DNA from: an uncultured Clostridiaceae bacterium
GTDB lineage: Bacteria > Bacillota > Clostridia > TANB77 > CAG-465
Reading direction: 5' to 3'
Length of the DNA stretch: 64,000 nt
Assembly: GCA_947381905.1 (NCBI GenBank)
Contig: CANCXL010000008.1
Coordinates: 2,037-66,036 of the forward strand
Positions 1-64,000 of this stretch are shown here, one piece after another. Within the stretch, counting starts at the first letter, position 1, and each line of letters opens with the position of its first letter. The notes beneath the pieces are model-generated. The model had not been told where the DNA came from. It worked only from the letters and a program-made list of their open reading frames with translations, and searched no databases. A program made the position numbers and the translations under genes.

Positions 1-53
1 TTTATTAGACCTCTCCATTGTAGGTCTTCATATACAGTCATTTCTTTTTCCAT
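1..53 (-). CDS. 5' end of a gene that runs off the left edge; the N-terminus MEKEMTVYEDLQWRGLIK resembles tyrosyl-tRNA synthetase
   Basis: Reverse complement of 1-53 starts with ATG (53-51), preceded by GGTGGG. The motif L-x-W/F-RGLI is typical of TyrS N-termini. Only 17 aa are visible. Confidence 0.4.
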   Translation of the reverse strand, partial: MEKEMTVYEDLQWRGLI

Positions 54-388
54 TATTTATCCCACCTTTTTTTCTAAATTCTTTAAAAGTATACCATATC
101 TAATAATAAAATAAAAGTGTAAAGGTTGTTTTTTGAAGATTATTTTTAGTTTTATACGAGATTTTTTTAATAATTTATACTAATCCAAATAAAAGATTGG
201 TGATATGTATAAACATACCACCAATGTCAAACGTAAGTATATGAGTTAAAATTTAGCGTCTCATATACTATACATATTATAACATTATTTTATTTTATAT
301 TCAATACAAAAGAAAGATAATATATATATATTATCTTTCTAATTTTCAGCATCGTTACTCCTTAAACATATTTTTCTTTTGATTATTT

Positions 389-712
389 TTAATTTTTCTT
401 ATTCTTTTTTAATCTTTTCTTTTCTTTTTTTAGTAGAAGAATTGTATAATTCAAAAATTTAATAAAAGATTTCTTTAATACATCATAATATTTTTCCTTC
501 TGATTTTCCACGATAGTTTGAAATAATTCATAATCAATTTTTTCAAAATTCTCTATAAGATTATATGAAATATCATCATAGGCTTCTATTAATAGTGGAA
601 TATCATTTTTATCATAAGATAAAGAAATTCTATTTAATAATTCTATAATACTTTCAAAATAAGTGATGCTGTTGCACGCTAAACAATCAGCATCTTTTTT
701 TACGTTTGACAT
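389..712 (-). CDS. Small protein F (107 aa) with a lysine-rich tail and no recognisable domain; its promoter box resembles those of small ORFs A, D and E
   Basis: ORF track gives 389..721. I prefer the ATG at 712 because AAGGAG lies 9 nt upstream. That SD sits inside the perfect palindrome CTCCTTTAAAGGAG (722-735). Confidence 0.5.
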   Translation of the reverse strand: MSNVKKDADCLACNSITYFESIIELLNRISLSYDKNDIPLLIEAYDDISYNLIENFEKIDYELFQTIVENQKEKYYDVLKKSFIKFLNYTILLLKKEKKRLKKNKKN

Positions 713-857
713 TTTAACCAACTCCTTTAAAGGAGCACTTTATGATGCTGAAGTTTAGTAATATATATATCAAAATAAGATATAACTGTCACAAAGATAA
801 TTATATCTTTACATTAATAATATATAATGAATACATATTATAAATATATATTCTACA

Positions 858-890
858 TAATTTTATTATATCACATTTTACATAATCTTT
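858..890 (-). promoter_or_regulatory. Promoter box of small ORF F (extended -10 TGTGATATAAT on the minus strand)
   Basis: Reverse complement reads gattatgtaaaaTGTGATATAATaaaattatgtag, with the -10 at 870..865. It aligns with the box upstream of ORFs A, D and E. Confidence 0.4.
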
Positions 891-1165
891 CAATTGTTAG
901 CATATCACAAATAAAATTGAAATGTAAGAGATAGATTATACTATATCTATATAAATCTATGATTTTTTGTTTTAATAAATCTTATATATAAATTTTATAT
1001 TTTGAGCTTACACTTAATATAATTTTATTTTATATCTATTTTTTTGAAAATTATTTAGAATAAACTAATGTTAATTTGTATAATAATGTAATTAATATTG
1101 CAAAAAAAGTATAAATATAGTAATATATAGTTGTAGAAATAGATATATGATAACAAGGAGTAAAT

Positions 1166-1723
1166 ATGGCAAATAAAGAAAAAGCAAAGAAAAAATCATT
1201 ACTTAAAAATTTTTATCCAGAGTTTACTTTTGAAAAAGTGGAAAACATACCATATGAATTATTACATAAAGAAGGAATAAGACTTATTTTAATGGACATG
1301 GATAATACTTTAATTGATTCAAAAGGTCAATACTCAAAAGAGTTAAAAAAGTGGATACAAAATGTAAAAAGTAAAGATATAAAATTATATATAGTAAGCA
1401 ATTCAATATCTGAAAGAATGGTTAAAAAGATTTCAAAAGAGCTTGGTGTTAGATATTTTTATAAAGCATCTAAGCCATCTACAAAGGGATTTAAAACAGT
1501 AAGTGAACAATTTCCAGAGATAAGTAAAAAAGAGATACTTATGATAGGAGATCAGCTGTTTACAGATATTTGGGGAGCAAACAGATTTAATATTAGAACA
1601 TTACTTGTAAAGAGAATAAATAAAAAAGAAATTATTGTAAGTAGAATAAAAAGACCGATTGAAAGAATTATACTTAATCATTATTATAAAAAAGAGGAGA
1701 ATGCAGAAAAATGCAGAGTATAA
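1166..1723 (+). CDS. yqeG: YqeG-family HAD-IIIA phosphatase
   Basis: DMDNTL (DxDxT) motif, SNS and GDQLFTDI motifs, about 185 aa, AAGGAG RBS. Confidence 0.8.
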   Translation: MANKEKAKKKSLLKNFYPEFTFEKVENIPYELLHKEGIRLILMDMDNTLIDSKGQYSKELKKWIQNVKSKDIKLYIVSNSISERMVKKISKELGVRYFYKASKPSTKGFKTVSEQFPEISKKEILMIGDQLFTDIWGANRFNIRTLLVKRINKKEIIVSRIKRPIERIILNHYYKKEENAEKCRV

Positions 1724-2436
1724 TATATGTTAGTATATATGCGATAGTTTCAGCTATATTAGGGCTAATACTAAGTAATTTTATTAGTCTGTCTAAAGCT
1801 AAAAAAGGCGAAGACTTTAATTATAAAGAATATATTAATAATTTTAAGTTATCAAATTTAGACTTAAGATATGTTATTATATTCTTTATTTTATTTCTAA
1901 TCATTATAAAGGAGTTTACAATAATTAATCTTTTAACATTTTCTCTAATATTTTTGGGCCTACTTCTTGCTTATATTTTAGATTATACATATATGATTAT
2001 TCCAGATACATCAAGTATTTTAATCATTATTAGTGGAATTATTAATATAATTTTTAATTTTAACAAAGAAAACATTACTCAAGTTCTTTTGGGTTTAATA
2101 GTAGGTGGACTCTTCTTATTTATAATAGATTACATTTTTAAATTAATTACTAAAACTGAAGGCTTTGGAGCAGGAGATATGAAACTACTTGCAAGTATTG
2201 GCTTTATGTTTGGCTTTAGGAATATTATAGTAATTATAATAATGAGTTTAGTTGTATCAGCGATAGTTGGTAGTATATCTTTAATAATAAACAAAGTTAA
2301 AAACTTAAAGGAAGCATATATTCCATTTGGTCCATTTATAGTAATTTGTACATTAATAATTTGTATAATTCCATCACAAACAATAATCTATTATATAAAT
2401 ATATTTATAGATAGCATAGTAAACAAAATGATATAA
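1711..2436 (+). CDS. Prepilin (type IV) leader peptidase, A24 family
   Basis: Polytopic membrane protein with the GAGDMKLLASIG motif typical of A24 peptidases. Its start overlaps the yqeG stop. Confidence 0.8.
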   Translation: MQSIIYVSIYAIVSAILGLILSNFISLSKAKKGEDFNYKEYINNFKLSNLDLRYVIIFFILFLIIIKEFTIINLLTFSLIFLGLLLAYILDYTYMIIPDTSSILIIISGIINIIFNFNKENITQVLLGLIVGGLFLFIIDYIFKLITKTEGFGAGDMKLLASIGFMFGFRNIIVIIIMSLVVSAIVGSISLIINKVKNLKEAYIPFGPFIVICTLIICIIPSQTIIYYINIFIDSIVNKMI

Positions 2437-2481
2437 AAGTAGTAATTTGCCTAAAAATCAAGGTATATTACTACTTTTTTA
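2437..2481 (+). terminator. Intrinsic terminator after the prepilin peptidase gene
   Basis: AAGTAGTAAT (2437-2446) pairs with ATTACTACTT (2467-2476), followed by a T-run. Confidence 0.55.
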
Positions 2482-2597
2482 GCATTATTGTAACATAATA
2501 AATCTTTACTTTTAGGTATAACTATTGTATAATTGGTACATATGATAATTAGGTGATAATTGTCTAAATTTAAATATAAATTGAAAGGAAATAGAAA

Positions 2598-3845
2598 ATG
2601 AGTAAAGCAGAATTATTAGCTCCTGCAGGTAGTTTAGAAAAAGCCAAAATTGCATTTATGTATGGCGCAGATGCAGTTTATGCTGGAACAGCTAAATTAT
2701 CTTTAAGATCAAGAGCAGAATTAAATGATGATACATTAGAAGAAACAATAAAATACGCACATAGTATAGGTAAAAAAGTGTATGTAGCACTAAATATCTA
2801 TGCAAAAGATACAGATTATGAAGAAATAGAAAACCAAATTAAAATACTAAAGAAAGCTCATGCTGATGCAATTATAGCAAGTGATCCTGGAATAATAATG
2901 ATGATTAAAAATCTTGCTCCAGAAATAGACATTCATATTAGCACACAGGCTAACACTGTAAGTCTACATACAGCAGAGTTTTGGAGGAGCTTTGGAGCAA
3001 AAAGAGTAATTATATCTCGTGAATTAAGTAAAGAAAGAATAAAATACATAATGGATCATAAGCCAGAAGATTTAGAAATAGAGATGTTTATACATGGTGC
3101 AATATGTTATGCATATTCTGGAAGATGTTATTTAAGTAAATATCTGGCAAATAGAGATGCTAATTGTGGAGACTGTGCACAACCATGTAGATGGCAATAT
3201 AAGGTTACAGCAGAAGAAGTAAATAATCCTGGAAGTAAAATTAATATAGATTTTGACGAAAAAGGAACATATCTATTTTCATCTAAAGATATGTGCTTAA
3301 TACGTCAAATTCCAACTCTAGTAGATATGGGGGTAGAGAGCTTTAAAATTGAAGGAAGACTTAAAACAGATTATTATCTTGCAACTGTTGTAAGAGCATA
3401 TAGAAATGCAATTGATGATTACGAAAAATTAAAGGCAGAAGGAAAAGAAGATGAATATGATGCATCAAAATATCTTGCAGAACTTGAAAAAGTTAAAACA
3501 AGAGGATTATCTGAATTCTATTTTTCAGATGATAATAATCAAGACATTCATGATTATGATGGAAAAAGTGAAAATCTTGAATATGAATATGGTGCAAGAA
3601 TTATTGAAAAACAAGAAAATGGAATATATATAGCAGAAATAAAAAATAAATTATCTATTGGAGATAAACTTGAAATATTATTGCCAGATTCTATTGAAGA
3701 ATGTTCATTTAATATTGAAGAGCTATATGATATTAAAAATGACAAAGCGATAGATACTATAAATCCTGGAATTAAAGGACAACAAGTAAAAATTAAGATC
3801 CCATATGAATTAGTTCCTGGAACAATAATTAGAAGAAAAAGATAA
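2598..3845 (+). CDS. Peptidase U32 family protein (collagenase-like / RNA hydroxylation family)
   Basis: The N-terminus ELLAPAGSLEKAKIA..GADAVY and the E-x-F-x-HGA..C..SGRC motif are typical of U32. Confidence 0.85.
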   Translation: MSKAELLAPAGSLEKAKIAFMYGADAVYAGTAKLSLRSRAELNDDTLEETIKYAHSIGKKVYVALNIYAKDTDYEEIENQIKILKKAHADAIIASDPGIIMMIKNLAPEIDIHISTQANTVSLHTAEFWRSFGAKRVIISRELSKERIKYIMDHKPEDLEIEMFIHGAICYAYSGRCYLSKYLANRDANCGDCAQPCRWQYKVTAEEVNNPGSKINIDFDEKGTYLFSSKDMCLIRQIPTLVDMGVESFKIEGRLKTDYYLATVVRAYRNAIDDYEKLKAEGKEDEYDASKYLAELEKVKTRGLSEFYFSDDNNQDIHDYDGKSENLEYEYGARIIEKQENGIYIAEIKNKLSIGDKLEILLPDSIEECSFNIEELYDIKNDKAIDTINPGIKGQQVKIKIPYELVPGTIIRRKR

Positions 3846-3868
3846 TATTATTTTTTGGAGGTGATATA

Positions 3869-5455
3869 TTGAACAAAAAAAGTGTATATGGTTTTGCTCT
3901 TTTTGTACTAAGTATTATAGGTTTTGTATTTGTAATGTGTGTTGCATTATTTAATGTTTCAGAAGATTTAAACAGACAAACAATACGAATAATATCTAGT
4001 ACAGATAATAAAGACTTAGAGCCTATATTAGATAGATATGCTGCGCAAAATAACATAGATATATTAGTAGATTATGCTGGAACTTTAGAAATAATGGAAA
4101 ATCTAAATGAAAAGAATAATAACTATGATGCTGTTTGGGTATCAAATTCTATGTGGCTATATATGCTTGATGGAGTAAAAACCAGTGATTCAAAAATTAT
4201 TAATATGAATCCAGTAGTATTTGGTATTAGAAAATCTAAGGCACAAGAACTAGGATTTATAGATAATGAAGTAAAACTTGAAGATATTATTAATGCAATA
4301 AAAGAAGGTAAGCTTAAATTTGCAATGACATCTGCAACTCAAACAAATACAGGAGCATCAGCATATCTTGGATTTTTAAGTGTACTTGCGGGTAAACCAG
4401 AGATACTTACAGAGGACTACTTAAATGATGATAATATCAAAGAAAATTTAAAAGCATTATTTAATGGTGTAAATAGGTCATCAGGCAGTGAGGAATTTCT
4501 TGAAGAAATGTATAAAGATGGAGATTGTGATGCAATAGTTACATATGAAACATCTATTATAAATATTAATAAGGATATTTCTAAAGATTCAGATGCATTA
4601 TATGCTATTTATACTCAAGATGGTGTATCTTTATGTGATTCAGTTTTTGCATATTTAGGTGAAAGAAACACTTTAAAAGAAGATGCTTTCTTAAAGCTAC
4701 AATCATATCTTTTATCTAATGAAGGACAAGAAGAGCTAATTAAAACTGGTCGAAGAGTATGGTATGGTGGAATAAAAGAAGATGTAGATAAAAATGTATT
4801 TAATCCAAATTGGGGAATAGATACGACAAAATATATTACACCAATTAAATACCCATCTACTACAGTAATAAAAAAAGCATTATCACTTTATCAATCTGAA
4901 CTTAGAAAACCTACACATATTGTATTTGCATTAGATTATTCTGGAAGTATGACAGGTGAGGGAATAACACAGTTAAGAAGTGCTATGAACTATATATTAA
5001 CAGAAGAAGAGGCAAGTAAAAACTATCTTCAGTTCTCAGAAAAAGATAAAATAACTTTTATACTATTTAATTCTCAAGTAGGAACTCCTATTGCTGTAAA
5101 AAATGGTATAAAAACAGATGAGGTTTTAAGTAAAATTGAAAATACAGAACCAAGAGGTGGAACTAATATCTATGATACTGTTACTAAAGCAATTGATGAA
5201 TTAAAAGGTGTTAACACAGAAAAATATAATACATCTATTGTTTTAATGACTGATGGTCTTGGAAATTCTGGTAGTAGAGAGAAAATGATTCAAAATATTG
5301 AAAATGAAGAGATTAAAATACCAGTTTATTCTATTATGTTTGGTAGTGCTGATTCAGATCAATTAGAGGAAATTGCAGAACTAACTCATGGAAAAGTTTT
5401 TGATGGAAGAAGTAATTTATTAGAAGCTTTTAAGACAGTTAGAGGATATAATTAG
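3869..5455 (+). CDS. Membrane-anchored protein with a solute-binding-like N-domain and a C-terminal von Willebrand A domain
   Basis: TTG start after GGAGGTG; N-terminal TM helix. The VWA MIDAS motif appears as ALDYSGSM...LMTDGLGN. Confidence 0.7.
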   Translation: MNKKSVYGFALFVLSIIGFVFVMCVALFNVSEDLNRQTIRIISSTDNKDLEPILDRYAAQNNIDILVDYAGTLEIMENLNEKNNNYDAVWVSNSMWLYMLDGVKTSDSKIINMNPVVFGIRKSKAQELGFIDNEVKLEDIINAIKEGKLKFAMTSATQTNTGASAYLGFLSVLAGKPEILTEDYLNDDNIKENLKALFNGVNRSSGSEEFLEEMYKDGDCDAIVTYETSIININKDISKDSDALYAIYTQDGVSLCDSVFAYLGERNTLKEDAFLKLQSYLLSNEGQEELIKTGRRVWYGGIKEDVDKNVFNPNWGIDTTKYITPIKYPSTTVIKKALSLYQSELRKPTHIVFALDYSGSMTGEGITQLRSAMNYILTEEEASKNYLQFSEKDKITFILFNSQVGTPIAVKNGIKTDEVLSKIENTEPRGGTNIYDTVTKAIDELKGVNTEKYNTSIVLMTDGLGNSGSREKMIQNIENEEIKIPVYSIMFGSADSDQLEEIAELTHGKVFDGRSNLLEAFKTVRGYN

Positions 5456-5466
5456 GAGGTGGAAAT

Positions 5467-6102
5467 ATGAAATTATCGTATTTAATATCTATTGTTATTG
5501 GTATTTCATGTTTTTGTCTATTATATCTTGGACTAGACTTAAACATAATATTTAGTATTGTAGTTTCAGTAATTGCATATTATGCATGTACTATGATACT
5601 TAAAGAGAAGAGTGAAATGCAAGTTACAGTTGATTCAAAAACATTGCAATATGAAAAAATGTATGCAGAGGCATGGTCAATAATTCGTAAAATAAGATTA
5701 CTTGAAGGAGAAATTGAAAAAGACGAGATTAGAGCAGATATTATAGATATTTGTGATACATCAAGTAAAATTTTAACTAGTGTTAAAGAAAATCCTAAAA
5801 AAACGCCACAAGTAAGAAAATTTGTAGATTATTATTTACCATTTACTTTAAATATTTTAACTCAGTATAATACAATAGAAGATCAAAAATTAACATCAAG
5901 AGAAAGTAAAGAGTTTATGTTAAAAGTTGAAACAATGCTTGATAGAGTTAAAGAGGCATGTGAGTCACAGCTTAATAATATGTATGAAACTGATCTTGTA
6001 AGTACAAATGCAGACATTAAGGTTTTTGAAACAATGCTTAAAACAGATGGTCTTGTAGATGATAACATGAATATTAAGATAGAGGAGAAGGAAGGTGAAT
6101 AA
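5467..6102 (+). CDS. XpaC-like (5-bromo-4-chloroindolyl phosphate hydrolysis) protein
   Basis: Two N-terminal TM helices plus a helical C-domain, about 210 aa, encoded next to a TelA/YaaN-like gene as in Bacillus xpaC-yaaN. Confidence 0.55.
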   Translation: MKLSYLISIVIGISCFCLLYLGLDLNIIFSIVVSVIAYYACTMILKEKSEMQVTVDSKTLQYEKMYAEAWSIIRKIRLLEGEIEKDEIRADIIDICDTSSKILTSVKENPKKTPQVRKFVDYYLPFTLNILTQYNTIEDQKLTSRESKEFMLKVETMLDRVKEACESQLNNMYETDLVSTNADIKVFETMLKTDGLVDDNMNIKIEEKEGE

Positions 6103-7258
6103 TGTGGCTGAAATTATTGTTGAAGGAGATAATAAAAAGAAACCTAATCAGAGGATAATAGGACTAGGAATATTAATATTTTTAGTAATTGTTGTATGTT
6201 TAGTAGTTGGGTTAAGAGGAGCAAATGATCCATCAAAAAATGCAAAAACAATTTATGGTGCTGTTGGTGGAGGAAAAGAAAATTTCTTAGCTGATGAGGA
6301 TTTTAATAAAGTCTTAAATGAAACATATGGACTAAATGTAGTAAATGATACATGGAGTAATGGTGCTACTGTAAAAGATCCTGTACTTAGAAAAGATGGT
6401 TCACATTATGATTTTATATTTTTCTCTGATCAAAGATTTTATGATTACTATAAAACAAAAGCAAATAAGGAAAATGGAGAAGCAGACAGAGAAACAGTTC
6501 TTGGTGGTAGTTTAACATTAAATACTCCAATTGTTATATATAGCTGGGATGTAGTAGTTGATGCTTTAATTAATGAGAACATTGTAACACAAAGAGATGA
6601 TGTTTATTATATTACTGATATGGATAAATTATTAAATTACATATTAGAAGGAAAAAGTTGGAAAGACATAGGTCTTGATAATCTATATGGAAGCATAAAT
6701 ATTAATTCAACAGACCCAATAACATCTTCACCTGGAGCAACATATTACGGATTACTATTATCTATAATGTGTGGTGGAGAAATATCTGAACAAAAAGTTG
6801 AGGAGAATTTACCAAAACTTAAAGAATTTTATAATAAATCTGGTTATATGAATAATACACCAGCAGACCTTTTTGACATGTATTTAAAGACTGGTGTAGG
6901 AGCAAAACCTATGATTGTTGACTATGAAAAAAGTATAATAGATTTTGCAAATTCAAATCCAGATGGATATGAGCAAGTAAAAGATAAAATTAGAATACTA
7001 TATCCTGTTCCTACAATATGGAACTCTCATTGTATTGCAACTTTAACAGAAGAAGGAAATGAGTATTTTAAAGCTTTTGAAAACAAAGAAATACAACAAC
7101 TTGCATGGTCAAAGTATGGTTTTAGAACAGGAGTTACTGGCGGAAACTACGATGTAAGTGCAGTTGGTGTAAAAGGTGTGCCACAAACAATTGATACAAC
7201 AGTATCAGGACTTAGAATGAATGTGTACACAAGATTAATAGAATACTTAGGTAAATAG
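6095..7258 (+). CDS. Membrane-anchored extracytoplasmic protein, solute-binding-like; distant paralog of the N-domain of 3869..5455
   Basis: GTG start overlaps the upstream stop. It has a single TM helix and no catalytic motif that I recognise. Confidence 0.45.
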   Translation: MNNVAEIIVEGDNKKKPNQRIIGLGILIFLVIVVCLVVGLRGANDPSKNAKTIYGAVGGGKENFLADEDFNKVLNETYGLNVVNDTWSNGATVKDPVLRKDGSHYDFIFFSDQRFYDYYKTKANKENGEADRETVLGGSLTLNTPIVIYSWDVVVDALINENIVTQRDDVYYITDMDKLLNYILEGKSWKDIGLDNLYGSININSTDPITSSPGATYYGLLLSIMCGGEISEQKVEENLPKLKEFYNKSGYMNNTPADLFDMYLKTGVGAKPMIVDYEKSIIDFANSNPDGYEQVKDKIRILYPVPTIWNSHCIATLTEEGNEYFKAFENKEIQQLAWSKYGFRTGVTGGNYDVSAVGVKGVPQTIDTTVSGLRMNVYTRLIEYLGK

Positions 7259-7272
7259 AGGAGGATATAAGT

Positions 7273-8436
7273 ATGGAAAAAGAAAATCTAGTATTAGAGG
7301 TTAAACCTGAAATTTCTACAAAAGAAATTGAAAATGAACTTATTGAAAAAAAAGCAATTAGTGAAGAACAAGTTGAAGATTCTTTAAATTATGAAAAACT
7401 TTCTGATGCAGAAAAAGCTGCAATTGATGAGTTTATATCTAAAGTTGATGTAAATGATACTGCTATTGTTCTTTCTTATGGTGCTAGTGCACAACAAGAA
7501 ATTGCAAAATTTTCAGATGATGTTTTAACTAATGTTAGAACTAAAAATACAGGAGATGTTGGTGAATTATTAACAGATTTAGTTGTTGAAATTAAAGACT
7601 TTGATAGTGCATCAGATATTAATAGTTCAAAGGGACTATTCTCAATATTTAATTCACTAAAAAAGAGAGTTGCTAAATTACTAACAAAATATGATAAGGT
7701 TAATAATAATATAGATAAAATTGAGAAAAGATTAGAAAATCATAAAATACAAATGCTAAAAGATATAGCTATATTTGATGAGATGTATGAGAAAAACTTA
7801 GAGTCTTTCAAACAAATATCACTATATATTATTGCAGGTGACAGAAAAATTAAAGAGTTAAAAGAAGTAGAACTTCCAAAATTACAAGAACAAGCAAAAG
7901 CTTCTGGTGAGCAAATTGATGCCCAAAAAGTAAATGACTTAATAGCAGTAATTTCTAGATTTGAGAAAAAGATATATGATTTAAAAACAACAAGAATTAT
8001 ATCTATTCAAATGGCACCACAAATTAGAATGATTCAAAATAATGATAGCGAATTAGTTGAAAAAATACAATCTTCAATTATTAATACTATACCATTATGG
8101 AAAAATCAAGTTGTTATTGCTTTAGGTCTTGCAAATGCAAAGAGTGCATTAAATACACAACAAGCAGTGTCTGAAATAACAAATGAGATGTTAAAGAAAA
8201 ATAGCGAGAATTTAAAACAAGGCACTATTGAAATAGCTGCTGAATCAGAAAAAGCAATTGTTGATGTTGAAACACTTAAAAAGACAAACAGCGATATAAT
8301 AGAAACTTTAGATGCTTTAATTCAAATACATGATGAAGGAAGTAGAAAACGTACTGAAGCTGAAGTTGAATTACAAAAAATAGAAAAAGAATTAAAAGAC
8401 AAGCTTGTTGAAATTAGAAATAATAATCAACAATAA
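7273..8436 (+). CDS. Toxic anion resistance protein, TelA/YaaN family
   Basis: All-helical protein of about 387 aa with a TelA-like sequence, GGAGG RBS, and XpaC as neighbour. Confidence 0.75.
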   Translation: MEKENLVLEVKPEISTKEIENELIEKKAISEEQVEDSLNYEKLSDAEKAAIDEFISKVDVNDTAIVLSYGASAQQEIAKFSDDVLTNVRTKNTGDVGELLTDLVVEIKDFDSASDINSSKGLFSIFNSLKKRVAKLLTKYDKVNNNIDKIEKRLENHKIQMLKDIAIFDEMYEKNLESFKQISLYIIAGDRKIKELKEVELPKLQEQAKASGEQIDAQKVNDLIAVISRFEKKIYDLKTTRIISIQMAPQIRMIQNNDSELVEKIQSSIINTIPLWKNQVVIALGLANAKSALNTQQAVSEITNEMLKKNSENLKQGTIEIAAESEKAIVDVETLKKTNSDIIETLDALIQIHDEGSRKRTEAEVELQKIEKELKDKLVEIRNNNQQ

Positions 8437-8472
8437 GAATATATCAAATAAATTATAAAAGCCAAATGTAAA

Positions 8473-8509
8473 AATAATACACTCAAGAAATTATCTTGAG
8501 TGTATTATT
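8473..8509. terminator. Bidirectional terminator between convergent genes
   Basis: 16-bp perfect stem AATAATACACTCAAGA / TCTTGAGTGTATTATT flanked by A-runs and T-runs. Confidence 0.75.
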
Positions 8510-9535
8510 TTATCCATCGTATTCACTTGTAAGTTTTCCAACTATTTCTTCTACAGCATCATCAAAAGTAATAAGTCCTACTGTTCTTCCTTTTTCTTTT
8601 ACTATTGCCATTGGATGATTTTGTTCTTGCATAAGTCTAAATACATCATCTATTTTATCATCTGCGTCAACAAATAATGGGGCAGTCATTATGCTTTTAT
8701 AATCAAGTTTAAAATCTTTTGAGTATTGTAGTAATAATTCCCTAACAAGAACAATTCCTATTATATTATCCATTTTTTCTTCATATACTGGAATACGTGA
8801 GTACCTACAATTTCTAATTATATTTAATAATGCTTTTTCACTTGTATAAGTGTCTATTGCAACAATTTTTTCTCTAATAGTCATAACGTTTCTTGCGGGT
8901 GTATCATCAAATTTAAAAACTTTAAGTAAAAGTTCTTCTTCTTTTTTATCTATTATACCATCAGCTCTTCCTTTAGATATTACCGCAATAAGCTCTTGCT
9001 CTGTAATCTTATCGTTATCTGATTTTTTTATTCTTAATATTTTACTTACTAGATTAGTAGAGATACTTAATAATCTAACAAAAGGATAGAAAATAATTTC
9101 AAGTGTTGATATTACACCAACAACTAAATATGATACTTTTTTTGGACTAGATAGAGCAATCTTTTTAGGCACAAGTTCACCAAATATTAAAGTAAAGTAT
9201 GATAAAATCAATGTAACAATAATAACAATAATTGTTTCTAAAATACTTGGAGAAATATGTATATATGGTACAAGTTTTTCAACTAAATAATCTGCAAAAG
9301 TTTCTGCTGCAAATGCACTTGTTAAAAATCCTATTACTGTTATACATATTTGAATTACGGCAAGAACATCGCTCATATTCTTAAATAGTTTTTTTACTTT
9401 TAATGCCTTTTTATTTTTTGATTGTGCATCAGTTTCAAGCTCGTTTTTGTTAAGTGACACTAGTGCCATTTCCGATGCAGAAAAAAATCCGTTAATTAAT
9501 ATTAAAATAAATAACATTATTATCTTAAAAATCAT
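8510..9535 (-). CDS. CNNM/DUF21 membrane domain plus CBS-pair protein (hemolysin/CorB-like) without a CorC_HlyC C-domain
   Basis: N-terminal polytopic DUF21-like region (SASEMALVSL) followed by CBS-like repeats. It ends directly after the CBS pair. Confidence 0.75.
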   Translation of the reverse strand: MIFKIIMLFILILINGFFSASEMALVSLNKNELETDAQSKNKKALKVKKLFKNMSDVLAVIQICITVIGFLTSAFAAETFADYLVEKLVPYIHISPSILETIIVIIVTLILSYFTLIFGELVPKKIALSSPKKVSYLVVGVISTLEIIFYPFVRLLSISTNLVSKILRIKKSDNDKITEQELIAVISKGRADGIIDKKEEELLLKVFKFDDTPARNVMTIREKIVAIDTYTSEKALLNIIRNCRYSRIPVYEEKMDNIIGIVLVRELLLQYSKDFKLDYKSIMTAPLFVDADDKIDDVFRLMQEQNHPMAIVKEKGRTVGLITFDDAVEEIVGKLTSEYDG

Positions 9536-9744
9536 AAAATATCAACATCCTTTTTTTATAGAATAACATATATTAATAAAATATACAATTTAAAAAAATA
9601 AAATATATTATAACATTAAAAATAACAAAAATAAATGAGTTTCTTTAAAAAAGACAAAAAAGCTTGCTTTTATATATAAAATATTATATAATAATTATAG
9701 TTTAAAGAACGCATAAATTTTTTAAAATATAAACAACCTCTACG

Positions 9745-9776
9745 GAAAAAGGATGTACAATTTATATGTACATCCT
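9745..9776 (-). terminator. Intrinsic terminator of the M23 peptidase gene
   Basis: GGATGTACA / TGTACATCC stem with a T-run on the minus strand, immediately after the stop codon at 9778. Confidence 0.7.
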
Positions 9777-9777
9777 T

Positions 9778-10530
9778 TTATTGTATAAAGATATATGGAT
9801 TTAACTGACCACCTTTTTGAGTTTTTCTAACTTCAAAATGTAAATGATGTCCAGATAGATCTGTTATTTTTCCTGCATGACTTGGGTCACCGCCCTCATT
9901 TGCTATTGGTTGATTTTGTGTTACAAATTGTCCCATGGATACGTTTATTTTAGATAAATTCCCATAATAAGTATAAAGGTATTTATTGTTTATTTTGTGT
10001 TCGAGTATGATATAGTTTCCATGTTTTTTATCATATCCTATTTCACATACATTGCCGTTTGCAGCAGCATATATATTGTCACCATATTCATCACATGCTA
10101 TATCTATTCCTTTAGTGACAGCGTCAAAAACACCACATATTGCACCATCAGCAGGTGATACCATTGTTTTTCTGCAATCAGAGTAATATTCGATACCAGA
10201 CATATAGATAATAGACTCAAAAAAATTCATATCAGACATTACATTCTCATTTATTTGAGCATAGTATACACGTTTTTCTTCAAGTATGTTCTTAATATAT
10301 GTAATAGGCTTAATCCAATATAGGGCAGCAGCTATAATTAAAATAAATATTATTTTTCTATTTAATTTAAATGGTTTAGTATTAGCTATCTTTAAATTAA
10401 GTTTTAAATTAAATTTTCTTACTTTAAATTTATTTTGTTTTCTTTTTTTACTTTTTATTACTTCTTTTTGCGTATTCGATATTAAATTTTGTTCTTCAAA
10501 TGTTCCTATGTATTTTATTTCGTCATTCAT
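9778..10530 (-). CDS. M23 family metallopeptidase, membrane anchored
   Basis: HxxxD-type region plus the C-terminal HLHFEV motif characteristic of M23/LytM; one TM helix. Confidence 0.8.
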   Translation of the reverse strand: MNDEIKYIGTFEEQNLISNTQKEVIKSKKRKQNKFKVRKFNLKLNLKIANTKPFKLNRKIIFILIIAAALYWIKPITYIKNILEEKRVYYAQINENVMSDMNFFESIIYMSGIEYYSDCRKTMVSPADGAICGVFDAVTKGIDIACDEYGDNIYAAANGNVCEIGYDKKHGNYIILEHKINNKYLYTYYGNLSKINVSMGQFVTQNQPIANEGGDPSHAGKITDLSGHHLHFEVRKTQKGGQLNPYIFIQ

Positions 10531-10531
10531 A

Positions 10532-11164
10532 TTAATCCACTACATTTATACCTAAAAGTTTAATAAAGCAAAGGCTTTGTTCACTTGTAAGTATAACTCC
10601 TTTTAAATCTTTTGGAAAAATTATTATTCTTGAAATATTACAGCTTCTAAGATCTAATCCAGATAGTTTGGTATTAGAAAAATTAGAGTAAGTAATATCA
10701 CAGTTAGAAAAATATATGTTTCTATGTGAGACTTCACTAAAATAGATGCTTCGCATTGGACAATTACTAAAACTAGTATTATTAATAGTAGAATTGTCTA
10801 AAATTGCATCATTTAATATACATTCATTAAATACTATGCTATCAAAATATGAATTATTAATTATCGTTCCAGAAAATTTACAATTATTAAATTCTACTCT
10901 TTTAAATGTTGACTTTTCAAAATTTACTCCTGTAAAATCGCAATTTTCAAATGTAGAATCGCAGATGTCAATTTTAGGTAATGATGACCCAATAAAAGAT
11001 ACATTTTTAAATTTAGAATTTTCAATTTGAAGTTCATCTAAACTAAAATTTTGTAAAAGGTCATCAGTAATGCTAAAGCCTTTAATTTGATCATGATTTT
11101 CTAGAAAAAATTCCAGTTCATATAATATATCTAATGAATTTGAAGTTCTTGGTTTAGAAATCAT
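10532..11164 (-). CDS. Pentapeptide-repeat protein
   Basis: Long run of A(D/N)LxF-like 5-residue repeats (CDFTGVNFEKSTFKRVEFNNCKFSG...). Confidence 0.75.
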   Translation of the reverse strand: MISKPRTSNSLDILYELEFFLENHDQIKGFSITDDLLQNFSLDELQIENSKFKNVSFIGSSLPKIDICDSTFENCDFTGVNFEKSTFKRVEFNNCKFSGTIINNSYFDSIVFNECILNDAILDNSTINNTSFSNCPMRSIYFSEVSHRNIYFSNCDITYSNFSNTKLSGLDLRSCNISRIIIFPKDLKGVILTSEQSLCFIKLLGINVVD

Positions 11165-11306
11165 AAATATTCTCCTTATAATACTATAGTATATAAATTT
11201 TTTTCGTGTTTGTCAATTAATTTGAAATTATTTGACAATTATGTAGAATTATAATATTATTTAGTATATAATCATATAAAAGTAATCTATATTTTAGGGG
11301 GAAAAT

Positions 11307-12188
11307 ATGGAAATCAATCAAAAGATTGATAGAGTGCTTACACCAGAACAAAAAATAAAATTTCAAAGAGACAATGGAAAATTTAAAATATTAAATAACA
11401 TTGTCATTTTACCAATACTTACTGCTATTTTGGGTGTTTATTTAGAATCAATTGCAATAGTTAGTATAAGTATAATTGGAATAATACTATTTTTAGTTTT
11501 AAAAATAACATCATTTACTAGAAAAAATGTTATTTTTGATGAAGTTATAGTACCAAAGGCATTAGGTGAAGTTTTTGAAAATGTTAAGTATATAAAAAAA
11601 GATGATGCTGTTGAAGAACATTTTAAAGATTCTGGGTTAGTACCTATCTATAATAAATTTAAGATGTATAATAGTTATATAGTTTGTGAAGATAAATATA
11701 ATATTAATCTTTCTAAAGTGTCAACAAAAAGAATGCATGAAGAAGAAAATGATGGAGTAGTGGATAAATATTATGAGGATAACTTTAATGGTATTTTTGC
11801 ATATATTAAATTACCATCAAAATCATTAACTAATTTTAGAGCTATAGAAAAAGGAATAGTAGAGTCACAAGAAGATATTGTAAAGATAACTAATATGGAA
11901 TTTGATTACTGCTATGATGTTTTGTCTAGCGAGCCAGTTGAGGTAAGAGGAATACTATCGCCTGCAGTAATGGCAAGGATAATCGAATTTAATAGTAAAA
12001 TTGGACTTACTATAAGTTTTGCTATAAAAGACGACATGCTATATTTATCTGTAAATTATAATGAATTTTTAGATTTTAGAGGAAAAGGTAAAAAGTATAT
12101 CAATGAAGAAAACTTCATAGATAATCTAAAAGTACTAGAAGTTATACAGATGTATGTAAGATATTTTGTAAATATGTATGATAATTAA
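11307..12188 (+). CDS. Hypothetical 2-TM membrane protein (possibly DUF3137-like)
   Basis: Long ORF with a GGGGG/AAAATATG RBS region and two N-terminal TM helices. The family assignment is from memory only. Confidence 0.45.
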   Translation: MEINQKIDRVLTPEQKIKFQRDNGKFKILNNIVILPILTAILGVYLESIAIVSISIIGIILFLVLKITSFTRKNVIFDEVIVPKALGEVFENVKYIKKDDAVEEHFKDSGLVPIYNKFKMYNSYIVCEDKYNINLSKVSTKRMHEEENDGVVDKYYEDNFNGIFAYIKLPSKSLTNFRAIEKGIVESQEDIVKITNMEFDYCYDVLSSEPVEVRGILSPAVMARIIEFNSKIGLTISFAIKDDMLYLSVNYNEFLDFRGKGKKYINEENFIDNLKVLEVIQMYVRYFVNMYDN

Positions 12189-12191
12189 AAA

Positions 12192-12226
12192 AGCTATTAG
12201 ATAACTAATATCTAATAGCTTTTTTA
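12192..12226. terminator. Bidirectional terminator
   Basis: AGCTATTAGAT (12192-12202) pairs with ATCTAATAGCT (12210-12220), flanked by an A-run and a T-run. Confidence 0.75.
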
Positions 12227-12251
12227 TATTTTAATTACTAGTCAAAATTTA

Positions 12252-12827
12252 CTAATTTGCTTTAGGGTTTTTCTTTTTAAAAGAAAATATTCCTAAAATT
12301 TTAGTAAATATGTCTACTATTTGTTCGCTATGTTTTTGAGCAATTAATTTGCATTTTGCTTTACCACCTATAGTTAAAGCTGCAACTAATGCACTTATGA
12401 TTACAGATAAGTCAAAATTTAGTCCATAATTTGTAGTAATTTTCATAGCTACTATTGTACCTATACCACCACTTAAAATACCACATACGTCACCAATAAC
12501 GTCGGCGCATATGCTAGAAACTTTTGGTGCATTACGTATTAATTTTATTGAAGTTTTAGCACCATCAATTTTTTTACTTGCTTTAGCATGGAAATTCTTT
12601 TCATCTGCTATTGTGACTGACATCGAAACCATATCGAATATAATACCAAGTCCTACAACAATTAATAGGATAAGGATTGCTACTGGTACAGGTAAGTTGT
12701 TTACAGTCATAGTTGTGATAAAAGAAAACACTATCGATAATGTAAATGATAACAATGACACTGTTATAAGCCATTTACTCGACGAGTCTTTTTCTTTATC
12801 TGTTGTTTTGGAATCTTTCGATTTCAT
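12252..12827 (-). CDS. oapA: Small 4-TM membrane protein, candidate OLE-associated protein OapA
   Basis: 191 aa with about four predicted TM helices. It lies immediately downstream, on the same strand and with no intervening terminator, of a structured non-coding region of about 610 nt. AAGGAGA RBS. Confidence 0.5.
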   Translation of the reverse strand: MKSKDSKTTDKEKDSSSKWLITVSLLSFTLSIVFSFITTMTVNNLPVPVAILILLIVVGLGIIFDMVSMSVTIADEKNFHAKASKKIDGAKTSIKLIRNAPKVSSICADVIGDVCGILSGGIGTIVAMKITTNYGLNFDLSVIISALVAALTIGGKAKCKLIAQKHSEQIVDIFTKILGIFSFKKKNPKAN

Positions 12828-12849
12828 TTTATATTTTATCTCTCCTTAA

Positions 12850-13461
12850 TGTAATATACAATTAAAGATGGTGATTTTTTAAGTAAACACTATGGTTTAG
12901 GTCCAGTAGAATTTCTCTGTTTTCTACTAAACATTGCTGCTTAGCCGTTTCCATTTAAAGAAAACACTATTTAGTCACCTAAAAATAGAACTGGATCGCC
13001 ACTTAAGTCCATACTTTAATCCTTAAAAAATCTTATTCTTTAACAGAACAAACATTCTAGAAGTTTTCCTTTGGTGTGCACTTATACAATTATTAGTCTC
13101 TTTTGCAGTAATAATTTCATTACCAGATAAAAAATATATATGGCCCTACACATTTTTTATCTTTTTAGCGGGTAAATCCCAATATTACCACTCAAGACAG
13201 GCTACACTACATATCGTGTCTTGGCACTTTATGTAGGTTTATACCGAACAATACTATCATTATATTTAGAATCATTCAGCCTCAGCGAAAATAGGATTCA
13301 AATTATATGCCGTTATAACTCTATCCTAAATTCTTTACTCCCTGAACACACGCAAAACTGGGCGTTTCGCGCACGGACAAGAAACTTCATCGGTGTGCCT
13401 TTTAGTGGATTTTTAGCCCCACCCTCATAAAAGTTAGCGCAACTAGAATAATGCACCATCG
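12850..13461 (-). ncRNA. ole: Large structured non-coding RNA, candidate OLE (ornate, large, extremophilic) RNA
   Basis: About 610 nt with no credible ORF and visibly higher G+C than the flanks. It contains many local stems, e.g. CAAGACA/TGTCTTG, CTACAT/ATGTAG, GAATC/GATTC, AGGAT/ATCCT, GCG-CGAAA-CGC. It has its own promoter and reads into the 4-TM gene. Confidence 0.5.
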
Positions 13462-13467
13462 ATATTT

Positions 13468-13496
13468 ATTATAACATAGTTTAATAAAAAATGCAA
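13468..13496 (-). promoter_or_regulatory. Sigma-A type promoter for the large ncRNA / oapA transcript
   Basis: On the minus strand: TTGCAT (13496-13491), 17 nt, TATAAT (13473-13468). Confidence 0.55.
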
Positions 13497-13614
13497 GAAT
13501 CATTATTAAAATTGATTTACATAATTCTACAAATGTAATCAAAAAATAACAAAAAATATGTTTTATTAAGTTTTTTGTTGTGATATAATTGTCGTATAAA
13601 TTTGAGGTGGTTAT

Positions 13615-14598
13615 ATGGCAAGAAAAGAAAAACGTAATACGAGTTCTATTACTCAAATAATATTAGGAATCATAGTACTTGCAATTATATTTATAGTTGG
13701 AAATAATTTTGATTTAGACCTTTTAAAAAATTTAACAAATGACGTAGAAAGTAATGCATTAGAAAATGTAGATAGAAAACAGCAAAATAATGAGGTAACA
13801 AATGTAGATGGAAATCTAATTATAGATTACATAAATGTAGGACAAGGAGATAGTATATTAATTAGACAAGGAGAGCATGCAATGCTTATTGATGGTGGAA
13901 CAACAGAGTGTAAAGAGGAATTGCTTGAATGTCTTAAATCTAAGAATATAACAAAGTTTGATTATATAATAGGAACTCATCCTCATGAAGATCATATAGG
14001 AAGCTTAGATGATGTTGTAAATGAGTTTGAGTTTGATACAATATTTTTTCCAGATGTATCATCTGCAAGAGTTACTACAAAAACATTTGAAAACTTAGTT
14101 TTAGCAGTAGCAAATAAAAATATGAAATTTACTACACCAGTATCTGGTAAAGAATATAGTTTAGGTGAGGCAAAATTTAATATACTTGCACCAAGTTCTA
14201 CAAGTTATCAATCACTAAATAATTATTCAATAGTAATTAAGCTAAATTATGGAGAAAATTCGTTTATATTTACAGGGGATGCAGAGACATTGTCTGAGAC
14301 AGAAATACTAAATTCATATGATGATATACATGCTGATGTATTAAAGCTTGGACATCATGGCTCAACAACATCTTCATCTAAAAAATTTTTAAATGCAGTA
14401 TCTCCTAAATATGCTGTAATAAGTGTTGGAAAAGATAACACATACAACCATCCAACAAAAACTACTATGGATAAGATGCTTGAATTAAATATACCTGTTT
14501 ATAGAACAGATGAGCTTGGAACAATAGAATGTATAAGTGATGGTAAGAATATTACTTTTAATACAAGTCCAGGAAGCTATGATTATATGGGAGATTAG
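13615..14598 (+). CDS. ComEC/Rec2-related metallo-beta-lactamase domain protein, membrane anchored
   Basis: INVGQGDSILI, GTHPHEDHIG and LKLGHHGS motifs (MBL fold of the ComEC C-domain type). Confidence 0.8.
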   Translation: MARKEKRNTSSITQIILGIIVLAIIFIVGNNFDLDLLKNLTNDVESNALENVDRKQQNNEVTNVDGNLIIDYINVGQGDSILIRQGEHAMLIDGGTTECKEELLECLKSKNITKFDYIIGTHPHEDHIGSLDDVVNEFEFDTIFFPDVSSARVTTKTFENLVLAVANKNMKFTTPVSGKEYSLGEAKFNILAPSSTSYQSLNNYSIVIKLNYGENSFIFTGDAETLSETEILNSYDDIHADVLKLGHHGSTTSSSKKFLNAVSPKYAVISVGKDNTYNHPTKTTMDKMLELNIPVYRTDELGTIECISDGKNITFNTSPGSYDYMGD

Positions 14599-14607
14599 GA
14601 GAAAGAT

Positions 14608-14832
14608 ATGCAAGTAGTAGTAGATAGAATTGAGAACAATATTGTTGTACTTGAAGTAGATGGAAAAATTGTTAATGTAAATATAGATAAAGTAGAAGGT
14701 GAAATTTGCGAAGGAGACGTTGTAGATATTGAATATCTAGATGATGAGATTGTAAAAGTTAAAGTAAATAAAGATAAAACAAAATCTCGTCAAGAATATA
14801 TGTCAGATTTAATAAAAGGTATGTGGCAATAA
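14608..14832 (+). CDS. DUF3006-like small protein
   Basis: 74 aa starting VVDRIENNIVVLEV. It follows the ComEC-type MBL gene, which is the usual pairing. Confidence 0.55.
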   Translation: MQVVVDRIENNIVVLEVDGKIVNVNIDKVEGEICEGDVVDIEYLDDEIVKVKVNKDKTKSRQEYMSDLIKGMWQ

Positions 14833-14879
14833 TAAAAGAATAGAATTAAACATAAATATACATAATAGGAGGTATATTT

Positions 14880-15569
14880 ATGTTTTTTTCGTTATTTATA
14901 GAGATAATTTCAAAATTTTTTGGGCTTTTTGGATATATATCATCAGATAAACTATATCCAGAACCATTGAGTAAAACAGAAGAGGAATACTATTTAAGAA
15001 GGTATTTTAATGGAGATAAAGAGGCAAGAAAGATTTTAATAGAACATAACCTAAGATTAGTTGTGCATATTGCTAAAAAATATGTACAAACAGAACAAGA
15101 ATTAGAAGACTACACATCTATAGGTACAATAGGACTTATAAAAGCAATAGACAGTTATAAAGAAAATAAGGGATATAAAATAAGTACCTATGCTTCAAGA
15201 TGTATCGAAAATGAAATATTAATGCATATTAGGAGTACTAAAAAGCAAAAATCTGAAGTATCAATAAATCAAGTAATAGGCACAGATAAAGATGGAAATG
15301 ATATGGAACTAATAGATACTTTAGAACTTAAAGAACAAGATGCTGTAGAAAATATATATAATAAAACACTTCTATCTCAAGTATTAGATTTTTTAGATTC
15401 TAAATTAAATAAAAGAGAAAAATATATTATGAATAAAAGATATGGACTAGATGGTAATGAACCTAAAACTCAGCAAGATTTAGCAGATGAACTTGGAATA
15501 TCAAGGTCATATGTATCAAGAATAGAAACTAAAATACAAAGAATGCTTGGGAAAAATATAAATGTATAA
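14880..15569 (+). CDS. sigK: Sporulation sigma factor sigma-K (pro-sigma-K), uninterrupted
   Basis: Hydrophobic pro-sequence followed by YPEPLS, LIEHNLRLVVHIAKKY, TYASRCIENEILMHIR and ISRSYVSRIE. This is closer to SigK than to SigE signatures. Confidence 0.85.
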   Translation: MFFSLFIEIISKFFGLFGYISSDKLYPEPLSKTEEEYYLRRYFNGDKEARKILIEHNLRLVVHIAKKYVQTEQELEDYTSIGTIGLIKAIDSYKENKGYKISTYASRCIENEILMHIRSTKKQKSEVSINQVIGTDKDGNDMELIDTLELKEQDAVENIYNKTLLSQVLDFLDSKLNKREKYIMNKRYGLDGNEPKTQQDLADELGISRSYVSRIETKIQRMLGKNINV

Positions 15570-15684
15570 TTTTATAATATAGTTGTGGATTGTGGTTATA
15601 AAGTAAAATGAATATTTTGCAAAAACATGATTGTAATAATACAAAGTGTGTGCTAAAATATACTGGGTAAAATGAGGTAGAAAA

Positions 15685-16656
15685 ATGACAAATGAAAAAT
15701 TAAAAAATATAAAAAAAGTTGAACTTCATCTTCATCTAGATGGCTCAATAACTAAAGAGTATGTTAAAAATAAATATAAATTAAGTAACGAAGAAATAAG
15801 TAATAAAATGGTTGCAAGTGAGAAATGCAAAAATTTAAATGACTATTTAGAATGCTTTGATTTTCCAATAAGCATAATGCAGACAGAACAAGAGCTAAAA
15901 GAAATTACAATAAATTTGCTTAATAATCTAAAGTCACAAAATGTGATTTATGCAGAGATAAGGTTTGCACCACAATTTCATACTAAAAAAGGACTTACTC
16001 AAGAAGATGTATTAAAAGCAGTTCTTAGTGCAAAAGATTGCGTTGATATTAAATCTAATTTTATTCTTTGTGTAATGCGTGGAAAAGATAATATGGATGA
16101 AAATTATGAGACTGTTAATCTTGCTAAAAAATATTTAGGAAAAGGTGTATGTGCAATAGATTTGGCTGGTGCAGAAGCTATATTTAAGACTTCAGAGTAT
16201 CATGAAATATTTGAATATGCAAAAAAACTAGATGTTCCGTTTACAATACATGCAGGAGAAGCTGATGGACCAAAAAGTATTAAAGATTCAATTTCATATG
16301 GAGCCAAAAGAATAGGACATGGAGTAAGAGCTATAGAAGATGATATACTTTTACAAGAAATTATCAAAGAAGGCATATATTTGGAGGTATGTCCTACAAG
16401 CAATATACAAACATGCATTTGTGATACATATTCTACTCATCCAATAGAAAAGTTATATAGAATGGGCGTTAAAACAACAATTAACACAGATAATATGACA
16501 GTTTCTAATACAACACTTGAAAATGAGTATGAAAAATTATTAGAAGAAACTAATTTAGAAATAGAAGATATTATTAATATGAATATTAATTCTATAAATG
16601 CTGCTTTTATTTCTAATCAAGAAAAGGAAAAATTAATGGAGGAAATAAAAAAGTGA
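15685..16656 (+). CDS. add: Adenosine deaminase
   Basis: ELHLHLDGS, HAGE and TINTDN motifs. Confidence 0.9.
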   Translation: MTNEKLKNIKKVELHLHLDGSITKEYVKNKYKLSNEEISNKMVASEKCKNLNDYLECFDFPISIMQTEQELKEITINLLNNLKSQNVIYAEIRFAPQFHTKKGLTQEDVLKAVLSAKDCVDIKSNFILCVMRGKDNMDENYETVNLAKKYLGKGVCAIDLAGAEAIFKTSEYHEIFEYAKKLDVPFTIHAGEADGPKSIKDSISYGAKRIGHGVRAIEDDILLQEIIKEGIYLEVCPTSNIQTCICDTYSTHPIEKLYRMGVKTTINTDNMTVSNTTLENEYEKLLEETNLEIEDIINMNINSINAAFISNQEKEKLMEEIKK

Positions 16657-17252
16657 GAACAAATAATTACTTGGGAAAACATGATGAAAACAGAGGAATT
16701 GTTCTTTTTGTAGTAGTACTAATTATTTTAGCAATAATATTTGGTGTAGTTATACTTTTAAATTCAAAAGAAGACGAGGATATAGGAGTGTCTAAAGCAG
16801 ATAATATTGCATCAATAGTTGAAAAAAAACAAGCAGATATTAGTAAAATGAATATAGATGATAACAAATTAATTCTAGAAGGAGAAATAAAAAACGCCAT
16901 ATCAGGCAATTTAATTATTAAACTTCAAAATGTTGAAATTGTTCTAAAAAATAAAGATGGAGATAAATATGTATTTAGTACAGATTATTTTATCTCATCT
17001 GAAAAAATAGAATTTTCATCTATAATGGAAGATAAAAAAGAAAGCGAGATTGATTTAGATAGTATTGAAAAAGGAGAATATTTTGTATTACTTAGACTAA
17101 AAACTGAAAGTGCAAATGATGAAAAGGGATACAAATATAGATATTATACATTAAATAATTTAACTGATAATGGAAACATAGAACATAATAATATAAAAAT
17201 ATACTTTGATAAATCAAAACTTGTATCTAGTTATTTAACTATCGAAAAATAA
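16653..17252 (+). CDS. Hypothetical membrane-anchored protein
   Basis: GTG start overlaps the add stop; one TM helix; no motif recognised. Confidence 0.45.
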   Translation: MRTNNYLGKHDENRGIVLFVVVLIILAIIFGVVILLNSKEDEDIGVSKADNIASIVEKKQADISKMNIDDNKLILEGEIKNAISGNLIIKLQNVEIVLKNKDGDKYVFSTDYFISSEKIEFSSIMEDKKESEIDLDSIEKGEYFVLLRLKTESANDEKGYKYRYYTLNNLTDNGNIEHNNIKIYFDKSKLVSSYLTIEK

Positions 17253-17253
17253 A

Positions 17254-17290
17254 AAATAGTCTTAAACATATATGTTTAAGACTATTTTTC
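17254..17290. terminator. Bidirectional terminator
   Basis: ATAGTCTTAAACATA / TATGTTTAAGACTAT palindrome flanked by A-runs and T-runs. Confidence 0.75.
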
Positions 17291-17718
17291 TAATCTAAAT
17301 CACTCAAAGAATAAATCTTTTTAGCTCTCATTAATGATGAATGGATTCCTTCTTTATAATTTTTTAGATAAGAAGTATTATCCCATTTTCCATCTTTATA
17401 AGTTGCAACTCTTGTTAAGTTAACTTTTTTGTTTTTAAAATCTAGATTATCTACTTTGTATATTGCAACAATAGAACCATCTATGTTATATGTAGCTTCT
17501 ATATATACACATTTTGAAGATATTCTTACTAAACTTTTTACCTTAGTGTAATTGTATAAGCTACGTATTATTCTTGTTAATTTTCCATTTGGAGAGCAAA
17601 CAGCTCCACATTCTCCATATCTAACATTTGGCCCTGCAAATCTTTGTGTTTGCACCCACATTGCAGGAAATCCTTTTTTTGTTACAGCCAATGTTCTTTG
17701 TAAATTTTCTTCCACCAT
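17290..17718 (-). CDS. Hypothetical protein (142 aa)
   Basis: ORF track gives 17290..17811. I prefer the ATG at 17718 because it is preceded by AAGGATGG. No domain recognised. Confidence 0.5.
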   Translation of the reverse strand: MVEENLQRTLAVTKKGFPAMWVQTQRFAGPNVRYGECGAVCSPNGKLTRIIRSLYNYTKVKSLVRISSKCVYIEATYNIDGSIVAIYKVDNLDFKNKKVNLTRVATYKDGKWDNTSYLKNYKEGIHSSLMRAKKIYSLSDLD

Positions 17719-17873
17719 GATTATTACCATCCTTAATAACAAAATTATAACATATTGTCTTTGTAAAGTCAAAAAAATAATTTTAAGAAATTTGTAAAAA
17801 AATATATACATATAATTCTTTTTTTGTTATAATTTTAGTTGAATTCTCAAAAGGAATTTATAGGAGGGAAAAC

Positions 17874-18320
17874 ATGCAGCTTAAGAAGAGCTTTACTGAG
17901 GATATAGAAAGAATATGCAGAGCTGCGGAAGATTATGTAGTTGAAGGAAATAGCGTTGATGCTTATAGAAAATATAAAGAGGCATTAGACATTATTCCTG
18001 AACCTAAAACATCTTACGAAACTGCAACTTGGATATTTGTATCAATTGGTGATTTATATTTTAAAAATGGTCAATATGATAAAGCTAGAAACTATTTTTT
18101 AGAAGCTAAAAATTGTCCTAATGGTGTAAGTAATCCATATGTTTTGTTTAGACTTGGACAGACACTTGTTGAAACAAATGAAAATAGTAAAGCAGAAGAG
18201 TTTTTGTTAAGGGCATATATGCTTGTTGGCGAAGATATTTTCTGGGATGAGGATGAAAAATACTATAATGTTATTAAAGAAATGATAAAAACTGATGAAA
18301 ATGATGGTGGCATTTATTGA
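17874..18320 (+). CDS. TPR-like helical protein
   Basis: GGAGGG RBS and TPR-like A/Y/G spacing (GDLYFKNGQYDKARNYFLEA). Confidence 0.5.
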   Translation: MQLKKSFTEDIERICRAAEDYVVEGNSVDAYRKYKEALDIIPEPKTSYETATWIFVSIGDLYFKNGQYDKARNYFLEAKNCPNGVSNPYVLFRLGQTLVETNENSKAEEFLLRAYMLVGEDIFWDEDEKYYNVIKEMIKTDENDGGIY

Positions 18321-18401
18321 TTTTTAAAATCAAATGTGCTACTATTTTTTTATATAATTTTGTATTAGCTTAAAAGTAAATATTTTTAAGGAGGTATAGA
18401 A

Positions 18402-18668
18402 ATGATTATTATTGTAGGTATTCTTATTTATTGTATATTACTAGTTATAAAAAGAATTCTTAAACCAAGAACATTTCCAAGAAGATGTGACTACAATTTA
18501 GAAAATAATTTATTATTTCTACTCATATGTGGAGCTTATGTTTCTTATAAAATTTTAATTGATCATGTTACAATTAATCAATTACGGAATAGAACTTTAC
18601 GCTCAGTTATACCAAATATTTTTATGTATATCTTATGGATTAATTTTAATATTAATGTTTGTATATAA
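18402..18668 (+). CDS. Small hydrophobic ORF overlapping a second-frame ORF (18559..18753); the gene model is uncertain
   Basis: GGAGG RBS before 18402. Two overlapping frames both encode hydrophobic peptides. Confidence 0.3.
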   Translation: MIIIVGILIYCILLVIKRILKPRTFPRRCDYNLENNLLFLLICGAYVSYKILIDHVTINQLRNRTLRSVIPNIFMYILWINFNINVCI

Positions 18669-18843
18669 AAATATTATATATATTTTAGCTACAATTTTTA
18701 TAGTAATTATAGTTATGATTTTATTTGATAAACTAAAGTCTAAGTTTAAATAGAATTGTTGCTATTTGACATAACATGTGGTATAATCATGAAACAACGT
18801 AGTTTTTTGTATACCAAAGAATAATTTTGGAGGAGGTATTCAT

Positions 18844-19125
18844 ATGATTATATGGTTAATACAAGTTATTATTTTGATTGTTTTGATGAAGTTTATTGCT
18901 GAGATTGGGCTTAGTGGATCTTGTACAATATTTGCAGTACTATATGTTATAGATGCAGTTATTACATCATTTACGCTTACGGGAATAATTACTGCTGTGA
19001 TTTCAGGTGTTATTGCTGGTGCTATAGCATATGTTATTGCTAAATTTTTCCTTTTTTTAGGAAGAATAGGATCTTTTTTAGTAGGCATATTATTTGTCTT
19101 AGCAATTCTTTCATTACTAGTATAA
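18844..19125 (+). CDS. Small polytopic membrane protein (93 aa)
   Basis: GGAGGAGG RBS, three hydrophobic helices, and a terminator hairpin at about 19127-19160. Confidence 0.55.
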   Translation: MIIWLIQVIILIVLMKFIAEIGLSGSCTIFAVLYVIDAVITSFTLTGIITAVISGVIAGAIAYVIAKFFLFLGRIGSFLVGILFVLAILSLLV

Positions 19126-19238
19126 AGTGGATAAACAAAGTGTTTGTCCACTTTTTCTTGTCGAAACTTTTGGTACGATTTTCTTTGACATTACAATACC
19201 TGGAGTATATAATTTAATTGTGCCTAGGAGGTGAGACA

Positions 19239-19805
19239 TTGCATATAAGGAGAGTACAGCTTTGTATATGTATTCTTGTAATTATTGTACTATTCATTTT
19301 TTATTCATATATTGTTTTAGATAAAGATATATCCCCTAAAAAAATAAATATTGAAAATCTAACAAAATTTAATTTATATTCAAATGATTTATTAATTCAA
19401 GAACAAGATTGGTTCATTTCAATTCCCAAAATAAATTTAGAAAAAGCAAAGATAAAAGAAAACATAGATAATGATATATTAGAAGACTATATTGGACATT
19501 TTCCTAGTAGTTCAATTTTAAACGGAAACGTTTGCTTAGCAGCACATAATAATGGTTTTAAAAATAATTATTTTAAAGATTTGATCAATTTAGAAGAAAA
19601 TGATGAGATTATATATAATTATTTAGGAAACTTAAAATCATATTATGTTAAAAATAAATATTATATTTCTGAAAATGATTTTGATATGATAAATATTGAT
19701 ACATATGACAAAATAACTCTAATTACTTGTGTTACTGGCTCACCTGAACTTAGGCTATGTGTAGAAGCATATAGTGGAAAGGAGAAAGATGAGAAAGTTG
19801 TATAA
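19239..19805 (+). CDS. Sortase (cysteine transpeptidase)
   Basis: TTG start 7 nt after AGGAGGTGA; N-terminal TM helix; conserved His (LAAHNNG) and TLITC active-site motif. Confidence 0.8.
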   Translation: MHIRRVQLCICILVIIVLFIFYSYIVLDKDISPKKINIENLTKFNLYSNDLLIQEQDWFISIPKINLEKAKIKENIDNDILEDYIGHFPSSSILNGNVCLAAHNNGFKNNYFKDLINLEENDEIIYNYLGNLKSYYVKNKYYISENDFDMINIDTYDKITLITCVTGSPELRLCVEAYSGKEKDEKVV

Positions 19806-21363
19806 ATATAAAGATTCAATATTTGAGAATATATATAAAAGTACAAGAAGAATAAATGCATATTTAAGACAAAGTAAAATTAAAAGAGTAAAAGTATATA
19901 TAATACTTTTAGTATTAATTATAACTACTATTAATCCAGTTTATGGTATTGTTGAAAATACTAATATAGAATATGGAAATTATAATATTTTATCTGATAT
20001 AGATGAGTTTGCATATGTGGCATATAATGGAAAACAACAACCTAATATACAGTATTATTATTTAAAAGACAATCAAAAGATTCCAGCATATTGCTTAAAT
20101 TATGGTATGAAAGGTGCAGAAGAAGGAGATTATGGTCATGATGTTGATGTACAACAAAAAATAAATGATAATGCACTAAAAATGATTATATTAAATGGAT
20201 ATCCATATAAAACATTAGAAGAATTAAAACTAAATAGTATTTCCGAAGCGGTGTTTGCTACTCAATGTGCAATTTGGTGTTATATAGATAGTGATAAATT
20301 TAATATTGAAAATGTTAAACCATTAAGCCATATGAATGATAGACTTGTTGAATGTATAAAAGAAATATATAAAGCAAAAGATGATAACATAGATGATTAT
20401 AATATAGATTTTGATTTAGATATGGGAAGCCAAGAAACCGTTGTAATTGATGGAAAAGAGTATTATAAAAAGAAAGTAGAAATTTTAAAGTCAAATAACA
20501 TAAAGTGCATTAATATAGATTGTAAAGATAATAATATAATAGTAGAAAGGATAAATAATAGTTGTTATAACTTATACATTAAAGCAGATGTAGTAAAAGA
20601 AAAATATAACGCAAAACTTAATATAAATATAGATGCAAAAGAAAATGTTGTCTTATTTGGTAAAAGTAAAAAGCAAGGATATCAAGATATTGCATTAACA
20701 CTAAAGGATGACTATAGCACAAGTATTAATAAAGAAATACAATTTACAAAATATAATACAAAACTAAAAATCATAAAAAGAGATAAAGATACAAATAAGC
20801 CACTTAAAGATATAAAATACCATATAACAGACAGCTTAGGGTTAATAAATAGTGATTTTATTACAGACGAAAATGGAGAAATTAATTTGTGTTATGCTAA
20901 TTCTCAAGATATGATAGTAACGTTAAAAGAAATTGAAACTAATTCAAGTTATATTATAGATGACATAGAATATACATATAATATTATTCCAAATGACGAA
21001 AAAGAAATAGAATTATATAATAAAAAGAAAAAGGGATATATAGAATTATACAAGAGAACTAAAGAATATAATGAGCTAACAGGTATTGCAGAAAATAGTC
21101 CTTTAGAGGGAGTTATATTTAATATATATAATGATAAAGATGAGGTTGTTGATGTACTAATAACAGATGATCAAGGATATGCTAAAAGTAAGGAACTTGA
21201 GCTTGGAAAGTATTATATTGAAGAAATACAAACAAATGAATATTATGAGAAACTAAAAGAAAGAATAGAGGTAGAAATATTAGAAAACGAAGACAAAGTT
21301 AATATTCAAGTTCTAAATGCTAATGCATATATTCAAAGAAAATTACCTGTAACAGGAAGATAA
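19789..21363 (+). CDS. Secreted thioester-domain (TQxA) adhesin or pilin-like protein with Cna-B/SpaA-type repeats, ending in LPVTGR
   Basis: Signal peptide; TQCAIW (TQxA thioester motif); two Ig-like repeat regions (LKIIKRDKDTNKPL.., GVIFNIYNDKDE..); an LPxTG motif 1 aa before the stop. Confidence 0.7.
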   Translation: MRKLYKYKDSIFENIYKSTRRINAYLRQSKIKRVKVYIILLVLIITTINPVYGIVENTNIEYGNYNILSDIDEFAYVAYNGKQQPNIQYYYLKDNQKIPAYCLNYGMKGAEEGDYGHDVDVQQKINDNALKMIILNGYPYKTLEELKLNSISEAVFATQCAIWCYIDSDKFNIENVKPLSHMNDRLVECIKEIYKAKDDNIDDYNIDFDLDMGSQETVVIDGKEYYKKKVEILKSNNIKCINIDCKDNNIIVERINNSCYNLYIKADVVKEKYNAKLNINIDAKENVVLFGKSKKQGYQDIALTLKDDYSTSINKEIQFTKYNTKLKIIKRDKDTNKPLKDIKYHITDSLGLINSDFITDENGEINLCYANSQDMIVTLKEIETNSSYIIDDIEYTYNIIPNDEKEIELYNKKKKGYIELYKRTKEYNELTGIAENSPLEGVIFNIYNDKDEVVDVLITDDQGYAKSKELELGKYYIEEIQTNEYYEKLKERIEVEILENEDKVNIQVLNANAYIQRKLPVTGR

Positions 21364-21440
21364 AATTTGACAAAATTTTTGATTAAATTATTGTTTTTAT
21401 AGTACTTATATTATATAATTTAGTCCGGAGGATGATTAGT

Positions 21441-22505
21441 ATGCCTAAAGTTTGGTATAAAGTTGTAATCGCAATCATATCTATAATTTTGTTATTATTC
21501 CTTATAGGATTTAGTATATTAGTATTTTCAGAGTATTTTCCTGAAGATAGGGAAACGTTAAATGTTGAGGGAGAAAGTACAAAAGAATTAGAAATAGATA
21601 AAAGTATAAATATAATTACATATAATTTAGGATATTTATCTTTAGATAATACACAAGATTTTTTTATGGACGGAGGAAAGGGCGTAAGACCTAAAAATGC
21701 TACAACAGTTACAAAGAATTTAGCAGCTGTAAAAAATTTTATTGAAAATCAAGATGTAGATGTGTATTTGTTTCAAGAGGTAGATACAAATTCTAAAAGA
21801 TCATATTATATGAATGAATATGATGGACTAAAAGAGGTATTTGATGGAACAGCTTCTTTTGCATATATGTTTAAATCATTATACATACCATATCCTATAT
21901 TAGAGCCTGTAGGACATGTAGAAAGTGGAAATGTTACATTAAATAAATTTAATGTTAAAGAGGCAACTCGTATTGCGTTACCTAGTGCATATAGTTGGCC
22001 AAAAAGAGCTGTTATGTATAAAAACCCTATTTTAGAAGAAAGAGTTGAAATAAAAGACAGCCAAAAGGAACTTGTAATTTATAATGTTCATTTAGATGCT
22101 TATGGAAAAAAAGATGGAAAAGGTGAACAACTTAATGTTTTAATAGAAAATATGAAAGCAGAAGTTGAAAAAGGAAACTATGTAATAGCAGGTGGAGACT
22201 TCAATCAAACATTTCCTGATGTTGATTTAGAAAAATATCCAGTTGTTGATACTAAAAATTTTGTTCCAACTCAACTTTCAGCAGATGTATTGCCAGAAAA
22301 ATGGAAATTTGTTACCGATGCATCTAAACCTACATCACGTCTATTAAATGAAGTATATACTGGAAATTATGATAAAACTCAACTATATGTTATAGATGGA
22401 TATATTGTTGGTCCAAACATTGAAGTAAGACAAGTTGAAACTATAGAAAACAATTTTTCATATAGTGACCATCATCCAGTAAAAATTAGAATTAAATTAA
22501 AATAG
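21441..22505 (+). CDS. Endonuclease/exonuclease/phosphatase (EEP) family protein, membrane anchored
   Basis: QEVD and C-terminal SDHHPV motifs; ATG at 21441 lies 9 nt after GGAGG. Confidence 0.75.
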   Translation: MPKVWYKVVIAIISIILLLFLIGFSILVFSEYFPEDRETLNVEGESTKELEIDKSINIITYNLGYLSLDNTQDFFMDGGKGVRPKNATTVTKNLAAVKNFIENQDVDVYLFQEVDTNSKRSYYMNEYDGLKEVFDGTASFAYMFKSLYIPYPILEPVGHVESGNVTLNKFNVKEATRIALPSAYSWPKRAVMYKNPILEERVEIKDSQKELVIYNVHLDAYGKKDGKGEQLNVLIENMKAEVEKGNYVIAGGDFNQTFPDVDLEKYPVVDTKNFVPTQLSADVLPEKWKFVTDASKPTSRLLNEVYTGNYDKTQLYVIDGYIVGPNIEVRQVETIENNFSYSDHHPVKIRIKLK

Positions 22506-22517
22506 TGAGGTATATTA

Positions 22518-23723
22518 ATGGAAATAAGTAATAATGTTTTTTATGTTGGAGTACAAGATAAAAATTTAAAAGTATTTGATGTAATTATGGAAGCAAAGCA
22601 TGGTACATCATATAATGCTTATCTTGTAAAAGGAACACAGAAAAATGCGTTAATTGAAACTGTTAAAAATGAATTTTGCAATGAATATATATCAAATATA
22701 GAAAAGTATGTAAAGATTACAGAGATAGATTATCTAATAGTAAATCATACAGAGCCAGATCATGCAGGTGCAGTATCAAGAATTTTACAACTTAATCCAA
22801 ATATTGTTGTATGTGGTACAAAGATGGCTATAGATTTTGTAAGAAATATAGTAAATTTTGATTTTAAATCTGAAGTGTTAACTGCAAATGATAGTTTAGA
22901 ACTTGGAAATAAGCAACTTAAATTTTTTGCTTTTCCTATGCTTCATTGGCCAGATTCAATGTATACATATATAAAAGAAGATAAAATGCTATTTACATGT
23001 GATTCCTTTGGAGTTCATTATTCAAGTGAAAAGATTTTTAATGATGAGGTAGAACCAGAAGGTGTTCTAAAAAATAGTGAAATATTAGATGAATATAAAT
23101 ATTATTTTGAAAATATATTAGGACCATTTAAAAATCCGTTTTTATTAAATGCATTAAATAAAATTAGTTTAATACCTATAGATTATATTTGTCCAGGTCA
23201 TGGAATGATTATAAGAAAAGATATTGAAAAGTATATTAATTTGTATAAAGAGTGGTGTGAAGATAAAAACAAAGGCAAAAGAAAGGTTACAGTATGTTAT
23301 GTTTCATCATATGGATATACTAAAAAAATGGCTAAAGCATTTGTAGAGGGATTAAAAGAATATGACCTTGATGTTAAGGAATATGACCTTCAAAATGATG
23401 ATATAGAAAAAGCTAAAAAAGATGTTACAACATCTGATGGAATTATAATAGGTTCTCCTACTATTTTATCTGAAGCATTACCACAAGTATATGAGGTTAT
23501 GGCTCCACTTAATCCAATTTTAAACAAAGGAATGTATGCTATAGCTTTCGGATCTTATGCATGGAGCGGAGAGGCAGCAATGAACATATCTTCTGTGATG
23601 TCTATGTTAAAATTTAATATGCCTTTTGATCCAATAAGAGTAAAACTTAATCCATCAGATTTTGAGTTAGATAATATAAGACAAAAAGCAAAAGAATTTG
23701 CTCAAATTATAATAAATAAGTAA
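22518..23723 (+). CDS. FprA-type flavodiiron protein (MBL-like plus flavodoxin domains)
   Basis: HTEPDHAG di-iron motif in the N-terminal domain; flavodoxin-like C-terminal domain (VCYVSSYGYTKKMA). Confidence 0.85.
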   Translation: MEISNNVFYVGVQDKNLKVFDVIMEAKHGTSYNAYLVKGTQKNALIETVKNEFCNEYISNIEKYVKITEIDYLIVNHTEPDHAGAVSRILQLNPNIVVCGTKMAIDFVRNIVNFDFKSEVLTANDSLELGNKQLKFFAFPMLHWPDSMYTYIKEDKMLFTCDSFGVHYSSEKIFNDEVEPEGVLKNSEILDEYKYYFENILGPFKNPFLLNALNKISLIPIDYICPGHGMIIRKDIEKYINLYKEWCEDKNKGKRKVTVCYVSSYGYTKKMAKAFVEGLKEYDLDVKEYDLQNDDIEKAKKDVTTSDGIIIGSPTILSEALPQVYEVMAPLNPILNKGMYAIAFGSYAWSGEAAMNISSVMSMLKFNMPFDPIRVKLNPSDFELDNIRQKAKEFAQIIINK

Positions 23724-23725
23724 AA

Positions 23726-23753
23726 AAAGTGCACTGAAATAGTGCACTTTTTA
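23726..23753 (+). terminator. Intrinsic terminator
   Basis: AAAGTGCAC / GTGCACTTT stem plus a T-run. Confidence 0.75.
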
Positions 23754-23796
23754 CTTCTATGTGTTAGAATGTATACTGTAGTTTTGAGGTGAATAA

Positions 23797-24651
23797 ATGA
23801 TTATTGCATATATATTATTAGCTTTTGTTGTAATAATGCTTGTTGTACTTTTGCTTATATATATTAGTAATAATATATTAAAAGTAAAAAGATATAATAT
23901 AAAAAATAATAAAATACCTGATGAATTTAATGATTTCAAGATTGTTCAAATTAGTGATGTTCATAGCAAAATGTTTGGAGAAAATAATTCTATTTTAATT
24001 AATGAAATTAAGAAAATTAATCCAGATATAGTTGTTATGACTGGAGATATAATAGACGATTCTACAGAAAATGTAGTGGAATATGTTAAGAACTTTGAAC
24101 CAATATTTAAACTATATCCAACATATTATTCAATAGGAAATCATGAAAGAAAACTTGGATATAAAAAATATAAATTATATATAGATACACTAAAAGAAAA
24201 TGGAGTAAATGTAATTATAAATGGAAGTGTTGAGTGTAAAAGAAATAATTCAACAATAGTTATAAGTGCTCTTAAATTTAGAGAAAATATGCAACCAAAA
24301 GTACTAACAGAAAAAAGAAAAAATAAATATATAAGCTATATGAAAGCAAAGCTTAGTAGTATTGACAAAAATAATTATAACGTGTTGCTTACTCATGATC
24401 CTGAAAATTTTGAAATGTATGAAAAGTTAAAAGTAGATTTAATATTTTCTGGACATGTTCATGGTGGGTTAATTAGGCTTGGAAAAATCTGCCTATTATC
24501 ACCTAGAAGAAAATTATTTCCTAAATATGGATATGGAAAACATAAAATAAACAACACAACACTAATAGTTAATTCTGGTATGGGAAATGCATCCATACCA
24601 ATTAGAATGTTTAATAGACCTGAAATTGTTTTAGTAACATTAAAAAAGTAA
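23797..24651 (+). CDS. Calcineurin-like metallophosphoesterase, membrane anchored
   Basis: SDVH, GDIID, GNHE and GHVHGG motifs. Confidence 0.8.
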   Translation: MIIAYILLAFVVIMLVVLLLIYISNNILKVKRYNIKNNKIPDEFNDFKIVQISDVHSKMFGENNSILINEIKKINPDIVVMTGDIIDDSTENVVEYVKNFEPIFKLYPTYYSIGNHERKLGYKKYKLYIDTLKENGVNVIINGSVECKRNNSTIVISALKFRENMQPKVLTEKRKNKYISYMKAKLSSIDKNNYNVLLTHDPENFEMYEKLKVDLIFSGHVHGGLIRLGKICLLSPRRKLFPKYGYGKHKINNTTLIVNSGMGNASIPIRMFNRPEIVLVTLKK

Positions 24652-24767
24652 ATATTATCTTAATAAAAATAGTTAAGATAATATTTTTTATCTAAAAATA
24701 TATAATAAAAGTTGCATTATTATGTCACGTGTGATATAATAAAAATATGCGTTTAAGGGAGGAAAAA

Positions 24768-25496
24768 ATGGAAGAGTTAGATATAATCGAACTATTATAT
24801 GCTCTAAAAGACAAATTAAAATACATAATAACGACTGTGATAATATTTGCATTATTAGGTCTAATATATTCTAAATTTTTAGTGACACCAATGTATAAAT
24901 CTAGTACATCATTTGTATTATCTAAATCAAAATCTCAATCAGAAACAAATATTACATCAAATGAAGCTATTACTCAAAGTGATATAACATTAAACTCAAA
25001 ATTAGTATCAACATATAGTGAAATAATAAGAAGCAAAACAATTGCAAAAACTGTTATACAATCATTAGGACTTGATATGAGTGTTAGCGAATTTATATCT
25101 AATGTAAGTGTAAGTTCTAAAGCCGATACAGAGCTTATTATAGTGACTGTATCAAATGAAAATGGAAAACTTGCAGCAGATATAGCAAATTCATTAACAG
25201 AAGTATTTAGAGATAAAGTAAATGATGTTTATAATATAGACAACTTGTCTGTAATCGACATAGCAGAGCCAACAGATGCTCCATATAATATTGGAACAGT
25301 AAAAAATATTGCTTTATTTGCAATAGTTGGTCTAGTATTGTCTTGTGCAGTAGTATTTGTTATTGTTTATTTTGACGATACAGTAAAAGATGAAAAGGAT
25401 ATTGAAAATTTATTAAATATTCCTGTAATTGCGTCTATACCTAAACTTGAAACAGATGAAGAAGGAGGTAAATTTAAATGGAAAAAAGTGAAATAA
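24768..25496 (+). CDS. Wzz/CpsC-type polysaccharide co-polymerase (BY-kinase transmembrane modulator)
   Basis: Two TM helices flank a periplasmic-type domain; ATG at 24768 follows AGGGAGG; it lies upstream of the CpsD-like kinase. Confidence 0.8.
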   Translation: MEELDIIELLYALKDKLKYIITTVIIFALLGLIYSKFLVTPMYKSSTSFVLSKSKSQSETNITSNEAITQSDITLNSKLVSTYSEIIRSKTIAKTVIQSLGLDMSVSEFISNVSVSSKADTELIIVTVSNENGKLAADIANSLTEVFRDKVNDVYNIDNLSVIDIAEPTDAPYNIGTVKNIALFAIVGLVLSCAVVFVIVYFDDTVKDEKDIENLLNIPVIASIPKLETDEEGGKFKWKKVK

Positions 25497-26200
25497 TTGT
25501 AAATGATTTTCCTCGTTCACCTGTATCTGAATCCTTTAGATTATTTAGAACAAATCTATTATATTTATTTGAAAATGATGATAGCAAAGTTATTTGCTTA
25601 ACTTCGTCAAATGCAAACGAAGGAAAAAGCTGGGTAACAGCTAATCTTGCTATTTCTTGTGCACAATATGGTAAAAAAGTTTTAATAATTGATGCGGATT
25701 TAAGAAAAGGTAGACAGCATAGAATATTTAAGAAAACAAACAGAAGTGGATTTTCAGATTTACTTAAAAATCTTAGAGGAAACTTAAAAGAAGAAGATAT
25801 TCAAAAAATAGAAGAAGATTTAACAATAAAAATCCAAGATACAGATATTCATAATTTATATTTATTAACTTCAGGTCCAGTACCATTTAATCCATCTGAA
25901 TTATTAGGTACAGCAAACATTGAATTATTATTAAAACTATTAAAGAAGGAATTCGATTTAATAATAATCGATACACCACCAGCATCAATTATAACTGATG
26001 CATTAATATTTGCTACAAAAGTAGACTATATGTTTATAGTTGCTTCTTCAAGAAAAACTAAAAAAGAATTATTAGTAAATACTAAAAAAGCTATTGAAGC
26101 AGTAGGTGGAAAAATACCTGGAATTATTCTTAATGAAATATCTAATCAAAGAAGAAAAGAGTATTCTAAATCATATCAAAAATACTCTATTGAAAAATAA
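25478..26200 (+). CDS. CpsD/CapB-type bacterial tyrosine kinase (cytoplasmic ATPase part)
   Basis: Walker A NEGKS, Walker A' IIDADLRK, Walker B IIIDTPP. Confidence 0.85.
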   Translation: MEKSEIIVNDFPRSPVSESFRLFRTNLLYLFENDDSKVICLTSSNANEGKSWVTANLAISCAQYGKKVLIIDADLRKGRQHRIFKKTNRSGFSDLLKNLRGNLKEEDIQKIEEDLTIKIQDTDIHNLYLLTSGPVPFNPSELLGTANIELLLKLLKKEFDLIIIDTPPASIITDALIFATKVDYMFIVASSRKTKKELLVNTKKAIEAVGGKIPGIILNEISNQRRKEYSKSYQKYSIEK

Positions 26201-26262
26201 GAAAATTAACAGGGTAAATACAAATATTTACTCTGTTATTGTTTTAGAGAGGAGAAAAAAAT

Positions 26263-27009
26263 ATGATAGATATGCATTGTCATATTATTCCATATACAGA
26301 TGATGGAGCAATAGATTTAAATACTAGCATTGATATGGCAAGAAAAGCTAAAGATGTAGGATATGAAGGTATCTTTGCTACATCACATTATATTATTCCA
26401 GATAACGAAGTTCTAAATGAAGAATATGTTCAAAATATAAAAAAAATAAATGATACATTAGAAAAAGAAAATATAGATATAAAAATATATCATGGAAATG
26501 AGATTTTTTTTACAAATGATATAATTGATTTGGTAAAAGATCATAAAGTGTGCACTTTAGGTGATTCCAAATACGTACTTGTTGAACTTCCTTTATTTAA
26601 TAGTATAATACCAATGAATGTATATGAAGAGTTTAATAAATTACAAGATGAAGGATATGTTCCAATTCTTGCTCATCCTGAAAGATATGATTTTGTAACA
26701 AGAGACATTAAAAATTTAATCCCATTAATAGAGGCAGGAGTACTTCTTCAATCAAATATTGCAAGTATTACTGGAAAATATGGAAGAAATCCTCAAAGGA
26801 ATATAAAAAAAATGCTTAAATCAAATATGGTTCATTTATTAGGAACAGACTCTCATACAACAAGTGTCTATGAGATTTATGATAAAGCGATGAATAAAAT
26901 TAAAAGAACATTAAAAAATGATGAAATGCTAAATACTATATTAAATGAAAATCCAGACAAAATATTAAATAATGAAGAGATATCTATATGGTATCCAAAA
27001 AGCAAATAG
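26263..27009 (+). CDS. CpsB/YwqE-type PHP-family protein-tyrosine phosphatase
   Basis: Starts MIDMHCHI; contains LAHPERY and GTDSH motifs. Confidence 0.85.
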   Translation: MIDMHCHIIPYTDDGAIDLNTSIDMARKAKDVGYEGIFATSHYIIPDNEVLNEEYVQNIKKINDTLEKENIDIKIYHGNEIFFTNDIIDLVKDHKVCTLGDSKYVLVELPLFNSIIPMNVYEEFNKLQDEGYVPILAHPERYDFVTRDIKNLIPLIEAGVLLQSNIASITGKYGRNPQRNIKKMLKSNMVHLLGTDSHTTSVYEIYDKAMNKIKRTLKNDEMLNTILNENPDKILNNEEISIWYPKSK

Positions 27010-27086
27010 GGTGTAACTTTAAGTTATATCCTTTTTTTTGATTTATTTTTCATTTTTTATGTGATATAATCTTTAAAGGTGATTAT

Positions 27087-28364
27087 ATGAGACAAGAAGA
27101 AAAACAAAAAGCCATAATTGTTGGTGTAAATGTAGATTATAGAGAAAACTTTTTAAAACTTATGGATGAACTTGAAAATCTTACACTTGCATGTGATATA
27201 GAGGTTGTAGGAAGAGAATATCAAAATTTAATTGAGATAAACAAACCACTTTATGTAGGAAAAGGAAAAGCAGAAGAAATAGCACAAAAAGCAGAAGCTT
27301 TAGATGTGGACTATGTTATTTTTAATAACGAACTATCTGGATCACAACTTAGAAATTTATCTAAAATAATTAAATGCGAAGTTTTAGATAGGACAACTTT
27401 AATTCTTGAGATTTTTTCAAGAAGAGCTAGAACTAAAGAGGCAAAATTACAGGTAGAAGTTGCAAGACTTGAGTATATGCTTCCAAGACTTGTAGGATTA
27501 CATTCTTCTTTAGGAAGACAAGGCGGTGGCTCTGGTTCTGGATTTTTTAACAAAGGTTCTGGAGAGAAAAAAATAGAATTAGATAGAAGAAGAATTGAAG
27601 AAAAACTTACAGATTTAAGAAGAGAACTTGATGAATTATCTAAAGATAGGGAGGTCCAAAGAAAGAAAAGAGAAGAATCTGAAATCCCTTTGGTCTCTCT
27701 AGTTGGATATACAAATGCTGGAAAGTCATCTTTAATGAATTATATGATTGATAGGTTTGTTAAGGACGATGATAAAAAAGTATATGAAGAAGATATGCTT
27801 TTTGCAACTCTAGAAACGTCTGTAAGAAAAATTGAACTTGAAGATAACAGAAAATTTTTATTATCTGATACAGTAGGTTTTATAAGTGATTTGCCTCATG
27901 ATTTAGTAAAAGCCTTTAGATCTACACTTGAAGAAATAAAAAATGCAGATTTATTAGTTCAGGTTATAGATTATTCAGATAAGGACTTTGTTGAACATAT
28001 GCAAGTTACAAAAGAAACATTACAAAAAATTGGAGCTGGAGATATTCCTGTTATATATGTGTATAATAAGTCTGAGTTAATGCTTGAAAAACTTCCACTT
28101 GTTGATGGAGACGAAATATATCTATCAATAAGAGAAAAAAGAGGAATGAATGAATTAATAGATATAATAATTGATAAGATATTTAGTACATATAAAAAAT
28201 GTAGGATGCGTATTCCTTTTTCTGAAGGTAGTATTGTTTCATACTTAAATGAAAACGCAAATGTTATATCTACAGATTATGATGATAAGGGAACAATTTT
28301 AACATTAGAATGTAGAGAAGCTCAATTTAATAAATATAAAGAATATGTGATAGAAGAAGTATAA
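27087..28364 (+). CDS. hflX: GTPase HflX
   Basis: HflX N-domain (QLRNL...LILEIFSRRA), G1 GYTNAGKSS, G3 DTVGF, NK.E. Confidence 0.9.
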   Translation: MRQEEKQKAIIVGVNVDYRENFLKLMDELENLTLACDIEVVGREYQNLIEINKPLYVGKGKAEEIAQKAEALDVDYVIFNNELSGSQLRNLSKIIKCEVLDRTTLILEIFSRRARTKEAKLQVEVARLEYMLPRLVGLHSSLGRQGGGSGSGFFNKGSGEKKIELDRRRIEEKLTDLRRELDELSKDREVQRKKREESEIPLVSLVGYTNAGKSSLMNYMIDRFVKDDDKKVYEEDMLFATLETSVRKIELEDNRKFLLSDTVGFISDLPHDLVKAFRSTLEEIKNADLLVQVIDYSDKDFVEHMQVTKETLQKIGAGDIPVIYVYNKSELMLEKLPLVDGDEIYLSIREKRGMNELIDIIIDKIFSTYKKCRMRIPFSEGSIVSYLNENANVISTDYDDKGTILTLECREAQFNKYKEYVIEEV

Positions 28365-28412
28365 TGCTTCTTCTTTTTTTATATTTTTTAAAATTTTGAA
28401 AATAATATTACT

Positions 28413-28760
28413 ATGGATGCAATTATTTATATTATAGTTGGAATTACTAATGGACTTTTTTCTAGTGGCGCAGGACAAATTTTAGTTTTTTACTTAATTT
28501 ATATATTAAAGCAAGATACTGTAAAGTCTAGAGAATTTTCTCTTATAGTCATGCCAATAATTAGTATAGTTACATTTATTTTATATTGTTTTAAGAGTAA
28601 TATTAACTTTGTACAATTAATAATATTTGTTATTATTTCTATAATACTTGGATTTGTAGGTAGTAAGATAATGAGTAAAATCAATTCTAATATTTTAAAT
28701 TTATTTTCTGGAGTATTACTAGTTATAATAACTGCTTTTAGTTTATGGAGGCTCAAATGA
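28413..28760 (+). CDS. TauE/SafE (TSUP) family half-size membrane protein, part 1
   Basis: 115 aa with about 4 TM helices and glycine-rich helix starts (GLFSSGAGQIL). Confidence 0.6.
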   Translation: MDAIIYIIVGITNGLFSSGAGQILVFYLIYILKQDTVKSREFSLIVMPIISIVTFILYCFKSNINFVQLIIFVIISIILGFVGSKIMSKINSNILNLFSGVLLVIITAFSLWRLK

Positions 28761-29143
28761 TATATTTTATTTCAGGTATTTCATCAATACTTAGTGGTAT
28801 GGGAATTGGTGGAGGATCTTTATTTATATTATTAGTATTACTTTTTAACTTAATTGATTTAAATGAAGCTAGAACATATAATTTAGCAATGTTTATTGGA
28901 ATTGGAATTATGATGTCTTTAAAAAAATTTCAAACTATAAAAAATGAAAAGAAAAAATATATAAAAGCAATATTAATAATTGGTATTGGCTCTATTATTG
29001 GTTTTGGACTAAATAAATTTATAGAACAAAATTTGATTAAAAAAATATTTTATTATTTTATGTTGGTTATAGGTATATATGAAATAATTGTCAGTTTAAA
29101 AAATATAAAAAAGGATAAAAATATGATTAAGAAAGGAGAATAA
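28757..29143 (+). CDS. TauE/SafE (TSUP) family half-size membrane protein, part 2
   Basis: ATGA start/stop overlap with part 1; GGAGG lies 5 nt upstream; GMGIGGGSLF motif. Confidence 0.6.
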   Translation: MIYFISGISSILSGMGIGGGSLFILLVLLFNLIDLNEARTYNLAMFIGIGIMMSLKKFQTIKNEKKKYIKAILIIGIGSIIGFGLNKFIEQNLIKKIFYYFMLVIGIYEIIVSLKNIKKDKNMIKKGE

Positions 29144-29147
29144 TATT

Positions 29148-29285
29148 ATGGAATTTGTAAAAGGTACTATAATAGGAATTGTAGCAGGAACATGTATTGG
29201 ATATATGAAAAATGAGATGATATGTTCAGCAATGAAAAAAGGAAAGAGAGAATTTAGAAATTTAAAGAGAAAATTTAACTTTTAA
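29148..29285 (+). CDS. Unannotated 45-aa single-TM protein (MEFVKGTIIGIVAGTCIGYM...)
   Basis: Below the ORF-track cutoff. AAGGAG lies 9 nt upstream and a terminator-like hairpin follows (AAATTCTAAAGTAAT / ATTACTTTAGAATTT, about 29290-29330). Confidence 0.4.
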   Translation: MEFVKGTIIGIVAGTCIGYMKNEMICSAMKKGKREFRNLKRKFNF

Positions 29286-29443
29286 CTACTAAAATTCTAA
29301 AGTAATTTAGCATTACTTTAGAATTTTTTATGTAAAATAAAAGCTTTTTTACACTTTTTGTAAACTATCACTTGATATTTGAAAATATTTATAATATAAT
29401 TATATATGTATAAATTTAATTAGTTAGATATGGGGGGATCGTT

Positions 29444-29764
29444 ATGGCATATAAAAAAGTTATAACATCATCAATTTTAGTTGCAATTTTACTTGCATTT
29501 GTTAATGAGATGGTTTTTGCTGCAACAAATGTAGTTACTAATGATGCAGTTTTAGATGGAACATTAAATGTACTTGTTATGATACAAAAATACTCATGGC
29601 CAGTTGTTGTATTACTTATGATAGTTGCATTATATAAATTTTTTGTAACAGGTTCAGAGGTACTTGCTGATAAAGTAGTTGGACAAAATATGATAGTTGG
29701 TATTTCTGTATTTATGGTAGTTGTTCAATGTTTACCATTATTTTACGCATTATTCATTGTTTAG
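29444..29764 (+). CDS. Secreted or membrane protein of 106 aa (signal peptide plus two hydrophobic helices)
   Basis: GGGGGG RBS and an AxA-type signal peptide end (VFAAT). The topology is reminiscent of VirB2/TrbC-type pilins, but I can claim no sequence motif. Confidence 0.5.
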   Translation: MAYKKVITSSILVAILLAFVNEMVFAATNVVTNDAVLDGTLNVLVMIQKYSWPVVVLLMIVALYKFFVTGSEVLADKVVGQNMIVGISVFMVVVQCLPLFYALFIV

Positions 29765-29840
29765 AAAAATAAAATGATAATATAACATATTATAATTAAT
29801 ATATTACCTAATATTAAATTGATTAGAAGGGAAAGAGGAT

Positions 29841-31592
29841 ATGAAGGTACTTTTTGGAATAGCTAATGAAGATACTGTTAAAGGAATAGTTAAATTCTAT
29901 GAAGAAAAATATCATGAAAAAATAGAATATAAAACTGCTTTGTATTTAAAGGACTTTAGAGAGAAAATTACCTCTGAAGATTTTGATAGGGCTGTATTAA
30001 GTGAAGAATTAGATAAAATGCCTACCAAGAGCTATGCTGAGGCAGACAAACTAATATTTGAATATATCGATGGAATAACAAATAACTTTGAAGGAAGAGA
30101 TTTAATCTTAATTTGTTCAGAAAGAAGAAAATTAGGAGATGCTTTCTTAGCTAAATTATTTGTTCTTGGTGTATACACAACACTTACTGGAGCAAACAGA
30201 ACTAAAGGAAAAGTTTGTGCAGCAATTAATTCACCAACAACAAAAAAGGAAGCAAGAACATATTATGGAAATAATACATCTGCAAGTAATGCATATAATG
30301 ATTCTGCAGAAGTAAGCGAATTAGAACTTAGAAAAATCATTGCATACTATAAAAATTTAAATGGAGATAAGAGCAAATATTGTGAGATATTTGATAGACT
30401 TGTTCCACAATATACTACAGAGCAGATGGTAATAATTACTAAATGTTTACCAAAAGATGTTATTGAAGTATTAGAAAAAGACAGTGAATCATATAAAAAT
30501 ATAATTGAGACAAGTAATATACAAATTCCGCAAGTTCAAACAACTCCACCACCAAAATCTGTTGTACAAGAGGCAAAAAGTAATGCAATAGAAATTAAGA
30601 ATGGAAATGAAATTGCTGAAAAAATAGTTATTAAGGAAGTCCCAAAAGAAAAGATAGTTGAAAAAGTAATAGAAAAAGAAGTTGTAAAAGAAGTACCAAA
30701 AGTTATAACACAAGTAGTAGAAAAAGAAGTTGTAAAACAATACTATGATGTCCCTAAAGATTATAGAAAAACAGTAATCTTTGTAGGTGCACCAAAGACT
30801 GGAACAACTTTTTGTATAAATGCAATTGGAACATATTTAGCAAAGCAAAAAGTAAAGACTGCTATGGTAGATATGACTAGAAAAAGGGATTTATATACTA
30901 TTTATACTTATGACAATACTGGAAAAAGAAATATTGCAGGGGATAGCTTAAGATATGCATCAAGTGGAAAGAATGAGCCATTAATTTATGATAAATTAAG
31001 CATATATACAGCTGTACCTGGAGAAGATAGAAAATCATATAATCCAAATTTACTTGTTGATACAATATCTAAAAATAATAATGTTGTATTAATAGATGCA
31101 GATTTTAGTACTCCACTTGATTACTTTAGACTTGCACAAGATATTTATATTGTTCAAGATATGAATATCTTAAATGTTAATCAAATTACATTATTTTTAA
31201 GAGAATTAAAGCAACGTGGAATTGGAATGGAAAAAGTGAAAATAATAATAAATAAGTATGTAGATTGTAGTCTATCAACTAAAGATATTATTGATGGAAT
31301 TGCAACATATACAAGTTACGATTTGAAAATGTTTGACGAGTTATTTAATCCTAAGAGAATACAATATTTTGTATTACCATTTGACGTAGATAACTATACA
31401 AAATATATAGATATGGTATATAAATATTCAAATAAATTTTCAAGTTTTACAAAGAATTTTCAAGATAATCTAAATCAAATAATAAATACAATTTATCCAA
31501 CAAAGGGCGATGTTAGTGTTGAAGAAAAACACTATACACAAGAAACAACAAGTAAGCCTAAAGGTGGATTTGGATTTTTCAAAAGAAAATAG
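29841..31592 (+). CDS. Three-part protein: receiver-like N-domain, KEV-rich repeat linker, and a MinD/ParA/CpaE-like C-domain with a degenerate P-loop
   Basis: C-domain has VIFVGAPKTGTTFCINAIGTYLA in the Walker A position (not the canonical KGGxGKT) and VVLIDADFSTP in a Walker B-like position. Linker is EKIVIKEVPKEKIVEKVIEKEVVKEVPKVITQVVEKEVVKQ. Confidence 0.55.
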   Translation: MKVLFGIANEDTVKGIVKFYEEKYHEKIEYKTALYLKDFREKITSEDFDRAVLSEELDKMPTKSYAEADKLIFEYIDGITNNFEGRDLILICSERRKLGDAFLAKLFVLGVYTTLTGANRTKGKVCAAINSPTTKKEARTYYGNNTSASNAYNDSAEVSELELRKIIAYYKNLNGDKSKYCEIFDRLVPQYTTEQMVIITKCLPKDVIEVLEKDSESYKNIIETSNIQIPQVQTTPPPKSVVQEAKSNAIEIKNGNEIAEKIVIKEVPKEKIVEKVIEKEVVKEVPKVITQVVEKEVVKQYYDVPKDYRKTVIFVGAPKTGTTFCINAIGTYLAKQKVKTAMVDMTRKRDLYTIYTYDNTGKRNIAGDSLRYASSGKNEPLIYDKLSIYTAVPGEDRKSYNPNLLVDTISKNNNVVLIDADFSTPLDYFRLAQDIYIVQDMNILNVNQITLFLRELKQRGIGMEKVKIIINKYVDCSLSTKDIIDGIATYTSYDLKMFDELFNPKRIQYFVLPFDVDNYTKYIDMVYKYSNKFSSFTKNFQDNLNQIINTIYPTKGDVSVEEKHYTQETTSKPKGGFGFFKRK

Positions 31593-31637
31593 AATGCAAT
31601 TTTTTTGAACATATATATAATAAGGAGTGTGATTGAT

Positions 31638-31883
31638 ATGGATCAAAATACTACAGTTTTTAAACCACAAAAAGATGAATCTAAAAGAGTAAAGGAAATC
31701 ATGGAGCAAGTTGTGGCTGCTCTTAAGGATAAAGGATATGAGCCAACTAGTCAAATAATTGGTTATATATTATCTGGAGATCCAACATATATAACTTCTC
31801 ATAATAATGCAAGAGCATTAATTTGTAAAATTGAAAGAGATGACTTATTACAAGAAATGATTAAAAAATATTTAGATATATAA
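31638..31883 (+). CDS. ireB: IreB/YrzL family (UPF0297) regulatory phosphoprotein
   Basis: The GYILSGDPTYITSHNNAR motif is diagnostic. ATG at 31638 follows AAGGAG (the ORF track starts earlier, at 31605). Confidence 0.85.
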   Translation: MDQNTTVFKPQKDESKRVKEIMEQVVAALKDKGYEPTSQIIGYILSGDPTYITSHNNARALICKIERDDLLQEMIKKYLDI

Positions 31884-31893
31884 TAGGTGAATC

Positions 31894-32310
31894 ATGAAGA
31901 GAATATTAGGAATAGACTATGGAGACGTAAGAGTAGGTCTTGCAATATCTGATCCGTTAGGTATTACAGCACAAGGATTAGAAACACTAGTTATAAACGG
32001 AAGTGATAAGAAGTTTATTAGTGGTATAAGAAAGCTAATGGAAGAATATGACTTTGAAGAGGTTGTTATAGGATATCCTAAAAATATGAATGGAACTAAA
32101 TCTTTAAAGACAGAAAAAGTAGATACTCTTATTCCAAAACTTGAGGAATTAGGTCTTAAGGTTCATAAATGGGATGAGAGACTTACTACCGTTTCTGCGT
32201 ATAGAACAATGAGAGAGATGAACATTTCTCAAAAGGAAAAAAATAGAGTTGCAGATAGATTTGCAGCTACATATATCTTAGAAGGATATTTAAACATGCT
32301 ATCTAAGTAG
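31894..32310 (+). CDS. ruvX: Putative pre-16S rRNA nuclease / Holliday junction resolvase-like YqgF
   Basis: ILGIDYGDVRVGLAISD N-terminus, DERLTT motif, 138 aa. Confidence 0.9.
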   Translation: MKRILGIDYGDVRVGLAISDPLGITAQGLETLVINGSDKKFISGIRKLMEEYDFEEVVIGYPKNMNGTKSLKTEKVDTLIPKLEELGLKVHKWDERLTTVSAYRTMREMNISQKEKNRVADRFAATYILEGYLNMLSK

Positions 32311-32348
32311 CATTTAAATATATAACAAACTAATAGGGAGGAATAAAA

Positions 32349-32687
32349 ATGGATGAAGAATTAGTAGGATGCTCAGGATCTTGTGGATCATGTGGCGGAT
32401 GTGGATCTTCAGATGAAGAAGCATTACCAGTTCTAGTATTAACAGATGAAAATGGTAAAGAAGTTACTTTTGAAAAACTTGATGTTGTAGTTTTAGAAGA
32501 TGGAAGATCTTTTTTAATAGTATCAGAACTTAAAGAAGACTATGAAGAAGAAGTTGAAGTTGTTATTCTTGAAATCAAAGAAGAAGATGGAGAACAAGTA
32601 TATGATACTCTTACAGATGAAGATTTATTAAAAGACGTTTATTCTAGATTTTTAAAACAACAAGGAATTGAAGAAGATGAAGAATAA
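32349..32687 (+). CDS. DUF1292 (YrzB-like) protein with a Cys/Gly-rich N-terminal extension
   Basis: Acidic protein of about 110 aa after ruvX, as in Bacillus yrzL-yrrK-yrzB synteny. N-terminus is CSGSCGSCGGCGS. Confidence 0.75.
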   Translation: MDEELVGCSGSCGSCGGCGSSDEEALPVLVLTDENGKEVTFEKLDVVVLEDGRSFLIVSELKEDYEEEVEVVILEIKEEDGEQVYDTLTDEDLLKDVYSRFLKQQGIEEDEE

Positions 32688-32693
32688 TATAAA

Positions 32694-32723
32694 ATAGAGG
32701 TAGTATAATCTACCTCTATTTTG
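32694..32723 (+). terminator. Intrinsic terminator of the ireB-ruvX-DUF1292 operon
   Basis: ATAGAGGTAG / CTACCTCTAT stem plus a T-run. Confidence 0.75.
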
Positions 32724-32783
32724 CATTTTAGTAGTATAAATATTGTATTTACAAAATAGATATAATAGTGATATAATATAGTT

Positions 32784-32869
32784 GTATATAGGGATGGAGT
32801 TTTATGGACCTATATATGTTGAGATTTTTTGTGACACAAGTCTATGAAAAGTATAGACTTGTGTTTTAT
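32784..32869 (+). ncRNA. Candidate small RNA, unit 1 (about 86 nt)
   Basis: -35 TTTACA at 32748-53 and extended -10 TGATATAAT at 32769-77. Hairpin TATATAGG (32785-92) / CCTATATA (32809-16) with loop GATGGAGTTTTATGGA. U-rich linker. Terminator ACACAAGTCTA / TAGACTTGTGT (32834-64) plus a T-run. Confidence 0.5.
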
Positions 32870-32880
32870 ATATTATTTGT

Positions 32881-32920
32881 ATAATTATGTTAAATATGAT
32901 ATAATAATAGTATGATATAT
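32881..32920 (+). promoter_or_regulatory. Conserved promoter box of small ORF A
   Basis: ataattatgttaaataTGATATAATaatagtatgatatat is nearly identical to 33911-33949 and to the reverse complement of about 51581-51620. Confidence 0.45.
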
Positions 32921-33018
32921 GTTTTATTTTTATAAAAATAATTTTTAAAAATATCTAGAGAAATTAATATTTAAGCTAGCATATACTTGCGTTAGGATCA
33001 AGATACTGGAGGAGATAA

Positions 33019-33198
33019 ATGTCACATCAAAGAAAAGGTTCTGGCGCAAACCCATGCGAAGGAATCTTAGTAATTGTTAATGAAATTTGGAAATCTTTAG
33101 ACGATTTCATAGAAGATTTACCAGAAGATGTTAATTACCAGCATTTTGAGTGGGTAACTAAAAATGCACTTAACAGAATTCGAAATTTTTTTAACTAG
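33019..33198 (+). CDS. Unannotated small protein A (59 aa: MSHQRKGSGANPCEGILVIVNEIWKSLDDFIEDLPEDVNYQHFEWVTKNALNRIRNFFN)
   Basis: One residue below the ORF-track cutoff. GGAGGAG RBS lies 5-7 nt upstream; it has its own promoter box and a downstream terminator. Confidence 0.5.
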   Translation: MSHQRKGSGANPCEGILVIVNEIWKSLDDFIEDLPEDVNYQHFEWVTKNALNRIRNFFN

Positions 33199-33218
33199 AT
33201 TTTAATTAGATTAACAAA

Positions 33219-33305
33219 GTTTAGACTTAATGTCTGCACATCATGAAAATCGATTCTAAGGCGCCCTAGAGATAATTCTTGTAAAGGCTACTTCGTAGTC
33301 TAAAC
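33219..33305 (+). other. Stem-enclosed, GC-richer 87-nt element in the 3' UTR of small ORF A
   Basis: GTTTAGACT (33219-27) pairs with AGTCTAAAC (33297-305). The interior contains AAGGCGCCCTAGAG, which is unusually GC-rich for this window. Confidence 0.35.
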
Positions 33306-33334
33306 TAAATGTTTATTTAGTAAATATTTAGTAA

Positions 33335-33365
33335 TAGCTTAAGATAAATCTTAGGCTATTTTTTG
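33335..33365 (+). terminator. Intrinsic terminator of the small ORF A transcript
   Basis: TAGCTTAAGA / TCTTAGGCTA stem (one G-U pair) plus TTTTTT. Confidence 0.65.
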
Positions 33366-33399
33366 TTGAAAACAGAATCAAATTATGCTATAATATAAT

Positions 33400-33487
33400 T
33401 GATATATAGGAAATGGGTTTTTATAGACCTATATATCTTTGATGTGACGTAAAAGGAGATTTTTTATCTCCTTTTACATTTTTTTAT
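33400..33487 (+). ncRNA. Candidate small RNA, unit 2 (variant loop and a different terminator)
   Basis: -35 TTGAAA at 33366-71, 17 nt, -10 TATAAT at 33389-94. Hairpin ATATATAGG / CCTATATAT with loop AAATGGGTTTTTATAGA. Terminator GTAAAAGGAGAT / ATCTCCTTTTAC (33449-77) plus a T-run. Confidence 0.45.
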
Positions 33488-33508
33488 ATAATATTGACGA
33501 ATTTTTGT

Positions 33509-33570
33509 CTTATATACATTGGAATTTTTTGTAGCGCAAGCCTATGAAAAGTATAGACTTGTGTTTTTGT
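33509..33570 (+). repeat. 5'-truncated copy of the sRNA unit (linker plus terminator only)
   Basis: cttatatacattggaattttttgtaGCGCAAGCCTAtgaaaagtaTAGACTTGTGTtttt aligns with the 3' two-thirds of units 1, 3 and 4. I found no convincing promoter. Confidence 0.5.
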
Positions 33571-33650
33571 ATTTAATAGCAAATATTATATAAATAAATG
33601 TATATATAATAATATTTACAAAATGAATATAATCGTGATATAATATAATT

Positions 33651-33737
33651 GTATATAGGGCTGGGGTTTTATGGACCTATATACATAATGAATTTTTTTG
33701 GCACAAGTCTATGAAAGGTATAGACTTGTGTTTTTGT
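33651..33737 (+). ncRNA. Candidate small RNA, unit 3
   Basis: -35 TTTACA at 33615-20 and TGATATAAT at 33636-44. Hairpin at 33652-59 / 33676-83 with loop GCTGGGGTTTTATGGA. Terminator GCACAAGTCTA / TAGACTTGTGT (33701-31) plus a T-run. Confidence 0.5.
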
Positions 33738-33818
33738 ATTTGATAGAAAATATTATATAAATAAATGTATAATATAATGATGTTTACAAAACAAATATAA
33801 TCATGATATAATATAGTT

Positions 33819-33902
33819 GTATATAGGGTTGGAGTTTTATGGACCTATATATAATGATTTTTATTGGCACAAGTCTATGAAAGGTATGGACTTGTGTTTT
33901 TA
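33819..33902 (+). ncRNA. Candidate small RNA, unit 4
   Basis: -35 TTTACA at 33783-88 and TGATATAAT at 33804-12. Hairpin at 33820-27 / 33844-51 with loop GTTGGAGTTTTATGGA. Terminator at 33867-77 / 33887-97 plus a T-run. Confidence 0.5.
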
Positions 33903-33910
33903 TATTTGAA

Positions 33911-33949
33911 TAATTATGTTAAATGTGATATAATAATAGTATGATATAT
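33911..33949 (+). promoter_or_regulatory. Conserved promoter box of small ORF D
   Basis: taattatgttaaatgTGATATAATaatagtatgatatat, with the -10 at 33929-34. Confidence 0.45.
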
Positions 33950-33961
33950 TATATTTTATTT

Positions 33962-33998
33962 GAGGTATAATTACTAAAAATGTAATTGTACCTTTTTT
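33962..33998 (+). promoter_or_regulatory. Leader hairpin with a U-run (attenuator-like) in the 5' UTR of small ORF D
   Basis: GAGGTATAATTAC (33962-74) pairs with GTAATTGTACC (33982-92), then TTTTTT. The same hairpin occurs in the ORF E leader (51543-51575). Confidence 0.45.
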
Positions 33999-34051
33999 AT
34001 GTAATATATAGTAATACTAGCATTAATCTTCTCCTTTTTGGAGGTGAGAAA

Positions 34052-34246
34052 ATGAACAAGAAAATTCATTGTGATGCTAGTATTACCCCAAATACTAGCA
34101 ATTATGAAGATATAGATAAGCAGTTGGATTATATTTTAGATTATGTAGATAATATTAATAAATATAGAATTAATAAAAAAATTAAGTTTAGCATATCTGA
34201 AATAGAAGACGCTGTATATAATATAAAGAATATACTAAATAAGTAA
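34052..34246 (+). CDS. Small protein D (64 aa), paralog of small protein E
   Basis: ORF track gives 33986..34246. I prefer the ATG at 34052, 7 nt after GGAGGTGAG. The C-terminus KKIKFSISEIEDAVYNIKNIL aligns with E (KKIKSYIDDIEDEIYNLKNNL). Confidence 0.6.
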   Translation: MNKKIHCDASITPNTSNYEDIDKQLDYILDYVDNINKYRINKKIKFSISEIEDAVYNIKNILNK

Positions 34247-34299
34247 TTTTTATCATCACCTCTTCCTTTCTTAGTTTATGGAAGATTTAAGCTAGTGTG

Positions 34300-34332
34300 A
34301 CAAAGCAAATTAATTTTTGCTTTGTTTTTTTG
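34300..34332 (+). terminator. Intrinsic terminator of small ORF D
   Basis: ACAAAGCAAA / TTTGCTTTGT stem plus TTTTTTT. Confidence 0.75.
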
Positions 34333-34532
34333 TAAATATACATTTTATGTTTTTTCTTCTGTTTGTCATACTCTTTTCACAAAATGGCATTATACTTATT
34401 GAGTATATAATAAATTATAATAGTTGTAACATTGTAAAACTATATGTATATGAAGATAATTTTTAGTATAAAGCTACATAATATGTTTATTTTTTTTTAG
34501 CGATATGATATAATATTTCTCGGTGATAAAAA

Positions 34533-35798
34533 ATGGAAAGCGCATATAAATTATTTAATATAAGTGAAGAATTAGAACAGATTGCAAGAAAATCTGAGGA
34601 AGAAATTAAAGAACAATTTAAAAGATTAGAGGAAAATGCATTATATAATCAAGCAAGAGTATTAAAAGCATTTCAAAGTGTACCAATAACAATGGCACAT
34701 TTTGGTAAATCTACAGGATATGGTCATGGTGACTTAGGCAGAGAAGCAATAGAGAAACTTTATGCTAATATATTTGAAACAGAAGATGCATTAGTAAGAA
34801 TACAATTTGTAAGTGGAACACATACGCTTGCAACAGCTTTAAAAGCATTGCTTAATTATGGAGATGAAATGCTTGCTATATCTGGAAGACCATACGATAC
34901 TTTATGTACTGTTATTGGTCTTGAGGAAAACGAAATGTCATTAATTAGTAGGGGAGTAAAATATTCTCAAATAGACTTAGATGATAATGATAATTTTAAA
35001 TGTGAAGATATAAAAGAGTATTTAAAAAATAATAAAGTAAAACTTATTCATATTCAAAGATCAAGAGGATATGCTGTAAGAAAAGCATTACTAATTTCAG
35101 ATATTGAAAATGTAATTAAAGAAATTAGAAGTGTAGATAAAGATGTAATTATATTTGTAGATAATTGCTATGGTGAGTTTACAGAAACTAAAGAACCTAC
35201 AGCAGTTGGAGCAGATATTTGTTGTGGAAGCTTAATAAAGAATGCTGGAGCAGGGCTTTGTGAAATGGGAGGATATGTTGTTGGTAAAGAAAAACTTATA
35301 GAAAAAGTAACTCAAGAGTTATATTGTCCAGGATTAGATAAGGATCATGGCTCAACACTTGGTCAAAACCAAAATATTATTCAAGGATTATTTATGGCAC
35401 CAACAGTTGTAGAATCTGCATTAAAAGCAATGACATTTGCATCTAAATTACTTGAAAATTTAGGATATAATGTATTTCCTACATCAACAGATATAAGAAG
35501 CGATATAGTACAAATAATCAACTTTGGAGATAAGGACAAACTTATTAAATTTATTCAAGGAATACAATATGCATCTCCTGTAGATAGTAATGTTATACCA
35601 ATGCCATGGAGCATGGCAGGCTATGCAGATGAAGTAATAATGGCAGCTGGTACATTCATGGAAGGAGCATCTATTGAGCTATCTGCAGATTCTCCAATGA
35701 GAGAGCCATACGCAGCATATATGCAAGGTGGTTTATCATATGAATCAGCAAAACTTGCAATTTTAATTGCTACTCAAAAAATGTTAGGAGATAAATAA
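34533..35798 (+). CDS. YnbB-type PLP-dependent enzyme (methionine gamma-lyase / aluminium-resistance family)
   Basis: About 420 aa. The N-terminal helical region and the internal SLIKNAGAG segment fit my memory of this family. Confidence 0.7.
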   Translation: MESAYKLFNISEELEQIARKSEEEIKEQFKRLEENALYNQARVLKAFQSVPITMAHFGKSTGYGHGDLGREAIEKLYANIFETEDALVRIQFVSGTHTLATALKALLNYGDEMLAISGRPYDTLCTVIGLEENEMSLISRGVKYSQIDLDDNDNFKCEDIKEYLKNNKVKLIHIQRSRGYAVRKALLISDIENVIKEIRSVDKDVIIFVDNCYGEFTETKEPTAVGADICCGSLIKNAGAGLCEMGGYVVGKEKLIEKVTQELYCPGLDKDHGSTLGQNQNIIQGLFMAPTVVESALKAMTFASKLLENLGYNVFPTSTDIRSDIVQIINFGDKDKLIKFIQGIQYASPVDSNVIPMPWSMAGYADEVIMAAGTFMEGASIELSADSPMREPYAAYMQGGLSYESAKLAILIATQKMLGDK

Positions 35799-37036
35799 TG
35801 AAAGTAATAGTTATTGGTGGCGGAGCTGCTGGCATGATGGCTGCAGTTACAAGTGCTAAAGAAGGAAATAGTGTTACTTTAATTGAGAAAACATCATCTT
35901 TGGGAAATAAGATAAAGATTACTGGTAAAGGAAGATGTAATGTAACTTTTGATGGAGATATAGATGATTTTAAAAGAAATATTATAAGAAATAATAAATT
36001 TATGTATAGCTCTTTTATGAATTTTTCAAATAGAGATACAGTAGAATATTTTAATATGCTAGGAGTAGATACAAAAGTCGAAAGAGGTGCAAGAATATTT
36101 CCTGTATCAGATAAAGCAATAGATATTGTAAATGCGCTAAAAAATGATTTAAAAAGACATAATGTAGATGTTATACTTAATACAGCTTTAAAAGATCTCA
36201 TTATTGAAAATAATATTGTTAAAGGAATCGTTACAAATAATGACATTAAGATGTATGCAGACAAAGTAATTCTTTGTACAGGTGGAATAAGCTATAAAAA
36301 TACCGGAAGTAGTGGTGAGTGCTTTAATATTTTAAAGAAATATGGGCACAATATTATAGACTTAAAAGGCGGACTAGTACCTCTTACATCTAAAGATGAA
36401 GTTTGTAAAAAATTACAAGGATTAACTTTAAGAAATGTAGGTTTTAAAATAGTTGTAGAAGGAAAAGAAATATATAATAGTTTTGGCGAAATGTTATTTG
36501 CTCATTTTGGAATTACAGGACCAATTGTTTTAAGTGGTAGTAGCATTTTAAATAGAATAGAAAATGTAAATGAAAAACTTGAATTAGATAAAGTTTATGG
36601 AGTTATAGACCTAAAACCTGCTTTAAGTATGGAGGTTTTAGACAAAAGAATACAAAGAGATTTTGAAAAGTATATGAATAAAGAATTTAAAAATGGTCTT
36701 ATAGACTTATTACCTCAAAAACTAATACCTGTAATAGTAGAAAAGAGTGATATAAATCCAGATAAGAAAATACATCAAGTAACAAAACAAGAAAGATTAA
36801 AATTATTAGATTTAATAAAGAATTTTAAGGTAAATATCAAAGGATTTATGCCTACAGATATAGCTATAATTACATGCGGAGGAGTAGATGTAAAACAGAT
36901 AAATCCTAAAACAATGGAATCTAAAGTAATAAATAATTTATATCTTGCTGGTGAAGTTTTAGATGTAGATGCATTAACAGGAGGATTTAATTTGCAAATA
37001 GCTTTTTCAACAGCTGTTGCAGCTGGCAAAAATTAA
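35798..37036 (+). CDS. HI0933/BaiN-like FAD-dependent oxidoreductase
   Basis: VIVIGGGAAGMMAA dinucleotide-binding motif, GKGRCNVT, and C-terminal GGFNLQ motifs. Confidence 0.85.
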   Translation: MKVIVIGGGAAGMMAAVTSAKEGNSVTLIEKTSSLGNKIKITGKGRCNVTFDGDIDDFKRNIIRNNKFMYSSFMNFSNRDTVEYFNMLGVDTKVERGARIFPVSDKAIDIVNALKNDLKRHNVDVILNTALKDLIIENNIVKGIVTNNDIKMYADKVILCTGGISYKNTGSSGECFNILKKYGHNIIDLKGGLVPLTSKDEVCKKLQGLTLRNVGFKIVVEGKEIYNSFGEMLFAHFGITGPIVLSGSSILNRIENVNEKLELDKVYGVIDLKPALSMEVLDKRIQRDFEKYMNKEFKNGLIDLLPQKLIPVIVEKSDINPDKKIHQVTKQERLKLLDLIKNFKVNIKGFMPTDIAIITCGGVDVKQINPKTMESKVINNLYLAGEVLDVDALTGGFNLQIAFSTAVAAGKN

Positions 37037-37050
37037 GGAGGATTGTTAAT

Positions 37051-38217
37051 ATGGAAGAAAATGAAGATAAAGGAATAGTAAATGTTTCATATGTATCTGA
37101 AAAGAAAAAGAGTAAAATACCACAAATAATGATATATATAATACTAGTTATATTTGTATCAATATTAAGCTCTCTTGCAACATATTTTTTAGTTACAAAA
37201 GGAAACGGTTTTAAGCTTACAGGTTCAAATAATACAACATATAATGTTGAAAATGTAGAAAATCCAGTAGTTGCAGTAGCACAGATTGCAGGACCATCTG
37301 TTGTTGGTGTTAGTGTTTCATATTTAGAACAAAGTTTTTTTGGTTCACTTGAAGAGGGAGAATCTGAAGGCTCTGGAATTATTTATTCTGAAGATGGATA
37401 TATAATTACAAATTATCATGTAATAGAGGATGCATTAAATTCATCTAGTGCAACTGTAAAAATTACTTTATCAAATGAAGAAGAGTATGAAGCTGAGATT
37501 ATTGGCTCAGACCAAGTAACAGACTTAGCGTTATTAAAAATAGAAAAAGATGGACTTACTGCTGCTAAATTTGGAAAATCAGAAAAATTAAATGTAGGCG
37601 AACTTGCTGTTGCAATAGGAAATCCTTTAGGAAAAGAATTTGCAGGAAGTGTAACTGTAGGATATATTTCTGCGTTAAATAGAACAATAACAAGTGATGG
37701 AAGAACATATAATGTTATCCAAACTGATGCTGCAATTAATCCCGGAAATAGTGGTGGAGCACTAGTAAATGCAAAAGGAGAAGTAATTGGTATAAATACA
37801 GCAAAAATCAATGATACATCTGTAGAAGGATTGGGGTTTGCTATACCAAGCGATGATGCGTTAACAATTATAGAAGAGCTTAAAGTCTCTGGAAAGATAA
37901 TTAGACCATATATAGGAATCTATGGTATAGATTTAGATGAAATGACAGCAAAGAGAAACAAATTAGTTGAAGGAGTATATGTTTACCAAATATATAATGG
38001 CTCACCTGCACAACAAGCTGGAATTCAAAAAGGCGATATTATAGTTGAATTCGATGGAAAGAAAATTACAACAAAGCAAGAATTAAATGATATAAAAAAT
38101 TCTAAAAAGATTGGTGATACTATAAAAGTAAAAGTATATCGTTTAGGCGAATATAAAGAAGGCGAGATTGTTCTTGGTAGTGATGAAGAAACATATAGTG
38201 GCTCAGTAACAAATTAG
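37051..38217 (+). CDS. HtrA/DegP-family serine protease with a PDZ domain
   Basis: TM anchor; catalytic TNYHV, DLALLK and GNSGGAL motifs; C-terminal PDZ-like region. Confidence 0.85.
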   Translation: MEENEDKGIVNVSYVSEKKKSKIPQIMIYIILVIFVSILSSLATYFLVTKGNGFKLTGSNNTTYNVENVENPVVAVAQIAGPSVVGVSVSYLEQSFFGSLEEGESEGSGIIYSEDGYIITNYHVIEDALNSSSATVKITLSNEEEYEAEIIGSDQVTDLALLKIEKDGLTAAKFGKSEKLNVGELAVAIGNPLGKEFAGSVTVGYISALNRTITSDGRTYNVIQTDAAINPGNSGGALVNAKGEVIGINTAKINDTSVEGLGFAIPSDDALTIIEELKVSGKIIRPYIGIYGIDLDEMTAKRNKLVEGVYVYQIYNGSPAQQAGIQKGDIIVEFDGKKITTKQELNDIKNSKKIGDTIKVKVYRLGEYKEGEIVLGSDEETYSGSVTN

Positions 38218-38224
38218 TATAAAT

Positions 38225-38260
38225 GAGAATAGGTAATATTATTTACCTATTCTTTTTTTA
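38225..38260 (+). terminator. Intrinsic terminator
   Basis: GAGAATAGGTAA / TTTACCTATTC stem plus TTTTTTT. Confidence 0.75.
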
Positions 38261-38412
38261 TAATCGCCGTTGTATTATGTAAAATTAACCTTATGTGTTG
38301 CTTTTAATAGACAATTAGTGTATAATTAGTGTGCTTAATAATATTTAATATAGTTTAAATTTAAACTATAAGCAACATTGGGAAAAAAATTATAGAAGGA
38401 GGAGATATTTCT

Positions 38413-39699
38413 ATGAAAGGAATATTCAAAATTATTTTAAGTTTAGTAATTATAGCATTACTTATAATTATTGGAGCACTAATATGGACAAACTATTTTG
38501 CAGAACCAGAAATGCCAAATTTAAAGCAAGAAATGGTAGAATACAAAAAGATAAATAACTATGAAGAAGAAACAGAGAGTTATTTGATTAAATCTTCTAA
38601 AATTGATGCAGATGATTTTATAAATCTATCTGTAAACAGTTTTGTAGATGAAAAAATAGTAGAATTTAAAAAGGATAATTCATCACAAAGTAAAATTTTA
38701 CCAAGAGATAAAGCTGTTTTTAAGAACGTTATTGATACATTTATTGTAAATGAGAATATTGTAAGTGTAAAAGTCACTATTATGCAAAAGGGTATTGAAA
38801 AAGAAAATTATGATACACAAATACAAACATATAATTTTTATTTAAAGGATAAAGTTAATATTTCTTTAGATTATTTGTTTAATGCTGGATATAAAGAGAA
38901 AATAAAAGATATATATACAGATAAATACCTACTAAAGAATAATAGTATTGAATTTTACAATAATACTCAAAAAAATAACTGTACATATAATATACTTAAA
39001 GAATATGGCAAAAATAAGATTATTACAGCCAAAAACTATGACATTAGCCAGGAAGAGTATGATAAATTGTTTTCTAGAGTAGTAGATCCATCTAGAAAAA
39101 TGGTTGCTATAACTTTAGATGATGGACCACATGGATCTAATACCCAAAAGATATTAGATATTTTAGATGCACATAGTGCTAGAGCAACATTTTTTATGCT
39201 TGGTCAAAATGTAGTTAATAATGAAGGAGTTGTAAAAGACGTATATAGCAGAGGAAATGAAATAGGTATACATACATGGAGTCATCCACAACTTACAAAT
39301 CTTTCTGAAAGTAGTATTAAAAGCCAAATAGAACAAACATCAGATGCAATATATAATGTAACAGGTTATAGACCTACACTTGTTAGACCACCATATGGAT
39401 CATTTAATAAGGTTGTTAAAGATACTCTTAAAGACTATTCTTTAATATTATGGAATATTGATTCTCTAGATTGGAAAAGTAGGGATGAAAACCAAATTGT
39501 TCCTCTTGTTATGAATGATATTCAAGATGGGGATATAATTTTGTTACATGATATACATTCTACAACTGTTCCTGCGGTAGATAAGATAGTGAGTGAGCTA
39601 GATAAACAAGGATATCAAATGGTAACAGTATCAGAACTAATAGAAGCAAAAGGATATAATAGAGAAACTACTCAAGTCTTTTATAGTGGAAGGCAATAA
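38413..39699 (+). CDS. Polysaccharide (peptidoglycan) deacetylase with a NodB domain and an N-terminal extracytoplasmic domain
   Basis: NodB motifs TLDDGP, HTWSHP and RPPYG. Confidence 0.85.
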   Translation: MKGIFKIILSLVIIALLIIIGALIWTNYFAEPEMPNLKQEMVEYKKINNYEEETESYLIKSSKIDADDFINLSVNSFVDEKIVEFKKDNSSQSKILPRDKAVFKNVIDTFIVNENIVSVKVTIMQKGIEKENYDTQIQTYNFYLKDKVNISLDYLFNAGYKEKIKDIYTDKYLLKNNSIEFYNNTQKNNCTYNILKEYGKNKIITAKNYDISQEEYDKLFSRVVDPSRKMVAITLDDGPHGSNTQKILDILDAHSARATFFMLGQNVVNNEGVVKDVYSRGNEIGIHTWSHPQLTNLSESSIKSQIEQTSDAIYNVTGYRPTLVRPPYGSFNKVVKDTLKDYSLILWNIDSLDWKSRDENQIVPLVMNDIQDGDIILLHDIHSTTVPAVDKIVSELDKQGYQMVTVSELIEAKGYNRETTQVFYSGRQ

Positions 39700-39706
39700 T
39701 TTTAAT

Positions 39707-39737
39707 AAGCAAAGATATTTTTCTTTGCTTATTTTTT
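39707..39737 (+). terminator. Intrinsic terminator
   Basis: AAGCAAAGA / TCTTTGCTT stem plus a T-run. Confidence 0.7.
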
Positions 39738-39834
39738 GCTATGTGTTGACATAAAATAAAAACAGTGGTAAAATATTTGAACAACAATGATTAAGCATAT
39801 GATTCTTAAAAATAATTTGTTAGGAGGATTTCTT

Positions 39835-40245
39835 ATGATTAAGAAAAGTATTATATTTTTATGTGTAATCTTTATGTGTTTTATACTAATAGGTTATGGA
39901 GTTAAAGCAAGCAATGTAAGGGCTGAAAATTTAAAAGAGTATAAGGTGTATGAAACAAAAAATGTAACAGAATATATAGATTTTATTAATCAAATGAATA
40001 ATTCAAAAGAATCAGAAATAGTAAAAATAGTATCAAATGAAAATGTTCTAAATGAGAGAGTATTTATGGTGACATATAAACCATATGAGCCAGAGCAAAC
40101 AAAGTATAAGTATAACTTTATAAATATAGATGGACAAGAAAAATATTTATCTGCATTAGAAAATTTAGAAGAAAAATATGAAATAATTGATGTATTTTCA
40201 AACGACTATAAAAGTTTCTATATAACATATAGAGAAAAAATATAA
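39835..40245 (+). CDS. Hypothetical secreted protein (136 aa)
   Basis: ATG at 39835 follows AGGAGG; signal-peptide-like N-terminus. Confidence 0.5.
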   Translation: MIKKSIIFLCVIFMCFILIGYGVKASNVRAENLKEYKVYETKNVTEYIDFINQMNNSKESEIVKIVSNENVLNERVFMVTYKPYEPEQTKYKYNFINIDGQEKYLSALENLEEKYEIIDVFSNDYKSFYITYREKI

Positions 40246-40382
40246 CACAAGAAAAGTTTTAGTTCACAAATAGTGAATTAAAACTTTTTCTTTTTCTTTT
40301 TCTTTGACATTAAAAAGAGTATGCTATCCTTTGATTTATTATATTATTTAGTGTATAATAAAAGAAGTTTGAGGAGATAGAT

Positions 40383-42353
40383 ATGGCAAAAAAAGTGATA
40401 ATAACAGAAAAACCAAGTGTTGCAATGGAATTTGCTAAAGCTTTAAAAATAAATACAAACAGAAAAGATGGATATATTGAATCAGATGAGTGGATAATAA
40501 CATGGTGTGTTGGTCATTTAGTTACAATGAGTTATCCAGAAGTTTATGATGAAAAACTTAAAGTATGGAGACTTGACACATTACCTTTCTTACCACAAGA
40601 ATGGAAATATGAAATTATAAATAATGTTTCTAAACAGTTTAATATTGTTAAAAGTCTACTTCAAAGAGAAGATGTAGAAATTATATATAATGCAGGAGAC
40701 TCTGGACGTGAGGGAGAATATATACAGCGTTTGGTTTTTATGATGGCCAAACCTAATCCTAATGCCGAGTTAAAAAGGGTATGGATAGATTCACAAACAG
40801 AAGAAGAAATTCTAAGAGGAATAAGAGAGGCAAAAGATATATCAGAATATGATAGTTTATCTGATGCAGCATATTTAAGAGCAAAAGAGGATTATTTAAT
40901 TGGCATAAACTTTTCAAGGCTTGTATCTCTTACTTATGCTAAAAATTTAGCAAAAGCAATGAATGAAGATAGAGCTGTTATTTCAATAGGAAGAGTAATG
41001 ACTTGTGTACTAGGTCTTATCGTATCAAGAGAAAGAGAGATACGAAACTTTAAAAAAGTTAATTTTTATAAAATTCAAGGAAATTTCATTAAAAATGCTG
41101 AAATCATTGGTAATTTTAAGGCAGTAGAAGGTTCAACTGTATTTGAATCACCAAGATTATATAATGAGACAGGGTTTAAGAAGAAAGAGGATGCACAAAA
41201 GTTTATAGATTTTTTAAATAAGAATGATAATGCAGTTGTTGAGAGCATAAGTAAGAAAAAAGTAAAAGAAAATGCTCCATTGTTATTTAACCTTGCTGAG
41301 GCACAAAGTGAATGCACTAAAAAATTTAAAATTAGTCCAGATAAAACTTTAGAGATTATTCAAAGTTTATATGAAAAAAAGCTTGTAACATATCCAAGAA
41401 CAGATGCAAGGGTTTTATCTAGTGCAGTGGCAAAAGTTATAACTAAAAATTTAAACGGTATTGCAAAGTTAAAGATTAGTCCACAAATTGATGAAATTAT
41501 AAAAAAAATGTCTGAAGAAAAGTATAGTACAAAGCTTGAACGAACAAAATATGTAGATGATAAAAAAATAACAGATCACTATGCTATAATTCCTACAGGA
41601 GAAGGAAAAGAAAATTTAACTAAGCTTACAGAACTAGAAAAAAACATTTATGAGTTAATAGTAAAAAGGTTTTTAGCTATTTTTTATCCTCCAGCTGAAT
41701 ATAATAAGATGTCAATAGTAATAAAAGTTGGTAAGGAAAGCTTTTTTGCAAATGCTAAAGTATGTGTAAATCAAGGTTATCAAGAAATATATGCAAATGA
41801 TAAGGTGATAAAATCGGTAGAAGACGAGGACAAAAAGTTAGATGATGAAGATGAAAATCAAGATAATATAGATGTACTTGCAAAATTAAAAAAAGGTGAT
41901 GTATTAAGTATTAAGAGCTTTGAAATAAAAGAAGGAGAAACAACACCACCTAAAAGATATAAGTCTGGTGATATGATTCTTGCAATGGAAAATGCTGGAA
42001 AGCTTATTGAAGATGAAGAATTAAGAGAACAGATAAAAGGATGTGGAATAGGAACAAGTGCAACTAGAGCAGGGATTATTGAAAAGTTATGTAGAATAAA
42101 CTATATTGCTACTAATTCGAAAACACAAATTCTAACTCCTACTCAAAGAGGAGAACTTGTATATGATATAGTTTTAAAAACTATGCCAGATATGTTAAAT
42201 CCAGAACTTACTGCAAGTTGGGAAAAAGGTTTATCAATGGTAGAACAAAAAGAGATTAGTGCTGATGAATTTATGAATAAGTTAGAAAGTTATGTAAGAA
42301 ATAAAGTTGTAAAATTTAAAAAAACTAGAAATGAGTATTTGTATGGGTTTTAA
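40383..42353 (+). CDS. topB: DNA topoisomerase III (type IA)
   Basis: TOPRIM N-terminus VIITEKPS...WCVGHL, DSGREGE, and the active-site region TYPRTD. Confidence 0.85.
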   Translation: MAKKVIITEKPSVAMEFAKALKINTNRKDGYIESDEWIITWCVGHLVTMSYPEVYDEKLKVWRLDTLPFLPQEWKYEIINNVSKQFNIVKSLLQREDVEIIYNAGDSGREGEYIQRLVFMMAKPNPNAELKRVWIDSQTEEEILRGIREAKDISEYDSLSDAAYLRAKEDYLIGINFSRLVSLTYAKNLAKAMNEDRAVISIGRVMTCVLGLIVSREREIRNFKKVNFYKIQGNFIKNAEIIGNFKAVEGSTVFESPRLYNETGFKKKEDAQKFIDFLNKNDNAVVESISKKKVKENAPLLFNLAEAQSECTKKFKISPDKTLEIIQSLYEKKLVTYPRTDARVLSSAVAKVITKNLNGIAKLKISPQIDEIIKKMSEEKYSTKLERTKYVDDKKITDHYAIIPTGEGKENLTKLTELEKNIYELIVKRFLAIFYPPAEYNKMSIVIKVGKESFFANAKVCVNQGYQEIYANDKVIKSVEDEDKKLDDEDENQDNIDVLAKLKKGDVLSIKSFEIKEGETTPPKRYKSGDMILAMENAGKLIEDEELREQIKGCGIGTSATRAGIIEKLCRINYIATNSKTQILTPTQRGELVYDIVLKTMPDMLNPELTASWEKGLSMVEQKEISADEFMNKLESYVRNKVVKFKKTRNEYLYGF

Positions 42354-42418
42354 TTATTGCTTTTTTACAATTTTAATGTATAATTATAATATGAGTGAAT
42401 TTTAAAGGAGAGAATAAT

Positions 42419-42967
42419 ATGGAATATCAAGAAATTGAAGATAAGATGCAAAAAGCTGTTGATTATTTATGCGAAGAATTAATGGGAATAAGAGCTGGAA
42501 GAGCAAATCCTGCAATTTTAAATAAAGTAACAGTAGAATATTATGGAGTTCAAACTCCACTTAATCAAGTAGGTGCAATTTCTGTACCAGAAGCTAGACA
42601 AATTTTAATCACACCATGGGATAGATCATTACTTGGTGCTATTACAAAAGCAATACAAGTAGCAGAAATTGGAGTAAATCCAATAAACGATGGAAATGGA
42701 GTAAGATTAACATTCCCAGAGTTAAATGAAGAAAGAAGAAAACAATTAGTAAAAGAAGTTAAGTCTCTTGGTGAAGATACAAAAGTTGCTGTAAGAAATC
42801 TAAGAAGAGATGGAATAGACGAAGCGAAAAAACTAAAAAATAATAACGAAATGACTGAAGATGAATTAAAAGCAGCAGAAGAAAAAATTCAAAAAATTAC
42901 AGATAAGTATGTTGCAAAAATTGATTCTATAGTTGCAGATAAAGAAAAAGAGGTTATGGAAGTATAA
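42419..42967 (+). CDS. frr: Ribosome recycling factor
   Basis: GIRAGRANPAIL, VPEARQILITPWD and RNLRRD motifs. ATG at 42419 follows AAGGAGAG. Confidence 0.9.
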   Translation: MEYQEIEDKMQKAVDYLCEELMGIRAGRANPAILNKVTVEYYGVQTPLNQVGAISVPEARQILITPWDRSLLGAITKAIQVAEIGVNPINDGNGVRLTFPELNEERRKQLVKEVKSLGEDTKVAVRNLRRDGIDEAKKLKNNNEMTEDELKAAEEKIQKITDKYVAKIDSIVADKEKEVMEV

Positions 42968-42984
42968 AAAGAAGGAGAATATAA

Positions 42985-43809
42985 GTGAAAGAAGGATTTA
43001 AAAGAATAACAACTGGAGCTTTATTCATGGCAACATTATTACTTGTACTTTTTCTTAATAATAGTATTGTAGATACTATATTTGTTACGCTACTTTCAGT
43101 TGCAGGAATATATGAGTATAATAAATGCTTTAAAGCCAAAGGATATAATCCAATATCAATAGTTGGATATCTAAGTTGTTTAATAATACCACTTTTAGGT
43201 AATGTTAGTTCCCTAGTAATATCTAAAGTATTAATTGTTTCAATACCAATATTACTTGTGATAATGTTTGGGTACATTGTTGTAAAGAAATTAGAAGTTA
43301 CTGTTGTTGATATATCTATTACAGTTTTTTCTGTTGTATATGTACCTTTTCTATTTTCTTTTATAAAGTTGTTATTATTGCAACCACATGGCAGAGTGTA
43401 TGCAATACTTGCTTTTGGAATATCAGTAGCAACAGATACATTTGCATATGAAATAGGACATAGATTTGGAAAACACAAACTTTCGCCAACAGTTAGTCCT
43501 AAAAAGAGTATTGAGGGTTCAGTTGCAGGAATTATAGCTGCTATGATTGCAGTATGTATAATATGTATAATTACTAATACATATTTTAATACAGAATTTA
43601 ATATAATAATAATGACTATATTGGCTGCTGTGTTAAGTATTGTTGGTCAAATTGGAGACCTTGCGGCGTCGGCTGTAAAGAGATTTTGTGGTCAAAAAGA
43701 TTTTAGTAAATTATTGCCAGGGCATGGCGGAATATTAGATAGATTTGATAGTGTAATGTTTATAGCTCCAATGCTATATATATGCTTATACTTAATTAGT
43801 CTAATATAA
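42985..43809 (+). CDS. cdsA: Phosphatidate cytidylyltransferase
   Basis: Polytopic membrane protein with the C-terminal signature SAVKRFCGQKDFSKLLPGHGGILDRFDS. Confidence 0.85.
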   Translation: MKEGFKRITTGALFMATLLLVLFLNNSIVDTIFVTLLSVAGIYEYNKCFKAKGYNPISIVGYLSCLIIPLLGNVSSLVISKVLIVSIPILLVIMFGYIVVKKLEVTVVDISITVFSVVYVPFLFSFIKLLLLQPHGRVYAILAFGISVATDTFAYEIGHRFGKHKLSPTVSPKKSIEGSVAGIIAAMIAVCIICIITNTYFNTEFNIIIMTILAAVLSIVGQIGDLAASAVKRFCGQKDFSKLLPGHGGILDRFDSVMFIAPMLYICLYLISLI

Positions 43810-43822
43810 GGAGGAAATATAA

Positions 43823-45121
43823 TTGATAAGTTTTTTAATAACTATAATAAAACTACTAGCAATTATTTTAGCTGTTGCTACATTTCATGAGTTTGGACAT
43901 TTTCTTGCATGTAAATTGCAAGGTGTTGGAGTTGATGAATTTTCAGTTGGTTTTGGTCCAAAAATATTTCAAAAAAAATATAAGGGAACAATGTATTCTT
44001 TAAGATGGCTTCCTCTTGGAGGATATTGTGCAATTGAAGGTGAAGAGCAAACAGATGCAAATAAAGATAGTAAATCATCGTATCAAAATAGAAATGCATT
44101 GCAAAAAATAATAATATTATCTATGGGTGTTATATTTAATTTTATATTAGCACTTGTAGTATTTATATGTGTGTATCTTCCAGGATATGTAGCTACAACA
44201 CAGATAGATAGTTTAAGACCCGATTCAGTATTAATTGAAGCTGGACTTCAAGCTGGAGATAAGATAGTATCAATAGATGGTAAAAAAGTAGAACTAAATT
44301 CGCAAATATCTAATTTTACTTTACCAAAAGGAATAACAGACTGTCAAATGGAATATGAAAGAGATGGTCAAATTTATACTACTACTGTAAAGGGTGCACA
44401 AACAATAGAAGGAAAAATAGGTATAAACTTTGAGACAGCAATAAAAAAAGAAAAAGATGAAAGTGGCAATGAAGTAGAAGTACCTTATACAACTAATATT
44501 GTTCAACTTACAGGAGCTGGATCTAGTGCTGCTAAAGTAGGAGTAAAAGCTGGAGATATAATACTTGCAGTAGATAATGTTTCTACACCTGATGCTTTAA
44601 GTATAATAGATAATATTAAAGATAAAGCAGAACAAGAAATAACATTAAAGGTTCAAAGAAATGATGAAATAATAGATTTTAAGATTGTACCACAATCAAC
44701 TGAAGTATTTGATCTTGGAATTCAAACAATAAAAACTACTAAATCAAATATTAAATATGCATTTATTGAAACAGTACAAAATATTTCTAATGTAATTGGT
44801 TCATATACTAAATTGTTTACAGGAAAGGTTTCTCTTTCTAACATGTCAGGAATAGTTGGAATTGGTGAAGTTGTATCAAAAAGTTCTGGAATAGAGAATT
44901 TCTTCTATTTAATGGCAATGATTAGTATGGCGGTTGGAGTAGCAAATATTTTACCATTCCCACCACTAGATGGAGGAAAAATTGTTATTGTATTAATAGA
45001 GGCAATAAGAAGAAAAAAAGTATCAGAAAAATTTGAGATTGGTATATCATATTTAGGTCTTGGATTATTACTTGCTTTAACATTCTTTGTAACTATTAAA
45101 GATATAATAAGAATTATATAG
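43823..45121 (+). CDS. rseP: RIP (site-2) zinc metalloprotease RseP/YluC with PDZ domains
   Basis: HEFGH motif in TM1, PDZ-like regions, and a C-terminal NILPFPPLDGG motif. Confidence 0.85.
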   Translation: MISFLITIIKLLAIILAVATFHEFGHFLACKLQGVGVDEFSVGFGPKIFQKKYKGTMYSLRWLPLGGYCAIEGEEQTDANKDSKSSYQNRNALQKIIILSMGVIFNFILALVVFICVYLPGYVATTQIDSLRPDSVLIEAGLQAGDKIVSIDGKKVELNSQISNFTLPKGITDCQMEYERDGQIYTTTVKGAQTIEGKIGINFETAIKKEKDESGNEVEVPYTTNIVQLTGAGSSAAKVGVKAGDIILAVDNVSTPDALSIIDNIKDKAEQEITLKVQRNDEIIDFKIVPQSTEVFDLGIQTIKTTKSNIKYAFIETVQNISNVIGSYTKLFTGKVSLSNMSGIVGIGEVVSKSSGIENFFYLMAMISMAVGVANILPFPPLDGGKIVIVLIEAIRRKKVSEKFEIGISYLGLGLLLALTFFVTIKDIIRII

Positions 45122-45133
45122 GAGGAGATTATT

Positions 45134-45388
45134 ATGGCTGAATATGTAGTATTAATTTTTGCTGCTATTGCAGTGCTTATAGTTGCTAAGTTACTTGCTT
45201 GGCCATTTAAGCAAATCTTAAAATTAGCTTTTAATGCTATTGGTGGTGTAATACTGATTTTTTTAGTAAATACATTTGGAGCAACAATTGGAATTACCAT
45301 TCCATTTAATATCATAACAGCACTTGTTGCTGGAATACTTGGAATACCAGGTGTAATCATATTAATAGTTATAGGTTTTATAATGTAG
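45134..45388 (+). CDS. bofA: BofA-family inhibitor of pro-sigma-K processing
   Basis: 84 aa with two TM helices and a glycine-rich C-terminal helix (ALVAGILGIPGV), which fits BofA. Confidence 0.65.
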   Translation: MAEYVVLIFAAIAVLIVAKLLAWPFKQILKLAFNAIGGVILIFLVNTFGATIGITIPFNIITALVAGILGIPGVIILIVIGFIM

Positions 45389-45461
45389 TATAAAATAATA
45401 CAAATTAAGACATATTGTATAAAATATTCTAACTTAACCAAAATAAAAATAGGTGAATGTT

Positions 45462-45938
45462 ATGAATAGGAAATATACAATATGTTTTTTTATTATATAT
45501 ATAATTGCAAGCTGTAGTATAGTTATAGCTGCACAAAAGGCAGAAAGTTCTATATCTACTACTAGTCCGTCAGGAGATAATATGGTAGAACTACTTGCAA
45601 GATTAATTAATGGCGAAGCAAGAGGGGAGCCATATATAGGTCAAGTTGCAGTGGGTGCTGTAATAATGAATAGAGTAAAGGATCCATCTTTTCCAAATAC
45701 AATTGCGGGTGTTATTTATCAAGATCAACAATTTTCATCAATACGAGATGGACAATTTGATGTTGCAATTGATGAAGACTCTACTGTATATAAAGCGGCT
45801 CAAGATGCAATGAATGGAATAGACCCTACAAATGGTGCTCTATATTTTTATAATCCTTCAAAAACAAAAAGTAAATGGTTGTTTTCTTTAAAGACTGTAA
45901 CAACAATAGGAAAGCATGTATTTGCATTGGAGGAATAA
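45462..45938 (+). CDS. sleB: SleB/CwlJ-family spore cortex-lytic hydrolase (Hydrolase_2 domain)
   Basis: LLARLINGEARGEPYIGQVAVGAVIMNRV motif; it is followed by ypeB, as in sleB-ypeB operons. Confidence 0.7.
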   Translation: MNRKYTICFFIIYIIASCSIVIAAQKAESSISTTSPSGDNMVELLARLINGEARGEPYIGQVAVGAVIMNRVKDPSFPNTIAGVIYQDQQFSSIRDGQFDVAIDEDSTVYKAAQDAMNGIDPTNGALYFYNPSKTKSKWLFSLKTVTTIGKHVFALEE

Positions 45939-45939
45939 G

Positions 45940-47310
45940 ATGAACAATATTGAACAAAAAATTGAAGAAGTAAGAAAAAAAATAGGAGAAAAAAATCTTG
46001 CTTTAATTTCATTTGCTATTGTATGTGTAATAATTACTGGTTTAATGATGCTACTAAAAGAATTTAAAATTCAAAAGCAAGAAGTGCAAAGTGGGTACAA
46101 TAGAGCATTGTACGATTTTGTATCAAATATAAATAATGTAAAAAATGAAATGCTAAAGCTTAAGATAAGTACGAATGATACATATACATTAACAACAATA
46201 TCTAGTATTTTTGCAAAATCTAATAGTGCAAAAGCCAATTTAGATATTCTTCCTTTTTCTCAAGATAGCTCAGATAACACATCTAAATTTTTAAATCAAC
46301 TTAGTGATTTTTCATATAATTTAATGAGAAATATATTAAATGGGGATAAAGTAGAAAACTATATGAAAAATATTAATTCTCTATATAAAAAAGTTGAAGA
46401 ATTATCTAAGATAACGGAAGAAATATATGCAGATTTAAATTCAGGTAAAATAAAATGGGATGAGCTAGAAAGAGTTGGAAATGAGAAAATGAAAGCTGCT
46501 AATGCAAATGAAGAAGTATCATCGGTAAATTCTATTGGAAAAACATTTACAGAATATGAAGGAATAATATATGATGGAGCATTTTCTAACCATATTCTTA
46601 CATTAAAGCCAGCATATTTGACAGATGTAGAATTATCAAGTAATGATGTAAAAGATATAATAAGAAATAAGATTAATATAGATAATATTGAGTTTAAAGA
46701 AGAGATAAATGGAAGGATACCATTATATGTTTATGAAGCAAATGTTAGAGATAATGATGTGTCTAAAACAATCTATGCAACAAAAAATGATGGAAAAATA
46801 TATCAAATGATATCAGATAGAGTAGTAAACGAAGAAAGAATAAATATAGAAGAAGCAAGAGAATTCGCAAAATCTTTTATTCAAAAACTTGGTATAGAGA
46901 ATATAGAACCAACATATTATTTAAAACAGGATAATATGGTTACGATTTCTTATGCTGCAATTGAAGAAGATGTAATAATATATTCAGATTTAATTAAAGT
47001 GAAAGTTGCTTTAGATGATGGAGAAATAATGACATTTGAAGCAAATGGATATATATATAATCATAAAGATAGAGAGATAAATCCAAGTAGGACAATTGAG
47101 GAAGCTAGAGAAACGTTAAATTCAGGAATTAATACAACAAATGAAAGACTTGCAATAATTCCAACGGATTCTAAAGATGAAGTACTTACATATGAATTTA
47201 AGGGGACAGTTGAAGACCAAGAATTTTTAGTATATGTAAATGCCAATACTTTAGTTACAGAAAAAATATATATTTTACTTGAAACTCCTGGTGGAACTTT
47301 AGCTATGTAA
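45940..47310 (+). CDS. ypeB: Germination protein YpeB
   Basis: N-terminal TM helix, about 450 aa, position directly after sleB, and C-terminal PepSY-like repeats. ATG at 45940 follows GGAGGA. Confidence 0.65.
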   Translation: MNNIEQKIEEVRKKIGEKNLALISFAIVCVIITGLMMLLKEFKIQKQEVQSGYNRALYDFVSNINNVKNEMLKLKISTNDTYTLTTISSIFAKSNSAKANLDILPFSQDSSDNTSKFLNQLSDFSYNLMRNILNGDKVENYMKNINSLYKKVEELSKITEEIYADLNSGKIKWDELERVGNEKMKAANANEEVSSVNSIGKTFTEYEGIIYDGAFSNHILTLKPAYLTDVELSSNDVKDIIRNKINIDNIEFKEEINGRIPLYVYEANVRDNDVSKTIYATKNDGKIYQMISDRVVNEERINIEEAREFAKSFIQKLGIENIEPTYYLKQDNMVTISYAAIEEDVIIYSDLIKVKVALDDGEIMTFEANGYIYNHKDREINPSRTIEEARETLNSGINTTNERLAIIPTDSKDEVLTYEFKGTVEDQEFLVYVNANTLVTEKIYILLETPGGTLAM

Positions 47311-47347
47311 CATGATAAAATAAATTATAAATATGAAAATTTAGTTT

Positions 47348-47382
47348 ATATAGGATATGACAAATATCCTATATTTTTTTTG
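47348..47382 (+). terminator. Intrinsic terminator
   Basis: ATATAGGATAT / ATATCCTATAT stem plus TTTTTTTT. Confidence 0.75.
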
Positions 47383-47491
47383 ATGAAAATTATAAAAAAA
47401 TTCTTATTCTTTATTTGTAATATTCATTGAAATACAATTATCTTTTTGATATAATAAACCATGGAAATCAAACAAAGGTTTAGGTGTGAAT

Positions 47492-48211
47492 ATGGAATAC
47501 ATTATAATAGATAGTAGGATGAGAAATGTAGAAAAAAATATGCTTAAATATCTTGGATACAGACTAGTTGAAATTCAAAGAAGTAATAATGTATATGCTG
47601 AAATATCTTCTCATGTAGATATTTTTACTACCAAAATAGGAGATACTTTAATAATAGAAAAAAGTAAGTATGAAGATTTGGAATTTATGCTAAAAAATAC
47701 AGAGTATAATATTGAATGTGGCAGAGAAAAAATAGGATTAAATTATCCCGAGGATATTAAGTATAATGTTTGTATACTAGGAAATTATGCAATACATAAT
47801 TTTAAATATACAGATAGACATGTCTTAAAAAGACTAAAAGAAAATGACTATGAGCTAATTGATGTTGAACAAGGATATACTAATTGCTCAATAGCTGTTA
47901 TAGATGATAATTCCGTTATTACACAAGATAAAAAAATTGCTGAAAAACTTATTGCAAATAACATAAGCGTGTTATTATTAGATTATACTCCAGATATTAA
48001 ACTTAAAAATGAATATGGTAATTATAGTAATATGAGCGGATTTATTGGAGGAGCAATTGGAAAGGTAGATAACAATATAATAGTTTTCGGTGATTTAGAT
48101 AAAATAGACAAGGATAATAAAATAAGAAACTTTATTGAGTCTAGAAACTTAAAAATAATAGATTTTAAGGGACTAGATGTAATAGATTATGGTGGAATAG
48201 TAGAGGTGTAA
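47492..48211 (+). CDS. Conserved hypothetical protein (about 240 aa); no motif that I can name with confidence
   Basis: Clean ORF that is translationally close to pcrA (the stop lies 1 nt before the pcrA start). Confidence 0.5.
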   Translation: MEYIIIDSRMRNVEKNMLKYLGYRLVEIQRSNNVYAEISSHVDIFTTKIGDTLIIEKSKYEDLEFMLKNTEYNIECGREKIGLNYPEDIKYNVCILGNYAIHNFKYTDRHVLKRLKENDYELIDVEQGYTNCSIAVIDDNSVITQDKKIAEKLIANNISVLLLDYTPDIKLKNEYGNYSNMSGFIGGAIGKVDNNIIVFGDLDKIDKDNKIRNFIESRNLKIIDFKGLDVIDYGGIVEV

Positions 48212-48212
48212 A

Positions 48213-50534
48213 ATGAGTGATTTATTGGTAGGTTTAAATGATAGGCAAAAAGAGGCAGTAGAATATATGGAAGGACCATTATTGATTTTAGCTGGAGCAG
48301 GATCTGGTAAAACTAGAGTTCTAACATATAAAATTGCGTATTTATTAGAAAAAAATATAGTAAAGCCATGGCAAATTCTTGCTATTACATTTACTAATAA
48401 GGCAGCAAAAGAAATGAAAGAAAGAGTTGAAGGACTTGTAGGACAAGTCTCATCAGATATGTGGCTTGGAACCTTTCACTCTGTTTGTGTGAGAATATTA
48501 AAAAGAGAAATCGAATTACTTGGATACACAAGAGATTTTAATATTTTTGATGAAATAGATAAAGAAAAAGTAATAAAAGAAGTTATGAAAAAACTAAATA
48601 TTGATGAAAAAATGTATCCTGTAGGACTTTTGAAATCTGAAATTAGTAAAGCAAAAGAAGTCATGAAAGATGAAATTGCTTATCAAAAATCTGCTATGGG
48701 AGATTTTAGAAAAGAAGAGATTTCTAAAGTATATACTATGTATCAACAAACATTAAGAAAAAACAATTCTATTGATTTTGATGACATTATAATGTTAACT
48801 GTAAGATTATTTTTAGAAAATCCTGATAGACTAATGTATTATCAAGAAAAGTTTCAATACATTTTAGTTGATGAGTACCAAGATACAAATAAAACACAAT
48901 TTTTACTAATTAGTCTTTTATCATCTGGTACCGGAAATATATGTGTAGTTGGAGATGAATCACAAAGTATTTATGGATTTAGAGGTGCAGATATATCTAA
49001 TATTTTAAATTTTGAAAAAGAATTTCCTAATGCTAAAATTGTAAAACTAGAGGAAAACTATAGAAGTACACAAAACATATTAAATGCAGCAAATGAAGTT
49101 ATAAAAAATAATAGTTCAAAAATAGATAAAGTTTTATGGACTCAAAACGAAGAAGGCGAAAAGATAGATTATAAAACACTTAATAATGAGTATGAAGAAG
49201 TTGAATATGTAGTAGAAAAGATAGACGATATATGCAGAAAAGAATCAAAAAAATATTCGAATTTTGCTGTACTGTTTAGAACTAATGCGCAGGCTCGTGT
49301 ACTTGAAGAAGTTTTTATGAAATCTGGAACACCATATAAATTAATTGGTGGTATAAAATTCTATGCAAGAAAAGAAATAAAAGATATCATAAGTTATTTA
49401 AAATTGATACAAAACAGAAATGATAATATTGCTTTAAAAAGAATTATAAATGAGCCTAAAAGAGGTATAGGAGATACTGCATTAGATAAGCTTGACATGC
49501 TTGCTACACAAAATGGTGTATCTATATTTGAGTTAATACAAAATCCTAATAATTTAACTGGAATTAGAAGCGCTGGAAATATAATGATGTTTAAAGACAT
49601 GATGAATTCATTAATAAAAGCTAAAGATGAAATGAAAGTGTCAGATCTTATTAAAAAAGTTTTAAAAGATTCAGGTTATGAAGATATGCTAAATTCAGAA
49701 GGAACAAAAGAAACTGAAATACGTTTTGATAACCTTATGGAATTTATTGGTGTTGCAATTGAGTTTGAAAATGAAAATGCAGAAAATACACTAGGAGATT
49801 TCTTAGAAAGCATTGCTCTTGTATCAGATGTAGATAATTTAGATGAGTCTACTGAGGCTGTTACACTTATGACAATGCATAGTGCTAAAGGATTAGAATT
49901 TGAAGATGTATTTTTAGTTGGAATGGAAGAAGGATTGTTCCCTTCAAAACGTTCAATTGAAGAGGATGCACAGACAGAAGAAGAAAGAAGACTTTGTTAT
50001 GTCGCAATAACTCGTGCTAAAGAGCATTTATTTATGACAAATACTAAAAAAAGAACACTATATGGTTCTACTACATTTTCTATACCATCAAGATTTATAG
50101 ATGAAATACCAGACAAATTACTTAGTGCAGATTCAATAGAGAATAAAGAAACAAAAGGTCAAAGCACAAGTGTATCAAATCCATGGTTAGATAATGAATA
50201 TAAAAGAGTAGAAACATATATTTCTACTAGAAACAGAGTAAATGAATCTATAGAGAGAAAGTCTACTACGCCAAATATAGGAGTAAGTGTAGATTCATTC
50301 CTTAAAAATTTAGCAGGTGCTGGCGCTACAACTACACCAAAAGTAAATTCGGCATCAAGTGCTAAATATAAAATAGGAATGGAAGTAAAACACAAAAAAT
50401 TTGGAGTAGGCATTATTGAAAACATAGAACCTGAAGGCGACGACTTTAAGTTAGAGATAATGTTTGATGGTACAGGTTTTAAACGACTTATGGCAAATTA
50501 TACTCCACTTGAAATTATAAAGGGAAATGAATAG
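48213..50534 (+). CDS. pcrA: ATP-dependent DNA helicase PcrA (UvrD/Rep family)
   Basis: Walker A AGAGSGKT, DEYQDTN, and helicase motifs III-VI (TMHSAKGLEF, VAITRA). Confidence 0.9.
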   Translation: MSDLLVGLNDRQKEAVEYMEGPLLILAGAGSGKTRVLTYKIAYLLEKNIVKPWQILAITFTNKAAKEMKERVEGLVGQVSSDMWLGTFHSVCVRILKREIELLGYTRDFNIFDEIDKEKVIKEVMKKLNIDEKMYPVGLLKSEISKAKEVMKDEIAYQKSAMGDFRKEEISKVYTMYQQTLRKNNSIDFDDIIMLTVRLFLENPDRLMYYQEKFQYILVDEYQDTNKTQFLLISLLSSGTGNICVVGDESQSIYGFRGADISNILNFEKEFPNAKIVKLEENYRSTQNILNAANEVIKNNSSKIDKVLWTQNEEGEKIDYKTLNNEYEEVEYVVEKIDDICRKESKKYSNFAVLFRTNAQARVLEEVFMKSGTPYKLIGGIKFYARKEIKDIISYLKLIQNRNDNIALKRIINEPKRGIGDTALDKLDMLATQNGVSIFELIQNPNNLTGIRSAGNIMMFKDMMNSLIKAKDEMKVSDLIKKVLKDSGYEDMLNSEGTKETEIRFDNLMEFIGVAIEFENENAENTLGDFLESIALVSDVDNLDESTEAVTLMTMHSAKGLEFEDVFLVGMEEGLFPSKRSIEEDAQTEEERRLCYVAITRAKEHLFMTNTKKRTLYGSTTFSIPSRFIDEIPDKLLSADSIENKETKGQSTSVSNPWLDNEYKRVETYISTRNRVNESIERKSTTPNIGVSVDSFLKNLAGAGATTTPKVNSASSAKYKIGMEVKHKKFGVGIIENIEPEGDDFKLEIMFDGTGFKRLMANYTPLEIIKGNE

Positions 50535-50543
50535 GAGGCTATC

Positions 50544-51116
50544 ATGAAAAAAATTACATTTGTTACTACAAACAAAGGAAAAATAGCAACTGCGATGAAT
50601 TATTTAAATGATTCAGATATTGAACTTGAATCATATAATTATGAGCTTATAGAACCTAGAACAGATGATATACAAGAAATTGCAAAGCAGAAGGTATTAC
50701 AAGCATATGAAGTGGTTAAGCAACCATGTATTGCACTTGATTCTGGATTTTATATTGAAGCACTAAATGGTTTTCCTAGAGCATTTGTAAACTTTGCTCT
50801 TGACACAATAGGAACACAAGGAATATTAGATATAATGCGTGGAAAAGAGAATAGGAATTGTGCATTTAAGGAATGTGTAGCATACTATGATGGCACTGAT
50901 ATTAAATATTTTTTCTATGAACAGAAAGGAACTCTTGCAGAGGAGTATAGAGGTGAAGATAAAGAAAAACAATGGAGTCCTTTATGGCATATATATAAGG
51001 ATACAGTATTTCCAGATAAAACTTTGTCTGAACTTACAGAAGACGAGATGAAAAAGAGAAGAAAATATATTGGTTCATCACTTCAAGAATTTGCAAAATG
51101 GTATAAACAACAATAA
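50544..51116 (+). CDS. Ham1/RdgB-like non-canonical purine NTP pyrophosphatase
   Basis: ITFVTTNKGK N-terminus, E.R..D..EIA and LDSGFYIEALNGFP motifs. Confidence 0.6.
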   Translation: MKKITFVTTNKGKIATAMNYLNDSDIELESYNYELIEPRTDDIQEIAKQKVLQAYEVVKQPCIALDSGFYIEALNGFPRAFVNFALDTIGTQGILDIMRGKENRNCAFKECVAYYDGTDIKYFFYEQKGTLAEEYRGEDKEKQWSPLWHIYKDTVFPDKTLSELTEDEMKKRRKYIGSSLQEFAKWYKQQ

Positions 51117-51204
51117 AAAAATAAGAGCACAATTTTTTAATTGTGCTCTTACTTAATATAGTTACTTGAAAAAAAATGAAAAAAATAGTATTATATTAAT
51201 ATAT

Positions 51205-51236
51205 AGTAAAAAACAAGATGAAATTAATCATCTTGT
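51205..51236 (-). terminator. Intrinsic terminator of small ORF E
   Basis: On the minus strand, ACAAGATGA / TCATCTTGT stem plus TTTTTT. Confidence 0.7.
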
Positions 51237-51299
51237 CGTATAGCATTACTATCTCACCTATAAGTAGAAAGGGAGAGGATTTAGAAAAATTAATAATAT

Positions 51300-51485
51300 T
51301 TATAAGTTATTTTTTAAATTATAAATTTCGTCTTCTATGTCATCAATGTATGATTTGATTTTTTTAGATAATCTAAATCTTTCTAAATCATATATAATAG
51401 ATAACATATTGTTAAGACCTTTATTTATTAAATCATAATTCATGCTATTTTGGGTGTCAGCATGATAATTACAATTTTTCTTCAT
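51300..51485 (-). CDS. Small protein E (61 aa), paralog of small protein D
   Basis: ORF track gives 51300..51515. I prefer the ATG at 51485, 7 nt after AAGGAGGTGG. The C-terminal half aligns with D. Confidence 0.6.
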   Translation of the reverse strand: MKKNCNYHADTQNSMNYDLINKGLNNMLSIIYDLERFRLSKKIKSYIDDIEDEIYNLKNNL

Positions 51486-51542
51486 AAAATCCACCTCCTT
51501 AAAGTGAGGGCTCATGCTGATACTACTATATATTATACAAAT

Positions 51543-51575
51543 GAGGTATAATTACGATTTTGGTAATTATACCTC
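51543..51575 (-). promoter_or_regulatory. Leader hairpin in the 5' UTR of small ORF E (homolog of 33962-33998)
   Basis: GAGGTATAATTAC / GTAATTATACCTC, a perfect 13-bp stem. The promoter -10 (GGTATAAT) is at 51610..51603 on the minus strand. Confidence 0.45.
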
Positions 51576-51654
51576 AAATAAAATATAATATATCATACTA
51601 TTATTATACCATATTTTGCACATTATTTCAAAGTTATAAACTATTAACTATTTA

Positions 51655-53199
51655 CTAAAATATAATCTTATTTTTATCATTATTTTTCATGTTTTTTAGT
51701 ACATTATTAATTTTTTCAACATTACATTCATCTTTTGATTCATAAATTTGAGCATATTCCTTAGCCTTTTTTAAATCTTGTGAGTTTCCTGTCTCTAAAT
51801 ATTTATTATAATATATAAATATTAAATCTTCATATGCTTTATATACTTTATGATTTATACATTCTTCTAGCAATTTTATGCTTTTTTCTATATCTTTTGC
51901 AATTCCAATTTCTGGAGCACCATTTTCATAGTAATAGTGAGCTAGATTATACTTAGACCAAAAGCAAACTGAATATACTGTCGCATCAGTGGATTTCTCA
52001 TAGTATTCAAAGGCTTTTTTTAAGTTCTTTTTTGTACCAATTCCTATTCTATACATTTGACCAAGTTTATTAGATGCCCAGCTTTCACCTTGTAAAGATG
52101 CAGACTTAAATAAATCTAGAGCTTTTTTGTAATTTCCTTCTTCTTCATACATTATTCCTAAATTATTTAGAGCATAAACGTAGTTTTTGTTTGCAGCAAA
52201 TTCAAATAGTTTTTTAGCCTTCTTTAAGTCCTTATTAATAAATGGAATATTCCCCTCCTTAAAAGCTGTACCAAGGCTATTTATTGCAGCTATACAATTT
52301 ACTTTTCTTGCTTTATTAAAATAATGAAAGGCTTTTTTCATATCATTTCTAGATTTAGTACCAATAAATCCATTATAATATAAATGTCCAAGTGCCCATA
52401 TAGCATTAGGATGTTTTTTTTCTGCAGCTGTTTTATAAAAATTATAACTTTCTTGGTACCTAGGATAACCTGCAACCTGTCCATAAAGTTCTAGTGAGCC
52501 CATTTCAAAGCATGCATATGGATTTCCTTTTTTTGCTAACTCATGAATTCCTCTAATTGACCAAAGACCACCTTTAAGTTGAACGGTGACAAAGTCTATT
52601 GCATCATCTGACGATACTTCGGAAGAATATAAAAAATCATCTAGAGTATCCATAAATTTATCTTCAACATAAACAGGTTGTTTTTTGTCAAGAACGACAA
52701 AAAATAATATTTCAATAAAGAACTTATATAGATTTCTAGAATCGAGTAGTCTTTTTAACGTAGAAGAGAATTCTTTTGTAACTTCTAAATCATTTTTTGA
52801 AATATTATATAGTCTTAAACATACTTTATTGAATTTAGCATTAGAATTTATTACATCTATAGGCTGATCAAAATAGTCTTTAGTTATAAATATATTTTTA
52901 TTGTCTATAGTTGCTATAATATTTAATATTATGTTCTTAAATGCATTTTCATCTTTTAAGTATTTTTGTTTAAGCCCAAGATAGATATTTTTATATGTTG
53001 AGTTGATAGCTCTAACGCCAGTACAATAATTGTTTACTGTAGTATCTGATATAGAATCTATATCAAAAAGAATGCAGAATATTTCAGATTGTATAGTAAA
53101 ACCTTTGTTGTTTGTTTCTTCTTTTAAAATTCTAAATAAATTACCTAAAGACAAATGTCTATTATTATTATTTAGTTTTACATAGTTTTTTTTATTCAT
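51655..53199 (-). CDS. Sel1/TPR-repeat protein with an N-terminal helix-turn-helix-like segment
   Basis: The C-terminal half has repeated A..LG.MY..G.G...........A..Y..KAA Sel1-type units. The N-terminus LGNLFRILKEE...TVNNYCTGVRAIN resembles an XRE HTH with an insertion; that call is weak. Confidence 0.6.
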   Translation of the reverse strand: MNKKNYVKLNNNNRHLSLGNLFRILKEETNNKGFTIQSEIFCILFDIDSISDTTVNNYCTGVRAINSTYKNIYLGLKQKYLKDENAFKNIILNIIATIDNKNIFITKDYFDQPIDVINSNAKFNKVCLRLYNISKNDLEVTKEFSSTLKRLLDSRNLYKFFIEILFFVVLDKKQPVYVEDKFMDTLDDFLYSSEVSSDDAIDFVTVQLKGGLWSIRGIHELAKKGNPYACFEMGSLELYGQVAGYPRYQESYNFYKTAAEKKHPNAIWALGHLYYNGFIGTKSRNDMKKAFHYFNKARKVNCIAAINSLGTAFKEGNIPFINKDLKKAKKLFEFAANKNYVYALNNLGIMYEEEGNYKKALDLFKSASLQGESWASNKLGQMYRIGIGTKKNLKKAFEYYEKSTDATVYSVCFWSKYNLAHYYYENGAPEIGIAKDIEKSIKLLEECINHKVYKAYEDLIFIYYNKYLETGNSQDLKKAKEYAQIYESKDECNVEKINNVLKNMKNNDKNKIIF

Positions 53200-53399
53200 T
53201 ATTTCTCCTTTGTGAATTTTGTGTGGATTTATCTTTTTTACTGTAGTTTAATATATGTTGCAAAAAGATAATTAATTACGTATAATAGTTATATAAGTAC
53301 TAATATTATAGCATAACAAGGAAAATAATGCAAAATTTGTATATAAAAAATGGATTATATATAAATGTTAGTATGCGTGAAAAAAGTGAGGATTTTTAT

Positions 53400-54467
53400 A
53401 TGAATGCAAAATTATATATAAGTAAAAACAATTTGAAATATAATATAGAATATATAAAAGATAAAATTGGAAATAGAAATATTATTGCGATGGTAAAAGC
53501 TAATGCATATGGGCTTGGAGATAAACTTATCTCTAAAGAATTAGAAAAACTTGGTGTTAATGCATTTGGCGTTGCAAATGTGTATGAAGGAATACATTTA
53601 AGAGAAAGTGGCATAAATAATGCTATGATTCTTGTTACTTGTGTATCGGCTGGTGATGAAATTGAATATGCTATAGAAAATAATATTTCTCTATCTATAT
53701 CAGATATAGATAACATAAAAGAAATATCTAGTATTGCTATAAGAAAAAATAAAATTGCAAAAGTACATATTAAACTTGATACTGGAATGACTAGACTTGG
53801 ATTTAATAAAGACAATATTATAATTAATTTTACTAATATTTTAAAATATCAAAATATATATGTTGAAGGAATATACACACATTTGTCTTGTGCAGATACA
53901 GATATAGAGTATACCAAAGAGCAAATTAATGAGTTTGAAGATATAGTAACAGAATTATCTAAAGTTTATGGCTTTGAATATATTCATATTTTAAATTCAG
54001 ACGGAACAGAAGATTATAATAGTGTTACAACTTTAGATACACATGTAAGAGTTGGAATAAGCATGTATGGTTATAGTAAAAATATGAAGCCAGTAAGTAA
54101 GCTTACAGCGCCAGTTATACACATAAGTAACATAGATAAGTATGCAAAAGTTGGATATGGTGGAACATATATAGCAAAACCTAATACTAAAATAGCAGTT
54201 ATAAAAATTGGATATGCAGATGGTATAAGTAGAAGCCTATCTAATAAGTTAAAAGTAAATATAAATAATGTAGAGTGTAATCAAGTAGGAAATATTTGTA
54301 TGGATATGATGATGGTAGACGTTACAAATGTAGATCTTAAAATAAATGATGAAGTTACATTATGGGATTATAATAACAATTTAAAAGAAATAGCAGATTG
54401 TAGCAACAAAATAGTATACGAAGTTATTTCAAATTTAGGAAATAGAATTGAAAGAATAATAGAGTAG
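53400..54467 (+). CDS. alr: Alanine racemase
   Basis: The AMVKANAYGLG PLP-lysine motif and a C-terminal beta-domain. ATG at 53400 follows GAGGA. Confidence 0.85.
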   Translation: MNAKLYISKNNLKYNIEYIKDKIGNRNIIAMVKANAYGLGDKLISKELEKLGVNAFGVANVYEGIHLRESGINNAMILVTCVSAGDEIEYAIENNISLSISDIDNIKEISSIAIRKNKIAKVHIKLDTGMTRLGFNKDNIIINFTNILKYQNIYVEGIYTHLSCADTDIEYTKEQINEFEDIVTELSKVYGFEYIHILNSDGTEDYNSVTTLDTHVRVGISMYGYSKNMKPVSKLTAPVIHISNIDKYAKVGYGGTYIAKPNTKIAVIKIGYADGISRSLSNKLKVNINNVECNQVGNICMDMMMVDVTNVDLKINDEVTLWDYNNNLKEIADCSNKIVYEVISNLGNRIERIIE

Positions 54468-54475
54468 GTGAGTAA

Positions 54476-55249
54476 ATGCAAATAGATATAAATAATTTAA
54501 AAATCAATTATGAAGAATTTGGACCTCAAACTAAAACTAATGTAGTATTACTTCATGGATGGGGAACGGATATAAAAACCTGGGGACCGATTCTAAGTGG
54601 AATGTCTAATAATTTTAAAACTTATGCTATAGATTTTCCAGGCTTTGGAGAAAGTGAAAAACCAGACGAAAGTTATACAGTAGAGGATTATTCAAAAATT
54701 GTATATGAATTTATTACTAGGCTAAAGTTAGAACATGTTATATTGGTAGGTCATTCTTTTGGTGGAAGAGTTATAATAAAACTTGTTGGAAAGCTAGGAT
54801 ATAAACCAGATAAAATAATTCTTGTAGATAGTGCTGGGATTAAACCCAAAAAGAAATTAAAGACAAAACTTAAAGAATTAACATTTAAATTTATTAAAAA
54901 ATGTGCTAATCTATTTTTAGGAAAAGATAAGGCAAAAAAAATAATAGATAAGTATAAAAATAAAATGGGATCAGAAGATTATAAAAATGCAGATGATACA
55001 ATGAAAGAAGTATTTAAGCATGTTATAAATGAGGATTTAACACAATACTTGCCAAGTATTAATGCACCTACATTATTAATATGGGGAGATAGAGATTTAG
55101 ATACACCAATATCTGATGCAAAAAAAATGGAAGAACTTATTCCTAATGCAGGGCTTGCTGTAATTAATGGAACAGGGCATTTTAGTTTTTTAGAAAATCC
55201 CAACTATTTCATGATAATAGTAAATAATTTTTTGGAAGGATGTGAATAA
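54476..55249 (+). CDS. Alpha/beta-fold hydrolase
   Basis: HGWG oxyanion region, GHSFGG nucleophile elbow, and a C-terminal GHF histidine. Confidence 0.8.
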   Translation: MQIDINNLKINYEEFGPQTKTNVVLLHGWGTDIKTWGPILSGMSNNFKTYAIDFPGFGESEKPDESYTVEDYSKIVYEFITRLKLEHVILVGHSFGGRVIIKLVGKLGYKPDKIILVDSAGIKPKKKLKTKLKELTFKFIKKCANLFLGKDKAKKIIDKYKNKMGSEDYKNADDTMKEVFKHVINEDLTQYLPSINAPTLLIWGDRDLDTPISDAKKMEELIPNAGLAVINGTGHFSFLENPNYFMIIVNNFLEGCE

Positions 55250-56827
55250 ATGAATACGATTTTGATATTAATCACTTTTATTATTTCGTTATTCTTAATA
55301 GTAGTAAATGTAAATAAATTTATGCATATATTTCAACAGTCATTTTACCAGATAGATGAATTTATTCCAGCTATAAAGACAACTAAATCAGCTAGGATAA
55401 AGGGATATGAAATTGTATTATTAGCTATTGCAATATTGTCTTTTTTTAGTTCATACTTTTTTATTGGTTTTGCTGTAGTTAGTGTATTTTCAGCATACAA
55501 AACTATAAATAATAGACCAGTTGCAAAGAAGAAATTTGTATATACTAATAGAGTAAAAATCACATATAGCATAATAGCCATATTACTTATTTTAAGTATT
55601 TTAGGTGTATTTATTTTAAAAGATAGTTATACACCAATAGTATTTTGTATACTTTCTATGTATAAATATGTGTCTATTGGCATTATGCTGGCTGGAAACA
55701 TCATTGCACAACCAATACTAAAATTACTAAATTTGAGGTATATTAAAGAGGCCAAAAATATAATTAAATCTAATAAAAATATGAAGATAATTGGTATAAC
55801 AGGAAGTTATGGTAAAACATCTACTAAAAATATAGTAGCATCTCTTTTAGAAGAAAAATACATAACTGTTATGACACCTAAAAGTTATAATACTACTTTG
55901 GGTGTAGTAAGAACTATAAGAGAACAAGTAAAACCTTATACAGAGGTATTTGTATGTGAGATGGGAGCTGCACGTCTTGGAGAAATTGCTGAAATCTGTG
56001 ATATAGCAAAACCAGATATATCAGTTATAACATCAATTGGTCCACAGCATTTAACAAGCTTTAAATCTATGGATAATATAATAAAAGGAAAATTTGAAAT
56101 AATAACTAATTCTAAAGAAAAAAATATAGCTATTTTAAATGTAGACAATGAAAATATAAAAAAAGGAATTGAATTATATGCAAAAGATAGTGAAATAATA
56201 CAATATAGCTTGCAAAATAAAGAAACACAATATAGAGTAGAGAATATAAATATGTCAGATAAAGGAAGTATTTTTGATATTATAGATTCTTCAGGAAAGA
56301 TAACAATAGAAACAAGGCTTCTTGGAAAACATAGTATATATAATATTGTATGTGCTGTAGCAATAGCAAAAGAGTTAGGAATGACTAATGAAGAGATTCA
56401 AAGAGGCGTAAAAAAGATTAAACCTGTAGAACATAGATTAGAGCTTAAAACAATGGGAGGAATACTTGCTCTAGATGATGCATTTAATTCTAATCCTGAA
56501 GGCTCAAAGGCTGCTATAGAAACGTTATGTATGTTTAAAGATAAATATAAAGTAATGGTTACTCCTGGAATGATAGAGCTTGGAGAAAAAACAGACGAAT
56601 TAAATAAAAAGTTTGGTGAATATGCAACGGCATTAGATTATGTTATTCTTGTTGGAGAAGTTACAACAAAAAAGATAAAAGAAGGAATGGATGAAAAAGG
56701 ATATAAAAACTATATAGTGGTAAAAGATTTATATGAGGCATTTGCAAAACTTGAAGAAATACAAGTAAGCCATAACAATTTACTTGCATTATTTGAAAAT
56801 GATTTACCAGATAGTTATATAAAATAA
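55250..56827 (+). CDS. MurF-like Mur ligase whose N-terminal about 170 aa form roughly four TM helices
   Basis: Central domain IGITGSYGKTSTKN and C-terminal LDDAFNSNPEGSKAAIETL are MurF-like. Residues 1-170 are hydrophobic helices instead of the usual soluble N-domain. Confidence 0.65.
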   Translation: MNTILILITFIISLFLIVVNVNKFMHIFQQSFYQIDEFIPAIKTTKSARIKGYEIVLLAIAILSFFSSYFFIGFAVVSVFSAYKTINNRPVAKKKFVYTNRVKITYSIIAILLILSILGVFILKDSYTPIVFCILSMYKYVSIGIMLAGNIIAQPILKLLNLRYIKEAKNIIKSNKNMKIIGITGSYGKTSTKNIVASLLEEKYITVMTPKSYNTTLGVVRTIREQVKPYTEVFVCEMGAARLGEIAEICDIAKPDISVITSIGPQHLTSFKSMDNIIKGKFEIITNSKEKNIAILNVDNENIKKGIELYAKDSEIIQYSLQNKETQYRVENINMSDKGSIFDIIDSSGKITIETRLLGKHSIYNIVCAVAIAKELGMTNEEIQRGVKKIKPVEHRLELKTMGGILALDDAFNSNPEGSKAAIETLCMFKDKYKVMVTPGMIELGEKTDELNKKFGEYATALDYVILVGEVTTKKIKEGMDEKGYKNYIVVKDLYEAFAKLEEIQVSHNNLLALFENDLPDSYIK

Positions 56828-56846
56828 TATGAAAGGAAGTATTAGT

Positions 56847-58043
56847 ATGAAGACAGTAATAGGAATATTTTTTGGAGGAAAGTCAGTAGAACATGAGGTA
56901 TCAATAATATCTGCTATGCAAGTTATTGAAAATCTTAATAAAGAAAGATATGATGTAGTACCTGTATATATATCAAAGGATAACAGATTTTATACATCAG
57001 AACTATTAACAAGAGTTGAAGAGTTTAGAGACTTAGATGAGGTAAAAAGATTATCTAATGAAGTATATTTTACACAAGATGAAGGAAAAATGGTATTAAA
57101 TGCTAAAAAAGGAATATTTAAAAAAGTGCTTGCTAAAATTGATGTTGTATTTCCTGTAGTTCATGGGCTTAATGTTGAAGATGGAACTTTAGAAGGACTT
57201 TTAGAAATGTATAATGTTCCATATGTTGGATGTGATGTATGCTCATCTGCTGTTGGAATGAATAAAATTGTATTTAAAAAAGTTCTTGAAGCATCTAAAT
57301 TACCAGTAGTTGAATATGAAACATTAAATGTATCTGAATTTGAAGAGGATATGGATAAAGCCTTTGAAAAAATAACTAGAACTTTATCTTTGCCAGTAAT
57401 TGTTAAACCATCAAACTTAGGATCAAGTGTTGGAATTGAAGTTATTAAGAAAAAAGAAGAATTCAAAGAAAAAATGCAAAACGTATTTGAATTTTGCGAT
57501 AGTGTTTTAGTAGAAAGATGTGTAACTAATTTAAGAGAAATCAATTGTTCAGTTCTTGGAAATTTTGTTGAACAAGATGTATCAGTTCTAGAAGAGCCAA
57601 TTAAAAACGATGAAATTTTAAGTTACAAAGATAAATATATGGGAAATGGTTCAAAAGGTGGAAAACTTGGTACAAAATCTTCAAAACTTGGAGGAACTAA
57701 AGGTTCAGGAATGGCATCATTATCTAGAAAGATACCAGCAGATTTAACTAAAGCTCAAGAAGAAGAGGTATATAAGCTTGCAAAATCTACTTTTAAAATA
57801 TTAAATTGTGAAGGTATTTCTAGAATAGACTTTATATTAGATGGAGATAATAATAAAATATATGTAAATGAGATTAATACAATACCAGGATCACTTTCAT
57901 ATTATCTTTGGCAACCAAAAGGAATTGAGTTTGACGAACTACTTGACAGAGCAATTCGTTATGCTATAAAAAGAAAAGAAAAAAGAGATAAAATAACATA
58001 TTCTACAAATGTAAATATTTTAAATATATCTGGGAAAAAATAA
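56847..58043 (+). CDS. ddl: D-alanine--D-alanine ligase family ATP-grasp enzyme with an enlarged omega-loop region
   Basis: IFFGGKSVEHEVS N-terminus, ATP-grasp motifs and NEINTIPG. A Gly/Lys/Ser-rich insertion of about 23 aa lies between KY and IPA. Confidence 0.8.
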   Translation: MKTVIGIFFGGKSVEHEVSIISAMQVIENLNKERYDVVPVYISKDNRFYTSELLTRVEEFRDLDEVKRLSNEVYFTQDEGKMVLNAKKGIFKKVLAKIDVVFPVVHGLNVEDGTLEGLLEMYNVPYVGCDVCSSAVGMNKIVFKKVLEASKLPVVEYETLNVSEFEEDMDKAFEKITRTLSLPVIVKPSNLGSSVGIEVIKKKEEFKEKMQNVFEFCDSVLVERCVTNLREINCSVLGNFVEQDVSVLEEPIKNDEILSYKDKYMGNGSKGGKLGTKSSKLGGTKGSGMASLSRKIPADLTKAQEEEVYKLAKSTFKILNCEGISRIDFILDGDNNKIYVNEINTIPGSLSYYLWQPKGIEFDELLDRAIRYAIKRKEKRDKITYSTNVNILNISGKK

Positions 58044-58212
58044 AAATATGGAGTATAACTCCGTATTTTTTTACTGTAAATTTTATTTTTTTGTTATTAT
58101 TATGTATAAAATAGTAAAAATATGGAAATAATATAAATTAATATTAAGTTCTTCACAAAGAATTATTTTTATAGTATAATGATTTTATGAGATAAATATT
58201 GGGGTACAATTT

Positions 58213-59850
58213 ATGAAAGAAAAAATGGTAGTAATAATAAGAACAGTAATAATAACCATAATAATTAGTGCATTATTTGTTATTGCTGGGGATTTTAAAA
58301 TAAAAAATACTGGAGTTAAAGAGGCAAGCTTAATAATATATGGGGATACAATTGCAAGCGGATATAATCCGTTTGTTGAAGATTCTAAAGTGTATTTATC
58401 TGTAGATACTGTAAAAAAATTTATTGATGAAGATCTCTTTTTTGATTCAGCAAGTGAAAAAGTAATAATAACTACAGAAGATGAATTATATAAGTTTACT
58501 TTAGGAAAGAATATTGCTACAAAGAATATGAATGAATATGATGCTAAATCATATTGTAAAATGGTTAATAATACAGCATATATAGATATGGGGCTTGTAA
58601 AAGACATTTATAAAATAAAATGCGAATATGATGAGGAGACTAGTACTATATCAATAGACAAGCTAGATACAAGTGATATTCATTTAAATTATAATCAAGT
58701 TAAATTATATTCTGGTCTTTCTACTAAATCAGATATATTAGAGACTTTAAATATAGAAAATACAGTTACAGTATATACTGAAAGCTTAAAACATAATCGT
58801 TGGTATAAAGTAAAAACTGATAGCGGTAAAATTGGTTATATAGATAAAAAGGCTGTAACAGTAGATAAAAAACAAGAAAAAGATAACGATGAACAAAAAA
58901 ATGAAAAACAAGAAAAGCTTATGATGTTTTGGCAATATGGTAGTAATTTAAATACACTTGGAGAAAAAGTAGATGGAGTAAATGTAGTAATGCCAACGTG
59001 GTATGCTATATCTGATAGCGATGGAAGTGTAGAAATAAATTATAGTAAAGACTATTATAACAAAGCAAAAGAATATGGATATGAAATCTGGCCTATTATA
59101 ACAAATGGAATAGATAATCCAGATTTAAATACAAAACAAGTTACATCTCAAATAATGAGGGATGAACAAAAAAGAGAAAATTTAATTAGAAATATTGTAG
59201 ATATAATAGAAACAAATAAACTTGATGGTATTAATATAGACTTTGAATCAATGGAAAGTGAAGATAAGTATTTATATACAGAGTTTTTAAGAGAGTTATA
59301 TCCAATGGTAAAACAAACCGGAGCTAAACTTTCAGTAGATATATACTTTACAGGATATATAGATAGAATGGGAGTAGGAAAAGCCTGTGATTATGTCATA
59401 CTTATGGGATATGATCAAAGAGGAAATTGGTCTAAAGAGGCAGGGTCAATATCAGAGATATCATGGGTAGAAAATAATGTATCATCATTAATTAATGATT
59501 CAAAGATACCTTCAAATAAAATAATTTTAGGTGTACCATTCTATACGAGATTATGGATGGAGGAAAGTGATGGAACACTTACTACTAAAACATATTCAAT
59601 GAATAATTCACAAGAGTTTTTAGATAAATATAATTTAACACCTAATATGGATAATATATCTGGTCAAAATTATGTTGCAGTAGAATTAGGTAATATAATG
59701 TATAAACTTTGGATAGAAGATGCACAATCTATGGAAAAAAGAGCAGACACTGTTTTAAAATATGATCTAGCTGGAATTTCTGCATGGCAAAGAGGTTTTG
59801 AAACAGAAGATATATGGCAAATTTTAAAGAATAAGTTAAAAGAAAAATAA
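58213..59850 (+). CDS. Glycoside hydrolase family 18 protein (YaaH/SleL-like) with an SH3b-like domain
   Basis: LDGINIDFE catalytic motif (DxxDxDxE type), NRWYKVKTDSGKIGYI SH3b-like segment, and a TM anchor. Confidence 0.75.
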   Translation: MKEKMVVIIRTVIITIIISALFVIAGDFKIKNTGVKEASLIIYGDTIASGYNPFVEDSKVYLSVDTVKKFIDEDLFFDSASEKVIITTEDELYKFTLGKNIATKNMNEYDAKSYCKMVNNTAYIDMGLVKDIYKIKCEYDEETSTISIDKLDTSDIHLNYNQVKLYSGLSTKSDILETLNIENTVTVYTESLKHNRWYKVKTDSGKIGYIDKKAVTVDKKQEKDNDEQKNEKQEKLMMFWQYGSNLNTLGEKVDGVNVVMPTWYAISDSDGSVEINYSKDYYNKAKEYGYEIWPIITNGIDNPDLNTKQVTSQIMRDEQKRENLIRNIVDIIETNKLDGINIDFESMESEDKYLYTEFLRELYPMVKQTGAKLSVDIYFTGYIDRMGVGKACDYVILMGYDQRGNWSKEAGSISEISWVENNVSSLINDSKIPSNKIILGVPFYTRLWMEESDGTLTTKTYSMNNSQEFLDKYNLTPNMDNISGQNYVAVELGNIMYKLWIEDAQSMEKRADTVLKYDLAGISAWQRGFETEDIWQILKNKLKEK

Positions 59851-60049
59851 TAATTATATAAGTAATAAACTATAAATTGATAAAGAGAAAATGCATTTTA
59901 TGTATTTTCTCTTTTGTAATATAAATGTAATATTTTGAAATAGCGCGAGGATACTCGCATTTACTAATTTTTAACTAATTTATTGTAATATAAATGTTGT
60001 TGATTTTAATATATATATTTGTTAATATTTAGGCACAGAGGTGGAATAG

Positions 60050-60403
60050 ATGTTTAACTCAAACGACAAAATACAAGAATTTAGAAATATTTTAAATAAA
60101 CAGAATGAAAAATCTAGTGTAAATTTAATTGGTACTACATATACAGTTATACCAACTGAAATTGAAATTACACCAGTTACAAATAAATATAAAGTAATAA
60201 TAACAATATTACTAGTACTTTTATGCCTATTTATTGGCATAAATATAGCTACTAGCATGATACAAGATTCAAAGACTAAGGTACTTGTAGATTACAATGA
60301 AAATATGGATGAAAAAGTTACTGTAAGTGAAAGTTATGATTGCGAAGACATATATCTTTTAAATGGAAAATTAAATATAAAGAAGGAGTATAGTCTATCA
60401 TAA
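60050..60403 (+). CDS. Hypothetical single-TM protein
   Basis: ORF with one hydrophobic helix; RBS GAGGTGG. Confidence 0.4.
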   Translation: MFNSNDKIQEFRNILNKQNEKSSVNLIGTTYTVIPTEIEITPVTNKYKVIITILLVLLCLFIGINIATSMIQDSKTKVLVDYNENMDEKVTVSESYDCEDIYLLNGKLNIKKEYSLS

Positions 60404-60607
60404 TATATTTAAATACAACAATGTTTATTCTATATAAGCATATTAAAATATCTCTTTAATATGGTCGATTTTAATCGATCATATTTTTTTGCTTTTTTAA
60501 GTAATAGTCAATAAAATTTATTATAAAATTTAACATAAAACATTAACAAATTGACCAATCTGTGATATAATATAACCTATGATGTAAAAAAGTGTATAGG
60601 AGTGTGA

Positions 60608-63600
60608 ATGATGTTAATAAATGCAGAAGAGATTAATAGCATATTATTTGATGCTGGTACAGATATAACTAATAGAGGTAAAAAATACTTTGAACAAGAT
60701 AGGGTAAAAGTTGCAGACTTTAATAGAGTATCTGAAAATAATTATGTTGCTAAATCTTATGTTGAAGGAACATATATATATGAAACTGAGATTAAGAAGA
60801 CAAATGGTGCATTGTCTTTTAAGTGTGAGTGTCCAACATATACAAAGAAAAATGTTACATGTAAACATGTAGTTGCAATGATTTTTGATATGTATATTAA
60901 TGAATCATCATATTTAAACTATTCTAAAAAAAGCGAATCAACTAATATAGATGACGATGTAGTAGAAAATAAGTCATATAAAGATAAGATAAATGAACAA
61001 AGAGAAAATAATGGATTAATGGCATACTATGAAAATCTTGAATTAAATAGAAATATTGATAAAGAAAGTGTAGATATAGAGCCTATATTTTATCTTGTAA
61101 ATGATATAAAAAAAGAATTAGAGGTATCATTTAAAATTGGGAAAGATAGGATGTATATTTTAAGGGATTTATACAAATTTAGTGAAGATATGCAAAAGAG
61201 CGCTATAAATAAGTATGGTAAAGAACTTGAATTTAAACATTCTATTGATTCATTTACGAAAAAATCTCAAGGTCTTGCTAAACTTATTGTGTCTAAAGCT
61301 TTAGAATATAATGAATTTTCTAAATTAGGTACATATCATTTTACGGTAAATAAAAGATACAAAACAAACTTTAAGTTAAAATACTCATTATTAGATGAAA
61401 TTTTTGAATTACTAGAAGGACGAAAAATATCGATTGAAGATTATGAGTATGAAAAAGCATATGGTATGATTACTTTAGAAAATAGTGATCCAGCATTTGA
61501 TATAGAAATTATAGATTTAGGTAAAAATGGATTATCTGTTATATCTAATAGTGATAAGTATTATGTGTTTGAAGGTCAAGAATATTCATATGTATTATAT
61601 AAAGATAAGTTACATAGATGTAGTGATGAGTTTAGAGCAAAAGTATTACCTTTAATTGAAAAGTTATCACAAGATCCAGAGGGAAAAATAACAATCTCTC
61701 AAGGAAGTGCTACAAGCTTTTGTGAATACGTAATACCTGCGCTTAAGGACTCTACAACTCTTATAATAGAAGATGGAATACTTGAAAAATATAAAGCAGA
61801 AAAACTTGGAACAAAAATATATTTAGATATAGATACAAAAGGAAATATTGTAGCAGAAGTAAAATTTTGTTATGGTAATGATGAGTTTAATCCATTTGAT
61901 AAAGATTTAGAAGTATCATGTAATAGGAATATTATCGAAGAAGCAAGAGCAAAAGAGTTATTTAAAATGTATAATTTTGTTATTAACTTTAAAAAACATA
62001 TAATATATCTTTCTAATGAAGATGATATATATACTTTCTTAACAGAAGGTGTAGATAAATTTATGGAAAAATTCGAAGTACTTATTACAGATAAATTAAA
62101 AAATAAACAAATAATTACACAAAAAACTTTCAATATGGGAGTAAGAATAGAAAATAATTTCTTGGAAATAGACTTTAATGAGTTAGGTTTAGATGAAAAC
62201 GAATTAAAAGATATCTTTAAAAGATATAAATTACGTAAAAAGTATTATAGATTAAAAAATGGAAGCTTTATTAACATTGATCAAGATGGAATTGGATCAC
62301 TTGTTAATTTAGCCAAAACATTAAATATAACAGAAAAAGATATAGTAAATGGTACTGTTGAAATACCAAGATATAGAGCTTTATACATAGACAATTTTGC
62401 AAAAGATGATAGTATGAATATTAATATCAACTTAGATAATGAATTTAGAAATACAGTAAAGAGTATAAAGGATATAGAAGATGTTAAATTTGAAGAGCCT
62501 GAAGAATTAAAAGGAGTGTTAAGAAGCTATCAAAAAACAGGATTTAACTGGCTAAAAACATTAGAAAAATATGGATTTGGTGGAATTCTTGCAGATGATA
62601 TGGGACTTGGAAAGACAGTTCAAGTTATAGCTTTACTTCTTGATGAAAAGAAAAGAACAGGTCTAACATCAATTGTTGTTTGTCCAAGTTCATTATATAT
62701 TAACTGGGAAAAAGAAATAGCAAAATTTTCAAATAATAAAGTAAAAACTTTAATTATTTCTGGACATGCAGAACAAAGAGAACAACTAATAAAACAAGTA
62801 AATGATTATGATGTTGTAATTACTTCATATGATTTATTAAAAAGGGATATAGAACAGTATAAAGATTACAAATTTAAATATGTTATAGCTGATGAAGCTC
62901 AATTTATTAAAAATAACAATACTAAAAATGCAAAAGCGTTAAAAGAGTTAAAAAGTGAAGTAAGATTTGCTCTTACTGGTACACCAATAGAGAATTCTCT
63001 TTCAGAACTTTGGTCTATTTTTGATTTTATAATGCCAGGATATTTATATACATATAAAAAATTTAAAGATGAATTTGAAACATTTATAATTAAAGAAAAT
63101 GATAAACCTACAATGGATAGATTACAAAAACTTGTTGCACCATTTATTTTAAGACGTATAAAGAAAGAAGTTTTAAAAGAATTACCAGATAAAACAGAGC
63201 AAATAATGTATAGTAAGATGGATGAAGAGCAACAGAAACTATATAACTCATATCTAGCTTTAGCAAAGGTTAAGATGAAGCAAGAGATTGCATCTAATGG
63301 GTTTGAGAAAAGTAAATTTAAAATATTATCCCTTATTACAAGACTTAGACAGATATGTTGTCATCCACAATTATTTTTAGAGGATTATTCTGGAGAGAGT
63401 GCTAAACTAAACCAATGTATAGAAATAATTGAGGGAGCAGTTGCATCTAAACATAAAATATTATTATTTTCTGGATTTACTTCTATGTTTGACATTTTAA
63501 CACCGGAACTTGAAAAAAGAGGAATAGAGTATTCTATTCTTACTGGTCAAACTAAAGTAGATACTAGAATTGAAATGGTAGATGAGTTTAATAAAGATGA

Positions 63601-63910
63601 CAATATTAAAGTATTTTTAATATCTCTTAAAGCAGGAGGAACTGGACTTAATCTTACAGGAGCAGATATGGTTATACACTTTGATCCTTGGTGGAATATA
63701 TCTGCACAAAATCAAGCGACAGATAGAGCTTATAGAATTGGGCAAAGAAATAACGTTCAAGTATTTAAGCTAATAAGTGAAAATAGTATAGAAGAAAAAA
63801 TACAAAAATTACAAGATAAGAAACAAGATTTAACAGATTCAGTAATTAAATCTGGGGAAACATTTATATCACATATGTCTCAAGAGGAGCTAATGGGATT
63901 ATTTGAATAA
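60608..63910 (+). CDS. SNF2-family helicase with an N-terminal SWIM zinc finger (YwqA-like)
   Basis: SWIM motif CECPTYTKKNVTCKHVVA; SNF2 motifs LADDMGLGKT, DEAQFIKN, GTPIEN; helicase C motifs GGTGLNLTGAD and QATDRAYRIGQ. Confidence 0.9.
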   Translation: MMLINAEEINSILFDAGTDITNRGKKYFEQDRVKVADFNRVSENNYVAKSYVEGTYIYETEIKKTNGALSFKCECPTYTKKNVTCKHVVAMIFDMYINESSYLNYSKKSESTNIDDDVVENKSYKDKINEQRENNGLMAYYENLELNRNIDKESVDIEPIFYLVNDIKKELEVSFKIGKDRMYILRDLYKFSEDMQKSAINKYGKELEFKHSIDSFTKKSQGLAKLIVSKALEYNEFSKLGTYHFTVNKRYKTNFKLKYSLLDEIFELLEGRKISIEDYEYEKAYGMITLENSDPAFDIEIIDLGKNGLSVISNSDKYYVFEGQEYSYVLYKDKLHRCSDEFRAKVLPLIEKLSQDPEGKITISQGSATSFCEYVIPALKDSTTLIIEDGILEKYKAEKLGTKIYLDIDTKGNIVAEVKFCYGNDEFNPFDKDLEVSCNRNIIEEARAKELFKMYNFVINFKKHIIYLSNEDDIYTFLTEGVDKFMEKFEVLITDKLKNKQIITQKTFNMGVRIENNFLEIDFNELGLDENELKDIFKRYKLRKKYYRLKNGSFINIDQDGIGSLVNLAKTLNITEKDIVNGTVEIPRYRALYIDNFAKDDSMNININLDNEFRNTVKSIKDIEDVKFEEPEELKGVLRSYQKTGFNWLKTLEKYGFGGILADDMGLGKTVQVIALLLDEKKRTGLTSIVVCPSSLYINWEKEIAKFSNNKVKTLIISGHAEQREQLIKQVNDYDVVITSYDLLKRDIEQYKDYKFKYVIADEAQFIKNNNTKNAKALKELKSEVRFALTGTPIENSLSELWSIFDFIMPGYLYTYKKFKDEFETFIIKENDKPTMDRLQKLVAPFILRRIKKEVLKELPDKTEQIMYSKMDEEQQKLYNSYLALAKVKMKQEIASNGFEKSKFKILSLITRLRQICCHPQLFLEDYSGESAKLNQCIEIIEGAVASKHKILLFSGFTSMFDILTPELEKRGIEYSILTGQTKVDTRIEMVDEFNKDDNIKVFLISLKAGGTGLNLTGADMVIHFDPWWNISAQNQATDRAYRIGQRNNVQVFKLISENSIEEKIQKLQDKKQDLTDSVIKSGETFISHMSQEELMGLFE

Positions 63911-63918
63911 TACAATTT

Positions 63919-63949
63919 AAAGAGTGGTCTTTTAATGACCACTCTTTTA
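63919..63949 (+). terminator. Intrinsic terminator
   Basis: AAAGAGTGGTC / GACCACTCTTT stem. Confidence 0.65.
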
Positions 63950-63969
63950 GGTAAAATTATTTCCTATTT

Positions 63970-63998
63970 TTGACACATCCACCTTGCTGTGATATAAT
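63970..63998 (+). promoter_or_regulatory. Near-consensus sigma-A promoter facing out of the right edge of the window
   Basis: TTGACA (63970-75), 17 nt, TATAAT (63993-98), with TGTG upstream as an extended -10. Confidence 0.6.
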
Positions 63999-64000
63999 TA

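Follow-up and report, generated by a model that had tools for sequence, protein, structure and literature searches.

A tandem array of small non-coding RNA genes with predicted complementarity to the starts of two adjacent small protein genes in uncultured gut Clostridia

Between the DUF1292 gene and ynbB, the 64-kb stretch of DNA analysed here (the window) holds a head-to-tail series of short repeated units, and the question is what these units encode and on what they might act. The earlier note read them as self-contained genes for non-coding RNAs of ~85 nt. Four intact units are present, together with a decayed fifth. Every intact unit is predicted to comprise a near-consensus extended -10 promoter, a 9-bp 5' hairpin beginning at +1, an unpaired linker and an intrinsic terminator.

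32748..32870, + strand: sRNA unit U1 (covariance model 50.6 bits); promoter 32748-32777, predicted +1 at G32784, hairpin 32784-32817 (arms 32785-32792 and 32809-32816, 16-nt loop), linker 32817-32832, terminator 32833-32865 plus T-run
33366..33485, + strand: sRNA unit U2, predicted cognate of gene A (54.4 bits); promoter 33366-33394, hairpin 33402-33437, terminator 33449-33477 plus T-run
33413-33420, + strand: U2 loop segment AUGGGUUU, complementary to gene A site 2
33436-33450, + strand: U2 linker UCUUUGAUGUGACGU, complementary to gene A site 1 and covering its AUG
33487..33568, + strand: decayed unit U2b, a type-2 hairpin relic (only 21.7 bits); 3' arm GTCTTATATAC at 33507-33517 as sole hairpin remnant, linker 33518-33534, terminator 33535-33563
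33615..33737, + strand: sRNA unit U3, predicted cognate of gene B (51.7 bits; inverted repeat I12); promoter 33615-33644, hairpin 33651-33685, terminator 33700-33732
33662-33667, + strand: U3 loop segment UGGGGU, complementary to gene B site 2
33684-33700, + strand: U3 linker CAUAAUGAAUUUUUUUG, complementary to gene B site 1
33783..33903, + strand: sRNA unit U4 (51.1 bits); promoter 33783-33812, hairpin 33819-33853, linker 33852-33865, terminator 33866-33898

The 18-nt loop/arm motif GTTTTATGGACCTATATA occurs four times in the window against 0.19 expected, and the unit terminator motif four times against 0.00. TRF reported a period of 168 bp (2.4 copies, 89% matches, 33511-33909), matching the direct repeats about 167 bp apart described earlier. 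In a scan of 32300-34700 for sigma-70-like promoters, the top four matches (11/12 positions plus TG) were exactly the four unit promoters, with TTTACA-N18-TATAAT in three units and TTGAAA-N17-TATAAT in U2; nine terminator-like sites were found in the same region against 0.2 expected. RNA folding returned the 5' hairpin, an unpaired linker and the terminator, with z-scores of -4.3 to -6.0. Motif counts, promoter scan and folding thus agree with the unit layout first proposed, with two corrections. U2 has a different terminator (GTAAAAGGAGAT..ATCTCCTTTTAC). U2b, previously taken for a 5'-truncated copy of the common design, is what remains of a unit with another hairpin subtype (UAUAUAAGAU/RUCUUAUAUA), which is intact in L001 and L005. 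Compared with the intact type-2 unit of L005, U2b has lost its 5' arm and its -35/-10 spacing.

The RNA family is carried by four uncultured Clostridia metagenome-assembled genomes and many metagenome contigs. Homologues were expected to keep both hairpin and terminator; the hairpin is indeed constant, but the terminators are exchangeable and of at least four unrelated types. Paired cells make up 99.6% of the hairpin alignment, both partners have changed at two pairs (1-41, AU/GC/GU; 8-34, GC/AU), and the base pair that includes +1 covaries. The stem is nearly invariant in sequence, a conservation beyond what pairing alone requires, and the covariance model tells the strands apart (~50 versus ~23 bits). 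Some units carry an SD-like GGAG followed by AUG; as the earlier note correctly stated, the open reading frame in U3 ends early (ATG GAC CTA TAT ACA TAA) and the ATG is replaced by ATA in U2. Most homologues have AUA rather than AUG in the loop and frames are not conserved, so that a conserved peptide is excluded and a peptide coded in the units was rejected. Rfam 15, searched at gathering score and at E<10 with the window and 13 homologous loci, gave nothing relevant (the only matches, OLE, RF03531 and one tRNA, lay elsewhere), in keeping with the initial view that the sequence belongs to no known family. Hairpin conservation, the lack of a loop ATG in most homologues and the strand-separating model support the reading as RNA genes. 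Sequence and comparative evidence show each unit to be a gene of its own, with a strong sigma-A-type promoter, for a predicted ~85-nt non-coding RNA, and the repeats are a real array of such genes in a lineage of uncultured gut Clostridia.

Two ideas about the loop were considered and set aside. A CsrA sponge acting via GGA motifs was rejected, since many homologues lack GGA, and a G-rich loop serving as SD mimic or anti-anti-SD activator of gene B showed no consistent pairing on sequence reading.

No protein genes had been mentioned between the DUF1292 gene and ynbB, but two small genes, A and B, lie there, and a paralogue of gene B is found elsewhere in the window.

32874..33018, + strand: gene A promoter and 5' UTR; -10 at 32900-32905 with TG
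33019..33198, + strand: gene A, encoding a 59-aa hydrophilic protein (open reading frame, homologues, dN/dS)
33019-33033, + strand: gene A target site 1 AUGUCACAUCAAAGA, complementary to the U2 linker
33048-33055, + strand: gene A target site 2 AAACCCAU, complementary to the U2 loop
33205..33365, + strand: conserved gene A 3' UTR element; core 33247-33275 CGATTCTAAGGCGCCCTAGAGATAATTCT, terminator 33333-33360
33906..34051, + strand: gene B promoter (33906-33934) and 5' UTR
33962-33994, + strand: conserved gene B leader hairpin of 13 bp, followed by a T-run
~34028-34034, + strand: gene B anti-SD CUUC, with possible 4-bp pairing to the SD GGAGG at 34040-34044
34052..34246, + strand: gene B, encoding a 64-aa hydrophilic protein with a predicted helical-hairpin fold; terminator 34299-34326
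34057-34073, + strand: gene B target site 1 CAAGAAAAUUCAUUGUG, complementary to the U3 linker
34085-34090, + strand: gene B target site 2 ACCCCA, complementary to the U3 loop
51300..51620, - strand: paralogue B2, 61 aa (ATG at 51485), with promoter and leader as in gene B

The first 79 nt of the gene A promoter and leader are 82% identical to those of gene B (repeat D2). A motif in the gene A 5' UTR, CATATACTTGCGTTAGRAYCA, is conserved in L002, L005, L142, L146 and L155, and the 3' UTR element accompanies gene A in all contexts. Seven homologues keep the gene B leader hairpin and the anti-SD/SD pairing, with no compensatory changes. Outside the N-terminus dN/dS is 0.06-0.23 (0.06-0.20 for codons 16-59 of gene A, 0.13-0.23 for gene B), and among close orthologues the first 27 nt are 59-89% identical versus 88-95% for the remainder. 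On this evidence A and B are real genes under purifying selection, their fast-evolving N-terminal codons excepted.

Proteins of the A/B type are hydrophilic (GRAVY -0.53 for A, and -0.71 and -0.81), with a highest Kyte-Doolittle 15-residue window of at most 1.03 and no transmembrane segment. The AF2 model of the gene B product (pLDDT 80.7) has residues 1-15 disordered and helices at 16-36 and 42-63. Foldseek with this model returned generic helical hairpins, the best being GacS/RetS DHp domains at a non-significant E=0.35. The A and B proteins matched no annotated family in Pfam, NCBIfam, PHROG, PADLOC or PDB sequences, and searches of protein sets of 5.8 billion and 1.84 billion sequences returned only close relatives, none annotated; homology between A and B was not detectable by profile comparison. 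By these searches, the sRNA family, absent from Rfam, is undescribed, and the two small-protein families are unannotated.

The RNAs could pair in trans with the opening ~40 nt of the A and B coding regions, at two predicted sites in antiparallel order. At site 1 the RNA linker faces the start codon and codons 1-8, and at site 2, only 6-8 nt long, a variable G-rich stretch of the hairpin loop faces C-rich codons at +30 to +43. The U-rich linker and G-rich loop described in the earlier note are both present and can now be read as the two candidate target-recognition elements. U2 and gene A could form 15 bp at -22.4 kcal/mol, which none of 413 background start regions equals, and no complementary site anywhere in the window is better; the U2 loop adds eight Watson-Crick pairs at +30. 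U3 and gene B could form 17 bp at -19.2 kcal/mol (one of 413 background regions as good), the best + strand match in the window. A loop-only duplex scan of the window found no other significant sense-strand target in any gene, its matches being confined to the units' own antisense strand and to sites antisense to genes. Duplex folding of long sequences produced mostly meaningless long structures, yet the U2-gene A match surfaced there.

Not every unit has a good target at its own locus: U1, U4 and three of the four units of L006 lack one, and type-2 units had no target in any sequence examined. The U1 linker does not fit the window's own gene B and suits the gene B allele of the relative L007 (15 bp, -14.6 kcal/mol; 2/413 background sites as good); no gene B allele cognate to U1 was found in the sequences examined. 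Pairing with the gene B start is weak for the U2b linker (-12.2 kcal/mol) and imperfect for U4 (-9.8 kcal/mol), 20/413 background regions being as good in either case. On sequence reading the U4 loop UUGGAGU would suit ACUCCAA, and the window has ACCCCAA, one base off. B2 has neither an adjoining sRNA unit nor a cognate unit within the window.

Both target sites covary with the RNA in eight lineage pairs. At site 1 the RNA/target pairs are UCUUUGAUGUGAC/GUCACAUCAAAGA in the window, GUGUUGUAC/GUACAACAC in L142, UUUGUAGUAUG/CAUACUACAAA in L146 and UUGUUAUGUUAUGUC/GACAUUACAUAACAA in L002, and for gene B covariation is seen in L007, L006 and L003. Site 2 covaries at constant codon position (AUGGGUUU/AAACCCAU, AAGGGCUU/AAGCCCUU, AUUGGUUU/AAACCAAU, UGGGGU/ACCCCA, UUGGUGU/ACACCAA and AUUGGGU/ACCCAAU). 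For the permutation tests, the best-matching unit of each locus was taken as its cognate. No other of the 40,320 permutations scored as high as the cognate assignment at site 1 or over the two sites together; for site 2 alone the result was 2/40,320. When the best score over all units per locus was taken, the own locus scored highest for every gene, with unit 1 of L007 tying for the window's gene B. Complementarity has been kept through many substitutions, in lineages with only 41% identity between their A proteins. Gene B and the RNA gene of L003 point away from each other, and pairing must therefore be in trans.

Gene A and the RNA units occur together in four different chromosomal contexts, and the number of units at the same locus varies between strains (3, 4 or 5), with assemblies breaking at the array. 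A degenerate hairpin pattern gave at least 120 matches in metagenomes, mostly by chance as the pattern is too loose; among the matches listed only L044, L072 and L082 are real. L044 is a single unit between rpsR and a yabG-like gene, away from A/B genes. Viral contigs searched for units gave no match.

We consider it probable (roughly 0.7) that the array is a new antisense control module, toxin-antitoxin-like rather than a general regulatory RNA family. The most likely mechanism would be translational repression, as in type I toxin-antitoxin systems. The loop would contact the target first and the linker would then pair across the start codon, blocking 30S binding; the RNA-mRNA duplex may also be a substrate for RNase III. 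Translation of A and B would stay off while the RNAs are produced, and several RNA genes per target could provide an excess of RNA over mRNA.

Such two-site pairing has parallels in the par locus of pAD1 (Fst/RNA II), CopA/CopT and Sok/hok, where an exposed loop and single-stranded segments bind at multiple sites over the initiation region, as predicted here. In those systems the RNA comes from the target's own DNA segment, in overlapping or convergent arrangement and with one copy per target, whereas here the RNA genes are separate, multiplied and placed in either direction relative to the target. Type III ToxI also consists of short head-to-tail RNA units upstream of a protein gene, but its repeats are 36 nt long and lie on one transcript that is cut and then bound by the toxin endoribonuclease. 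In contrast, each unit here is its own transcription unit with an RNA complementary to an mRNA, there is no nuclease gene, and the adjacent 59-64-aa proteins match no family, PADLOC included.

Closer relatives in organization are tisB/istR-1, zorO/orzO and shoB/ohsC of E. coli, type I loci in which the antitoxin RNA is adjacent and non-overlapping (PMC8167048). As in these, an sRNA gene adjoins one that encodes a protein of at most about 60 aa, the complementarity is short, specific, in trans and directed to the 5' part of the mRNA, the target leader is predicted to be structured, and the locus exists in several copies with a narrow distribution. Unlike these, the window has several head-to-tail RNA genes per target, each with its own promoter and terminator, two recognition sites inside the coding region (for linker and hairpin loop), and proteins predicted to be hydrophilic helical hairpins rather than membrane peptides.

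In a stronger form of the antisense module, A and B would be growth-inhibiting, the RNAs would be their antitoxins, and the arrays would also neutralise the alleles of other strains. The complementarity at the translation start region, the size of the proteins, an SD that may be sequestered in a long 5' UTR with predicted structure, paralogues in one genome, the cassette of gene A and RNA at four chromosomal sites, rapid target-RNA co-evolution and a narrow distribution with no family annotation all agree with a genuine type I toxin-antitoxin system. The hallmarks listed for such loci include tandem repeats, SD/anti-SD pairs and 5' stem-loops, the latter two keeping the toxin mRNA translationally inert (PMC8594479). 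However, type I toxins are small (<60 aa) and typically hydrophobic membrane proteins, SymE and RalR being non-membrane exceptions (PMC8167048), whereas A and B, with GRAVY of -0.5 to -0.8, appear soluble. B2 lacks an adjacent RNA gene, the anti-SD pairing in the gene B leader spans only 4 bp with no compensatory change, and purifying selection on A/B would suit any functional protein equally. We regard a genuine toxin-antitoxin function as possible but doubtful. Behaviour like that of a type I toxin-antitoxin or addiction cassette is suggested, more weakly than translational repression, by the movement of gene A with its own RNA among chromosomal sites, by the rapid co-evolution of target codons and RNA, and by arrays that hold units fitting the alleles of other strains. 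A more speculative and less probable version still is an addiction or immunity cassette of a new, RNA-controlled class, in which A/B would be soluble helical-hairpin toxins with hypervariable N-terminal codons as their address. A modular antitoxin RNA (loop and linker on a constant hairpin scaffold) would read this address at two sites, with the arrays as a repertoire protecting against incoming cassettes.

LhrC1-4 of Listeria are tandem sibling sRNAs, and LhrC and the csRNAs are global regulators with C-rich anti-SD loops. The csRNAs of streptococci, PrrF1/2, OmrA/B and AbcR1/2 are likewise tandem siblings (PMC4211561), and like them the units here are homologous genes of the 80-100-nt kind with their own promoters and Rho-independent terminators and with an alternation of conserved and variable segments. 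The earlier note's comparison with LhrC and the csRNAs stands for this gene organization, but not for sequence or structure, and dedicated antisense RNAs against A/B fit better. If the units were trans-acting siblings of the LhrC, csRNA or Qrr kind, acting on many distant mRNAs through a conserved loop, the A/B match would be incidental or one of many; single units away from A/B genes, such as L044, and orphan and type-2 units with no local target would then be accounted for. Families of the csRNA type act on numerous distant mRNAs, in most cases by means of C/U-rich anti-SD motifs and under one transcription factor. Here, on the contrary, variation between siblings falls precisely on the segments that follow the codons of the adjacent gene, the loops are G-rich, the window offers no other significant sense-strand target and no Rfam family matches, and we find this explanation unlikely.

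It is very unlikely that the units are repetitive DNA with no RNA function, cassettes having spread by duplication and the complementarity being left over from partial inverted duplications. Variable unit number, the decay of U2b, assembly breaks at the array and the nearly invariant stem could be so explained, but complementarity survives many substitutions, the +1 base pair covaries, strong promoters and terminators are kept in all intact copies, and neither terminal inverted repeats, target-site duplications nor viral-contig matches were found. A cis-acting leader or attenuator for the operon of gene B, or genes for small peptides within the units, is scarcely credible: in the window the units do sit immediately upstream of gene B and share its strand, and some offer GGAG and AUG, but each ends in a strong terminator with the next unit under its own promoter, the L003 unit is divergent from gene B, and the loop AUA and unconserved frames speak against peptides.

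For a purely computational find it is unusual that the new RNA comes with its likely targets and with a two-site pairing model that is both specific and mutable. The predicted co-evolution between the target's first codons and the RNA's loop and linker amounts to a natural compensatory-mutation experiment, and the modular scaffold, with its constant hairpin and exchangeable address segments and terminators, may be reusable as a design. Should A and B prove toxic, type I toxin-antitoxin biology would come to include soluble hairpin proteins and multi-gene antitoxin arrays; otherwise the module would still be a compact case of dedicated sRNA control of small proteins.

The repeats between the DUF1292 gene and the ynbB-like gene are real, and they share that interval with two small protein genes, A and B, which the earlier note had overlooked. 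The features of the region are as follows.

32349-32687, DUF1292 gene, one flank of the repeat region
33019-33198, gene A, 59 aa
34052-34246, gene B, 64 aa
34533-35798, ynbB-like gene, the other flank of the repeat region
51300-51485, minus strand, gene B paralogue B2, 61 aa (51300-51620 with promoter and leader)

Four copies each of the loop/arm motif and the terminator motif are present, where 0.19 and 0.00 would be expected, and TRF returned a 168-bp period over 33511-33909 where about 167 bp had been claimed. The unit promoters are exactly the four best promoter-like sites of the region (11/12 positions, extended -10 TG), and nine terminator-like sites lie in the array region against 0.2 expected. 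RNA folding reproduced the proposed 5' hairpin, single-stranded linker and terminator in every intact unit (U1-U4), with a 9-bp hairpin, a 16-17-nt loop, an unpaired linker of ~15 nt and z-scores of -4.3 to -6.0. The hairpin starts 7-8 nt downstream of the -10 box with a base that is always a purine paired with the base following the 3' arm, so that the predicted RNA would have a fully paired 5' end. Two points of the earlier note need correction here: the U2 terminator differs from the others, and unit 2b, read there as a 5'-truncated unit of this design, is instead a relic of a second hairpin subtype. Rfam contains no family matching the array units, and their reading as non-coding RNAs of a novel family, put forward in the earlier note, is supported.

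On sequence evidence, A and B are real genes, based on a Shine-Dalgarno (SD) sequence before each and a dN/dS of 0.06-0.23 beyond the N-terminus. Both proteins are hydrophilic and have no match in Pfam, NCBIfam, PHROGs, PADLOC or PDB sequences, and searches of billions of proteins brought up few relatives, all of them close. The gene B protein is predicted to form a helical hairpin with a disordered 15-residue N-terminus, for which structure search gave only generic matches, and the gene B leader has a hairpin that is conserved, together with a short potential anti-SD/SD pairing. Genes A and B are 82% identical over 79 nt in their promoters and first transcribed bases (repeat D2, 32874-32952 vs 33903-33981), despite which no homology between the two proteins is detectable. 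B2 has gene B's promoter and leader hairpin and sits downstream of a 514-aa Sel1/TPR-like gene; it has no sRNA unit nearby and no cognate unit within the window.

The start of each gene is complementary to one of the RNAs at two sites. Site 1 involves the linker. That of U2, UCUUUGAUGUGACGU, finds its complement in AUGUCACAUCAAAGA, which spans the gene A start codon and codons 2-5; nowhere in the 64-kb window does this linker have a better complementary site (15 bp, -22.4 kcal/mol; 0/413 other start regions equally good). For U3, the linker matches gene B codons 3-8 (17 bp, -19.2 kcal/mol; 1/413 equally good), a complementarity that had also shown up as inverted repeat I12. Site 2 joins the variable G-rich part of the loop to C-rich codons slightly downstream of site 1, the U2 loop AUGGGUUU matching AAACCCAU at +30 of gene A and the U3 loop UGGGGU matching ACCCCA at +34 of gene B. 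The order of the two sites is antiparallel; read from loop to linker, the RNA therefore resembles the antisense of the ORF's first ~40 nt, the sole departure being the segment that makes the hairpin 3' arm.

In other lineages the N-terminal codons of A and B differ and the RNA changes along with them. For gene A, GUACAACAC is found with GUGUUGUAC and AAGCCCUU with AAGGGCUU at locus L142, CAUACUACAAA with UUUGUAGUAUG at L146, and GACAUUACAUAACAA with UUGUUAUGUUAUGUC and AAACCAAU with AUUGGUUU at L002. For gene B, L007 has 17 bp and CCACAA with UUGUGG, L006 has AUAGUAAUUCAA and ACACCAA with UUGGUGU, and L003 has UGAACAGAUUUUUAUU and ACCCAAU with AUUGGGU. Compared with 938 background start regions, eight cognate scores stand 2.9-8.2 SD over the mean. 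With the best-matching unit picked per locus, no other of the 40,320 permutations of eight RNA/gene pairs scores as high as the cognate assignment, whether site 1 is taken alone or with site 2. If all units of each locus are scored and the best value kept, every gene scores highest with its own locus, bar one tie, in which L007 unit 1 equals the own locus for the window's gene B. Within the genes, evolution is fastest in the targeted codons: between close orthologues the first 27 nt of the genes are 59-89% identical, versus 88-95% for the rest.

Some units have no matching local target. U1 matches the L007 allele of gene B and not that of the window, which L007 unit 1 fits; U4 fits the window's gene B imperfectly, and the upstream unit of L142 predicts another gene A allele. 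Such units point either to further paralogues elsewhere in the genomes or to array RNAs directed against the alleles of other strains.

The hairpin turned up in four uncultured Clostridia MAGs (Hadza human, rabbit, water deer and one further sample) when one genome per species was scanned for the exact pattern, and look-ups with the A and B proteins contributed many metagenome contigs; no copy was found in the viral contigs searched. The 5' hairpin is nearly constant among homologues, with a near-invariant stem, and is joined to at least four unrelated terminators and varied linkers. A conserved peptide encoded in the units is ruled out, since the loop reads AUA, not AUG, in most homologues. 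In the second hairpin subtype GG/CC at the top of the stem becomes AAGAU/RUCUU, a compensatory change. Across 31 distinct hairpins, in an alignment fitted to the model and hence biased towards the structure, 99.6% of cells are paired, two pairs vary on both sides and five are invariant. An over-loose metagenome pattern also surfaced, among the matches listed, an unrelated recurring hairpin TATATAAGACACAAGAGCTTTTATTGTCTTATATA, then AGACTTAAAGTGTGGGTTCTGCATTTGCAG, in freshwater metagenome loci L030, L045, L057, L092, L106 and L133.

Units of the second hairpin subtype (type 2), with hairpin UAUAUAAGAU/RUCUUAUAUA and terminator GGAGAUAUG..CAUAUCUCC, are present five times in L001. Other loci have one copy, in one case located between rpsR and a yabG-like gene. 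A search for complementary targets of type-2 units in the window and the relatives' loci compared gave none.

L001, 6100-6620 and 7874-7909, type-2 units
L005, 6190-6225, type-2 unit
L044, 2236-2272, type-2 unit
L072 and L082, type-2 units

Gene A has flanking units in four chromosomal contexts (within the window array, by hisS, between nth and rmuC, and in L002), indicating that A and its RNA move as a cassette. Gene B homologues come after the array in L006/L141 and L007-L009, and in L003 a single unit and gene B adjoin divergently. At the syntenic locus, close strains have three or four units without gene A, or four and the relic with it. Assemblies often break ~100 nt upstream of gene B, and public contigs with gene B or B2 (L010-L014, L016-L020, L151-L154, L157-L159) very often end there. 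This suggests that assemblers break at the repeated leader or sRNA array, leaving the arrays under-represented.

Within 33205-33365, the gene A 3' UTR contains an element of ~95 nt with the near-invariant core CGATTCTAAGGCGCCCTAGAGATAATTCT, also present in L002, L005, L142, L146 (twice, the second copy upstream of another sRNA unit) and L155. It is more conserved than the N-terminal codons of gene A, has no Rfam match, and its predicted fold has just one compensatory pair. ORFs 29444-29764 (106 aa) and 29841-31592 (583 aa) are syntenic upstream of ireB-ruvX-DUF1292 in related contigs and have no Pfam or NCBIfam match. Two Rfam families were matched elsewhere in the window, the second being a C. 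difficile sRNA located inside a helicase gene; the pair is consistent with an anaerobic Firmicute related to Peptostreptococcales/Clostridia.

12852-13475, minus strand, full-length OLE RNA (RF01071, 390 bits)
49950-50048, plus strand, RF03531 match just above threshold, within a pcrA-like ORF

The architecture, complementarity, covariation and linkage of units and genes are demonstrated at the sequence level, and the array would be better described as dedicated two-site antisense RNA genes against the adjoining small protein genes. We infer that the RNAs are made in excess, given strong predicted promoters and several RNA genes per target, the paired 5' end probably stabilising them. The exposed loop and linker would contact the mRNA, forming a duplex over the start codon or first codons that would block initiation; for other sRNAs, binding within the first codons is an established block of initiation. 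RNase III cleavage of the duplex may follow, and the gene B leader may contribute its hairpin and anti-SD/SD pairing. Such an antisense block is the mode of action of type I toxin-antitoxin systems whose antitoxin gene is adjacent and does not overlap (PMC8167048, PMC8594479), and the mobility of the cassette, its paralogues, its narrow distribution and the fast co-evolution are also in keeping with them. In contrast to type I toxins, A and B have no hydrophobic segment, one of the defining toxin properties, and the system would therefore be filed as type I-like in its working, not as a member. It would represent a new form of antisense or type I toxin-antitoxin-like control in an uncultured lineage of gut Clostridia.

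Follow-up and report, generated by a model that had tools for sequence, protein, structure and literature searches.

Within a 64,000-nucleotide stretch of the genome of an uncultured Clostridiaceae bacterium (the window), two small transcription units on opposite strands raise the question of why the parts that do not encode protein should be conserved as well as, or better than, the parts that do. The initial annotation proposed that unit D, on the plus strand, recurs on the minus strand as unit E with the same architecture outside the coding sequence, and alignment bears this out: D (33903-34332) and E (51205-51641) share 70% identity over 380 aligned nt (blastn E = 2.6e-37 within the 1.73-Mb genome), and the pair contains an inverted-repeat arm of 141 nt with 80% complementarity. 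The formal alignment suggested at that stage, as a check on whether the likeness might be no more than low-complexity AT sequence, indicates real homology, since the 21-mer TATAATAATAGTATGATATAT has three occurrences in the window where chance would give 0.05. The same 21-mer and alignment columns 48-98 document the near identity of the promoter and first ~60 transcribed nt; identity is ~95% over the first 60 nt and ~65% over the remainder. Also found as described were leader hairpins of 13-14 pairs with differing loops, an extended Shine-Dalgarno (SD) sequence behind a CUCC-type segment, and related 3' UTRs with a C/U box, a small hairpin and a terminator (Table 1). The extended -10 box of D recurs at 32874-32952 and upstream of E. 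Both units occupy syntenic chromosomal positions in other strains, and E lies directly downstream of a gene for an HTH-like/Sel1-repeat protein.

Table 1. Parts of units D and E and of the small-RNA gene cognate to D, by position in the window.
Feature	Position	Strand	Remarks
u3, cognate antisense small-RNA gene of D	33615-33738	+	promoter, 5' hairpin GTATATAGG-loop-CCTATATA, linker CAUAAUGAAUUUUUUUGG, terminator
D promoter	33906-33934	+	-35 TTGAAT, 17-nt spacer, extended -10 TGTGATATAAT; 10/12 consensus matches with TG
D transcription start (predicted)	near 33941	+	
D 5'-terminal compound stem-loop	33944-34009	+	in MFE and centroid folds
D outer AU stem H0	33944-54 : 33999-34009	+	encloses H1
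D hairpin H1	33962-74 : 33982-94	+	U tract next; terminator-like
D seg1 AATACTAGCATT	34013-34024	+	pairs with seg2 (helix H2) or seg4 (3' UTR)
D anti-SD CTTCTCC	34028-34	+	local hairpin with SD in folds
D extended SD GGAGGTGAG	34040-48	+	
D CDS	34052-34246	+	64 aa
D site A, codons 2-8	34057-34073	+	17 bp complementary to u3 linker
D hairpin H3	34074-34100	+	seg2 34074-84, loop 34085-91, seg3 34091-34100
D H3 loop ACCCCAA = site B	34085-91	+	complementary to u3 hairpin loop CUGGGGU
D 3' UTR	34253-34298	+	
D C/U box TCATCACCTCTTCCTTTCT	34253-71	+	pairs with SD
D purine box GGAAGAT	34280-86	+	pairs with leader anti-SD
D seg4 AAGCTAGTGT	34289-98	+	pairs with seg1
D intrinsic terminator	34299-34331	+	hairpin 34299-34326
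E promoter	51603-51631	-	TTGAAA, 17-nt spacer, TGGTATAAT; 11/12 consensus matches with TG
E hairpin H1	51542-51576	-	14 pairs, loop CAAAATC; outer AU stem H0 on flanks
E seg1 GTATCAGCATG	51523-13	-	leader
E anti-SD CCCTCAC	51510-04	-	leader
E SD AAGGAGGTGG	51500-491	-	leader
E CDS	51300-51485	-	61 aa
E seg2 CATGCTGA	51464-57	-	inside CDS
E loop CACCCAAAA	51456-48	-	between seg2 and seg3, inside CDS
E seg3 TAGCATG	51447-41	-	inside CDS
E 3' UTR and terminator	51206-51280	-	
E C/U box ATCCTCTCCCTTTCT	51280-66	-	3' UTR
E purine box GGTGAGA	51258-52	-	3' UTR
E seg4 AATGCTATAC	51247-38	-	3' UTR
E terminator	51237-12 and T tract	-	

A genome-wide search for further copies, also suggested in the initial annotation, shows D and E to be two among nine or more paralogous units in this genome (1.73 Mb, 27% GC), which is more than a single duplication. 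The small-protein profile has nine matches, one of them truncated (C43:1479-1655), and the leader covariance model also has nine, including a longer gene of 107 aa at ~690-905 of the window on the minus strand. Among 41 related genomes the distribution is patchy, with presence in three. The leader was found in only two other species of the genus, where it marks three further units (G012:C28, G022:C69 and G012:C3), the first two of which have the architecture of the D family together with matching small RNAs; the protein profile likewise matches two other species, G012 and, weakly, G007. The protein family forms 26 clusters at 90% identity in a set of 5.8 billion protein sequences, only 14 proteins matched its profile among 1.84 billion representatives at 50% identity, and no family match in these libraries carries a name or a Pfam domain. 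The host genome occurs in mouse and rat gut metagenomes, and the family is limited to a few related uncultured gut Clostridia. A contig scan with protein D as query returned only a spurious Symbiopectobacterium match (L001). The only sequencing runs that contain the sequence, candidate RNA runs, look like DNA or consist of low-coverage contigs, and the breakpoints of public assemblies fall at the shared leader.

All D-family units that we examined share an extended -10 promoter, the leader hairpin H1, a helix between segments seg1 and seg2, an alternative hairpin between seg2 and seg3, and a 3' UTR with boxes that can pair with the leader. The mRNA is ~390 nt long as predicted from promoter and terminator; its transcription start, its 3' ends and any processing are likewise predictions. 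The H1 stem has 10-13 bp of sequence GGTATAATTAC/GTAATTATACC across the family and persists in every one of the 14 units compared, with A-U in place of G-C at one pair in six of them; its G.U pairs permit pairing on the sense strand only, and the stem sequence is conserved well beyond what pairing requires. Helix H2, which joins seg1 to seg2 over 13 bp and encloses both SD and AUG, uses codons 8-11 as seg2, at the same codon position throughout. A gap-free alignment of 17 diverged units (an earlier count used 15 sequences) has 91.9% of the H2 cells paired, with both partners changed at 11 of the 13 pairs, compared with 18-47% paired when the partner is slid by 1-3 columns; no shuffle in 500 was as good, but the paralogues are related, so these shuffle counts are not probabilities, and manual anchoring of the helix alignments on a conserved TAG/CTA core favours the register tested. 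The competing hairpin H3, with seg3 at codons 14-17, has 85% of its cells paired and covariation at six of its 11 pairs, and between C25 and L022 a C-G pair of seg2/seg3 is exchanged for A-U with the same seg1 in both.

The other half of the fold lies in the 3' UTR, where the C/U box, complementary to the SD, is followed by the purine box, complementary to the leader anti-SD, and then by seg4, complementary to seg1. This long-distance interaction between the 5' and 3' ends is present together with H3 in the MFE folds of all seven full-length paralogues, and it is specific to each unit: duplexes between a leader and its own 3' UTR average -31.9 kcal/mol versus -20.6 (sd 5.5) for non-cognate combinations, and the cognate duplexes have z scores of -4.2 to -7.8 against shuffles (D, -31.4 kcal/mol, z = -6.0; E, -28.6, z = -4.5). 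The whole-mRNA folds have z scores of -6.9 (D) and -8.8 (E), with the 5'-3' interaction in both the MFE and the centroid structures. In the A-type small genes such pairing is not significant (z = -0.6, -0.1). On these folds the related 3' UTRs of D and E are best read as the 3' half of a fold-back lock, and partition-function calculations predict a well-hidden SD, with a core whose probability of being unpaired is mostly <=0.2 in nascent, truncated and full-length states and, for D, <=0.10 in every transcript state modelled; the H3 loop of full-length D mRNA, by comparison, is unpaired with a probability of 0.99. The mRNA thus appears, in silico, to be kept from translation by its own fold, which sequesters the SD and pairs the 5' end with the 3' end.

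In Rfam 15, searched at gathering and permissive thresholds, no family matched the leader, the 3' UTR or any of the small RNAs described below; the models left unmatched include hok/Sok, Fst, the C. difficile RCd/SQ antitoxins, RNA thermometers and riboswitch leaders. The only gathering-level matches in the window are OLE and n00280, and the best E value within 32650-34400 is 0.75.

The small protein, of 61-68 aa in the family, divides at about the point where the RNA elements end. An AlphaFold model of protein D (mean pLDDT 80) has residues 1-14 disordered, followed by helices at 15-36 and 42-63 that form a hairpin, and it is hydrophilic with no membrane segment. Among orthologues and close paralogues pN/pS is 0.12-0.54 from codon 19 to the end (0.20-0.27 for D; 0.41 for E against its L016 orthologue), versus 0.56-2.8 over codons 2-18. 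Purifying selection on the distal part indicates that the ORF is a real gene whose product acts through the helical hairpin. The first ~17 codons, which include seg2 and seg3 as well as the site targeted by the small RNA, appear from their sequence to evolve under RNA-level constraints. The suggestion that D and E are clearly paralogous only in their C-terminal halves therefore needs qualification: the proteins align over their full length with 38% identity, and clear paralogy is visible only in the C-terminal halves because the first ~17 codons behave as RNA. Type I toxins are typically small hydrophobic membrane-active peptides, with SymE and RalR as exceptions, and the family protein is not a membrane peptide of this kind. 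Searches of Pfam, NCBIfam, PADLOC and PHROG with the small protein returned no family and no toxin family, and Foldseek against the PDB gave no significant match, the best being the DHp domains of GacS/RetS (E = 0.57, TM 0.69).

A second RNA component lies immediately upstream of D. At 32741-33905 there is an array of small-RNA genes of ~85 nt that are antisense to neighbouring tiny genes at two co-evolving sites. In each, a promoter is followed by a hairpin (GTATATAGG-loop-CCTATATA), then by a linker, in many cases with CAU at its end, and by a terminator. The linker pairs with the AUG and codons 1-6 of one specific mRNA, and the loop of the hairpin with the H3 loop in that same mRNA. An adjacent cognate small RNA was found for seven of the eight complete units (D, C10, C12, C43, C14, C18 and C25), E being the one without. 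In an all-against-all RNAduplex comparison the cognate duplexes have energies of -27 to -38 kcal/mol versus ~-10 to -22 for most non-cognate ones. For D the partner is u3, which pairs with 17 bp over codons 2-8 and 6 bp at the H3 loop (-31.7 to -32.7 kcal/mol versus -22 or weaker for non-cognate pairs). One small-RNA unit, at ~33366-33480, is the partner of an unrelated 59-aa ORF at 33019-33198 (-37.6).

The two target sites co-vary with the small RNAs across paralogues, strains and species. In G000 the D allele (loop ACCCCAA; codons AAC AAG AAA ATT CAT) matches u3 (CUGGGGU, CAUAAUGAAUUUUUUUG), and in L014 the D allele (CCACAA, AAAAATTTCAACAT) matches that strain's own small RNAs s2-s3 (UUGUGG, AUGUUGAGAUUUUU), which amounts to compensatory change at both sites; the units of G012 and G022 have the same pattern of cognate pairing. 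The small RNAs stand in tandem arrays of up to four, some of which match alleles absent from the same genome. The antisense RNA that characterizes type I toxin-antitoxin systems is thus found for the seven resident units named above and for those of G012 and G022, and not for E.

For E, none of 22 small-RNA units pairs better than -21.4 kcal/mol, and a genome-wide search, by ungapped pairing scans and by a two-site motif, recovered nothing but the antisense strand of E itself. A candidate antisense for E, a short RNA downstream of it (~51190-51120, minus strand), was rejected, as the anti-AUG stretch is neither kept nor co-varying in the L016 orthologue. Promoter-like matches in antisense orientation downstream of D and E were likewise set aside, occurring at chance frequency in AT-rich DNA. 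Either intrinsic mRNA silencing suffices for E, or its partner sits in unassembled sequence; completeness of the genome is 97%, and the repeats in question are where assemblies break.

We interpret D and E as lineage-restricted, multi-copy small-protein genes with self-silencing mRNAs, for most of which, although not for E, an antisense small RNA is a second layer of control, in an arrangement resembling type I toxin-antitoxin systems; we give this reading a probability of about 60%. The description of the family at the RNA level is made with high confidence, and calling the small protein a toxin, for which it is a candidate, with modest confidence. In the mechanism that we envisage, the H0/H1 stem would shield the 5' end and make for a long-lived mRNA. 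During transcription the seg1:seg2 clamp would form first, with the hairpin of CUCC anti-SD and SD inside it, and so block premature translation. The completed mRNA would then re-pair, seg2 with seg3 to give H3, and seg1, anti-SD and SD with seg4, purine box and C/U box, into a closed 5'-3' fold in which the SD is concealed and the H3 loop exposed, and the finished mRNA would be a stable untranslated store. The small RNA would dock loop-to-loop on H3 and zip over the start codon, blocking 30S binding and probably triggering cleavage. Protein, which may be harmful or growth-modulating, would be produced only when these blocks fail. E retains the full self-silencing fold, with no small-RNA partner in this assembly. 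No predicted mRNA state exposes the SD, so the proposed model does not account for how translation is switched on.

The early proposal that the RNA itself carries function gains strong support from helix covariation, from the co-evolving pairing of leader and 3' UTR, and from the fold z scores, and we attribute the conservation of the non-coding parts to it. Among the mechanisms offered there, regulator binding comes closest, in that D has a cognate antisense small RNA, but none was found for E; attenuation and thermosensing are not supported as roles of the leader. A version of attenuation in which H1 and its U tract act as an attenuator, or yield a separate RNA of ~55 nt, with a common factor reading the stem GGTATAATTAC to set read-through into all family members, strikes us as improbable. 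It would suit the strong conservation of the stem and of the first 60 nt, and the U-rich tail that follows H1 in most copies, and because H1 resembles a terminator in D as well as in E, some premature termination is possible. No alternative antiterminator pairing was found, however, the flanks of H1 pair together as H0 in all MFE folds, lengthening the hairpin and not competing with it, the tail in E, CAUUUGUAU, is a poor U tract, and the covarying seg1:seg2, seg2:seg3 and seg1:seg4 helices and the anti-SD box of the 3' UTR would be left unexplained. The predicted outer stem H0 is more in keeping with a 5' stabiliser than with an attenuator. We give almost no credence to the notion that a repeat or mobile element is decaying here, its copies retaining ORFs and helices as functionless leftovers. 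Multiple copies, one of them truncated, and public assemblies that break at the shared leader are what such decay might leave, but ORF length, SD and reading frame are retained in 17 diverged copies, the C-terminal half has a pN/pS well below 1, compensatory changes are seen in three helices and two small-RNA target sites, and D and E are syntenic in other strains.

A rival of a different kind accepts the same RNA architecture and takes the protein to be a tightly controlled regulatory helical hairpin and not a toxin. It could dock on a four-helix bundle such as the DHp domain of a histidine kinase, much as Sda or Spo0E-type proteins act on phosphorelays, with the small RNA and the fold setting threshold or timing. 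The modelled soluble two-helix hairpin, its lack of a membrane segment, the purifying selection on it, and the location of E next to the HTH-like/Sel1-repeat gene all suit a regulator, as do the GacS/RetS neighbours; yet helical hairpins are generic, and no Foldseek match, these included, is significant. Moreover, at least nine fast-diverging paralogues, each with a private small RNA, are a trait of toxin-antitoxin-like selfish modules, and both the small RNAs directed against non-resident alleles and the patchy occurrence argue in the same direction. We regard a regulator as somewhat unlikely, and retain the type I toxin-antitoxin-like interpretation as the preferred one.

The nearest parallels to this interpretation are the Helicobacter aapA/IsoA type I loci (AapA1, AapA3), in which a 5'-3' long-distance lock hides the SD (PMC5416894, PMC6733600). 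AapA3 forms metastable SD-sequestering hairpins proposed to act during transcription (PMC6733600), and in aapA1 the target hairpins are exposed only following 3' trimming (PMC5416894, PMC6733600). The D family resembles these loci in its 5'-3' lock on the full-length mRNA, its SD-sequestering hairpins in leader and ORF, an antisense contact made loop to loop that covers the translation start, and multi-copy chromosomal loci. It differs in that its small RNA is a separate neighbour on the same strand with two short, non-contiguous sites, whereas IsoA is a fully complementary cis-antisense RNA, in that the target loop is on display even in the full-length fold, unlike in aapA1, and in its protein, a soluble helical hairpin of 61-68 aa and not a 30-aa membrane peptide such as AapA; there is no sequence or Rfam relationship between the two.

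The hok/Sok system also employs fold-back inhibition (tac/fbi) and metastable hairpins, its 5'-3' pairing producing an inert mRNA store, and it shares with the D family the pairing of 5' end with 3' end and the reuse of the same segments in sequential alternative pairings. The D family, however, has no overlapping mok-like frame, its antisense RNA is trans-encoded, its host is Gram-positive and its protein is unrelated. In tisB/istR-1, zorO/orzO and shoB/ohsC the antitoxin RNA is adjacent and non-overlapping, with limited pairing near the translation start, and the D-family small RNA is likewise encoded beside its target and pairs to a limited extent near the start. RNA I of the Enterococcus Fst RNA I/RNA II pair has a 5' helix, a structure that sequesters the ribosome-binding site (RBS), and at least two dispersed interaction sites, all of which have counterparts in the 5' helix, RBS sequestration and two dispersed sites of the D-family mRNA. 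Set against both the adjacent-antitoxin systems and Fst, the D family is distinguished by tandem arrays of up to four small RNAs, some against absent alleles, by a four-segment switch with a 3' UTR anti-SD, and by a protein that is not hydrophobic.

Taken jointly, these differences raise the tentative possibility, which we would not call probable, of an undescribed type I-like class that combines a soluble effector, a four-segment switch with an anti-SD mimic in the 3' UTR, and an RNA address of ~17 codons read by private small RNAs. If so, the switch would alternate between pairing of segments 1:2 with 3:4 and of 2:3 with 1:4, with the 3' UTR mimicking the anti-SD of 16S rRNA, and small-RNA arrays with versions against the alleles of other strains would constitute an RNA-based immunity repertoire, analogous to the orphan immunity genes of polymorphic toxin systems.

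The family would add an example from a Gram-positive gut commensal to the short list of mRNAs with a known 5'-3' lock, and its 17 diverged copies make for unusually clean natural covariation. It offers a coding sequence that appears to be shaped by RNA pairing, with pN/pS of ~1 or more over the first ~17 codons and purifying selection on the rest, and a testable case of allele-specific recognition between small RNA and mRNA, with arrays that include non-resident specificities. Because nothing related to this protein family is known, whatever phenotype it may confer would count as new biology in an uncultured lineage abundant in the rodent gut.

ORF A encodes a 59-residue protein that is unrelated to the D family of small proteins and shares the promoter box of that family, and its cognate is the small RNA lying directly downstream (-37.6 kcal/mol by RNAduplex), with 13 bp of pairing across codons 1-5 and a further loop interaction, AUGGGUUU against AAACCCAU. 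A paralogous ORF A and small RNA pair is present elsewhere in the source genome, G000, and 5'-3' pairing in A-type mRNAs is not significant (z = -0.6). A third type of small protein, of 94 aa (MNNNTIKANGNISKL... or MNKYTYKANGNISKL...), is encoded at two G000 loci, where divergent small-RNA units again lie ahead of the genes; their linkers have 10-13 bp of complementarity to codons 2-6. Related parts also recur in a 107-aa small gene (MSNVKKDADCLACNS...), which was found by the leader covariance model (49 bits) and has the D-family promoter box, a hairpin like the leader hairpin H1, and a CAGCATC/GATGCTG pair resembling the leader and codon 8-11 segments of D mRNAs; no cognate small RNA was identified for it.

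Coordinates of the features discussed
Feature	Sequence	Position	Strand
107-aa gene	window	~690-905	-
OLE RNA	window	12852-13475	-
Small-RNA unit u1	window	32746-32867	
ORF A	window	33019-33198	+
ORF A cognate small RNA	window	33366-33480	+
Assembly ends	window	33929-33974	
n00280 match	window	49950-50048	+
514-aa gene	window	51655-53199	-
ORF A/small RNA paralogues	G000 C2	32900-34100	
94-aa type	G000 C9	13060-14000	
94-aa type	G000 C22	10630-11400	
Truncated family copy	G000 C43	1479-1655	-
Small-RNA array members	L014	2250-2810	
Small-RNA array members	L015	2416-2810	

Some members of the small-RNA arrays match D alleles that are absent from the same genome. The linker of u1 fits the D allele of another strain, L014; the G000 allele is fitted by the first L014 unit and by the unit at L015:2416, and that of L019 by L015:2582 (-33.1 kcal/mol). 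A full cognate for L015's own D allele is apparently missing from L015. Chimeric assembly of strains is another possible source of this pattern.

Public short-read assemblies break off precisely at the common promoter/leader repeat, where the L016 and L019 sequences begin, and the neighbours of these units, possible small RNAs included, are therefore systematically missing from metagenome contigs. A truncated D-family copy lacking the N-terminus, promoter and leader adjoins three tandem small-RNA units and is probably a pseudogene.

Among known Rfam families, OLE (ornate large extremophilic) RNA is present in the window at full length (390 bits; gathering threshold 50), its host here being a small, AT-rich gut genome. 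The family n00280, a small RNA of Clostridioides difficile, is matched with 66.1 bits, barely above its gathering threshold, within a PcrA/UvrD helicase gene.

Upstream of E, the D paralogue without a cognate small RNA in the assembly, lies a gene whose 514-aa product combines Sel1/TPR repeats with an HTH-like N-terminus. Only ~25 nt separate its end from the -35 element of the E promoter, on the same strand, and a terminator-like hairpin was not detected in this gap; the 514-aa protein may have a functional connection with unit E.
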